Shown piece after piece: positions 1-64,000 of a stretch of 64,000 bases of DNA (within the stretch, counting starts at the first letter, position 1; every line of letters starts with the position of its first letter). The position numbers were made by a program, and so were the translations under genes. The stretch lies in assembly GCA_040357565.1 (NCBI GenBank), contig JBDODJ010000035.1, one strand, 5' to 3'. This DNA comes from Cercozoa sp. M6MM (taxonomy: Eukaryota; Protista; Endomyxa: Ascetosporea). The notes below the pieces were generated by a model, which saw nothing but the letters and a program-made list of their open reading frames with translations, was not told where the DNA came from and searched no databases.

Positions 1-2674
1 GGGGGGGGGGGTAAGGTAGTATAAACAATATTCCAACCTTCGTTGTCATCAGCGACCGTTGCAGCTCGTCGTCTGTACACAGGGGTAAGGGGTTAAGGGG
101 AGCTAGGGGGGGGGGGTAGCACACCTCGTGTTCCTGTCGGCCACAGCGGCGAGTTCGGCAACGATTTTTTCCTTGTCGTCCTCGGACTCTTGTACCGGTC
201 GCAGGTTGGTGGACGGCATGCTCTGCAGGATGGTCTGGATGTCGGCCTCGAAGCCCTCGTCCATCATCTTGTCGGCCTCGTCCAGCACGATGTAGTGGCA
301 GTGGTCCATGATGACGAAGCGCCGACTCACGCAGTCCACCAGACGGCCCGGCGTTGCGATCAGGATGTCCACGCCCTCGCTCATGCCGGCCATCTGCGTG
401 TCCATCGCCACGCCACCTGTCACACTGCTCGGGGTGGGTGGGGGAGGGGGTAAACGAGACTAAGGTAGGGTAGGAGGCAGAGTACCTGGACACACGAATC
501 TTCATCGGCGCCGCGAAGCGTCGGCATTCATCTTCGATCTGCTGCGCCAACTCACGCGACGGTGCGATCACCTGCACACACCGTTACTCACTCACTCAGT
601 CACACCGTCACCCCCACTCAGTCAGACACGTGGCCACTGGGAAACCACACTGTCTGTTGTGATGTACCACAGCAAGCGGGCCGTCCTGAGGACGCACCTC
701 CTTGAGACGCTCGCGGTACGCGTCCTTCTCCTGCGAGGGGGGGGGGGGGTAAAGAGGGGTAAGAGGGGGAGGGTACAACGTACACCGAGCTGCCACTTGC
801 CGCGCACGCGCCACACGTAGACAAGCATCGGAATCAAGAAAGCGCACGTCTTGCCACTGCCGGTCTGCGCGATACCAACGACGTCGCGGTTGACCAGACC
901 GATCGGAATCGTCGCACGCTGGATCGGCGTCGGGTCCTTGTACCTGTACAAACGTACCATTCATCTGTACCGTCCATGTGTACCATCCATATGCACCGTC
1001 CTCATGTACCACTCCCCATATCTGTACCACTACCACAAAGGCTTACCCGACACTGGAGATGGCCTTGCGCAGCGTGTCCGGCAGCGGACACTCGTGCCAG
1101 CCACGCAACGGACGCGGCAGCTTGCGCGACTGCGCGGGGGGGGGGGGGGGAAGGGGGGGGGGGGGGGGGGGGGGCGCTCCGCTACCACGCCAGAGACGCC
1201 GGCGCCAAGCATGCGGTAGGCGATGCCAAAGTCCTCGTTGAAGATGCGCCAGTCGCGTGCGCGCATCTCGTCGACGCTCTTCTCGCTCCAGTGCCGCGTG
1301 TCGGCATCGAAGCGTCGGTTCTTCTTCTGCATGAGCTGGCGACGACGCTCTTCCTCCTGGGTGGGGAGAAGGAGGGAGGGGTAAAGAGGGGGTAAAGAGG
1401 GGGTAAAGAGGGCGTAAAAGCTACCTTCTCACGATCCTCGCGCGACAGGCGCTCATTGACGAGGCGTTCGTAGGTGTCGTTGGCACGTGCGTCCTGTGCG
1501 GCGTGATCGTAGCCTGCCTGTGGTCACTCACACATCGTCACTCACTCACACACATGTGGAGAAACGCACCAGGTAGCCACGACCAAACCCAATTGCGATG
1601 CGCGCTTTCTTGGCGTACAGCTCGTTCAATTGCTGTCGGGAAGGGGAATCAGGTATGGCAGGGTACGGTAGGGTAGGGTAGGGGCTTAAAGAAGGTAAGG
1701 GGGGGGGGGTAAAGCACAGCGCTACCTCACTGGTGTCGTCCTCAGCACTCCACTCCATAAGCAGTTTCTTGCTGTTCTTCTTTTCCTCACCCACCTGTCA
1801 GGGTAAGGAGTAAGGGTGGGGGTAAAAGGGGGAATGGGAGTTAATGTACCAAACCCTTGCGGCGTGCGCGACCGTGCTTGACGAAAGAAACGCCAGCTGC
1901 CTCTGCGCCGAGGTACTGTGCGCGAATCGCCGTCGATTCGTCCTGCACACTCACAGAGGGGTAAATGGGGGGAGGGTAAAACTAGGAGTGAATGGGATGC
2001 AAAGTAGATGAAGGGGCAGAGTGAAAGGGGGCAAGGGAACAAAGGGGTAAGGAATAAGGGGGAAGGGGTAAGGGATAAGGGATAAGGGGAAATGTTGGGT
2101 AGGGGTAAGTACAATGACAGCGCGTTTCGCTTCGCGTTCATGGCGATCTCTCTCGCGTGCGCGTTCACGTTCGCGTTCGCGTTCACGTTCGCGCTCCCTG
2201 TCGCGGTCGCGTCCTCGGTCACTATGACACTCGGGAACATACAGACAGGTACAAACACATATAAACACATATACAAACACGCATAAAACACATAAAAACA
2301 CAAACACAAAGAGGCACAAACACGGAGTATAGTTGGGAGTACGATCTGTCACGTCGATCGCGATCGCTGCGACTGCTGCGACCTTTGAGAAGCGTCTTGC
2401 GCTCCATCTCGATCGTCTTCTTCTCCTCCTTCTCTTGTTCCTGCAGTTAATTCACTTTTATATCTCTCGAGAAACGCACGTTTCTTCACCTCAGCCAAGG
2501 AATAGCCAGTAAAAGTGAAATCCAATAACGTTGACGAACTTTTTTCTGCTGGAGCTTCTGTTTGGCAAGCTGTTGGCGCGCCTTTTTCGAAACAAAACCG
2601 ACAAGCTTCTTCGCGCCGGCTCCGGCTGCTGCCGAAATGGCGCCTTTACGCGCTCCCACCTTCTTGATGGGCAT
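1..2674 (-). CDS. PRP28: DEAD-box spliceosomal helicase Prp28/DDX23; multi-exon, 3' end runs off the window
   Basis: Spliced exons give MPIKKVG..., an RE/RD-rich N-terminus, [25 protein letters not shown], the Q motif [16 protein letters not shown], motif [16 protein letters not shown] and VLDEADKM. Introns checked are GT-AG. Confidence 0.93.
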
Positions 2675-2842
2675 CCTGACACACGTGGACACTCCTAAAT
2701 CCTCTGTTCACACCACGTATGGACTCAATTGGAGCGCCGGTTGTTTGCGTTTGGTTTTATTTTTGTGACCGGATGCTGGGTTGCTGTCCTGCTGACCGAA
2801 CTTAGTGTTTGAGGCAGTTTGAGCAGCGGAAAAAAGTGTTGG

Positions 2843-5560
2843 ATGTTGCGATCCGCCGGTCTAGCGTGTCGGAGCGGTGCGCGCAGGCAGAATCGGAAGA
2901 TTGCGGGTGCCAGCGATGGCGGCGACTACGACGTCGTTGTGGTCGGCGGCGGGCTGGTTGGCGGCACGGTGGCGGCGCTGTTGCGTGCGCAGCCGCAGCT
3001 GCAGCATCTCAAGGTGGCTTTGATCGAGCCTCGTGTGCCCAAATTGGACGCTTTTGAGCACACCTGGTCTACTGACGAGACACCGCCGACGCTGCGCTGC
3101 TTTGCGATCAATCACGCGTCGGCAGCGGTGCTGCACCAGTGTAGCCAGTCTCTATGTTTCTCTTGGTGCTATTGTTGTTGTTGTTGTTGTTGAAGGGTGG
3201 GTTACCTTGTTCCTGTCGGTGTAGGCGGCGTGTGGCACTCGGCCATGCGCACGGGTCGCGTGACGCCCTACCGCGACATGATCGTTGTCGATGATGGCAA
3301 CACCGGGCATCTACACTGGTATATCCTCCGGCTGCTTATCCCTCTTCTCTTTACTGTCATCCCTTATCCCTTTACTCCCCCCAGGGAGGCCGGAGAGGAA
3401 GGCTCGCTCGGACACATTGCCGAGAACGACTTGCTGCAGCAGCTGCTTCTGCGACGAGTGCTGCAGTCGGTACACTTTTACTGCACCTCCTACCCCTGTT
3501 GACCAACTCTGCCCCCCTGTTTTACTCCCTTTATATCCCCTTGTTTGCTTCCTTCCCCACCTCCGCCGCAGGACGTAACGCTGCTGGAAACCGGCGTGAG
3601 TGACGTGCACTTTGCGCGCGGACAAGGCACCAATGTCAGTCATCCCCCATCCCTTACCCTCTTTATCCTTCCCCCTCTATACCCTAACCCTCTTTACCCC
3701 TAATCATCTTTACCCTTAATCATCTTTACCCCTAACCCTCACCCCCCGTTTTTCCTTGCCCCCCCCCCCCCGTTTTCCCTTGCCCCTCCGATACCTTGCA
3801 TACTCGCAGGGACAGCCCGAGAAGAACACGAAAACGAAAGATTCGCGCGCCCACGTCGAACTCTCCGACGGCTCTGTTTTGGTACTTTACCCCTCTACCC
3901 TGCTCCTTTACTCCCTACTCCTGCACTACCCCTTTACCCTCTATGCCTCGCCTGTAGCGAACGCGTCTGCTGGTGGCAGCGGACGGAGCCAACTCGCCGG
4001 TCAAGAAGGCACTCAAGATCGGTGGTGTGCAGAAGCACTACGTGCAGAAGGGCGTCGTGTGCTCCCTGCGTATGGCGCCGTCTGGTACCTACCCTACCCT
4101 ACTTTACCCTATCCCTATCCCTGCCCTACCCCTGCCCTACCCTACCCTACCTACCTATCTATCGACCTACCTATCTACCGACCTACCTATCTACCTGCCT
4201 ACCTACCTACCTACCTACCTACCTACCTACCTACCTACCTACCTACCTACCTACCTACCTACCTACCTACCTACCTACCTACATACCTACCTACCTACCT
4301 ACCGACCTACCTATCTACTTATTTACCTATCTGTCGACCTACCTATCGACCTGTCTACCTACCTACCTACCTACCTAGCTAGCTATCCCTGTTCTTGTTG
4401 GCCCCAGATGCGCCGAAAACGGCCTTCCAACGATTCACGTCGACGGGTGCGCTGGGCGTGCTGCCGTGCCAGCGTGACTTCTCCTCCATCGTGTACTCTC
4501 TCTGTTCGGGGGAAGGGGGTAAAGGGGTAAGATGGCCGCCATCTGTCAGATGGAGCACATCACCCGCGCACGCCGACGAGCTGCTGTCGCTTGACAATGA
4601 CGAGTTCCTGCGGCACTTTAATCGCGCCATTCGCGGGCACAGGTACTGTCTAGTCAGGCTAGGTTGGGGTGGGGGTAGGGTAGCTGGCTAGGAGTAGGAT
4701 AGGGGGCTTGGGCTGGGTAGGGGTAGAGTATGGGTAGGGTAGGAGTAGGGGAGGGGTAAAGGATGTGGCATGAGAGCAGTGACACCTGGTCGCCGCTGCC
4801 GCAGGAGTTGCAGCGACTGGTGCCGTACCTGTTCCCTCCACTGTCATTGGACCGGTACCCGGAAGCTGTGGAGGTGACATCGCCGCGCGCTGCCTTCCCG
4901 CTGCGTGTGCTGCAGGCGACGCACTACGCCGAGTCGCATGTCGCTCTCGTAGGCGATGCTGCCCATGTGATCCACCCGCTGGCCGGTCAGGGCGTCAATC
5001 TCGGCATTGGCGATGCGCGGCGTCTCGTACACTGTGTCAACAAGGCCGTGCAGTGCGGTGCCTCACTTGGCGATGCCTCTTTCCTGCGAGCCAACTATGC
5101 CGTATTTCCATCTGTTCTGTCCGCCTGCTGACTCTACTATGTAACTTCGCCTAACCAGGAACCCTCGGAGGCACGCGATGCGGCCTCGCTGTTGGGCGTT
5201 GATGCGGTCAAGGGGTATCTCCTTGCCTATGTGCTGCAGCACTTGTGAGCTACACTTGTGCATGCATGAACAGATTGTTTTCGTCGACTTCATTGGATTG
5301 GCTTCGGGTACAACTCCCTTCTACTCGGCTCGTGAATGTCCCTGTGAATTACTCTTACTTCTCTCTCTCTTCCGCCAGGGTGTGGGACTCGACGTCATCA
5401 ACAACTTCCCCGAGGTCAAGAACCGTTTCGCTCAGGAGGCCATGTGGTATCTATATGTCACTGTGTGCAAAACTCATGGATGTGCACTCACTGGTGATAC
5501 CATGATTCCAGGGCGGACGCTCCGGCCGAGCTGCGAGCCACGGCGCGCGAGTTCCTCTAA
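2843..5560 (+). CDS. COQ6: FAD-dependent ubiquinone biosynthesis monooxygenase (COQ6/UbiH family)
   Basis: Exons encode YDVVVVGGGLVG (Rossmann fold), LLVAADGANSPVK, ALVGDAAHVIHPLAGQGVNLGIGD and LRGVGLDVINNFPEVKNRF, after an Arg-rich presequence-like N-terminus. The model closes at TAA 5558-5560. Confidence 0.92.
4085..4385 (+). repeat. (CCTA)n tetranucleotide expansion filling a COQ6 intron
   Basis: Visible acct/ccta tandem array that starts at the GTACCTACC donor. Confidence 0.95.
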
Positions 5561-5821
5561 ATATCACGCAAATGACGGCTCGACGGCGAGTTCTAATGCT
5601 GACTTCGCCTTTAGTTTGGTCACTCATCCGCCGTCACTTCCGGTCGTGTCGTTATTGCATGATCACTGGCGTGGCAGTTTTTCGGCGCTGACTTCGCGCG
5701 GACCGTCTTAGAACGATTCACCGTTGAGTCGTCGGTGAGATAGCTTGTTGGCTTAAAATCTGACCCTAATGACTAGGCATCCGCTACTTAATTGTTTAAA
5801 CAGAAACATCGATCAATCAAG

Positions 5822-7523
5822 CTAAGAAAACAAAAACCGAAGGACGGCGTCCTCTATTTGCTTAGTGCGACAGCATTCTCGCAAATCGGCTATTCCGGTC
5901 CTACCGACGCAAAACAGACATGGAACAAGACGAGCGGCGACATGCCACATGCGAAAGAGCAGAAACTGTACCGACCATTCAGAACAGCAAAACACGCATC
6001 CAGCAGCCAGTCGATCTGGTCTGTGTGACAACACGTCAGAACAGAATAAAACTCTCCTTCATAATTCTTTGTGTTTTTGCACCAAGAAAAGCGGCGTCAG
6101 CAATCGCAAAATCGACGCGCAAGGCCGTCAAAATGATAACTTTGTGCACATGCAGTGGAGCAACGCATTTCCGATCGGCAGGGCGTGCTTCGTGGAGAGA
6201 ACGAAAGCGCTGCACAATGGCGCTCATGTTGGGCCATCTGACATCCGAGTCACACCGATCAAGTACGTCGGTGTCAACGTCTGTGCTGTCAATGACTGTG
6301 CCAGCGAGGGGCAGCACATGTCTCAGACAGTAGCGCAAGTGCCCAACATTGTTGAGTGAGCGCAGGGCAGTCTGCACACTGGCATAGTGCTCGCACTCGA
6401 CGGCATCTTGTAGGTGGGCGCACACGTGTCTTCGAGGGTCGGGTGTGTGCTTGTGCAGCTCGTACAGAGTGCCAGCGGTGTTGTCTAGTGCCATGTGTCG
6501 ACACAGGTAGTGCCACACAGTGTCAGTGAACAAGGTCGACACTGCACCGGCAATCTCCGGGTACAGCTGCACTCGCGTGCGTGAGGTCTGCTGCAAGTAC
6601 ACCTGTTGGATGCAGGCACTCAAAGCTGCAGGTGCGTGCACTGCGTCCCAGTCCAAGTCGCCGAGACTCACTTTTACCTGGGGGAGGGGGCAAAGAATAA
6701 GAGGAAGCTAAGGATAGGTATAAAGGCAGGCACCTGCTGCAAGAAGTCCAAGACGCCTTTGTCAGGACCAAAGTCGCCGCGTAGGGTTCGACACAGCGCC
6801 ACGTGAACGTCGCGAAAGCCACGCTGAAGCTCAAAGTCGCCGCGCAGCAGACGCGACACCTGCGTTTCATTCTGCTCCTGCAGCAGGCCAGGGAGGGTTA
6901 GATACAGAGTAGGAGGTACAGGGGTAAGGATCAAACATACGCCAAACAGCACGCCAAGCGAGTCGATCAGAAATGCGGCATCACGTCGCCGCTGGAGCAC
7001 ATCGAAAGCGGCACGTGCACGACTCATGTGACCACACACAGTGGTCACTGCGACCACGTGTGCCAGCACCTGGTCGCTCACGTGCTCAGCGTGGCCCAAC
7101 CCGGGCAATACGAGCACATGCCGCCGTGTGTCTGCATGGGCTCCACGCACCAGTAGCCAATGCAACTGCAGCAGCCGCAGGTGGTGGTCATTTTGACACG
7201 TGCTCGTTCGGTTCTTTTCGTTCCCTGACCACTGAGAGAGCACGTGCTCGACTCGTGACACTGCGCGCACTGCTTGAGAGCGATTGAGACACCTCGGCTG
7301 TGCTTTTAGCATTGGTGACCTATCATTCCGCATAACTCCTCTTTCGTTCAAACAAGAAATACGGAGCAATCGATTTCTACTTTCACCGAGCGCAACGCGC
7401 TTTTCAGGCACCCGACCACTGCAGAAAATACTATCAAAAGAACAAGCGCACACAATAATAATCACACATACGGAATGATGACGGCTCTGCAAATACGACA
7501 TCGACTACCGAAAGAGTTTCCAT
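5822..7523 (-). CDS. Hypothetical multi-exon protein; boundaries approximate
   Basis: Long open frames (6036-6671, 6720-7070) are flanked by GT-AG introns, with a candidate ATG at 7523 (METLSVVDVVFAEP). No motif recognised. Confidence 0.4.
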
Positions 7524-7694
7524 TTCTGAAACTCACTCTGTTAAAGTCGACACCGCTTTTGCTTATTGTACTTTATAGCTCTCAATAGCGCTCGGCTACG
7601 GTTGGATATCAAACAACTTATTGTCGTGAGTGCTAGGTTAGAAGTGAATCGTGTGCACACGCGTGCCTGTGCTGTTTTGATTGGTCAGGCTTTG

Positions 7695-9367
7695 ATGAAA
7701 CGGTATATCGTTCATAGATTGTGTGAGGCTGGCTTGCATCGAAAAAAGAGTGCTCGTCCAGGCGCAAGTCGATCCCGCAGTTGTTCACGAGTGCCATTTT
7801 GGGCGCCAGTAACAGTGCCCTAGGTGCCTTCTTTCAACTTTTTAAAATCACTTTGCTTGTAACTCGCGCTGAGACGTGAATCAGGCCTGGTGAGTGATGG
7901 AGTGTCGGCACTGCACTCACTGGCCGCCGAAGGCTTTGGCGGACTCACCGATCACCAGGTAGTCTAAGGAGTGAAGGCATTGTAGGAGGTAAAAATTGAG
8001 AGACACTTGTGCAGGCCGAGCGAGTTAACGAAGCCGAGCTAGCGGCGTTCCTGCAGTCGCAGGAGGCATCGCTGCAGCAGGCCGACTTCGAGCCGACTGA
8101 TGCGGCTCTCGCCTTCTTGCAGCAGCACCGTACCCCTCCCCCATTTGCTTCTTCTGCCTCTATACCCTTCTACCCCTTTACTCTTCTCCTTTGCTATTTC
8201 TACCCCTTTTTGACAGCGGTCGAAACGACACCGCAGCTGGTGCAAGCGGTCGAAGCCAAACGCGTCGGTGTCACTCGCGCTCTGCGACGACAGCTGCACA
8301 CCTTCCGCGCGGAAGCCGTTCAGATGGCGACTGAATCGTCCGCGCGTATGTTATTTGACCTCTGTTGTTGCTGTATGGTCACTTTGTGCGTGTGTTTGCA
8401 GTGCTCAAAAGCGTCAACGAAAAGGCGGCGGAAATTCGAACCATTCGCGACGACAGCAGTCTCGTAGTGCTTGTTGTTTTGTTGTTGTTGTTTCGTGTCG
8501 TTGTTGTTTCCGCAAGATCCGACAAACTTGCGCAGGTGCGAGAACGCGCGCAACGGTTGCTCGAAAGTGCCGAAAACGAGGCGCAACTCGTTCTGCAGCA
8601 ACGTGGTACAGTTGCTTTTGGGGTTACGGTGTGAAGGGAGGGCAAGGGGGTAAAGTGAGGGTAAAGGGGTAAAGGGGGTAAGGGAGTATGGCACCTTTGC
8701 AGAGTCGACAGCGTCGAGTGACGAAGAGGAGGAGAACGAAGCCGCGCAGAACTGCATCGACGAGATTCACGCCGCCTTGTTCGAGCGCAACTTTGCCAAG
8801 GCCGTGACCTCGTTGCGCACCCTCAAATACCTCAATGTATGCGTTCAGTTTTACCCCTGCAGGCCTATGTACGAGAACACTCCCTTCCATAGACCGACCG
8901 CAGCAAGGTGTCAGAACTGCGAAAGCGCGTCAAAAACGTCATCGTTCGGCAGCTTTTGCGAGTACCCGATAAACACACTCTTCAACAATAATTTAGGAGA
9001 AACGCTTGTGTCGCAGGAATTCGATCTCGAAATCGACCAAATACACGCCGACTCGACTATTCAAGTCGAGGATCAAGAGACGTCTGTGCAGACAGGCAGC
9101 AGAGATCCTGCGTGCAGCAGCGAGGACGTGCTGAAGCACGCTGCGAGCGAAAGCGGCGGCAACAGTGACGATGCCGAAGTTCGAAAATCCACGCAGTTTC
9201 TGCGCTTTCTGCGTCGCTGCGGCTACTCGCGTCTCGCGTATTTTTGCTCCTTTCCAGTTGCTCTTCCTTTATTTTTCTACCCTTTGGCACAGAGCTAATC
9301 TCGCCGAACGACGTGCAGAACGTCGGTTGAGGGTGCGGTTTTGTTGAGGGAGGAGTGACAGACAACG

Positions 9368-9429
<62 letters not shown>

Positions 9430-11217
9430 GAATGTGGTTGCGTGTGTGTATGTGAATGTGGTTGCGTGTGTGTGTGTGTGTGTGTGTGTTTCAGGCATCG
9501 CTCGTGCAAGTGAGCAGTTTCGCCAGTGTGCTGCACCAACACGTGGAAGAGGTACCCTTTGCACGCACAACACTACGTGAACAAAAGTGCATGTACCGAT
9601 CACGCAGGATGCTTCAGTGGTCGCAAGTGTCTGCTTGGCGGTACAGTTCACTCAGGCATACTGTAATGTATGTTTGTGTGAAGAAATCAAGGCTACCTGT
9701 GACTGCAGAGAGCACTCAGTGAGACGTACTTCAGTGCACTGGCTCGTGAAGCACAGGTGCCATTAGTCCTACCTTTACTCCTTTCCCTTTACCCCCTCCC
9801 TTTTGCACAGGAACTGGTACACGTGTTTGCTCACGACGAAAGCGACAGTGACGACGAGTCCTCGTCCCCGAGTGCACTCACACGTATATGCGCACCTTTG
9901 TTGTTTTGCTGTGTTCTTCCCTACAGGTGGTGCAGTCATAGAGCGCATAAGCCCGTCGCGTGCCTGCCAGATTACGCATTGGATCCAACGACGCACCAAT
10001 GACTTTGTACACCCCGCATACTGTAGTCCTGTTTGAACTCACCTTACTTTATTTGTTTAGTTACCGCGCTTGTTGCCGCCTCAGATGGATGTGTACTATC
10101 TGTCATACTCTGAACATACTGTAGCCACTGTACCTATGATGTGCAGACCAGTGCACGCACTCGGTGCCGTACTAGGTGCTGTGTTTGCGGCGAGAAAGCG
10201 ACATCTGTGGCCGCTTGGGATCGACGATGACTGCATTGGTATTAGTATCTGTGGGATGTGGTTGACGGGCGGTGAAGGTTGCGATAACACTTGCAGTGGC
10301 CGACCAGTTGAGATACACGGCCGTTCAAGTTGTTGATGACGACCTGTTGCACCCGGCCTTCAGTTGCGTGAACGAAGATTTCGCCAGTGTAGCTTTTTTC
10401 CTCTGTGGACTCTTCTTTCCTAATTTGTTGCTTGCTTTAGGACACGTGGGTGTCCACCGAAGTCTCGCTCGGAAAGGACACGCTTCGCATCACTCGATGT
10501 ATCAAGCTTTTGTTATTGCTTTTGCTTTTATTTTACTTTTGCTTTTGCTTTTATTTTACTTTTGCTTTTGCTTTTACTTTTGCTTTTGTTTTGTTTCCCT
10601 TCTCCCAGGCACACAGACGCTGTGCCGCGAGCTGAAGCGAATACTCAACTGTCTGGCCGACATTATTGGTATGTCCTTTTCTTTTTCATTGCGACCTCTT
10701 GGATAAAACACGCGTTTAGCGTTTCCTGGCTTCCGCGCGGAACAGCGCTTGCGCGAAAGAACCGAAAAACCCGAAGAAATCGATTCGTTGCCCCACGTAC
10801 TCTTTTTCATGATCTGCTGCAAAGAACGAACCGTGAGCACTCCCGGTTTTGTTGTTTAGGCACTGTGCTCGGCTCTTTTCAGCAAAAGCGCGAATCGGAT
10901 ACACTCGCTTGTCTATGGTGTTTTCCCTTTTTTTGCGCTTCAGTTTTGTAACTAATTTTTGTGTACAGATGAGGTTTTGGTACGCGTTGTGAAAACAATG
11001 CAACGGCAAGGTACCGAGACTTCCGGCAGTGCAGCAGACAACGGCACCCTGTCGAATGCACAGGTACTGCTGTCTTCTGTTGCTAGCCAAGGTCTGAGAA
11101 CATGGTTCAGCGTGCTCGCAGAGAGCGCGCTGCGTGCAATTGGTTTCACTGTTCGCCAACGTCGACGCGATCGCTTTCGATGTGCTTTTCCTCTTTCCTC
11201 TCGGAAGACTGTCTGTC

Positions 11218-11307
<90 letters not shown>

Positions 11308-12113
11308 TGAGTGAGTGAGTGTGAGTGTGTGTATGATAGGTAATCCCGCGGACTCAGTCACAGCTGGAGTCGATCTTTGGCGCACCAGCGCCGTTGCTCG
11401 AGGCGGCCAAAGATAAAGCCAAGGGTCGTTTCTGGCCCTTCTCGCGTGGGCTGTACTCTGGTTTCTTCCCGCGGAAGCCTGTTGGTACTTGTGAGGAGTG
11501 ATTGTTGAATAGGGCCTGCGAGAAGCTTGCGGATGTCGTGCTGCGCTGTGCGGCGGCGACGCTAGCCGGTGCGGGCACTGCGAATGGCGATGGGGTCTCG
11601 CGCAGCAGCAGCAGCAGCAGTAGCGGTCGCGGCGACGCACGCCGTGCTAGTGGTATTGCCGCCAGCAACATCATCGAGAGTCTCCTGCAGCAGACGCACA
11701 CTCTGCTGCAGGCACATGCACCTCAACGACCGGTACTACCCTTGTCTGTATGTCTCATGTCGGTATCTCCCGTCTAACGTCCCTACAGGTGCTGCAATCG
11801 CTTCTGTTGGCAGAGTTGTGCGTCAACGTGACTCAGGTATATTTTACGGCTTTCGCTCGTATCCATAAACACTGTACCACCTTATTTGTCACTCGCGCAG
11901 AGAGTACAGCAGCAAAATGTCTTCGGCTCCGCCACAGCACTGGCACAGCAGGCCGCCTTCTACGCACTCGACGTTATCGGTGGTCTGAACGACTCGAACG
12001 CATCCGAGGACAGTGTACATCCCGAGGAGCACGCGCTGCTCCAAAAATCTCTGCAGCAACTGCGCGAGTGCTGCGGCGGCCCCGAGTTGCGCGTTTCAGA
12101 CTCTCTTTTCTAA
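7695..12113 (+). CDS. Exocyst subunit Exo84/EXOC8-like helical-rod protein
   Basis: Spliced model starts MKRRKSIPQLF, then ADFEPTDAALAFL (Vps51/Exo84-type N-terminus) and IDEIHAALFERNFAKAVTSL (resembles the start of the Exo84 C-domain). It is all-helical and ends at TAA 12113. Confidence 0.55.
9369..9488. repeat. (TG)n microsatellite. Similar TG/CA arrays lie at 11219-11330, 26320-26396, 26729-26835, 30405-30473, 35276-35461, 54715-54800, 57812-58057 and 58593-58695
   Basis: Direct inspection; almost all are intronic. Confidence 0.95.
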
Positions 12114-12787
12114 TTTAGCACTACAGCATTGCGTGCGTTTCGGTACAAACTGGGACTACTTGTTTATTATTGTCGATGTGACGGAGGCTCTCCATTTGGT
12201 AAACTTGAGTCACGTGCGTCGCGCTAGGGATTGGGGCGCGCGTCTGCGGCCCGGGAGCCCGCAGTGGTCAAGACGGGAGCGTGGAGCTCGCCAAAGTCTT
12301 CTGTCAACGCAGATCAGGTCGCCCAAAAAGGTCGCACATCGTATCCCGGTAGAGGATGATTGCGGGTAGACGTCTGCACGCGCGAGACCAAGCCATATAT
12401 TGGAAGGGTGACTGGACTCCCGCTCCTCCGCTTCGGCCTGCAGATCTGACGCCGAATTAGACTCTTGTGTCAAAATCGTCTGAGCTATCTAACACGTTGT
12501 CGTTGTGACGGTTTGGCAATTTTGGACCAACCGACACGTGCCAAAACTGACGTGTCAAAGTGTTTAAACGCGTGCTAGTGCTTTTGTTGTTCCAAGTTTC
12601 CTAACTTCTGGTTATAGCATTAGGGCTTGTGCTGGTCACCGATCTCATCTTCTGGCCTCCTTTCCAACAACTTTCGTTTCAAAAACTGTCAACAGCCCAA
12701 AACACCTTCCACCTTTGTCCCACAAGCGGCTGAACGCATTATTTCTTCATTCTTGGCAGATACTGTTGTTTCTGAATCAAACCTATC

Positions 12788-14859
12788 ATGAACCGCCTCG
12801 CGTCTCGCATGAGCGGACTGGTGCGTTTGCATTTTGTGCGGTGCGGATTTCGACTTGTGGATTTTCGTAGGCGCCGAGCGCCACGCTGCGCATCAACGAA
12901 GCAAGCAACGCCTTGTTGCAGCAAGGTCACGAGGTCGTGAAGTTCGGACTCGGCCAGTCGTATGTTGTGCTGCCTTCGGGTTGCTGCTGAGGCTGTCTGT
13001 ATGCCGTGAGCTATGCGCGCTTCGCGTATCGTGCTGCCATCCCTTGCACAGTCCGTTTCCTGTGCCGTCGCCCATGGTGGAGGCGCTGCGAAAGAACGCG
13101 GCGCAGAAGGACTACCTACCTGTCCGCGGTCTGCCGCAGCTGCGTGAGAGCATCGTGCAGCACCTGTCGCGTCATCACGGGGTGTCTGGTAAACTTGCTT
13201 CCTTGCTTTCTCCATTTGCGTGTCGTGTGACTGATGGCATGTGTATGTGTGTGTGTGTTTGTTTGTTTTTGTTTTTGTTTCAGGGCGCTCTTGGGAACAC
13301 ACGATCACAGGTCCTGGCTCCAAGGAACTGCTCTTCATGCTGCAATTGGTGCTGGACGCCGAGCTGCTGCTGCCGATGCCTTCGTGTAGTCTTTATCTTC
13401 TCTGTGTTTGCCTCTCTTTGTCTTCTGGAAGCTCGGGTGTTTTCAGGGGTGAGCTACTCACCACAAGCTGCACTGTGCGGCAACCCGGTGACGCCGCTGC
13501 CGGTGGAACTCACACCGGAGACTCTAGATGAGGTAGGACTTGGCCTCCTGCCTGTGACTATCATACCTTGCCACTCTAGGTACTGCAACAACCGAGCAAT
13601 CGATCGGTGCGTGTGCTGTTGCTAAACTCGCCCAATAATCCGAGTGGCACCACTCTGTGCACTGGTGTACATTGTGCTCTCTCGGTTCTTCTCTTGTCTG
13701 GTGTCCTCCATTCTCCAGTATCTACAGGAAGACGAAGAACAAGTGCTCAGACGGTTCGCCGAGGTTATTGAAAAGTACCCGGATGTCATTGTGGTACTTG
13801 TTTCTATTCACCTATAACACATTCGCTCGTTTACCTCCTCCTCCCTTCCCTCAGGTGAGTGACGAAATCTACGCACACACGCGCTTTGATGGTCGGCCGC
13901 ACCAGTCGCTGGCGCATTTTTGTCCCGAGCAGGTCGTCGTGCTCACCGGTGTTGCCAAGGTACAGTTTTGCAGCATGCCTTCCTTCCTTCCCTTTCTTGC
14001 TTCCTTCCCTTTCTTGCTTCCTTCCCTTCCTTACTTCCTTTCCTTCCTTCTGAGGTATGTGCATGCGTGTGCAGTGGGCAGGCGCAGGAGGATGGCGTCT
14101 CGGGTCGCTGAGTTTCCCAGCGGCCATGAGCGACGTCGTGGATGCCATGGCCATCGCTGCCAGTGAATCGTAGCATGTGCTAAACCGGGGGGGGGGTAAG
14201 GTTAAGTGGGTGATACTTCTCATGTGTAGATTCACGAGCGTGAGTGCACCGATCCAGAACGCGTGCATTCCGGGCTACGACATGGGTCCTGAGATGCAAG
14301 GTGTGCATATGTTTGTCCATATGGACGGTACCCGTGGACAAATATTTGTATGTGTGGCTACAGAGTACATTGAGCGAAGCAAGAAGGTGCTTGCCGTTGT
14401 TGCCAGTGGCACATGCCGCTACCTAGCCGAGCATGCTCCTGGTGCGTGCACTTTCGTTCCCCCATCACCCGTACCCCGGACCTCGTTAACCCCCTTCTCT
14501 CCGTAGTGCAAGTGGACGCCCCCAACGGCGGTTTCTACTGCATGCCGCGTATCGGCGATACTCCGTACCTCTCTGATTGCTTTACATTGGATATAGATAT
14601 ATAAATGTGTAAATATGTCTGTGTGTGCGTAGGTGGGCTCAAGGTGCTACAGAGTACTTTGCGTCCAAGGTGAGTTTTTCCTCAATGACTAATTCAGTGT
14701 AGGTTTTATCACCTCCTCTGCAAAAAGCAAGGCAATGACATGACGACCTTCCGCAGTACGGCACTCGTGGGCGACGCGTTCGCTCAGCACGCTATTGAGA
14801 AGGGTCACGTCGCCTTCTTGGTACACTGCTTTGGCATTCATACGCACGTGCGCACGTGC

Positions 14860-14891
<32 letters not shown>

Positions 14892-15239
14892 TATATAATG
14901 TTGTAGCCCGCAAGCTGCTTCATTTCAATCCTGGAGGACGTGGCGCGTCCCACCGGTGTCGAAAAGGACAGCACGCGTATGGGTATGGGCATGCGTCTCA
15001 GCTACGTTGACTTTGACGGTACCAAGGCACTCGAGGTTGCCGATCAGCTGCCTGCCCTGGGCGCACCCTTATCAGACGACTTGGTTGACTCCTGGCTGGA
15101 TCAGCACGGTACGTGCTACAACGTTGGACCCTGCAGAGGTGTCTAGATGGAGAATCTTATGGGTTGTTATGCAGCCCCCAAGATACGCAAGGGTGCCACC
15201 ACGATTTCGCGCCTGCTTGCGAGTGACTTCACCCAGTAA
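12788..15239 (+). CDS. PLP-dependent class I/II (aspartate-type) aminotransferase
   Basis: Exons encode PSATLRINE, VVKFGLGQSPFPVP, GPGSKELLF, PSWVSYSPQ, LNSPNNPSG, VSDEIY, TGVAKWAGAGGWRLG (PLP lysine), PNGGFY and MRLSYV. Confidence 0.9.
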
Positions 15240-15661
15240 CTTCGGGCGCGCAGGCAACCGAACTAGTCATAAGTTGTGATGTTACTGTACACTTTCAGTA
15301 GACATTGCTCTGACCCGTCCGCGTGGAGGTCATAATCCATGCTCAAACAAGTTTGAGACTGGAGAGAAGTTTAATAGTGTTTTGGCTTGATCTTGCCTGG
15401 ACAGAGTCACGGCTTCAGCCTGGCGGAGTTTTTGTTAAACCCATTAATACGACCAAGGACGTCTTCCTTCGGTCGAGATCCAGTGGGATCACCTCGAGAC
15501 CCAGTAGGGTCTCTCGTTTCCCCTACTGATTGGGCCATTGAGCCGCAGTAACAGTGACCTACCCCAGATTGTCACTCACGTCGCATATGCATGTTTGCAC
15601 GCGTACGTGCACGGCACCTACGTGCGCTGCCATATATACAGTTTAGTTCAAGAAGGTTGAC

Positions 15662-16800
15662 TCAGACGCCAACTGCGTAGCTTCTCCGGCGCCAGTGTTG
15701 GGGTGGGGTTTCAAGCGCATCCAACTTCCCTTTCGAGGGTCTCCAGGGCATCTTCTTGAAAGCTGTACCAATCTGTAGTAAACTAGCAGTAGCACAGATT
15801 ATTTATACAATCAAGCCGAGTTACTCACGACCCTTCCGGGCGTCTCATCTTCCAATGCAATAGAGCACAGCATTTGCCACTTAATTTACTGTCCAGATTC
15901 AGACTCCGGTTCAAAATTGTCAGACCACGAGCATGACAATGGTGCTAGTATATTCCGGCAATGTTTCGTATAGGCGGTCATCATGAGAACAAGGACAATG
16001 CAGACGAGGAAACACAGCAGCGCTAAACCTACAAACTTACAATTATGTAAAAGTAAGATTAATTCTAATCGAAAGGTGGGACGGAACGGGAAACTGCTTT
16101 AGCTTAAAGAAAGAACCTGTTTTGAGGGCAGAAACCAATGCACGATGATTGCGAGCAAACCTCGCAATTACGCCTCCGGCCCTCGTAGTACTTACTGAGA
16201 GTGTATCAAAATAAAACGTCAATTTACGGTACAGCGAGGTTGTATCAAACTACCGATATCTTTACTGTGACCGTTTTCTGGTGTGTACATTCTACGTACC
16301 ATCAAATGGAACGACAAAGTCTCCGTTGTCGGCAGCGATAGCCGCGAGATAGTCGGAATAGACTGCTTGTGCTGCGATGGCCAGTGTGCTGGGGTCTATC
16401 GACACTGATGTACGCGGAACCGAAGTGTCGTCCTCCGTCGTCAACTCGGTCGACGTCTCAGCCTGTACAGCATCTCCTCCTTCACTGACCACGTGTAGGT
16501 ACCGATCTGAAAACCGACAAAGTAATATCAAAAAGCCTGATCTTAATCAAAACTGAAAACCGGCGAAACAATGACAATTTCTTGGTAATTATTGATATCG
16601 ATACCTATTGCACAGGCATTCGTGTATTGCGCAAGCAGCAAGAGCGCTAGTTGAACTCGCATGGAGTGTCTAGCTGGAGCAAAGTGAACCTCATAACTTT
16701 TCTACAACAGCTCAACTATATCGTCCGTCTTCGGACATTTGCTGCACGGCATGGTACAGTATCGTCTGTCTACACGTATGGTTGCGAAAGATGCGCACGC
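15662..16800 (-). CDS. Hypothetical protein with one predicted transmembrane helix; start uncertain
   Basis: Exon-like frames DRYLHVVSEGGDAVQAETS... and GLALLCFLVCIVLVLMMTAY (hydrophobic) are bounded by AG/GT. Confidence 0.35.
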
Positions 16801-16912
16801 ATGGCCATCAAGGCTTAAAGTTACTTAGATCCAAGATCTGACTCTGCGTGTACGCGGACGGAGTTGCACTGCCAGCATTGCGCGCGGGGGGGGGGCACAA
16901 TTGAAGACAACC

Positions 16913-18881
16913 TTACGGCAGATTATACGGAGTGCGCCACTCGTTGAAGAACTTAAATTTGTGCGCAAGCCTGCAAAGAAAATCGACAGACCGAAATAGT
17001 AAGCAACCCGCCATTGAAATTAACCCAGAATGTGTATTGCCAATGTACAGCAGCGATCGAGCACGGTCATACACGGTGAAACCCACGGCATCTGTCATTT
17101 GCTGCTCAAGCAATGAAGCGAGTGCATTGTCGCTAAATCGGCTGACGTTGCCACCCTACGGTACGTGCGTTAATACGAGTGGACAGTGCACATAGTTTAA
17201 TTAATGATTCAAAATACAAGGTACCACAGTAAGGCCACTGGTGCCATTCAAGACCTCGACGTCTTCGCCGCGACACCAACCAGCACACGCGTCAGTGAAC
17301 TGAAAATACGAGTGTGCAGGTTTCGATTACAACACTGCATACGTGGCAAGGAGAGCCTACCAGAGCAACATCCGTCTGATCAACGATGCCGTCATCGAGT
17401 TTCACACCTAGATCAATCAGGCACAAATAACTTCCTGGCTAAGAGGAATGAGATGCAAGCACACCAGTGCACATGATGACAGGATGATGCACAAAATAAG
17501 ACGTCCGATGTGTCTCATTCAGTTGCATTAACCGTCGGTTCTTTTGACGCACATGAAGTAAACCGTTGATGTGGCTCACACAACGACACAAAGATCGTAT
17601 TGATACCTTTTTATTCGTGAAATCTTGGAATCGACAGCACAGAGCACGTCGCAAAAACACATCTGCGTTCACAGATTAGTGCTCTCAACACGTGCACACT
17701 GGAGGGGCTATCAATACCTCCGAACTTGCGTCCCACAGTGACAGTATCGATGTGCACTTGAATCACCTCACTCAACTGTCGCGCGCACTCACACAATTAA
17801 TAGTAAGGAAACAATCAATAATAAGACTTGCATTACCAGACGACCTTGCAATCCCAGACAATTCCACAAAGCAATCTACTTTCAAGCATTGCACGCGACA
17901 AATCCTTCGACAAAAAAGTGCCACACATACTAATACCTTGTCAGAGCAGCTGTGGATGCAGCCAGCTTCTAGAACGCACGGCAGCGGAATCGTTGAGGAG
18001 GGCACCTTCTCGTCAGTCGAATGGAAGTCAAAGTCGGCGTCCTTCTTGACGCTAAAAGCCACCTGGGCGGCGTCAGTCACCTGCAAGCGCGAGTGCGCTG
18101 TGGCAATCTCGGCAAACGTGCGGGTCGCCTTTATCTTCTTCGCCTTGGCGTACTTCTTTACAACGGAGTTCCCACAGGGTGCGCTGGCTAGACAACACGC
18201 AAGTAACGCACACACAAGCACACACACAAACACACACGCATACACATACACACACACACATCTGTGGCATCCAACTCTAGAGGACTCTACAGGCGTAGAA
18301 ATGAACAGTCACGTCTGGTCGTAAGGTGTACTTTCCGTTTTGTCGTACCAAGAAGCTGTTGTTGTCTTTATCTACATTCGAGGAATTGTTGATTAGTTTA
18401 GCAAGGGTACGGCGTCGAAGTGGAAGTAAACTGTACCAAACGAAGCCACCTGGTGCAACAGAAAGCGCTGGAAAGCGCGATATGCGAGGATTTCGGCGTG
18501 ACAGTCACAGACAAGGTTGGCCAAGTGCTCCATGTTTTTCTTCATATGCTTTATCGTTAGATACTCTACAACAAAAGCACACTTCAGGGCCTACTTCCAT
18601 AAAGGTCCGATCAGGTCAGGTACTTGTGCCAGAGCCGAGAGAGACAACATGCATGCCTTTTGCATCTTCAAACACCACGGCAGCCAGCATCTGTGTCAAA
18701 CAACCACAGTCCGGAGTACAGCTTAGAACGAAGTTCACACGGAAGGACTTACCTGTCTCTCGGTGCCGACATGATCGCACATGCCACTCAACCTGAACGC
18801 ATCAATCGCAGCTCGCGCGACGAGGTCCGCACGAGCGCATGATGACACGCGACTCTTCTCGGCGTGTCTAAGAGTAGACAT
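16913..18881 (-). CDS. Adenosine deaminase acting on RNA family (A_deamin domain only, ADAT1/Tad1-like architecture)
   Basis: Hand-spliced exons read ADLVARAAIDAF, MLAAVVF..VVSLGSGTK, DCHAEILAYRAFQRFLLHQ (about 18451-18566), HFYASSAPCGNS, HSCSDK and IALWNCLGLQGRLL. The Zn ligands and catalytic Glu are present. Confidence 0.9.
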
Positions 18882-18958
18882 ATTTCGTGAAGTGAGCATA
18901 AACAAGTGACGCGTTGCTCTAAGTTTCGTTCATCCTGTGTATCATCCACTGGATAGTT

Positions 18959-20052
18959 TCATCCATTCGGATTAGTGATCCGCATTGATCTGCTGCCGAG
19001 ATGGTAGCCAATGTACGATAAAACAATAGTTATTCTAGTAAAGTATTCAGTGGGCCGCTCGGAAACTGAACGCAGTTTTCGCGTATGCATTCTCGTCAGT
19101 GTCAGGTACCCGTGCTGCAAGATAAACTGAACGGCATCAAACACATGGCATCAAAACTGACGTGTGAACTGCATGGCCTGCTGCAAGCACATTTGTGCCT
19201 CGTGCAACTGGATACTGCTCGGGCAAGGACAATGAAACCAAACGAAGGAAGGACAACGAGAAAAACACACTTGGCCATGTCGATGCTTTGTGTCTCACGC
19301 CAAGACTGCGTTGGGAAGCCGTTTTGCTGCAAGGCGTGCTGCACCTGCATGCATGGAGGCACACATGTAGACTGCGCCTTTTGCATGCGTACATGTGTGT
19401 GCACAACCTACCTGCGTAAATTGCTGCTGAACTTGCACGATTTGCGCCTGCTCCTGTCGCATCTGTTCGCTGATGTTATGCGCTACCTCGGCGTGCGAGC
19501 CGCACGAAGGCGGCAAGTACGACGAGAACGAGAACGACGGCTCCGACGCGGCCAGGAACGAGTCGTCTGTCATGGCACCAAAGTGCGTGTTGGGCGACGG
19601 AGCTGCGGCTGACAGACGCGTGCTTGCTACGCAGGCAAGAAACTTTCGGTGTGGAACAGGCCAGGAACACGACAACAGATGAAGCGAAAAGGTACGCCTG
19701 CGAGGAGCGAGTGGCGAGCAAGACACCTGAAACGGGTCGCTACTGCCACCAAAGTTGGCGTTGTTGCCATTGCTGTTGGCATTGTTCATTGCGTTGTTGT
19801 TGCTGTTGTTGTTGTTGTTGTTGTGGCTGTTGGATTCGAGGAGTGGCGGCAATGGCGGGTGCATTTGCATCTGCCTTGGCATACTGGACATGTGCCTGTC
19901 ACTCGGAACATGCTGCTGCTGTTGCTGCTGTGCCGATGCGCGAGAGCGCGGTAAGGCAGTGCCACTGAAGGGATCAATATTCTCTGACTCATGACTGTGT
20001 GGTACATTGCTGCTCTGAAGTTGATGGAGGTGACTGCGAGGACGCGACATCC

Positions 20053-20086
<34 letters not shown>

Positions 20087-20957
20087 TCGCTGCTGCTGCT
20101 GTCGCTGTTGTTGTTGTCGTTGTAGAAGTTGTTTCTGCTGGTGTTGTTGCTGGTGTTGGTATTGCTGTTGGTGTAGTTGTTGATGTTGTTGCTGTTGTCG
20201 CTGTGGCTGCGAAGTGCGCGAGGCGGCGGCAACGAACGTCACCGAGGCACGACGGCCATTCTCAAGTGCTTTCACGCCTGCACACGCGACACACATGCTT
20301 TGCAGACACGCATGCAATCTCTTTAACTACCGTGTTTCGTATCAGCCAATCGCAGGAGTGCCTGCAGACCGCGAACGATTTTGCGCCATGGTTTCTTTTT
20401 GCTCGCGATCCTGCACGGCAAACCAGTTTTGACTGTGTTGTGCTTAAAGGTGCAGTGCACATCAGACACTTACTCCTTGGGTGCCACGTAGTGATGTGCC
20501 AAATCGAGCAGTCCGAGACAGCGCTTAATGCGAGACATTGTCTGCGTCGTGCACTGCGCCGTGTTGTACTCTACGAAGCAGCCAGAACATTGTGTACCCT
20601 TAGAACTGCTCACTCACTCATTAAAGTACCGGCGAACGAAAATGACGGATCGACCACCTGAAATACAGATACGAGCACACACAAGCTGGTGTACTGGAGA
20701 AGGAGGTACCTCGATGAGAAACGCATAACACTGCTGCAAGTGTGCAGCACGCATCTCGCCCATGCGCATCGTGGGAATGCGCAGGCCGAGCTTCTACAAG
20801 GACCAGACAGTATCGTTGTGTCGGCGCAGAGGCTGAAACATGCGTGAGTTGATTGTACCTGGATTCCTTGTAAGGCCTCTTGCCACACTTCCTGCCCAGC
20901 CACGAAACTATGGCAACTGATAATCAAAGAAAGAGAAAAACACACCTGCAGCGCCAT
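18959..20957 (-). CDS. Hypothetical protein: small helical N-terminal domain, polyQ/polyN low-complexity middle, coiled-coil C-terminus
   Basis: Spliced start MALQEVWQEALQGIQKLGLRIP.... A long exon at about 19730-20280 carries Q and N runs, followed by EQMRQEQAQIVQVQQQFTQ. Confidence 0.55.
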
Positions 20958-21180
20958 TTTTCGTCTGTTGCAAGCGACAGGCGATCTGCACAAAAGCGCT
21001 TGCTAGCGTTTCACAGTAAAATGCACACGACTCGAGTGTGTGGTTGGTCCTAAGACAGGCGTGTGCTAAAATTCGTTAAGGACGCATATTCAGCCAATAG
21101 AGATTGCGCAGACGCGGCGTATGTCATTGTGACGGGCGCGATTGGCTTTAGGATTCTCTAGATACGCCAACAAGCACACA

Positions 21181-22890
<1,710 letters not shown>

Positions 22891-24180
22891 CGTCAGTTAG
22901 TTACGAAACTTGTCGTCAGATAATTTAACAAATGTATCGTACACTGGCAGCTTCACGGCAGGTGTTTCTAGTCAAAAATTTGAGTCACTCTACGATTGCT
23001 TCAAACCCACGTCAGTAAGCGCCTCTGCTGTCGGTGGTTCCGTTCCCCAGTCTGTATGGCCTGTGGAGGGCTCCTGTTTTTCTCGTCCAACACCGATCGT
23101 TCCTCCAGCAGCAGCCAGAATTTGCAGTGCTCTTTTTGGAAGTGAGTCAATCAAAAGACGTCTACGACGTGAAGTCCGGCACAACATAGAGCAAGTCGCA
23201 TGTTGGGTGGCCAACAAACAATCCCCTTGTCCAAGGGGGAGCTACAGCTACACTGAAGCCCGCTGGACTGCAGTGTTGCACCACATGCACCGTATTGGCA
23301 GTGCAGTCATTTTTCGCTCTCGAGATCACCAGGACCGTTTAGCATCAATCCGCCAACGCAGCACCGGCCAACACGGTGTGACGCCGTCGATCGAGCTGCT
23401 GCACCTTCACAGAGAAGCAGTAAAGTCAACAGAAAGGTGCTTCTTGAACCCTAATGCAAGGTCAACGGCGACCACAATTAGATGATGTCAACGATCGCCG
23501 GATCAGAGGTGTGAGTCACGAGCTCTCACGGGCAACCTGCTTCGCCGTTTGTTTGACTTGCTTTGCGCGCGCCGTGGCTTGACTGTGCACTGGTGCGTTC
23601 TCTCGCTCTTCGCTGCGGCAGCTGCGCGGTGCTCGCCAGTCGCTGTTGTTTGTGATGCTGTTGTTTTTTCTTGTGTTTGCTTTCCGATCGCCCAGTTGCT
23701 GCTCCGTTTCCCTGGTATCGATTGTTGCCCGTGCTTAAACAACAACAAAGGAAACTTTGTGCGTTAGACCTAGTTGTGATGGTTGATGGTGCGCTTTTGT
23801 GGGCGGATCAACCAAAGTCATCATCCGGTCATCGGTTGACTTAAGGCACCTTTTTGTCATCTTTTTTTTTAAACCGGTGTGTATGGTCTAACAAGTTTCA
23901 ATCGTAGTGCGTGCTTTGTTTCCTGAGGCTGGAGGCGTCCGATCATTTTTTATTCTTTTGCTATTCCGGAGCGCTGGATTGCGCCCACAAAACAGAAACC
24001 CTCTGCAATTTGCCTCCCGAGCACCATTGTCCCGAATATTATTGATTCACACGGCTGTGTGTTGGTAGGGCACACTGGCCGTCACGTGGCAAATAGGGAA
24101 GCACTGGAACCTTTGTGCTGAAGCCAGGTCTGGCGCCTTCTCGATTTAACAGGAGAACCCCACAAACCCGGATTATTGTG

Positions 24181-26344
24181 ATGTCTAAGCGTCTCAAGAA
24201 GTTCTTTGCCGCCAAGGCGGGTGCGTTTTTTCTTGGGTCCAGTGTGTGTGTGTGTGTGTTTTTTTTTGTTTTTGTTTTAAGATGCGTCTTGTTGTTTCCT
24301 TTGTTTAGCTGGCACCAAATTTGGCCGCAACCAGATGGAGGCTCACCTGGGCGAGTTCGAAGAGCGTCTGCTCAATGCTGTACCGTTTTACTTGGGCACG
24401 TGTTTGCTCGGTCCCAATTTTTACCATTTGGGGTGGTGGCTTGTGCAGTTCTGCGAGTTCGTCGAGCACATGGACGGCAAGGATATGGCAGAGAAGCTGA
24501 AGAAGTACCTGTTCAAGCTCGCGGCCAAGATTGGCGTGTTTGTCGACGGCGGTGACATCTCGCCGCAGCAGCTAGACGTGCTGGCGCCGGCACTGCAGAC
24601 CATCGCGACCGAGATCACCAAGAAGGAGATCGACGTCGTTGCTGTCATGGGCGCCCTCGGCGAGGTGTGCTTGTTTCTGCGGGGATGTGTCTCGTGTCAC
24701 ACATACATACATACACACACACATCCATGTGCAAAGGTCAAGACGGCACTGCGCTCGATGCTCGAGCCGCTGGTGACAGGCAAGTCGTGCGAGCGTCTCG
24801 ATGAGATCTACGCCTACGTGGCCAGCGCTCAGCGCATCTCGGCACTCAGTTTCGGCACCGAGCAGACGCAGAAGGCCATCGAGGTCAAGCAGGTATGTTC
24901 TCTTGTACACACACCTGGGCGGTGGCCATTGCAGTGCTGATGTTACCCCTTGTTGTGTGCGTGTACCACAGGTGCTCGTGTCGGTGCTGTCGGGCCTCAA
25001 GGTCAAGCCGAACTTTGCCTCGCAGTACGTCGAGACCAAGAAGGCGCGCGCGCGCAGCAAGCAGCTCGACGACCAGATCGAGGCCGACATGTACCGCGAG
25101 GCACTCAACTTCAAGGTGCGTTATCCTACCCGCTGTGTGCCAATGTTTTTATGTGTTTATCCCCTCGTGCAGGTGCTGCTGCTGGGCGCCGGCGAGTCAG
25201 GCAAGTCGACGGTGATGTCGCAGCTGCGTAACATCCACAAGGTGAAGGAGGCGCTGAGTCCCGACGAGGTCGCCTTCTACGTCGACGTGCTGCACAACAA
25301 CACGATCGAGTCGATGCACTGCATCCTGGAGCACTTCATCACGATGAATGAGGAGGTGCTCGACGCCATCGATGTCGACGTAGCCTAGCTCCTTCCCTCC
25401 CCCTCCCCTGCACCTTTGACGGCACTTGCCTTGACACTGTCACCTTTCTGCTTGGGTGCAGGTGACGCCGGCCGACATGGAGTGCTCTCTTCAGGACGAG
25501 ACGTCGCGCGACTACGCATGCCGCATCATGTGTCTCAAGAAGATCAATCACACGCTGTCGCAGGAGGAGGCCGACATGATCTACCACCTGTCGCAGGACG
25601 CCGAGATCCAGAGCGCCATCCGCCACCAGACGTTCTACATCCCGGACTCGGCCGAGTACTACTTCGCCAACGTGCGTCGCTTCGTGTCGGCCGACTTCTC
25701 TCCGAGCGACGAGGACGTCACCATGGCCAGAATACGGACCACGGTACCCATTGCCCCTCCCTTCCCTTGTTACTGTGATGTGATTCGGTTGGACAGGGCG
25801 TGCGCACGGCCAAGCTGGAGATTCCGCCGGTGCAGTACTCGTTCGTGGACGTGGGTGGTCAGCGTACCGAGCGTAAGAAGTGGATCAACTTCTTCGACAA
25901 CGTGTCGGCCATCTTCTTTGTCGTCAACCTCTCGGGCTACAACAAGATCACGTTCGAGGACAAGACGCAGAATCGCATGCACGAGTCGCTCGAGTTGTTC
26001 GCCAAGACGGCGTCGCTCGAGGTGTTCGAGAACACGCCGATCTTTTTGTTCCTCAACAAGAAGGACCTGTTCCGCGGCATGATCGAGCACAAGAACATCG
26101 ACGGCTGCTTCCCGGACTACAAGGGTCCGGCCGACTACGAGTCCTGCATCGAGCACATCCAGCAGGCCTTCTCCGATGCCATGCCGGCCGGCCGAGAGGT
26201 GCGCCACCACTTTGTCGTGGCGGCGTGCTACAAGGCCGACGTCAAGAACGCCTTCATGGAGGCTATCAAGATGCTCAAGCACGACAACCAGGACGGTGCG
26301 TTGCCTGCTGTGTTTCTCTTGTGTGTGTGTGTATGTGTGTATGT

Positions 26345-26397
<53 letters not shown>

Positions 26398-26464
26398 GAC
26401 ACTGTGCCGTGTGTGAGCAGTGATCCGAGAAGCTGTCAAGAAGCTTGAAGCCGTGGAGGCTTAA
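24181..26464 (+). CDS. Heterotrimeric G-protein alpha subunit with an N-terminal TNFAIP8/TIPE-like domain (9 exons)
   Basis: G1 LLLGAGESGKST, switch I ARIRTTG, G3 DVGGQRTERKKW and G4 FLNKKD are present. About 175 aa of helical N-terminal extension are joined in frame through GT-AG introns. Stop TAA at 26462-26464. Confidence 0.92.
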
Positions 26465-26727
26465 GCGTCGCTGCGGCGACCTCTCTTCTCGCGCCGCGCC
26501 CGTGCGGCCCTATGTTTGCTCGTTTTGCTTCCTGACACCGCTCTTGCTCCTTCTTCTCCTCGCACGCGTCTCTTTGATACGGGAATGCCACGTGTCGCGC
26601 GCTGAAACAACTACACGAGCACACCATTGACACCCACACACGCACATATTCACACACTCACATCGCCTTCTCACTTATACATGAGATTACCCCCGCCGTC
26701 ATAGACACTCACATTCGCACATTTTCA

Positions 26728-26776
<49 letters not shown>

Positions 26777-26786
26777 NNNNNNNNNN

Positions 26787-26837
<51 letters not shown>

Positions 26838-27591
26838 ACATCATTCACACACACATGCTCGACTTTTGTTTCCCTCATTCTACGCGCGGCTCCGCTTGCC
26901 TGCCTTGGCTTTGCCGCACCATTGAGATCCGCTTGCACACACCTCTTTTATTTACTGTACTATGCTACGCGGGATGACCTCGATGTAAACCGGTGCGTCA
27001 GAGTCATGATCGATGGACCGTTTTTTGTTAGTTGCCTTGTCCACTGGTAGTAAAAGTACCCCGAGTCGGCTGTTTCGTCGAGATTGTGATGTGCTTGAAC
27101 GGCCCTCCAGTAAGCTGCACTGTATCCAAAAGCTTCTCATCTGTTGTCGAAACAATACAGTATTGTGTACGGTCGGGTAATCCCAGTAGCAGGTCGAACT
27201 GGGAGTCTGAGTCATACGAATAATACAACGCAGGTTATACACCGCATACTAAATACTGCCGGTCCCGCAGCAGCGTCAGAGAAAAGACACCAAGAAATTG
27301 ACAGTCCGCTGTCGTTCGGACTTTTGACCGAGAAAGTGTAAGACACTGGGACTCAACAGGTTTCAAGACGCTCCCGGGCAGGCGTAAAACGAATCTTTAT
27401 TGATCTGACTGTCCGCTTGGGACGACCCGACGCACGCCTGGTGCTACCATCAAGTGTCTCAGTCTCAGATTTCCCAAAGTGTACGCATCTAGCCACAATT
27501 TTGTTTTTCTGGGTGAGTTTCTACGGGAGTGCTTCTTCTTTTTCCGTTCCTGGCGGCAGCGAACGAGTTCAGGCGAACGTGAGAGCAGAAG

Positions 27592-28785
27592 ATGCCACCT
27601 AAACGCGCACGCTCGAGGAAGTCGCCGTCAATGTCACCTCTGCCGGCACCTCTCAACACAGCCGTCGATTCGGAAGAGAGCTCCGGTGCCGTAGCACCGC
27701 TGAAAACAGCTCCTGCGAAGCGCTCTGCTGTAATTCTCGCTTTCTCTTCCTGGTTCTAACTTTCAAGTGGTGGCATGGCTCGTATGGGTAAAGACCACCG
27801 GGCAACCGGCAAAGCGACGCAGAGTGTCAGAGCAGAAGTCCGACTCGGCTGCGCGTCTCTCGCCACAAGAGAAGTTCAAAAAGAATCTCCGTGAGAAGAA
27901 GCGACGCGGCGACATCAACGAATTGTTTGACGAATTGTGCCGTCACCTTGCACTGCCCGTGCGCAGCAAGACAGAAAAGGTGACCATTCTCGCCGGGGCT
28001 ATCAACCTGATCGAGAGACTGACGGCCGAGATTGAAGAATTAAAACAGGTAGAACTGTACTTAAGTCCTTCACCGCGAAGCATATGAGTATCACTGTAAA
28101 ATTTGCATTAAAGATTGACGATAACTTGCAGGAGAAGCAAGAGATGCGTATCGAACTGCAAAAGTTGGCCGACGCAGTGCAAACTGTTCTGACGGGTGCA
28201 ATGCCATTCCCTTCTCCAAGCAGTACTGGCGGTGCCGCAAACCTTGGCTCGCTGAGCAACTCCTTGACCGGTGGCAGTCTCAGCGCCGTCGGCATGCCAG
28301 GCTTGCTGCCGTCGATTTCTGCTTCCGACGCAACATTCGTCAGCGCTGCGGCCGGACTTGGTGGCAACGTACCTGGTGTTCCGCCTCTGGTACTGCACTT
28401 CCACAACCAAAGCACCGCCAATTGTATAAAACTTATATTTGATGCACACTGATTGTCGGCAGATCCAACAGCCGTCAAGCATGACGTCGCCATCGAGCGC
28501 AGCCAACTTGATGTCGCCGATTAAAGAGAAGGCCGACGGGGGTGACTCTGCCGACGTGGTTTGTTTTGCCTCCTACCCCGTCCGTATCCGAAAACAATAC
28601 ACCTTGCACGGTAGGCCAGCATGGGCAGCACAGGCGGACAGGTAGTTCAGGCAGAAGTTAGTTCTGACAGCGAGGGTAAGGTGCTACCCGGGGCAACGAC
28701 GGTCCCGGAAACTGCAGCGACAGCGACAGAGGCCGCTGCAGCTGCGCCGACTGTGGCAACCACCAAGAGCATGCCGTGGTTTTGA
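27592..28785 (+). CDS. bHLH-leucine-zipper transcription factor
   Basis: KKNLREKKRRGDINELFDELCRHL...KTEKVTILAGAINLIERL is followed by the heptads TAEIEELKQEKQEMRIELQKL. Start MPPKRARSRK, end SMPWF*. Confidence 0.85.
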
Positions 28786-29098
28786 AATCGGCGGTTTGAC
28801 TTAAATTTAAAGTGAAAGCCAGCCGTCTGTTCATACGCCTGGTGGCCTCTAAATATTGCATCATTCGGCTTTATCGACTCAGACTTGCCGAAACCGGGGA
28901 ATGCTAGCGCAGTTTTCAACGATTTTGGCATGTAAGTAGAACTCGACTTGGACATCAGTACGAATTCGGAGCCAGACTGACTCACTTTCTCGGTCAATGG
29001 TCAAGCCCGTGAAGCGGAATGGTCCGCGAGGTCGTATTGGACTGAACAGCGTTGTTCCTGTGTTCCCCATCTACTCTTGAGAGTCCAAAACAGAGAAA

Positions 29099-29821
29099 AT
29101 GGCAGCCAGAGAAGCGATGCCCGCCTGTATTGACGCTTTTTTGTTTTTGAGTTCGTGGCAACTGTTCTTTGCTCCTCCAGGGCTCAACCAGGTATTTCAA
29201 GCGCTCGGCGTTGCCTCGGGCACCCGCGACATCGTTCGCGAGATAATTGAGCGTCGTCTTCGCTTTGAAACAGATCAGTATCGCGCGCAGCTGGATCAGT
29301 GTCGCGCGCAGCTCCTCGAGGTCGAGCGCGTGTTGGTACACAGTGTGGTTTGTGCTTTTTAAACTGATTGTTAGAATCCTTGCTTGCAGCTCGATATGCG
29401 TAACGTGGCCGAACCTTTGCTTAAGTTGGTCGACGACGCCGTTGAAGCAGACGCGAAGTCACTACAGGTTACTGTGCGCCTTGGCAGCAACGGCACCTCT
29501 GAGGACGGGAACGACAGTGGTGATTCCGAGGATGACGAAGGTGGCGCTGAGTTTGAGAGCGGCAGTTCCCCTGAAGGCAGCAGCAGTAACTCCGCCGAGA
29601 ACAGCAGCTCCGCCGAGAACAGCAGCGAATCACACAGCAACACGGGCACATTGGAATATCATCACGTGTGTGTTGACGTTTCGGACAAGCCTGCAGGTGA
29701 AAAACGCCAGGCTGTAGCTCGTCGGGTGGAAAAGGGTACATTCACGTTTATTATCTTTTGTCACCGAACAATAGCTTGTTGCTCAGTTCGCCGTCGCAAG
29801 CGCCGCAAACTACGCAGTTAG
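29099..29821 (+). CDS. Hypothetical small protein with a coiled coil, an acidic/Ser-rich tract and a basic NLS-like tail
   Basis: Exons 29181-29335 and 29389-29735 join in frame through a GT-AG intron. The C-terminus is RRRKRRKLRS. Confidence 0.5.
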
Positions 29822-30055
29822 TTCGGTTCAGTCGACTAAGAAACCAACTAAGTAGTTCCCCAGTGGGGTGGGTCACAAGCGCATGGCCGTAGTCCACCGC
29901 CCGCATAGCGTGGAGCCGCCATGACTTCGAGTAATTACACGAAATCTGTCTCTGGTCTTGAGAGAAGTAAATCTCGAGCATGATGCACACGATTGATAGC
30001 CGACAGGCGAGAGCTAGTTCTTAAGCTTGGCATAGGTCGGGGCCAACACGATGGA

Positions 30056-30403
30056 CTACACACCCAAGCAAGGTACATTGTCGACACACTCTTTTTCGTA
30101 CAAACATTGACCCAGCAGGCTAGTGTATACCTGCATATCGGACGGCTTGCCAGGCGGGTGCGCGTGTCGCGTGGGACCGATCACCAAGGCACTGCCATGC
30201 GCGACATAGCCACGCAAGATCTTGCGTCGAATTAGCGAGGTCAGACGCGCCTGTGAAGTAGACACATCATACTATACAGGAGACACAGACCAGGGTGAGG
30301 CACGCCTACCTGGAGAGAGTCGGACGTGGCACGCCAGCCAGCAGCACCACAGCAGTCGAGCAGCATGTTCAACCTCAACACCTATATGCACACACCATGA
30401 AGC

Positions 30404-30476
<73 letters not shown>

Positions 30477-32805
30477 CACAGGGAGAGTCAACTACCTTGC
30501 GTTGCGACCAGGGACAGTGTGTAGTGCCTCGTAGCCATGCATGGAAACTGCAATAACAAGGTAGGGTACGAGCAGAGTGACATAAACGCAGTGTACACTG
30601 AGTTCAGAAAGCGCGCCAGACAAACATCGCGCAGTCGCTCCGCAATATGCCAGATTCCGAGGTCCTGCCGTCAAGAGGTAAACGAATTGGAGGAGGGGGT
30701 AAGGGGTAGGGTCGAATGTAGAAGGGTGGTACAACGAGCGTGAGCATGTACTCGTCGAGGAAGTCGTCGAGCGGTGCTACGAGTCCATGACGCACCAGGT
30801 GTGTCAGTTGCGTAATCTACGGGGGGGGGGGGCCCCTAGCATAGGCTACACGGAAGAAAGGGTGGCTGTACCAGAGTAGGAAGATGCTGTGCCGCTTGCT
30901 GCGACGGGAAGATGCCGCGCATCATCTGCAACGGCGCCAGGTACATGAGGCTGTCCATGCACATCACACATGGAAGGGGGAGGACGGTGAACAAAGTAAC
31001 AGCATACATTTTTTGCAAGTTGGCCTGTTGTCGCCAGTCGCACAGTCGCAGCGCCTCCAGCAGATGTTTCTCGGCAGCGTCGTACTCCTCCTCGAAGAGA
31101 CAGAAGCGACCCAGGTAGTACTCGAACTCGACGTACTCGCACAGCGGAAACACGCGTCTCCTGTACATAAGCAGGAGTAAGCGTATGTACGACATGCATG
31201 GTACAAACATGTCCATTTGGACCGACAAGTATGGACACAGACGATATGGACAGACGGTATAGACAGACAGGATGCACACCTGTCCGGGTCGAGACGCGAC
31301 TCAACCTCAGCAATGGCCTGTCGCACCTCTGCCGCCGACGCCTCGGTCGGCAACTCCTGCGTCGCCAGCGAGTCCGTCGTGTCGCCCAGTGCGCCGCCTC
31401 GACTGCCGGGCAGACCACCCACGTGCAGTGACTTGGTCGGGTAGCTGCGACCAGTCCAGGTGTCTGGTGCTTTACCTCTTACCTTGCCCTTTACCCCCTC
31501 CCCCCCCCTACCCCAGCTGCTAAACTATAGCTACCGAAGGACGAGTTGTCGCTGCGAAATCACGCGTGGCACTGTCTTGCCTGCCTGTGTCCAAGGCAAG
31601 TCATCCCCTGTACAGAGTGAGTGATGGCTTCAAGTGTAGGTAGGTACCGAGTAGTTCTTCATGCGGAACCACAGCGGAAACAACAGCGTCACCGTGGCCA
31701 ACGGCAAGGCACGCACGCTACGCCGCCTGTGCAGATATACATGTAGGGAACGAGGTCAGGCAGGTAGGTAAGAAGGCAGGTAGGCGGAAAGCAAGGAAGG
31801 CAGGTCAGGAAGTTAGATAGGAAGGGCATGAGTCGGGTAGATAAGGCGAGAAGGTCGGGTGGCGGGGTAAAGTGGATCCTACCATGAGGCACCCTGCCGA
31901 GCCTCACTCTTGCCGGCAGAGATCGAGGTGCGGAACAATCGCATCAAGGAATCTACAGCTCGCTCCAGCGGTGACCTGTTGCATCCCATCCAGATAAACA
32001 TGAGAACATAACAGGTGGCACACGAGGCCACAATTTGTTTGTACCGATAGCCAGCACTCGTGTCCTTCCTGCTCTCTCTGCACACAGTTGTCTCTGGGGT
32101 GCTGGGTAGGTACACAGAAGTACAAGGTACCGATCGGCAGTATCGGCAGCGAAGGCACACTGCGTCAAATGACGCAACAACAATCGCATCACCGGCAGCC
32201 ACCAGTTACTGTTGCCTGACGGGTAGGGAGGTAGGGATGGGTAGGGTGGGGGGTCAAAGGGGAGTAAAGCTTCCCCCAGTACCGAGTGTGCGCGCACCCT
32301 GCTCGACGTGCTTGTGGAACACGGCGACGGCCTCCTGTGCCGCAGTGAAGCACTCCTCAGCATCGCCTCTCGAACTGGCCAATGCAAGCTACAGGCACAA
32401 CTCGACTAAACACCCTTTATGCCTAGCCATAGCAGCACGCTACAGTACCTGCACAATCTGACCGAACGGAGGCGGCAGTCGCACGATCAACTACAGTGTG
32501 TTAAACAAGAGACTTACAACAGACACAAGCAGACACACTGAAAAGCAGAACATAGAGTGAGTACGTTGGGCATCTCGGAGGCGTGCTGCATGAGTTCCTG
32601 CAGCACGTGCGCGAAGTTGTCACCTGCCGTGCCTGCCTGCGCACTGGCTCTGCGCTCCAACAGCCGCTCGTACCTCACATTACACCGACATTAGGCAATA
32701 CAAAAGGTACTGCTGAGCATCTATTCCAGGCGGCGAAGCAGCCGGCACACCTTTGCCCTGAGAGATCAATGCGCGCAACTGCTGCATCCGCGCGGACACG
32801 TCCAT
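30056..32805 (-). CDS. PCID2: PCI-domain protein PCID2/Thp1/Csn12 family; 3' end approximate
   Basis: FPLCEYVEFEYYLGRFCLFEEEYDAAEKHLLEAL, LMYLAPLQMMRGIFP and the winged-helix segment LTSLIRRKILRGYVAH match PCID2-family motifs as I recall them. Confidence 0.75.
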
Positions 32806-33255
32806 TGGGATGAATTGGATTGCTGTGCTTTTTCTGTCTAGTTCAGCTTATCAAATGCACTAAGTACACTCTACAACACACGCATACGACAGGGCACACC
32901 TAGTGGCACAGAAAGCGGCGTGTTGGGCTGCGGCTCATGCTTTGAGTCGGTAACGGGTTTAGGTTTCGACATTGACAATTCGCTCGAGTGACAAGAGCAC
33001 TCACGGCACCACACTATACGTGAAACTCGCCTGAACTTTTAGCACTGCGAGGCACAAGAAAAACGTGGGAGTGTTTGGCAACACTGGGCAGCCAATTTGT
33101 TACGATCGTCACACTTTCCCAGGTGGGAGGTGCTCGCTTACCTCGTGTCTGTCTTGTTCCAGTGAAGGCCAACGTTCCCCTGTGCAGTTGGACAGCAAGG
33201 GGTGCCAAAGACGCGGGAATCTTAGTTGTGTCTGTGTGCGGCCGTACGGGTCAAC

Positions 33256-35272
33256 ATGGAGCACGTGCAGGCGCAGTTGCGCGACGCGCAGCACACGGGC
33301 GACCCGGAGAAGGCGGTGCGAAGTGTGAATGCAGCACGTGAGGCCATCCGCGCGGCTGTGAGTGGCTCGGTTGACCAGGGTCAGGTGGGCGGCGTGCTGC
33401 ACGAGCTGGCATGTGTGCTGGATGACCTGCCGCAGCTGCGACTCGAGGCCACGCACGGCCAGGCGTCATCACAGGTCCACCCCCATTTACCCCCCCTGTT
33501 TACCCCCTGTTTACCTCCCTGTTTACCCTTTTAACCTCCAATCGCACTCTGTGTTTACCCCTGTTACTTCTCTTATCCGCATCCCTCTTGTGCAGGCCGC
33601 TCATGCCGGCGAATTGGAGGCACTGCAGGTCGCCAGTGCGGAACAACTGGCGAAAGGCGAGCACTACTGCGTGCGCCGACTGCAGCGTATCGATGCACTG
33701 CTGTCGCATGATACTGCGTGCAGTGACCTGTGCGACCTGCTTACACCCAAGGTAGCTAGTTGCTTCCTTCCCCCTAACACCCCTGTGACCCCCTTGACAC
33801 CCTTCCCGTAGACCTGGACGGAGGAGTCGGTGGCATCCATGAGCGGCGCCGTGGCCGTGCTGCATGTTGTGCACCGCCGCGTGCGTCGCAAGGTGCTGCT
33901 GTCGCGACTGCTACTGCCGCTGGCGCGACTGCTGGCCAGTCTGTGCCTGGCACAGGAGAGCGCACTCCGCCTCATAGAGCAGCTGTCGGTACACATGCTC
34001 CCTGTACTGTACCAGTGTACTGTACCAGTGTACTGTACGAATGTATACTGTACTAGTGTACTGTACCAGTGTACCGTACCAGTGTACCGTACCAGTGCAC
34101 TGTACCAGTGTGCTGTCCCAGTGTACTGTCCCAGTGTACTGTCCCAGTGTACTGTACGAATGTATACTGTGCTAGTGTGCTGTACTAGTGTACTTTACTC
34201 ATGTATACTGTACTAGCATGTATACTGTACTAGTGTACTGTACGAATATTAGTGTACTGTACTATTGTATACTGTATTGTATACTGTAGTAGTATACTGA
34301 GTGTACCGACCGTTGTACTGCACAGGTACTGCGCGTGGCCTGGCAGCGTGGCACCGAGGTGCTGCGGGTCTGCCTGCTGGCCGCTGAGCACGAGCGCAGT
34401 CAGCGCCGGTCGTCGGAAGACTACGGCGCCCTTCTGCTGCCGCTGCTGCGCACCGTCGATGACACTGTGGTACGGGACACTGTACGGGACACTGTGGTAC
34501 GGGGGTAGGATACGGGCTATGAGGTGAGGATACGGTGCTCTATGGTGGGGACAGGCGGACCTGCCGTCGCTGATGCACGCGTGGACGCGCTTGGAGACAG
34601 CGCTGACTCGTCGACTGCTGCAGTGCGACAGCGTCACTCTGCGTGCCTCGGCACTCGCCCTCCTGGCCGACGCCCTCGCTCTTGTGCGCCGATACGACCG
34701 CTTTCGACTCGCTCGCGCACTCGCTGTACTCACCCCCCCCCGAGATGCCTCTGCTTTTATTTGTGCTTGTAGCTTTATACATTTACTGAGCCCTACTGGT
34801 GTGCATATACCTATATACTCATACCTATATACCTATACCTTTACCTATACATATTCCTATACCTCTACCTCTACCTCTACCTCTACCTCTACCTGTACAC
34901 GTATACCGATCCACCTATACTTTTATACACATGTACCTTTTCGCCCTCCCCCATGATCTTCATGTACAGGAGAACGTGAGGCAGCGAGTGCGCGACCTGA
35001 TGCTGCGACGAGCGCACGCACAGATGCACGCGCACGTGCGCGAGGTGTTTGCCTTCATGGTAAGTCCTGTGTACTGAAGAGGGCGTGTCTGTGTATACTT
35101 AAGGCTGCTGTCTGTGACTACAGGCCAAGGAACGAGCCGATGCGAGCGACATACGGGCTCTGTGGACGGCCTGCGTAGCCGCCGACGCCGAGGCGGACGC
35201 GCGGCGGCCCTTGCTGGCCGAGGCACTGCGCTCCAAGGCGTACGACCCGCTGTCCATTGCGTCCTTCCTGGT

Positions 35273-35316
<44 letters not shown>

Positions 35317-35416
35317 NNNNNNNNNNNNNNNNNNNNNNNNNNNNNNNNNNNNNNNNNNNNNNNNNNNNNNNNNNNNNNNNNNNNNNNNNNNNNNNNNNNN
35401 NNNNNNNNNNNNNNNN

Positions 35417-35464
<48 letters not shown>

Positions 35465-38400
35465 TGGCATGTGTCATTGGCGTGTGTGACACATGCCAAG
35501 TGACTGACGGTATCTGGGGGGGGGGGGGCGATAACTAGGACGGTGTGCCACGTGCGCAGACGCAGAGCAAGGTGATGGAACTGCCGCGCAGTGCCAACTC
35601 GGCGCGACTGCTGTGCACCGTGGCACGTGCGCTGCTGCAGCGAGGCGATCCCAGCGTGCCACGTGGCACCGAGCAGATCATCAACCGCGTGGCCACGTGG
35701 TCACTTCAGGTACCACATGCACACGATCATGGGTCACTGGTGTCACTTGGGTCACTGAGAGACGGTGTGAGTGTGCAGTGGCCCAACGACGGTGACGACG
35801 GTCCGCGTGCGTGCGCCTCGTTGCTGCGCGAGCTGCCGCGCCTGCTGCCCGAGACGTCGCTGCTGCCGCTGCTGCGCACGTGTCTGCGGCCGTGGTTGCC
35901 GTCACTCTTCCAGAGGTACACTCTCCCAGGGTACACGGAGGGGGCGGGAACTAGGGGCTAGGAGGCAAGGGGCTAGGAAGCAACACGTGTCTGTGCAGGC
36001 CGTCGCACCTGAAGCTGCTGACGCAGGTGCTGGAGTCGCTGCGCGCACGTGACCTGAACGACGGTGAGTCACATGGGCACAGTCGCGTGGCTACGCTGCT
36101 CAAGTCGCTGGTGCCACCGTCGACGGTAACATCATCGGTGGCATCATCGGTGGCATCATCGGTGCCACCGCCAGTGTCACCGTCGGTGACTGCAGGGTCA
36201 CCGTCGGCATCAGCGACCGCGGTCTCGTCCGCCGGGTCGGCTTGGGGCACCGGCAGGCCCAAGTCGGCCGCGTGGCTGCGCGCGCACTGCGTCGCCTCGC
36301 TCACGCGGCACGCCGCCTCACTGCACCGATTCCTCGACCTCGACGGCGACGCCGTGGACGCCAAGGTGCCGCTTTACCCCCATTTACCCCCCTATTATTC
36401 CCCTATTATCCCCCTATTAATCCCCTATTAATCCCCCTATTAATCCCGCTATTAATCCCTATTTATCCCCCCATTAATCCCCCTATTTATCCCGCCATTT
36501 ATCCCCATCTATCCCTCTATTTACACCCATATTTATCCCCTATTTAGTCCCTATTTACCCCATATTTATCCCCTATATAGTCCCTATTTACACCCGTATT
36601 TACCTGCCGATTTACCCCTATTTAGTCCCATCTTACTCCCCTATCTACCTCTCTCTATCCTCCTCTTTATCCCCTGACGCCCTATGGCAGATGCGGCAGG
36701 AGGCGCAGACGCAGGGCGAGTCGGTGCAGCGACTGGTGTCTCTGCACCTGCGACTGCTGCGGCAGCACTCGTCTCTCCCGCTGTCTGACAACGACGCCTG
36801 CCAGCTGCTGCATGCTGCTGCACAGGTGCGGCCTTTACCCCTGTTTACCCCCCTCCCGTTTTAACCCCCTGTTTACCCCCGTGTTTACCCCTATTTACCC
36901 CCCCCCCCTGTGTGCAGCTGCTATGTGCGCCAGAGTTTCTATCGTCGGCAGTGTCAGTGCGCAGTGCGATCCTCGACTTTCTGTGTACGCTCCATCTCAT
37001 CAGGGGGGGGGGGGGGTGTATAAGGGTATGGGTATTGGAGTATTGGGTATGGGGGCATAGGGGTATGGGTATAGGGGTATAGGAGTATAGGTCATAGGGG
37101 TAAAAGGGTATGTGTGTGTGCAGCCGACGAGTACGCGCAGGCACACGCGGCGGTGCAGGTGCCGGTGCAGCCTGCTGCCGACGGTGCCGACAGCAGCTGT
37201 CTCAGCCGAGTGGCCTGTGAGGCACTCGAGGTGCTCATGCTCGCCGTGGATGTGCAGTCGCCCAACGACCCTGCTATTGAGGTAGCCTGTTACTTCCCTG
37301 TTACTCCCATCTTACCCCGTCTTACTCCCCGTCTCACCCCCATCTTACCCCCCCCCCCGTCTCACCCCTCTTAACCTTCTCTTCCCCCATCTTACCCTCG
37401 CCCCGACAGGACATGAAAGCGGCCTTTCTGGACGAAGCGGCATGGCGACTGTTCCAGCGTTGCTTCATCACTCGCAATAGGTATTACCCCCTCCCTCATT
37501 GCCCCCAGTGCCCCCATTGCCCCCATTGCCCCATTGCCCCATTGCCCCATTGCCCCATTGCCCCCATTGCCCCCATTGCGCCCATTGCCCACAGTGTGCC
37601 CTCTGATTTACCCCCCCCCCGTGTAGACTGGACAACACGCTGCGTGTGCAGCACCAGCGTCTGCAGCTCGTAGTGCTGGACGAGGGCGACGGTGCGGCGA
37701 CGGTGCCGACCGGGTGGGACAAACTGCTGGCCGTGGCCGTGACCTGCGACACGGACGGTGTGGCACGTGCTGCCTCCGACCTCGTGGCGCGCCTCGTGCG
37801 TCAGTCGCCTCTGCGTGCCTTCAGTGCCACTGGTACGCACTGTCCCCATTGATTCCTACTGGTCCTTATTGATCCCTACTGGTCCCACTGGTCCCAATTG
37901 ATCCCTACTGGTCCATCTCGGCTCAGGCGGACGGGACGCACTGGTGGTGTCGCTGCTGCGGTCGCTGCAGGCGCTGCTGGGCGACGTGGTGGCGGCCGGA
38001 CAGCTGCACCGGCCCGAGCAGCGACGACTGGCGACTCGCGCGGCCGCTCTGCTGCGCCACGTGGTGCTGGCACGTGTGCCCTCACTGAGACAGCACATGA
38101 CCACTCAGGGCTTCCAGCGCTGGCGACTCTGGTCGCACGAGTCGGCTAGACTCTGCGAGTCGCCGCTCGCCGAGTCCTCCGCGCGGACGCTACCCGGACA
38201 CCTGTCCTTCGCCACTGCTGCTGTACACCCTTGTGTCTCACGTGCTATCGTGCTCACGTGCTACCGTGCCCACGTGCTACCGTGCCCACGTGCGCAGGTC
38301 ATGCCGGACGAGATGGCCGACCCGTGCCTGCGCGAACTGGTGTCGTCGAATCTCTCGCTGCCGCGCAGTGCCACCGTGGCCGACCTGCGTGCGAGGTTTT

Positions 38401-41400
38401 TACCCCCCCCCATCTTGCCCCCATCTTGCCCCCATCTTGCCCCCCATCTCACCCCACCTTGCCCCTATCTTACCCCCTGTTACCCTCCCTCCAGTGCTGC
38501 GAGGTACCTCGGCGTGCCTCCCGACAGCGTGCGTCTGGCCATCCGCGCGGCCGACTGTGCCGCCGATGCCTACGACCAGCCTGTCAGTCTGACCACAAGT
38601 GCCACTGGCGACGACAGTCCTGTCGGTACCACAGGTACTACGGGTACAGGTACTAGAGGTGCAGGTACTAGAGGTACAGGTACTGCAGGCACCTGGCGTC
38701 CCGTCGAGGGCAGCGAGTGCCTGCCGCTCGCCATGTTCCTGCGCGCACCTGTGCCGTCCGAGGCGCACGTGCTCGTATGGCCGGTAGAACCCTCTCTCTC
38801 TCTGTGGCTGATCTCTCTGTGTGACTGGACTGACTGGTGTGATCAACTGACGGTGTGACTGACTGACTGGTGTGACCAACTGACGGTGTGACTGACAGGT
38901 GCACGAGTGCGACACGGCCGACGAGAGCGAGAGCGCGGAGACGCAGCTGCTGGCCAAAACGCCGCCCGAGCTCTGGCTGCCCGAGGACCTGTGTGTTTTA
39001 CCCCCTGTTTACCCCCCCCCCCATTTACCCCCTATTTACCCCTCTGTTTACCCCCCTGTTTACCCCCATCTTTACCCCTCTTTCCTTCCTGTTTTCCTCC
39101 CTGTTTACCCCCCTCCTCCCGGGCAGTGCCCCGCCAGTGACGCCGTCCTTCGTGGCCTGGAAGTCGCTGCTGTCGCCGCAGGAGCAGCAGCTGCTCTTCA
39201 CATGGACTGCGCCGCTCGCCTGGCTCTCGCCCGACCTGGCTGGTGGCTTTACCCCTCCCCCTGTCCCCCTGTTCACCCCCCTATCCCCCTGTTCACCCCC
39301 TATCCCCCAGTTTACCCCCCCAGTGACCCCCCCCCCCCCCCGGGACAGAGCTGGCGCTGGTGCTGCAGTACCGCGAGGGAGCGCCGGCACTGACGACGTC
39401 GGAGGACACGGCGTCGCAGTCCAGTACGGACGATGCCGTCGGTCAGTACACGGTCCAGATGGACGGCGAGACGGTCCGTATGTACGACCTGGAGGACAGC
39501 AGTAGCCAGGAGGACGAGTGCTCGGACGCGTCCGCCGAGTCGTCCGAGTGGGACGACGGCGCCTACTTCTCGGACACCGAGTCGGACGCGCTGTCGGAAG
39601 CGGCCTCCTCCGACGACGACGATGACTGGTACCAGCGCACGTGGGTCTCACTGGGACACGTGGGTCTCACTGGGACACGTGGGTCTCACTGGGACACGTG
39701 GGTCTCACTGGTGGGTTCCACTGGGCACGTGTGCCACTGGACAGGCCGCAAGGCCGACTGGGCGCCGAGTGGCCGCGGCTGCAGGACGACGCCGTCGACG
39801 TGTCCGCGCTGACGCCGCTGCTGTCCGCGTGGAGCGATGCGCCGCTGCACCTGGCGCTGGCGCTGGAGCGACTGCTGCTGCGCCGACTGCACGCGCGCCA
39901 GCTGCGCCACCTCGCTCTCCGACGGCGCAGGTGCTACCCCATGCCCTAATATCCCATGTGTATACCCTACCCATGTACCCCTACCCTATGTACCCCTACC
40001 CTATGTACCCCTACCCTATGTACCCCTACCCTCTGTACCCCATGTACCCCTACCCTATGCACCCCTACTCCATGTACCCCACCCTCAGAGGCAAACGTCG
40101 CGGACGGTCACCGGCGTATGCGCGGCCCAGCAGCGGCGGCGGCGTGGTGACGCGCGCGCAGCGGCGGCGTGCCTCGGCGTCGCTGGCGCTGCTGGCCGCC
40201 GTGGCCGTGCCCTTCGCGCAGTCGCTGCGGCAGCGCGTCGCTGCGGCCGACGGTGTGTTTTACCCCCCTGTTTACCCCCCTCCCCCGTTTACCCCCCCCC
40301 CCCCCGTTTCCCCCTGCAGGCGACCTGGCGGCAGTGACCGCGCTGGTGAACGACGGCGACTGCAGCCGTGCGCGCGGACTGCACCAGCTGCTGGCGGTGG
40401 CACAGGCACTGCGCGCTCTGGCACAGGACGCCGTGCGTGTCACCGTGACTACCAGTGGTATCAGTGGTGGTATCAGTAGTGGTATCACCACTGGTGGTAC
40501 CACTGGTACCGAGTCGCAGCAGCAGCACCGTCTCCTTCTGCCGTCGTCGGACCTGCCGACACTGGATGAACTGTTGCGCACGGTACCCTGTCTTACGGGG
40601 GGGGGGGGGTAACACGTGTGTGCACGTGTGGACACGTGGGCACGGTGCAGGTGTTCCGCATGGCACTGGCCGTGGTTGATCTGGGCGGGCAGGACGGTGC
40701 CGCCGTGGACGAAGTGATCTACCGCACCGGCATGGCCACGGTGGTTCGCTGCGGCGCCTCGCTGCTGCTGGCACGTGCGGCACCGTGGCAGCCGGAGGAG
40801 CAGGCACAGGGGGGTAAAAAGCAGACGCAACTGCTGGCAGACGTGGCAGGCGACTACGCGCGGCTGCTGGCGGCGCTGCTGCACGACGAGACACGCGCCG
40901 CACTGCAGCACTCGGCTCTGCTGTCGCTGCGCACCTTGGTAGCTTGCCCTCCAGTTGGCACGTGTGCTCCAGTCCAGTGAGCCAGTTAGTGATCCCACTG
41001 GGCACATGTGAGCAGGCCAGAGTGAAGTCACGTGGCGCCAGTGGTATGCACCATGCCTTGGTGGAGACACTGGCGTCCTACCTGACCACTGCCGATGACA
41101 CCGAGGACGACGAGGCCTTTGACGGACAGGACACCATCTTCGAGGCACTCTCGGCCTTCTTGCCGCTGCTGTCGGCGCTGCCGCGGTGCGTTTTTNNNNN
41201 NNNNNNNNNNNNNNNNNNNNNNNNNNNNNNNNNNNNNNNNNNNNNNNNNNNNNNNNNNNNNNNNNNNNNNNNNNNNNNNNNNNNNNNNNNNNNNNCGTTT
41301 ACTCCCCTGTTTACCCCCTAACTCCCCGGGCAGGTGCGGCCGGAACTGCTAGGCGGCGACAATGCACTAAACTGCGAGCAGTGCGGTACCTCTGTATGTA

Positions 41401-44400
41401 CATAGGGGGGATAGTACAGATGGACCGGTGTGCATGTGTACAAATGGTGTGTACAAATGGACAGGTGTGAAGCGAGACACGACACGGCGCTCCTCGATGC
41501 TCGAGCTGCCGGACACGCTGCTCATCACGCTGAAGCGATTCGACTTTGATCTGCACACGCTGCGTCGTCGCAAGATACAGCAAAGGTAGACTACATCTTA
41601 CCCCCCCCCATACCCCATCTTTCTCCCCATCTTGTCCCCTTGTATACCCCCTATATACCCCATCTTGCCCCCCCTTGATGATTAGGTTCCCTTTCCCTCA
41701 CGCACTGGACATGGCGGAGTTCGCGTTTGGTTCGTCGGCACGTGGCGCGGCACGTGCGCAACTGGACGGTTTGGTATGTGTGGCACACAGCACAGTGCGA
41801 GTGACTGAGTGGGACGCTCTGATCACTGTGGGTTGGCACGTGTGCGCATCAGCAGGTGCAGTACGAGCGCGGCGACTACGAGTACGAGTGTGTGGGCGTG
41901 GTGGTGCACAAGGGCGGCGCCGACTCGGGCCACTACTTCTCGCTGCTGCGCGCACGTGCGCCGGGTCCACTGGAGGACGGTGACGTTGATGTCTTCCAGG
42001 TGGAGTGTCTCCTTGATCTCTCTCAGGGGAAGGGTACTTGGTGTGCGCGTGTGTGTGTGCACGTGCGTGTGTGTGTGCACGTGCATGTGTGTGTGTGTGT
42101 GTGTGTACAGGGCACTCAGGAGGAGCGGTACGACTGGTCGAAGGCACGTGGCCAGTGGTTCGAGTTCAACGACCGCGACGTGCGGCCGCTGCCGTCGGCG
42201 GCTCTGGTGCCTCGCCTCAGCTTCGGCGGCGGCGGCGACGGCGGCGATCAGTCCCAGTCGGCCTACGTCCTCGTGTACCAGCGCCGCCGGCCGCGCTCGT
42301 CGCTGCTGCCGCTGCACGTGCCCAGTGACAGTGCCCACGTGCCCAGTGGCAGTGACCACGTGCCCAGTGACCACGTGTCCACTGGCACTGCCCACGTGTC
42401 CACTGGTCACACGGACCGACTGGTGCTGGCGCCGCACCTGCGCGACGAGTGGCGCCGCATCCGCGCGGACAACGACTCGCTCGTGCAACGCGCCAAGCTG
42501 GGCAACCTGGAGGTGTGTCCTCCTTGACCCGCTTTACCCTCCCCCCCCATCCCCTTTACCCCCATCCCCTTTACCCTCCACCTCCTTTACCCCCACCCGC
42601 CCCCAGATGGCCAACTTCGTGGCCGCCATGGCTGAGCGAATCCGTCGACGCGTGGCACAGGAGACACAAGAGAAGGGGACCCATCAGCGGACACAACAGG
42701 GGACACAACAGGGGACGCATCAGGGGACACAACGGACAGGACTGTCGGCCGGCCTGGTGCATGCGTTCGGCACGTGGTTCGACCTGTTCGTTCGTGTGAC
42801 GGTGCGGTACGGCGGCACTGATCGCACCGGCACTGATCGCAGAGTGCAGGACGGTGTCACTGGCACTGATCGCAGAGTGCAGGACGGTGTCACTGGCACT
42901 GATCGCACTGACGGTGACACGTGCCAGGCCATGTGCCGACTGGCCGAGCACGTGGTCGGCGTGTCGTCGCAAGCGGCGCGACTTGTGCTGCGCCGACTGC
43001 TCGAGTCGGCCGACGGTCTCGGTATGCCCCTGTGTCCTGTCTGTCCATCTGTCCTGCCCATCTGACCTGCCCATCTGACCTGTCCGTGTGTACCTGTTCT
43101 GTCTGTACACCTGGGTCCATCTGGACAGACCTGGACAAAACCAGCGATCCGGCCACTCTGCTGACGCAGATGGTCGTCGAGGCGCCGCGTGAATCCGTGT
43201 GTTTTACCCCCCTGCTTACCCCCTGTTTACCGCCCTGTTCACCCCCCTTAGGTGCGTCGGTTCTTCGCGTCGCTGGTGGTGCGATGCAGCGTCCGCGCGG
43301 ACGGTTCGCTGGACCGACGACGGTGTCTGCGCACGTGCGCGACGGTGCTGCGACGGCAGTTTTTGCAGCGACACCTGCGCTCGCTGGCGCCGCTGGACGG
43401 TGTGCACAGGGTACCTACCTTGTCCTACTTGTACAGTCCTACCTGGCCTGTCTATCTGGCCTGTCTATCTGGCCTGTCTATCTGGCCTGTCCATATGTAC
43501 CCCTGTGTGCGTGCGTGTGTCCGTGTGGACAGGTGCAGTGTGCCACGCAGCTGCTGGACACGATCGGCCAGCTGCTGGACAGCGAGGACGACGGCCCCGT
43601 GGCGCGCGACGTCGCCACGCAAGTGCTGGCCACGCTGCAGGACATCCTGATGGTACTTTACCCCCCCCCCCCACTCCTCCCTACCCCTTTACCCCTACCC
43701 ATTTACCCTATCCCTTGAGCCCTACCCCCTTTACCCTATCCCCTTAATCCTATCCCCTTTACCCCCTTTACCCTATCCCCTTAACCCGTACCCCCTTTAC
43801 CCTATCCCCTTAACCCCTATCCCCTTTACCCTATCCCCTTAACCCCTACCCCCAGGAACTGCGTCGCATCGCGCCGCATGCAGCGTTGGCGGCGGCGACG
43901 TCGGCTCGCGCGTGTCCGAGTCTGCGCGTGGGCCTGACGCCGGTGGTGCGACTGCTGCGGCAGCGCAGTGTGGCCGCCGTGGTGGCCGACTTGGATGCCA
44001 CGGCCGCACTGCGACTGGCCACGGCACTGGCCACGGCGCCTGTCCTCAGTGCCGCCGACTTTGACGCCAGCACGCAGCGCGACCTGGTGCGCATTTATAC
44101 TCCCATCTTACCCATCTTGGTCCCATCTTACCCCCACATTGGCCTCCATCTTACTCCCATCTTACCCCTCTCTGAGCCCACCCTGACCCTCACACCCACA
44201 GGTGAACGACGCCGTAACTCTGGCGCTCGATAGTGGTCGACTGGACGACCTGGTGCGCGAGGTGTGTCGCCACCTGCTGCTGCAGGCCGACTTTGATGGC
44301 GCTGTGCCTCTGCTGGCTGTGTTGGTAGCTTTACTCCCTTACTCTTATTCTCCAGTTACCCCCTCTTCCCTCCCCCCACCCACAGTACCGAGCAGCCACC

Positions 44401-44788
44401 GTGCGCGTCTCTGTCGCCGTCGATATTGTGTGTGCCCTTGTGGAGGTGCCCTAGCTGTCTAGTCTACACTATATATCTTTATATTTGTTTTTATATCGAT
44501 AGATGTATAGATGTGTATCTACAGTATTTGTAGATATACTTTATATGATAGACGTATGTGCAATGTGTATGTATAGGCCGCACTGCCGACGTCGAACCTG
44601 GTGTCGCACCGACTGCGCCTGGTGCTGCTGCAGTGTATCAGCAGCGTCGTGCAGCTGCGCGACGTGGCGGCCTCGCTGCCACCGGCCACGGTGACTGCCT
44701 TGTCCTCGCTGCTCGACTGGCTCACCGCCGCCCTGCAGGGACAGCCCAAGTCCTCGGTAGTCTTCTCTATCTACCCAGCTGTCTATCA

Positions 44789-44835
<47 letters not shown>

Positions 44836-45382
44836 CTCTGTCTATCTAGCTCTCTATCTATCTATCTCTCTATCTATCTGTCTGTCTGTTTGTATCTGTC
44901 TGTATCTATCTATCTATCTGTCTCCTATATCATATATATATATATATATATATTTAATATATCTTATATATACAGGCGGAGCCACCGGCACCACCAGGCT
45001 CGCAGGAGTTGCGACACGCGCCTCCACCCGGCGTGTCGAGCGACCTGCGGCGCCGCTTTCTGCGCAAGCGTACGCAGCGTGCCGCTCGCTACCTGTCCAA
45101 CTGGTTGTCGGACGCGCGAGGTGTGTCCCCTTCCCTCGCCCTTTCTATCTCTGATAACAATATTGCTGGACCATTTCGTGCCCAGGTGCCTTCCGCGGCG
45201 TCGGCGCCAGTGACAGCAATACAGACACAGGCAAGGGCGTCGCTCGGATTGGTAGCTCTCCTCACTGGTTTAGCCTGGTGCGTTTTTACAGACGGCACCC
45301 TTTGCTTGTCGCAGGCCGCCGTTGGGACAGCGTCCGCAAGTCGCTCGCCAATGCCCGCCGCAACGCCATAGCGTCCGTTTAA
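33256..45382 (+). CDS. Very large ubiquitin-specific protease (USP9/24/34-like helical repeats plus a UCH domain), interrupted by two gaps
   Basis: ELLGGDNALNCEQC, LPDTLLITLKRFDFD, FPFPHALDM, His box VGVVVHKGGADSGHYFS, WFEFND and SAYVLVYQR lie at about 41334-42290. The Cys box is not visible and is expected in the gap at 41196-41295. Confidence 0.8.
33989..34325 (+). repeat. Intron built from degenerate TGTAC/CAGTGTAC repeats
   Basis: Dozens of gtac/gtat units lie between donor GTACAC and acceptor CACAG. Confidence 0.9.
41196..41295. other. Assembly gap. Other gaps at 26777-26786, 35317-35416, 58640-58649, 60134-60233 and 62509-62518
   Basis: Runs of N, mostly within or beside simple repeats. 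Confidence 1.
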
Positions 45383-45544
45383 GTTATCTTAGCACTTTCG
45401 ATCGTGATAAATCGCTGTTAAACCCCTCTGTCGTCGGTCGCGCCTGCCGGCAGCCGGCGCCGAACAAAAAATAACGGGAAAAAGTCTGGACGTTGAGTCT
45501 TTTAGATTTGTGTGCGTTCGCAAAGTGACATGCGGGAACTCTAG

Positions 45545-47098
45545 ATGGCCAAAATCGCTGAAAGGGACGCGATTGCGCAGTCAGAGTTTTTGTTGGATGT
45601 GCGCGCTGCTGAGGAAGCTCGTGTTGCGCACGCCTATCGTCTGCCTGCCTCCTTGGTTGGACACAAGCGCGAAGCCGAGCTACCAAAGAAGGACGATGCG
45701 ATGTACAACACGTTTCTTTGTGCCGCTTGACAGAGGCACGTGCCTGTCTTTCTTAGAACCATCCTGGTGTCTAATCCCCCGACCGAAGTAGAAAACGAGG
45801 CTGTGGCATTCTTGCGATCGCGTGGATATTCGTACTTGCGCCCACATTAAAGGTCACACAAAGTGCAAAACACATGCAACCTATTGACAGAGTCAAAGCC
45901 GTCCTGCAAGTCCCTGAAGAGCACACGATTCCGGCAGCGGAGGAGAGACCGCTGTGGCGGCCGTGTCCGTTCTTGCAACGCAGTGTGGCATCACTGTCAC
46001 CTGGCACGGTGCTGGACGTGGTGCGATCTCACACATACGTTATGTTTTTTATGCTTTGGAGTTTGTCTCTCTCGGCAGGGCTGTGGAAGTGGGCGTGACA
46101 GCGTGTTTCTGGCCATGCAAGGCTGGCAAGTGACCTCTCTCGATCACCTTAGCAAGATGTGTCAGCGCACACAGGTATGACCTTGTCCTTGTTGTACGCA
46201 TAATATGGTGGGCACCTGTTGTTGGATACAGACACTAGCAGAGCGCCACAAGGTCGCAGTGCGTACAGTGAAGGCCAAATCGTCTCCCGATGCGACACTC
46301 GCTTTCTCTAGCCGTGAGGGTACGCTTCTCCATTTAATGCATCCCTTGTCCCGGGGACAGATTTTGATTCTGTCGTTTTCTAGACCTTGATCATGTAAAA
46401 AACACGCAGTTCGATCTTGTTGTCTGTGTGCGCTTCTTGCAGCGTGAGATGTACAGTTTATTTTCACACTGATGATCAGTCAAAGTGGTGCTGTGCCTTG
46501 TAGCCTGCCCATGCTGGCCCAGATGGTGAAACCCGGCGGTCGGTTCTTGTGCCAGCAGTTTAGCGACGGCTGTCAGCACGTTGGTCCGTGTTCACCATCC
46601 GATCCGCAAAGGATACTCCAAGGTAACAGCACTAGCGCTGCCAGGTGAGGCACTCACGTAGTTTGCTTCCCTGAAGAAAAAGAGTTGACTCGCACCTTTG
46701 AGTCGTTCGGTTTCCTTGTTGGTAACAGCATCTGATGCTTTCGGGATTGCCTTAGATTGCGTCGCATATAGAGCAAGACGAAGTGGTTCACTTAAGCGAT
46801 GGACGACCGGTGTGCAATTTTCGGGCAAGAAAGCCGCTTTGCGACGATGATACTGCCGCTACTCGTGACACTCTCTCGACTGCGAGGTATGTTTGTCCTC
46901 GGATGCACGACTGTGTCTCAGTTTGTTCTACTGTCGTAATTTCACAGTGCATGGGCGCCCGTACTGCAGCGTCACCGCGCCTTCGTGCTGCAACTGCGGC
47001 GTGGCAAGAAACATCGCGTGCAGCGTCATTTGCACAAGCTAAACAAAAGACGCAAGAAAAAGGCTGCGGTTGATCGCGTTGACACAGATCAACGGTAA
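45545..47098 (+). CDS. Rhodanese-like domain plus class I SAM methyltransferase (TehB-like)
   Basis: Exons encode FLLDVR..AHAYRLP..REAELP (rhodanese-like), LWRPCPFL, VLDVGCGSGRDSVFLAMQGWQVTSLD, FDLVVCVRFL, VKPGG and LSDGRPVCNFRARK. First stop is TAA 47096-47098. Confidence 0.8.
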
Positions 47099-47135
47099 TT
47101 TCCTCGCGGTAGTCACGAGCGGCCACCGATTGCAT

Positions 47136-47384
47136 TGGGACCTTGGTCTCAAGGTCAACGACATGCATGCATCGGTGGCCGCCGCAAGCTTCGCATTCCG
47201 TATGTTCCCTCAGTAGCCCCGATCTCTCAGTGTCTCGTAACTTGACTTTGACTTTGACTTTGTTGGTGTTTGGGAGATGCACAGTGCTGCCTTGGCGTAC
47301 GGCTCGCGTGGTGCAGGTGCCGACATCCCGCCCAACTCGGACCTCGTGTTCACCGTCAAGGTGCTCTCGCAGAGCAACACGTGA
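47136..47384 (+). pseudogene. C-terminal half of an FKBP-type PPIase (remnant or read-through tail)
   Basis: WDLGLK lies in a shifted frame, then CIGGRRKLRIP, an intron, and AALAYGSRGAGADIPPNSDLVFTVKVL. No FKBP N-terminal strands were found. Confidence 0.65.
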
Positions 47385-47570
47385 TCATGGTTTAATCTAA
47401 CGTATCGTGAGTAAGTTACAATTACCGTCTCATCTCGTCCGATGGCTGACTGGCTTTTGTCAAGTTGGGTGCATTGGCAATGAACTCCCCCGTCAAGTAA
47501 ACAAACTGTACGAGAGTGGCTTTCAGCAGCGCAGCGCAGAAAGGGACGGTATAAGACTGGCTGGAACTGT

Positions 47571-47619
47571 TAAAACAAAAAAAACTGCAAAAAGAGGAGT
47601 AAAACTGCAAAAAGAGGAG
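47571..47619 (-). terminator. Pol III oligo-T terminators within a 20-bp tandem duplication downstream of the tRNA
   Basis: The plus strand has aaaactgcaaaaagaggagt twice (47581-47620), giving T5, T4 and T8 runs on the transcribed strand. Confidence 0.65.
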
Positions 47620-47771
47620 TGCCAACGCCCGGACTCGAACCGGGATCCACCCGCTTTACCCACAACAACTTAATCGGTCGCCTGTACGGCGGCCAAATTT
47701 TCCAGAAAGAGAAAGATCGATTGGGGTGTCCCGAAGGACAGATGGGCGCTCTACCATTGAGCTACGCCGGC
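47620..47771 (-). tRNA. tRNA-like gene with an ~80-nt insertion in the anticodon arm; anticodon ambiguous (GTA or GTC)
   Basis: Acceptor GCCGGCG/CGTTGGC-A, D arm GCTC-AATGGTA-GAGC (A box) and T arm CCCGG-TTCGAGT-CCGGG (B box), with a downstream TTTTT. Confidence 0.8.
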
Positions 47772-48029
47772 AACTGAACAATGATTATCAGTTATATCAA
47801 CCACATTAAAAATTGTCAACTTTGAGTTTCCGTGTAACCACATCATGGGCTAGTTTTGCTCGATCCGAACTCCCGTGGGGCGGAAACTTAATCAAGCAGA
47901 CGATTAAATAATGGTAAATGCCATGCGTGACAAAGCTCTGGTGTTAAATAGGGGCTTGCTTTTTCGGACTGGGAAGGACAATGTGAGGACGACGGTCGGT
48001 TGACTGACTCACTCGTTTGGCGCCGAGTT

Positions 48030-50060
48030 TGAGGCGAAACTGTTGTGCAGAGGGGTGGTGGGCGAAAGACGTGAGTTTGCGCGCTGTCCAGGTCGTTAAC
48101 AGCCAGAAGTACACAAACTCAACAGTGGAGTGTTGGGAGATTTTACATGCACCGCAGAGATAAAGAAGCTGGGGTCGGGCACACGGTGACGGCGTTCAGG
48201 TCGGCGTTGCTTGCGTGGTGCCATCTAAATAAACAACGCCGAATGAACTACGAGCACCGCAAGGAGGCGTGCATAATGTGGAGATTTACTGGAGGAAACT
48301 GCTGTGCCGAATCGGCAAGGACATTGGACGCAGAACTCCAAACAGCTTCTTGCTGACGTTGAATCGGTACCTACTCCAGCACACTGATAGTCACCTCGCC
48401 TTCTCTGTCATTTTCGGTACCTGTGGCACCAGTTTTGAATGCCTGAACGGCATGATGTTGCGCAGGTTGAGACTCCGCGCCAGCAGAGCAGAGCTGTCCA
48501 TTACGCTGTAGCACCCGGCGCTGCTCGACGTCGAGTTGAGTGTGTCCATGATGCTCAGATTGCCGAGTACGGTGCGCGCATCGGTACCATAGCGCACAAT
48601 GTTGGACAGACTTGGGGCGGCACTGCGCGTGCTGCGCCACTGCTGCGAGTTGTTGCTGGCAATGCTCACTGCGTCACGTGCTTGTGAGCGCAGCATGCAC
48701 GGCGTCAGAAGCGACAAGTCGAGTGCTTGCAACTGGAGGAATGGAACATGCACATGTTCAATGTAACTCCCTGTGCGTGTCGAAGCGCATATACCGGAGG
48801 TTGCTGCTGAACGATCGGTAGGGATGCCTGTGCTGCTTGCTGTGCCGCTTTGCTCGCGGACTCCTTTCGCAGCTTAGCCTCTAAGTGCAGAATTTGAGCG
48901 CGTGTCCACTGGTCGCAACTGCATCACAAACACGTCAGTCGGAGAGTGGTACAGGTGGCTATAGAGACAGTACGTGAACTGCGGTAAGTTGTCTCCAGCT
49001 GCGGCGCGTTGCAGCTCGCCGCTGAACGAGTGCACTTGCGTTCGAACCGAATCGACGTCGAGTTTCTCTAAAGCCGTGCGGTGTTCCATGTTCAGTTCGC
49101 GCAGTAGACGCAGATGCATTAGTGTGCCTGTAACTCAAGTTGACATTTTCGTTACTAAAAGGCAGGAAGAATCGGTAGTTTGTACCAGTGTAAAGGGAGC
49201 GATTGAGTCCACCCAAACGGCAAAGATTCTCGTAGTTGCACAGGTGAGAAAAGTGACCTCGCTGCTCCAGGTCCTGTGCCACTAGCAGAGTCAGCGACGA
49301 CGCCGTCTTGGCTGCCGCCACTTCGAGCGGGTTTTCGTTAGCGCTGCCAGGCAAAGCGTTGCTGTCATCCTGTTTGAGGGGTCGTACCTTGTATTAAGCC
49401 AGGCACAAGGCACTCTGCTAATACTGTTGGGAGTACCCGAGGGACAAGCTCTGACGCAGGTGCCGCATCGGTCACGGACACTGGAAGACCTAGGTGCTCC
49501 AGCACCAAAGGAATCGATACACGTGCCTGCCACATTTAAAGTAGTCATACAATACAGTGACACCTACACAGCAAATAAAATTGATTTACCAATGCGAGGG
49601 TATCCAACACGATGCAGCACACTTGACGCGCGAAGGCACGTGTGGCAGGCAGCAGTTGCTGGAGTTTTTCAATAATCTGAGCCGCTTGCGCACGGTGCAG
49701 TTCGCCTAATAAAAACAAACACACATCTTCTTCTGTTGTACAGACAGAGTAGGCGTGCGTACTTGCTGTACCTAGCAGGTGGCACACTTGCATGGCACTC
49801 TGAGCGTCCACACAAAGCAGTCCATCGTTCACGAACAGGTGGTGGCGCTGCTGGATGAAGCCGGGAATACTCGTGTCCGGCTGCAGGGCGCGCAGTTGTT
49901 CCATGTCGTGCTGCTCATTCGGAGTGCAAGAGTACAGGCTGTGACAAGAGAGAGAGAGCGAAACATTTGACACACCTCTTTCTGCCGACCTGGGTCGTCC
50001 GTAGACCACGCGAATGCTTGTGCTCCAGGCGACGACAACTACAAAAAAACAGTAAATCGA
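48030..50060 (-). CDS. Hypothetical multi-exon coding region; either a separate gene or the 3' extension of the Myb gene
   Basis: Several long exon-like frames (48391-48700, 48975-49200, 49780-49940) are bounded by AG/GT. No family recognised. Confidence 0.4.
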
Positions 50061-50084
50061 CATGTGCCTGGTACCATATGTTCC

Positions 50085-51809
50085 TAGAAAGCCTCACCAC
50101 ACACAAATTCTGGGCTTTTGGCCGTCTCGACTGAGTCTCCAGACCTACACAAGGTCAGGGGTGCGCGGGGTGAGGTGGAAGAACATGCAGAAACTACCAA
50201 GTTTTCGCAGTGCATCTTCGACTCGACTGACCGAGGTGCAGAAGGTCAGATGGGTCGCCGTGGACCACAGCAGTGCCTGAGATTATGTAAGTCTAGTTCC
50301 CTTTTGTCCTCCCCTTCTTTCACTCCGAGCTGGCAAACCTACCTTTCGAATGACTGAACGAGACGCCATGCGCGTGGAGACCAAAGACAGCACGGGTGCC
50401 TTTGCTTGCAGCTGCTGCACTTGTTGTCGTACTTGAGGTTGCACCTGCGGCACGCTAGCACTCGTATCGACAGCAACGAGCGGCTGAGCGATGCACTGCT
50501 GCAGGGGGGCATGTGGGATAGTAAACTTACAACAATATAAAAACATGTGGGTACCCTCGAGTGAGCCGGCGTTGGAGCGACGGTACCTGCCAGATTCGGA
50601 ACATTTTGCCGAGAGACAGCGCTAGCTGCCAGTTGCGACTGCAGGAGCAGTGGAAGCACGGCTGACATCGTGGACATTGGTGGTGTCGCTGGCCTAAACA
50701 ATACACTTGGGTACTTTGGGACTTTGATCCAACGATAGTGTGTGGAAAGCAGTTTCACCGTTCACTGTTTACAGTTCGCAGTCGTTTCACAGCTGGCCGA
50801 GCCATCGTACTTGTCTAAACAGATGCCAAGCACTCATCAACCCTTCAGGGAGAGAGCACGGTTGACTGGACCTTACCGCCGATTGAGCCACTGACTGCGT
50901 CATCTGTGAACGTGCGCGCTTGAGCTGCATCTGCAGGATCTGACTTAGTGTCGCACTCGGCGGGGCCATCGGACACAATTCCGAGAACAACGCTGCTTGT
51001 GCCTGTACAGAGTTCGAGCAAGTAGAGCGTGTACTACTGACGCAGCAGAGGTATAAAACAACAACTGACAACCGAGCTTACCCCGATCCTGGGAGGAGCT
51101 GCAGGTGACGCGCCATGTGCTGGCGTGGTATGGAACGCCTGCTTGTTGTTCGGAGGCAGTCGAGGCAACGTGTTCGGCGGCAGCGGTGAGTAAAGCAGCG
51201 TGTCTTTGCCATCTTCTCCTAGACCCGACTTCTTGCGCTTCGACTTTGACTTGCGGCGGAAGTTGGCGCGTGGTTCCGGCACCAAGTGCGCCAAGCCACG
51301 CCGACGCAGTTTCTGGAAGTACTTTTGCGCATGAGAGCGACACTGGACGACGTCCTATTATTTATTTTCGAGATCAAAGACCCTTTAAGTCACAGGGTCA
51401 CCAACATTGGTTTTGCGGACCTTGGTTTCGACGAGGCGAGCAACACGCGTCCACTCACGGCCAAAACGCTCGACGCCAGTGCAAAAACGCTCGTGCTCTT
51501 CCTGCCAAACGCAGTTGTTGTTTGTGTGGTAGTCCCGTCATCCCAGTGGTGAGCGATCAGTTCAAGGGAAATAAGTAAACTTACCGGCGACCAAGGCAGC
51601 CGCTCGCGCTTACGAACGTACGGTTTGCGAGAACGTGTGCCACCATCAGCTTTTTTAGCACTGTCATCCGAGGTGGTCGTCTCAAACGCACTGCTATCAA
51701 AGCTTTGATCACTCACGAGCATCGACTGGGAACCGGCAGGCAAACCGTCCGACTCGGAAACACGCTGGGACGAAAGAGGGGGAATCCGCGAGACCTCCTT
51801 CGCGGCCAT
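50085..51809 (-). CDS. Single-repeat SHAQKYF-class Myb transcription factor (CCA1/REVEILLE-like); 3' end uncertain
   Basis: Three exons splice to RKPYVRKRERLPWSP|EEHERFCTGVERFGREWTRVARLVETK|DVVQCRSHAQKYFQKLRRRGLAHLVPEPR. Confidence 0.88.
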
Positions 51810-52305
51810 GGTGCTTCGCCCGTCTTGAAGTGCAATGCGAAACTACCCCACACTAACGGCACTCTTGGGGGCTTTGTGGACCCACTTCCCACTTGCTGCT
51901 TGTGTATCAACGTATCACGCTGAAACTGCCGTGATCGATCACGGCACCACTGCGGTACCATGGTACTTTTCGCAATGCAAACTAGATGGCAGCACCGATG
52001 CGAAGGTAGTTTAGCTTTAACCGACAAAAGGTCATGCTGAAGATATTGTTGTTTAAAATATGGAGCGACCGTCGCGTGAGCTGTACGCTAATTTTGCATT
52101 TTTATTTAACTCGCTCGAAGTATACCTCCAGATGGGAACTACCCTTTAATTGCAATTCGGAAGCACGTGCGTGTCGATCGTCGTATTCAGTGACACCATA
52201 CACACGACAGTCGACGGCAGTCGCCGGCAACTTGCGTGTTCTCTCGCTAATGATCAGTTTCGTTCGCCACAGTCACGTCAGTCGGGGACCACGGGCAGCT
52301 GGAAC

Positions 52306-55792
<3,487 letters not shown>

Positions 55793-56299
55793 GACGAGAC
55801 CCCACACACTACTCCACAGTCGCTGCTCCGACTGCTGCTGCTGCTGCTGCTGTGAGTGTTGCGGCGACACCTTGTTTGACACTCGCGCGTGTGCGCTCCG
55901 CCGCTGCACATGCCAAGGATCTTAAACGATCACCCGGTACACTCACACCTCCAAGTAAATCCTCGTGTGCAAAACAGTAGAGAGCGTGGAGAAAAGGGAG
56001 CGAGGACAGATGCGTTTCTGGATCTCGTGGTGGAGAGGTGACCAAACAAGAAACTGTTCCCCTGCAAGCTAACGCACCAATCGTTGAGCAGGCACCCAAT
56101 AACTCAGTCACACGTCTTATGACGACCAGACCTCGACCGGGAGCCGTCACGTGCTCCAGTACTGCACAGACCCACATCGGCTCAAATGATCCCAGACGAG
56201 CCGAACTTTCTCTGGTTTTCTCGTGGGCCGTGTTGGAGGTCCCTGGCGTACGGTAGTGTGTGTGTAACCCCATCTTTAACGCCTGAAAAGCCCTAGACG

Positions 56300-58023
56300 A
56301 TGAGCAGTCACGCGTTCTTGTTGAAGAAGGCATGGCACCCCCAGCGCTATGATAACCAGGTGCGTTTTGTCTTCGTTCTTGCTTCCTTCCTGTGTTCAGC
56401 ACCAAGTTATGCTTTGCCATGGACAGGCCAAGGTCTTCGAGGCCGAGCTTCAGCGCGACAGGCGCGAGAAGGACATCGCTGAGCACCAAAAACTGTAAAC
56501 TGCATATATGGGCTGGCAGATTGATTTAGACTATGATTATGTTTTGCGTTTTTACAGTCTTAAACAAGAGCGCGAACTTGAAGAGTTGCGAAAGCTGCAG
56601 GAGGAGGCTGGTTTGGTGACGAAGCAGCGCAAGCGTGTCGAATGGATGTATCAACAACCGCTTTCGAGCAGCGATATGGCCAAGAAGCACGAAGAGTACC
56701 TGCTTGGCAAAGGTGCCTTTCCTTCCACACAGTGTTTTTGGTGGTTTCCATTGTTATCGTTATTTAGAGGCTGATGCCACGGCTATTCGCGAGGCCGATG
56801 AACAGGCCGACAAGGCAAATGCCGAGCGTCGTCATGGCGCTTTCCGCTACGCCGGCAGTGGCGACGCCCTGCTGCAGCAGCTCGATCAGGTAGCTTATTC
56901 TCTGCCTCTTCCTGTTTCTTTTTTAGCTCACTGACTCGTTGTTGTGCCCGTGCACAGGAAGAGAAATTGCGACACGATCCGCTGATGAAGATGATGCAAG
57001 CACAACGCGAGAAGCAACTGGTAGACACAAACATTTGCACAGCTTCCAGTGCCTGTTCCGATGCTGTCACTCTTGCATTGTTCACAGGCGATCCTGCGCG
57101 ATCCTCGCCGATTGCGACAGCTTCGAAATGAAGTCGAGACCCTGCGCCTCTTGCGTCGGCAGCAAAAGTACGCTACTTGCTTTGTATGTGTTATGCTTCC
57201 CCTGGGACAATCAAGTTCGACCATTTTGCAGGCGAAACGAATCGGACTCCGAGTCGGAATCTGATCACTCTGACACCGAAGAGAGGTTGACTTGTGTTTT
57301 TTTGTTGTCGTTCTGCACTTTCGTTTTAAGTTTGACACTGTGCTGCAGAAGGCGCAAACGTCGCAAGAAGTCGTCCAAGAAGGAGAAGCGTAGCGTTTAC
57401 TTTCCTGTGCTGTGCTGTATGTCCTCCGTGTCAAGATAACTGGCATTCCTCCCTTGCAGGCAAGGACAAGCGCAGCAGCCGAAAGGAGCGAACGCGCAGC
57501 ATGCTGAGCAAATCGAACAAGTTTCGCAACTTTGGTCTCGTGCACGAGCACGTCGTCGACCACCCGATGCACGAGTTGGAGTACCACTTCCCCATTTCCC
57601 TTCAATCCTACATCTAGCCTTTACTTCGCTTTGCTTGCAGAAGCTCTCGTCGGCGCAGTCGCAGTCGCAGCCGCGGACGTCGGTATGTGTGCTCTTGTGT
57701 CTGCCTGTAGGTACTGTTGTGACTTTGCCCATGTGTTCAATCACGCTAGTCGCGAGAAACGCGAGCGATCGCGCAGTCGGAGTCGGCGGTATCTTTCTAT
57801 CTGCGGTCGGTTGTGTGTGTGGTGTGTGTGTGTGTGAATGTGTGTGTGTGTCTTTGTGTGTGTATGTGTGTGTATGTGTGTGTGTGTGGTGTGTGTATGT
57901 ATGTGTGTGGTGTGTGTGTGGTGTGTGTATGTATGTGTGTGGTGTGTGTTTGTATTTGTATGTGTGTGTGGTGTGTGTGTGTCGTTTCTATTAGTGTATG
58001 CATGTGTGTGTCGTTTCTGTTAA

Positions 58024-58059
<36 letters not shown>

Positions 58060-58590
58060 TTGTTGCTTGCAGTCGTGAGAAGCGCGAGCGTCGTTCGCGC
58101 AGTCGCAGTCGCAGCAAGCAGTACCACCCGTATACCTATAGTCTCTCACGCTTATGGTCCCATCATATCCGTGTGTGCGCAGTCGTGTCAAGCGCGAGCG
58201 CTCTCGCAGCCGCAGCAGCGAATGGCTGTACTTTGTCTGTCCCATCATGCATTTCTATGTCTATTCGCTTACTATCTTATGAGCCTGCTCAATGTGATCC
58301 AGGGACAAGCGTCCTCGTTCCCGCAGTCGCAGTCGTCGTCGGTACTGCCTCCTCTCCCTGTGATCAATCTTCTTTATGGGTGCGCACGTGTGCAGCATGA
58401 AGCGCAGTCCGCAGCGTTCGCCGCCTCGTCGCACTCGACGCGTCAGTCGCTCACCCCCTTCGCGGTACACCCGATTATGCTCATACCATGGTGTACCATA
58501 CGATAATACCCCCCTGTAGACGCAAAGCACGTGTCGATTCACGCGAACGTGAGCGTCGCATCAAAGAGTAACACGCACAAACACCTTTTG

Positions 58591-58639
<49 letters not shown>

Positions 58640-58649
58640 NNNNNNNNNN

Positions 58650-58698
<49 letters not shown>

Positions 58699-59121
58699 GA
58701 ACTGATCCTGTGCAGAATGCAAGAGCTGGCAGAACAGGAGAACCAGCGCTACGACCAGCAACTCAAGGAGAGTCGGAAGCGACACGAGGTGTGCCTCCTT
58801 GGTTCTGACATGTGCCTGTTCTCCCTTCCTCATACCATACCTTGTGGGCAGGTCGAAAAGGTGCGCCGTAACGCGCAGCACGTCTCCAGCGCACTCGAGC
58901 AGCCAACCTTCATCTCGCAGACTGCCGCCAAGGCGTACATGCAAGGCGACCTGCAGGATGCGCTGCGCGGCAAAAAGGGTGCTGAGTAGACAACTGCAGA
59001 CTGCGTGCTGCACACGGCGTCGAACCAATCCGATCGATTGTTGCTTCCGTTCGCTTCAGGTCTTCGGTTTCGCAGACACGACACTTTGGCTACGCCAGTC
59101 AACCATTATAGCTACTTTTAG
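56300..59121 (+). CDS. CWC25: Splicing factor Cwc25 with RS-rich C-terminus; stop at 58989 or 59121
   Basis: FLLKKAWHPQRYDNQAKVFEAE, ERELEELRKLQEEAG, RVEWMY, EEYLLGK and KLRHDPL match Cwc25 motifs. Confidence 0.88.
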
Positions 59122-59279
59122 TTAACGCTGCTATACGAGAGCAGCTTAGCACTAAATTGGGTAACTAGTCGGAACCAATTAGTAAATTAATCTTATGCAA
59201 TCATTGGTTCAGAGTCAAGGACTGCGGTCGTCTGCAAACAGCTTTCCGTCGTGTTTGGATTGCAAGCAAAGCGATCGAG

Positions 59280-60079
59280 CTACTTGGAAGCACCGGCAGC
59301 ACTCGCAGTGTCATCACTCGTCTTCTTGGACGAGGAGGACTTGGTGCTCTTCTTCTGTACCCACACAGACGACGTACATTAGAAACCGAAAGAAAAGAAA
59401 AGAAAAGAAACCTTCTTCTTCTTGCCGCTCTTGCTCTGTCGGTACGAGTCTGGAATCTTGGGCGCGAACATGAACTGCCAAACACGCACAGACGTCGCAC
59501 AAAGATATCAAAGGTAGAGTTAGAAAAAGGTAGGCCTGTACCTGCTTGGCAGCTCGGAAGGTCGAGCCATCCTGGATGGCGGCCGAGAAGGCCTTGTACT
59601 CGATGCAAGTGCTGGCGTCCAGGTTGAGGATCACCTTGAGTTTCTCGCCGATCTTGAAGCGCGTCGCCGGGTTCGTGTTGTCGCTGTTCCAGATGGCCAC
59701 CACGTCGTCCTGTGCAGGCCAAGCATTGATACGAGTCAACTGGGGACAGACGTGCGGACAGAGACAGGACACAGGGCAGAGGTAAAGACAGAAAGCACAC
59801 CTTGGCACGCGTGCTGACCGTGACACCAACGAGCGTGGGCTCCTCAAACATCTCGCCGATGGCGGCAAAGGCGAGCTCCTCCCACAGGCGGTCGATCAGT
59901 CCGTTGCCTTTGCGCACCTTGATGATCCAGCAGCCGCCGGCCGGGAAGCTCTCCCACGCCGGCACCATGTTCTTCCGGAACATGAAAACGTCGTAGTCGC
60001 GCGGCAGACGCGACGGCTGCGCCAGGAACGAGAAGCTGTCCAAGCACGCACACATAGCACCAAGTTCAACAGGCACAAT

Positions 60080-60133
<54 letters not shown>

Positions 60134-60505
60134 NNNNNNNNNNNNNNNNNNNNNNNNNNNNNNNNNNNNNNNNNNNNNNNNNNNNNNNNNNNNNNNNNNN
60201 NNNNNNNNNNNNNNNNNNNNNNNNNNNNNNNNNGGGGGGGGGGGGTACGAGCGCCAGAAGCCCTCGACGCTGCCAAAGCGTGACACCTGTGCCAGGTTCG
60301 CCTTGAAGTCCGCAAAGTTTTTGCAGTGCACTTCCTTCTTCTTGTCGAGCCAGAGCCTGCGGGACAGCCAAAAATCACAACCAATCACAATCAACACCAA
60401 AAACATGTCAACGCACGTCCAGTCCGTCTCCAATCGGTGCTCGTTCTCTGGCACCTCGACATTCTCATAATCGGCGATCTGTTGCTCCCACTGCACATAC
60501 GCCAT
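59280..60505 (-). CDS. eIF4E-family cap-binding protein
   Basis: Exons encode HRLETDWTLWLD, FGSVEGFW, VFMFRKNMVPAWES, GGCW, IDRLWEELAFAAIGE, VGVTVSTR and VAIWN. Confidence 0.92.
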
Positions 60506-60783
60506 CGGGGTAGATTTTACAACACACGGGGAAAGATCTCGGTTGTTTCAAAAAAAGAGTGTGATCACTGATCTTACCGTCGTGGGAACTTCCTCCACTG
60601 TGGCCTCCGGGGCCTATAAAAGTGTAAGAATAAACGCAAACACAAGTGCGCACACACAGGCGCACGTGCGGCCTTCAAAAACCTTCAAAGAATCGGTCGG
60701 CCGAAGAGACCACAGGAACATCTTCTCGGATAACTAACCGGTGTTGCTGCGTCAGCCATAATCTAAACACACGTGTGTGTACG

Positions 60784-62458
60784 ATGGTGAGTGCGCTGGC
60801 ACGTGATGACACTCCCGGAGATTCTGGCTCGACACTGAGCCGGAATTCGCGAGTGAGTAGTTCTGGAAGGATGAGCTGCCAGGGCATGTGCACACGCGTG
60901 GCTCGTATTCTGTTGGTGTGATGAGCAGCGAGTAAGCTTGTTTAGTTGAGCCCGATCTCAATGTATTTTTTCTGGATAGAGTAACTTGTTTGTGTCGATG
61001 TTCGTGCCAGCAGGGGCAACCAGGCGGTTGATCAGCCACCGCAACGCGCGTACTTTCTGCTCCACGTTTCGCAGTACCGAAACGACTGTGCGATGTCTGT
61101 AAGTGCAGAGCGCGAAGCAAGGCGCATGAAACACTGACGAAACTGAGCAAGCTCGACTTGCTGAAAATGCTCAAGTCTCTCAGGGCACAGCTGGCCCAAA
61201 AAAGCGAAGTTCTTGCACTGACAACGTATTTTCTGCATTGCTGCTAAATTTGGTTTGTGTCAGCACTTGCTTGTTCCAGCGAAAATTTGTGCGAACAAGC
61301 GTCGATCCAAGATGAGCTGAAGAAGGAGATTCGGCATCTCCAAGAGCAACTGCAGAGGTGCCGTGTGTCTTACTTTAAATGTCGCACTTTTTGACTCTTT
61401 TTCCAGTCGCCGACATGAGGATTCAGAAGCCAAAGACGACGAAATCCAACGACTCAAAGTTCGTCTCGATGCCTCGCAGCGACTCGGTTTGTTTCATTCT
61501 TTGACTTTGACTGGTGGACTTTCGCTGTTCTAACGTCGGTGTTTGCAGCACAAAAAAGAGCGACCGAAGTGGAAGAATTGCGCGAAAAGTTGCGTGTCTT
61601 GCGACCGAAACTGCAGTAGTTTTCTTCAATGTTTCCATTCGAGAAGGTCTCGCTGTCACTCTCTCACTCTCTCTCTCTCTCTCTCTCCCCGTAGACAGCA
61701 ACAGCGTCAGCTGTCCGAAGCACGCAACGACGCCTCTGTCGCACTTGAGCGTTTAAAGTGAGTTTGTATCCGCGCGGACACTCAGATGTGTCACGGTCAT
61801 ACAAGTATTTGCAGGACGGCACACGAGGCGCAGGTGCAAGCGCAGGAGACGGCGTCCAAGTCGCAGCGCGAGTTGCGGCAACTCGAGAGTGCCGTGGCTG
61901 CGCGGGTGGCCGCCGAGCAGCGTCGACTGCAGGAGATCCGCACGCAGCTCCAACATCAGGTTGCTGCTTCGACGCAGGTACCTACTGTCCTACCCGCCCG
62001 ATACACACTGCCGGAATGCTGGGCAGCAACACGAGGCAGACACGGCCAGGTGGCGCGACACGGAACGCGACCTGCGCAGTCGCGTGCAGCAACTCGAACA
62101 AGAGAATGCGCAGCTGCGCGAGGACATTGAAAGCGGTACAAGAGGAGTCGAAATGACCCGCCCCCTCCTTACCAACCAGTGGAACAAAGCCGTTGTCGCA
62201 CTGGACAGGTGCCGCCGAAGACAGACGATTCAACAAGCTGTGCGAGGTGCAGGCCAGACTGGGTGGCGCTTTGTTCGATCGCTCAGAACGAGAGGTAGCA
62301 ACCGTTAGTCACTCGTGATCATTATCAGTGTAATCGTTCAGTGTGATGGATCAGTGCACTACTTATTGAACCATTAGGCACGCGTGGCTGAGTTGGAGAT
62401 GCGGTGCCGCCAGCTGCTGCTGCGTGACAGTGCGTTGTGCTTTCACTGTCCTCCCTCC

Positions 62459-62508
<50 letters not shown>

Positions 62509-62518
62509 NNNNNNNNNN

Positions 62519-62570
<52 letters not shown>

Positions 62571-63347
62571 ATATATATATCGTGTTCGACAACAGAAGCG
62601 CACCGGAGACGAACGAAGCGACTGCAGGCGCAGCTGGAACTGCTGCAGGGCGGCAAGGATGCCGACAGCGGCGGCAGCAGCAGCAGCGACGACACTGGCG
62701 TCGTCGGTGGCACTCCGAGCGACCTGCGCTACGTGCGCAACGTGTTCGTCAAGTTTCTGCAACTGACGCCGCTGTCGCCGCCGCAGCAGCAGTTGCTGCC
62801 TTTGTACCATGACTTTACCTTTCCTTGCCCCTGCCTACCTTGGTCTCTCTTTGCCTCAGGCTGGCCTCGCTGCTGCACTTCAATGACGACGACCGCGATG
62901 TTGTCACCGATGCTGTGAGATCACTTTGTCTATGCGCTTTTCTCCTTTGCCTTACCTTAAGTCCCCTCCCCTCACCCCTGTAGTGGAGAAGACACCGTGC
63001 CGAACGCGCCGCGGCCGAGACGAGTGGCGTCATGGCGACGGCGCTGTCACTTTTCACCAGCGGCGCCGTTGTCGGCACCGACGACGTCATCTTCCCACCT
63101 TCTGTACCTTCTCCTCTCCTCGTGTCCTCGAGTTTTTGTCGACTGTTCTGTAGAAACCGTCAACGCCTGCGACCCCTGTGCTGTCGGAACCGACCACCAA
63201 GGATGTAACTTGACTATATCACCCCCTCCCCTGCTTTGAGTCAAAGGCATGCTCCTGCAGCTGGAAGCTGCGCGCGACGAGATGCGGAGGAGGCGGCAAC
63301 AGCGCAATCGTCTCTCTGTCGCAGAAAACGACGGCAATGCCAATTGA
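60784..63347 (+). CDS. GRIP-domain coiled-coil golgin; start approximate
   Basis: Many short coiled-coil exons are followed by DLRYVRNVFVKFLQ...QQLLPLLASLLHFNDDD, which fits the GRIP consensus including its Tyr. Confidence 0.75.
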
Positions 63348-63596
63348 GTCATTGCCCAAGATTTGGTTTCGTTATTTGCCGTCGTGATTATTACCAGTAC
63401 ATTCACGAAAGAGCCTTTGTAATTAGTTCTATATTAGTAAAGTCTTGGAGAAAACTGTGAGTAGTTATTTCCGGCTCAGTGCTTGCCCGGCTCAGCCGAA
63501 GCCAAGTTGGCTTTTTGGGGCACGAACGGCGCCAGCAGCTTCTACGCAGTGGTGCTTGTTGTTATAGCTTGTAGTTACTACTAACGACACTCCACC

Positions 63597-64000
63597 ATGA
63601 AGCTCGTGCGGTACGCTTGTTTTTTCTGAGTCGTTCCCGTTGTCCCCAGGCTGCCGGTCATGCCTGCCACCACGTGTGGCACACCTGCGTTATTGCTTTG
63701 TTGCTGGGTCATGTGGGGCACAGTGCCATTTTCTCTTTTTTTTTGTGATAAATTCGAAAAACGAAAATGTGTTTTCTTGTTTGGTTGATTTCGGCTTGCT
63801 TACTGCTATTGTTGCTGCAGGTTCTTGATGAAGCTGAGTGGTGACACAGTGACGATTGAGCTGAAGAACGGCTCGGTAGTCCACGGCACGATTACTGGCG
63901 GTGCGCTCGTTTTGTCAGCTGTGACCTTTTGATTCTGGTGGGAAGAATGTGTTTGTACAGTTGACCACAGCATGAACACGTCGCTGAAGAACGTGAAACT
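63597..64000 (+). CDS. SNRPD1: Sm protein D1; runs off the window
   Basis: Splices to MKLVR|[26 protein letters not shown]|[13 protein letters not shown]. Confidence 0.95.

Follow-up and report, generated by a model that had tools for sequence, protein, structure and literature searches.

Metazoan TNFAIP8/TIPE proteins stand alone as polypeptides of about 160–200 aa, and have been reported to contact Rac/Rho GTPases. It is debated whether the cavities of the TIPE fold hold free lipid second messengers or lipid groups carried on signalling proteins. Acylation of the N-terminus, i.e. myristoylation of Gly2 and palmitoylation of a nearby Cys, is typical of G-alpha subunits but not strictly defining. 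To our knowledge, Gip1 of Dictyostelium is the only case in which it is known how heterotrimeric G proteins shuttle between membrane and cytosol. The TIPE-fold domain of Gip1 binds the geranylgeranyl group of G-gamma and keeps the heterotrimer cytosolic (PMC6219514). In human TNFAIP8, the phosphoinositide head groups are received by the entrance residues H76, R77 and K93, with a contribution to the binding from the basic alpha-0 helix (bioRxiv 10.1101/2021.03.26.437243). Gip1 thus already documents that the TIPE fold is functionally linked to heterotrimeric G proteins. This precedent was missed in an earlier sequence-only reading of the DNA treated here. The fusion of a TIPE-like domain to a G-alpha subunit described below builds on that idea and is not its origin.

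The window, that is, the whole 64,000-nucleotide stretch analysed here, belongs to contig JBDODJ010000035.1 (assembly GCA_040357565.1) of the marine amoeba Cercozoa sp. M6MM (= Lemnamoeba sinaloensis, Rhizaria). One nine-exon gene occupies positions 24181–26464 on the plus strand, with eight introns of 53–125 nt, all of them GT..AG; a TAG lies in frame upstream of the start codon at 24094. The spliced translation is exactly identical to the public protein P0001 (MES1909193.1, 552 aa), annotated as "hypothetical protein". Support for the splice junctions comes from homology and from the public funannotate model, which drew on transcriptome reads when it was built (PMC11069148); a transcriptome of M6MM is on record (SRX22918777; PMC13746701). 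Single exons, the open read-through frame 24311–24892 and P0001 served as queries for searches and folding; exons were joined solely for the identity with P0001 and for the comparison of splice alternatives.

Exon 1 (24181–24220; residues 1–13 plus one base) supplies the start codon and a basic N-terminal helix equivalent to alpha-0, with neither Gly2 nor Cys3. The TIPE-like domain runs through exon 2 (24309–24379; residues 14–37) to its core in exon 3 (24449–24664; residues 38–109). The product of exon 3 aligns to residues 48–87 of TIPE3 (4q9v), and this exon alone scores 21.4 bits against PF05527 (E 2.6e-4). Neither the orthologue nor the paralogue proteins contain sequence from intron 2 (24380–24448, 69 nt). 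Exon 4 (24737–24892; residues 110–161) encodes the later TIPE-like helices, including the conserved block L-x-G-x-[ST]-x-x-R-L (LVTGKSCERL), which is aligned with the TIPE1 block HLTAKSHARIN. The gap between exons 4 and 5 is a 79-nt GT-AG intron of phase 0. In exon 5 (24972–25115; residues 162–209), the final N-domain helix is followed by a P-x-F-x-[ST]-x-Y junction and by the alpha-N helix of G-alpha (helix 176–205 in the model). About 175 residues of helical sequence lie ahead of the G-alpha N-terminal helix. The introns are clean GT-AG introns, as the sequence-only reading had described them, but it had counted four between 24220 and 25172 where there are five; one of these falls within the alpha-N helix, the others in the TIPE-like part. 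Its observation that both parts share a similar GC3-rich codon usage holds, with a GC3 of 0.86 in exons 1–5 and 0.90 in exons 6–9 and an intron GC of 0.50. Reading through the translation of the gene, we saw no in-frame ATG from which a G-alpha of its own could start with a full alpha-N helix.

The Pfam check proposed for the N-terminal domain identified it as a member of the TNFAIP8/TIPE family. Residues 18–146 of P0001 match PF05527 at 38.8 bits (E 1.1e-9; cut-off 22.5), and the unspliced open frame 24311–24892 is also above the cut-off, at 29.5 bits. The orthologues P0004 and P0005 match the same profile region at 18.8 and 16.5 bits, below the cut-off. The HMMER alignment to TIPE1 reproduces the alignment blocks to TIPE that had been picked out by eye. 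A small N-domain profile, in which a paralogue from the same genome was included, was compared with PDB, and the best seven matches comprise TIPE1 (E 1e-3), Gip1 (5e-3), TIPE2 (6e-3), TNFAIP8 (0.013) and TIPE3 (0.022); the other two are globins, matched by the C-terminal part of the paralogue. The AF2 model of the full-length protein places eight helices in residues 3–168, with pLDDT of 64–82 over residues 1–120 and a pTM of 0.66. Folding of the N-domain alone gave a mean pLDDT of 45.6, the input being a read-through sequence with two intron-coded loops and six alignment rows. Chains of G-alpha and of other GTPases took up the results of fold searches with the full-length model, and the ESM Atlas yielded generic helical neighbours only. 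From its relationship to the TIPE family, we infer a hydrophobic cavity in the N-domain.

Two neighbouring genes merged by the gene predictor, or a generic helical bundle resembling TIPE by chance, could also give the appearance of a fusion. The single-sequence searches of PDB were weak (TIPE3 at E 0.69 and 0.15), the former value speaking for such a reading. However, the gap of only 79 nt between exons 4 and 5, a GT-AG intron in phase 0, speaks against merged genes, and contiguous full-length orthologues occur in two other sources. Chance similarity is contradicted by two paralogues that pass PF05527 independently, at E of about 1e-9, and by the lead of TIPE-fold entries among the non-globin PDB profile matches. 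On the intron, the orthologues and the two PF05527 matches, the merged-genes and chance-similarity readings were rejected; they are largely refuted, and we hold them to be very improbable. A genuine fusion of a TIPE-family domain with G-alpha is highly probable.

P0004 places the fusion in at least one foraminifer, Nonionella stella (EukProt). P0005 is a protein of 542 aa on a Logan contig of 1794 nt, and its open reading frame is therefore essentially uninterrupted. P0004 and P0005 both align over 97–98% of P0001, the N-domain included; between orthologues, the identity is 22–26% in the N-domain and 42–45% in the G-alpha part. The junction motif is kept in all three fusion proteins. Conservation of the fusion extends to other Rhizaria. 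The G-alpha parts of the three proteins group together in one clade (SH-aLRT 98), whose sister group (96) consists of canonical rhizarian G-alphas of the same organisms, and the fusion G-alpha is a paralogue found so far only in Rhizaria. An exhaustive representative search with the unspliced N-domain frame returned P0001 itself and the paralogue of the same genome and nothing else, and word-indexed searches limited to the N-domain of P0001 and of P0004 returned the queries themselves alone. The family is thus either small or too divergent for these methods. A literature search found no published description of a TIPE-like domain joined to G-alpha, in agreement with the earlier statement that the architecture is undescribed.

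The G-alpha part is complete. PF00503 covers residues 188–528 of P0001 at 293.7 bits and spans the Ras-like and helical domains; with the PF05527 match at residues 18–146 and the full-length relatives, this substantiates the claim that a TIPE-family domain stands in frame with an entire G-alpha subunit. Exon 6 (25173–25379; residues 210–278) encodes strand beta-1, the P-loop GAGESGKST (214–222) and the start of the helical domain, and alone gives 45.1 bits against PF00503. The helical domain continues in exon 7 (25462–25743; residues 279–372), followed by switch I with the catalytic Arg368 and Thr371. Exon 8 (25797–26295; residues 373–538; 169.4 bits alone) contains switch II (DVGGQR, with Gln394), NKKD (459–462), the G5 region (Ala515) and helix alpha-5, and exon 9 (26421–26464) contributes residues 539–552 and the TAA stop at 26462–64. 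These motif residues all fall in invariant or near-invariant alignment columns, and we take them to be the equivalents of the GTPase motif residues in Gi-alpha-1 numbering. Switch II is close to the family consensus, and helix 176–205 of the AF2 model precedes strand beta-1. Since every catalytic element of the GTPase, a canonical switch II and the alpha-N helix are kept, the protein should, to judge from its sequence, still cycle between GDP and GTP and pair with G-beta-gamma. At the exon 6/7 junction, the public model has an insertion of 14–19 residues in the helical domain as compared with canonical G-alpha, which may be a splice-site error. Exon 6 has two candidate donors, 25379, used by the public model, and 25355; exon 7 would begin at 25495 if another acceptor in phase were used, and residues 275–279 in this region have pLDDT below 50 in the full-length AF2 model.

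The acylation sites are absent. P0001 starts with MSKR, as had been noticed from the sequence, and the orthologues with MSAI and MNPL, so that none of the three fusion proteins has Gly2 or a nearby Cys. An MG start is present in 89 of the 122 G-alpha homologues fetched, including the sister paralogues P0008 and P0009, and the canonical sister G-alphas of the fusion clade have both Gly2 and a nearby Cys. The first 22 residues of P0001 contain seven Lys/Arg and no acidic residues. In each of the four TIPE-like proteins from Rhizaria (P0001, P0003, P0004 and P0005), this stretch is free of Asp/Glu and holds four to seven Lys/Arg.

Two functions were suggested earlier for the domain, standing in for the lipid anchor or placing the GTPase under phosphoinositide control, and either would be plausible. 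Our preferred reading, which we put forward tentatively, is that the TIPE-like domain may replace N-terminal acylation as a lipid-dependent membrane-targeting module. In this mechanism, a TIPE/Gip1-family helical domain some 170 residues long, directly before the alpha-N helix, would have taken the place of the acylation signal. The missing acylation sites and the basic N-termini of all three fusion proteins speak for it. The TIPE-like domain, whose first helix is strongly basic, would bind a membrane lipid, and by analogy with TNFAIP8/TIPE proteins the most plausible ligand would be an acidic phospholipid or a phosphoinositide. Membrane attachment could then be supplied reversibly and in dependence on lipid composition, instead of by the fatty acylation of other G-alphas. 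A point against the mechanism is that Gip1 shows a TIPE fold able to bind a protein-attached prenyl group, not a membrane lipid.

The paralogue in the same genome bears on the generality of the module. MHM6MM_000992 (P0002/P0003) has a TIPE-like N-terminal module with 33% identity over 172 residues to that of the fusion, and P0003 matches PF05527 at 39.0 bits (cut-off 22.5). It shares the basic first helix with the fusion gene, but its partner is a globin-like domain (3s1i, E 2e-3) and not G-alpha; no intron position is clearly shared between the two genes. As the TIPE-like module also heads a globin-like protein, a general lipid- or membrane-targeting module fits better than a G-gamma-specific one. 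In rhizarian amoebae, a little-studied group, the module is thus mounted on a further signalling protein besides G-alpha, namely a globin, which points to a general lipid-dependent targeting device.

As the main alternative, the fusion may act as a built-in Gip1, in which the TIPE-like pocket takes the prenyl group of G-gamma and the GDP-bound heterotrimer, with no exposed lipid, stays cytosolic. Upon activation or subunit dissociation, the prenyl group would be freed, and G-beta-gamma, perhaps with the emptied G-alpha too, would move to the membrane. The precedent of Gip1 gives this reading its weight, yet we consider it rather unlikely. The module, basic first helix included, also sits on a globin-like protein for which no link to G-beta-gamma is known; a PH domain is lacking in P0001 (Pfam); and the similarity to Gip1 is no greater than that to TIPE1–3. 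No Pfam match to G-gamma was obtained in the genome, but the controls gave none either, which makes this search uninformative. That the fused pocket captures the G-gamma prenyl in cis, yielding a self-solubilising heterotrimer, we regard as unlikely. If it is true, then together with Gip1 in Amoebozoa and the TNFAIP8–G-alpha-i interaction in animals, it would argue that the handling of heterotrimeric G-protein lipids goes far back in the history of the TIPE fold across eukaryotic supergroups and is perhaps its ancestral role.

Action of the TIPE-like domain through protein contacts can also be envisaged. The domain would then be a tethered effector or regulator, which links the state of G-alpha to phosphoinositide/Rho signalling or auto-regulates nucleotide exchange. 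TNFAIP8 is reported to inhibit Rho GTPases in a preprint that also cites an earlier report of its binding to G-alpha-i (bioRxiv 10.1101/2021.03.26.437243). The conservation of the P-x-F-x-[ST]-x-Y junction in three of three fusions hints at a fixed interdomain geometry. Nevertheless, the pTM of the full-length model is only 0.66, and the N-domain evolves fast relative to the G-alpha part, as the identities given above indicate, which is unusual for a tightly co-evolving intramolecular interface. This possibility appears improbable to us.

A conserved natural fusion to a G-alpha without lipid anchors of its own is a Rosetta-stone argument for joint function of the TIPE fold and G-alpha, and the TIPE/G-alpha link now comes from a third eukaryotic supergroup. 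The fusion also offers a compact system in a single polypeptide for testing the ligand directly, phosphoinositide versus G-gamma prenyl.

Among known systems, Dictyostelium discoideum Gip1 (PDB 5Z1N, 5Z39) has a TIPE-fold helical domain that acts on heterotrimeric G proteins via lipid. Its sequence similarity to the N-domain is weak but detectable (5z1n, profile E 5e-3), and both domains would act where the N-terminus of G-alpha meets the C-terminus of G-gamma. Gip1 differs as a separate protein, composed of a PH domain and a C-terminal TIPE-like domain, that binds G-beta-gamma in trans, whereas in the fusion the TIPE-like domain is N-terminal and covalently linked to G-alpha. The likeness to metazoan TNFAIP8 and TIPE1–3 (PDB 5JXD, 8GYN, 3F4M, 4Q9V) consists in passing the PF05527 threshold and in a basic first helix with some six or seven further helices behind it. 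The identity to these proteins is low and the relationship is detected by profile methods only; they are self-standing, while here the module forms the N-terminus of a 552-aa GTPase. The closest canonical G-alphas are those of the G-alpha-8-like group (Dictyostelium G-alpha-8, P0026; rhizarian P0008 and P0009). From these the fusion departs by the loss of the Gly2/Cys acylation site, by the extra N-terminal domain of 175 residues, and by A-A-C in the G5 region in place of the A-A-R or S-A-R of the G-alpha-8-like clade.

The window belongs to the draft genome of Cercozoa sp. M6MM, a marine, amphizoic amoeba in the Apofilosa (Rhizaria) to which the name Lemnamoeba sinaloensis was recently given. 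Three-frame reading of window 23800–26900 gives one gene of nine exons on the + strand, at 24181–24220, 24309–24379, 24449–24664, 24737–24892, 24972–25115, 25173–25379, 25462–25743, 25797–26295 and 26421–26464, ending in TAA at 26462–26464 and with an in-frame TAG upstream at 24094. All eight introns are GT..AG, 53–125 nt in length; GC3 is 0.86 in exons 1–5 and 0.90 in exons 6–9, and intron GC is 0.50. The nine-exon translation is identical, letter for letter, to MES1909193.1 (P0001), the 552-aa "hypothetical protein MHM6MM_001975", a funannotate model for which transcriptome reads were used (PMC11069148). The deposited protein is unnamed, with a record in NCBI and none in UniRef. Introns 2 (24380–24448, 69 nt) and 3 (24665–24736, 72 nt) are multiples of three without an in-frame stop, so that 24311–24892 is a single open stretch of 194 codons. 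Both introns are confirmed by the orthologues P0004 and P0005, which lack the segments that the introns would encode; retention of either would add 23–24 residues and leave the frame intact. Spliced exons were joined solely for the identity check and for comparing splice alternatives, and the search and folding queries were single exons, the read-through frame 24311–24892 and P0001.

At the exon 6/7 junction (25356–25494) the public model carries about 14–19 extra helical-domain residues that are absent from every aligned homologue, and pLDDT falls below 50 at residues 275–279. Two other splice sites there are in phase 0, a donor (GT at 25356) and an acceptor (AG at 25493–25494), and using them together would remove 19 residues and give the length seen in homologues. 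Long (TG)n/(CA)n microsatellites lie in intron 1 (24245–24262), in intron 8 (26320–26397) and just 3′ of the gene (26730–26838, including an assembly gap, an N run at 26778–26787), in agreement with the very high simple-repeat load of this genome (PMC13746701).

The sequence-only reading had aligned the N-terminal region by eye with TNFAIP8/TIPE (DUF758), and the profile searches bear this out. PF05527 matches P0001 residues 18–146 with E 1.1e-9 and 38.8 bits (curated cut-off 22.5), and nothing else in Pfam matches the first 180 residues. On its own, the frame 24311–24892, unspliced, scores 29.5 bits, above the cut-off, and exon 3 alone 21.4 bits. A three-row profile of the N-domain (A3), made from the window frame and a paralogue, was searched against all PDB sequences and found TIPE1 (8gyn, E 1e-3), Gip1 (5z1n, E 5e-3), TIPE2 (3f4m, E 6e-3), TNFAIP8 (5jxd, E 0.013) and TIPE3 (4q9v, E 0.022), in alignments that recover the same blocks as those picked out by eye; the remaining best matches were two globins, hit by the C-terminal part of the paralogue. 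The domain-only structure model (read-through reference, six alignment rows) was poor, with a mean pLDDT of 45.6; TNFAIP8, TIPE1 and TIPE3 came first, fourth and fifth in its Foldseek ranking, but only at E 0.5–1.1. The full-length model (79 alignment rows) was good, with a mean pLDDT of 82.7; it has eight helices in residues 3–168, at pLDDT 64–82 to residue 120 and lower at 121–150, followed by a long helix at 176–205 that is the alpha-N helix of G-alpha. Fold searches with the full-length model were filled by GTPases and therefore give no information on the N-domain. The profile evidence for N-domain homology to the TIPE/Gip1 family is good, and an artefact or chance similarity appears very improbable.

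Exons 4 and 5 are joined in phase 0 across a GT-AG intron of 79 nt, far below the length of a terminator plus promoter, which counts for a real fusion. The sole in-frame Met in exon 5 would give a G-alpha with just nine residues ahead of strand beta-1. In a whole-protein search, P0004 (539 aa, EukProt EP01083, from the foraminifer Nonionella stella) and P0005 (542 aa, from a Logan contig of just 1794 nt, hence an essentially uninterrupted ORF) align over 97–98% of P0001, N-domain included. Their PF05527 scores, 18.8 and 16.5 bits, are sub-threshold and fall on the same profile region. A maximum-likelihood tree built from 115 G-alpha domains groups the three fusion proteins in one clade (SH-aLRT 98), sister (96) to canonical G-alphas of the same organisms and other Rhizaria, including P0008 of M6MM, P0009 of Nonionella and P0040 of Bonamia, an exact placement to be read with caution because the fusion-clade branches are long. 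The short intron and the position of the exon 5 Met argue strongly, by sequence alone, that the in-frame fusion is real, and the relatives support it independently. Its simplest reading is a single event predating the Apofilosa/Foraminifera split; the fusion is known from three sequences, in databases covering few eukaryotic proteomes. Identity among the three is 42–45% in the G-alpha part and 22–26% in the N-domain.

An assembly-wide search found one PF05527-like locus besides the window gene (contig C12, 66797–70012). Its products, P0002 and P0003, score 35–39 bits and join a TIPE-like N-module (PF05527 39 bits) to a globin-like C-terminal domain, of which residues 200–318 match 3s1i and 3ubc, both single-domain globins (E 2e-3); this is another unusual architecture. 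Over 170–175 residues the N-domain of P0001 is 33% identical to that of the paralogue vs 22–24% to its own orthologues (unrooted, n=4). A copying of the module from gene to gene within M6MM's lineage would account for this, as would much faster evolution in the foraminiferal and P0005 lineages.

PF00503 covers residues 188–528 with 293.7 bits, and the nucleotide-binding and catalytic elements are all present, in columns that vary little or not at all among 79 homologues: the P-loop GAGESGKST (214–222), switch I Arg368 and Thr371, switch II DVGGQR with Gln394, NKKD (459–462) and G5 Ala515. We take Arg368, Thr371, Gln394 and Ala515 to correspond to R178, T181, Q204 and A326 of Gi-alpha-1. The subunit is complete, as the sequence-only reading had stated. 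Since switch II is near consensus and alpha-N is kept, pairing with G-beta-gamma is expected. The closest named relatives are dictyostelid "G-alpha-8" proteins; at G5 the clade has A-A-R or S-A-R, and P0001 has A-A-C instead. The G-alpha family is large in the M6MM genome, with PF00503 matches that pass the cut-off at about fifteen or more separate loci (L003–L022; contigs C25, C28, C96, C70, C360, C270, C21, C16, C38 (two), C13, C6, C213, C127, C2 and others). The homologues include a further G-alpha architecture: P0019–P0021 (656–662 aa, ENA metagenome proteins) have the canonical MG start, and behind the G-alpha part each continues for about 300 C-terminal residues to which no Pfam family matches.

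The absence of a Gly2 myristoylation or Cys3 palmitoylation site, noted from the MSKR start of P0001, extends to its orthologues (MSAI, MNPL), and in a comparison of the three sequences neither the region near the start nor the linker holds a conserved Cys. MG starts occur in 89 of 122 fetched G-alpha homologues, 67 of the 89 with a Cys within residues 3–6, and the sister paralogues P0008 (MGGVICK) and P0009 (MGLQICR) keep both Gly2 and Cys. On sequence grounds, our analysis shows a TIPE-family domain immediately preceding alpha-N of an intact, non-N-acylatable G-alpha. TIPE cavities hold lipid acyl chains, and phosphoinositide head groups are bound by basic residues at the cavity entrance together with a basic alpha-0 helix (bioRxiv 10.1101/2021.03.26.437243). 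In each of the four rhizarian proteins bearing the module, the first 22 residues are strongly basic, with 4–7 Lys/Arg and neither Asp nor Glu. We tentatively favour a role in which the module would stand in for N-terminal acylation, anchoring the protein to membranes reversibly and in a lipid-dependent way. In heterotrimer structures the G-alpha N-terminus adjoins the prenylated C-terminus of G-gamma, a geometry that favours the main rival, a built-in Gip1, which we nonetheless consider rather unlikely. Gip1 takes up the G-gamma geranylgeranyl group in its TIPE-fold domain and retains the heterotrimer in the cytosol (PMC6219514). Membrane anchoring is preferred because the same module serves a globin-like protein unrelated to G-beta-gamma. 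That the N-domain acts as a tethered effector or regulator seems improbable.

The sequence-only reading knew of no description of this architecture; we likewise found no mention of it in the literature, and neither of the two M6MM genome papers takes up the fusion. By sequence P0001 belongs to the G-alpha family and, on the Pfam criterion, to TNFAIP8/TIPE as well. The lack of a PH domain and the different architecture show that it is not an orthologue of Gip1, and its N-domain is equally distant from Gip1 and the animal TIPEs. As a Rosetta stone the fusion is useful; the idea that the TIPE fold acts together with heterotrimeric G proteins is older, resting on Gip1 and on the link of TNFAIP8 to G-alpha-i.
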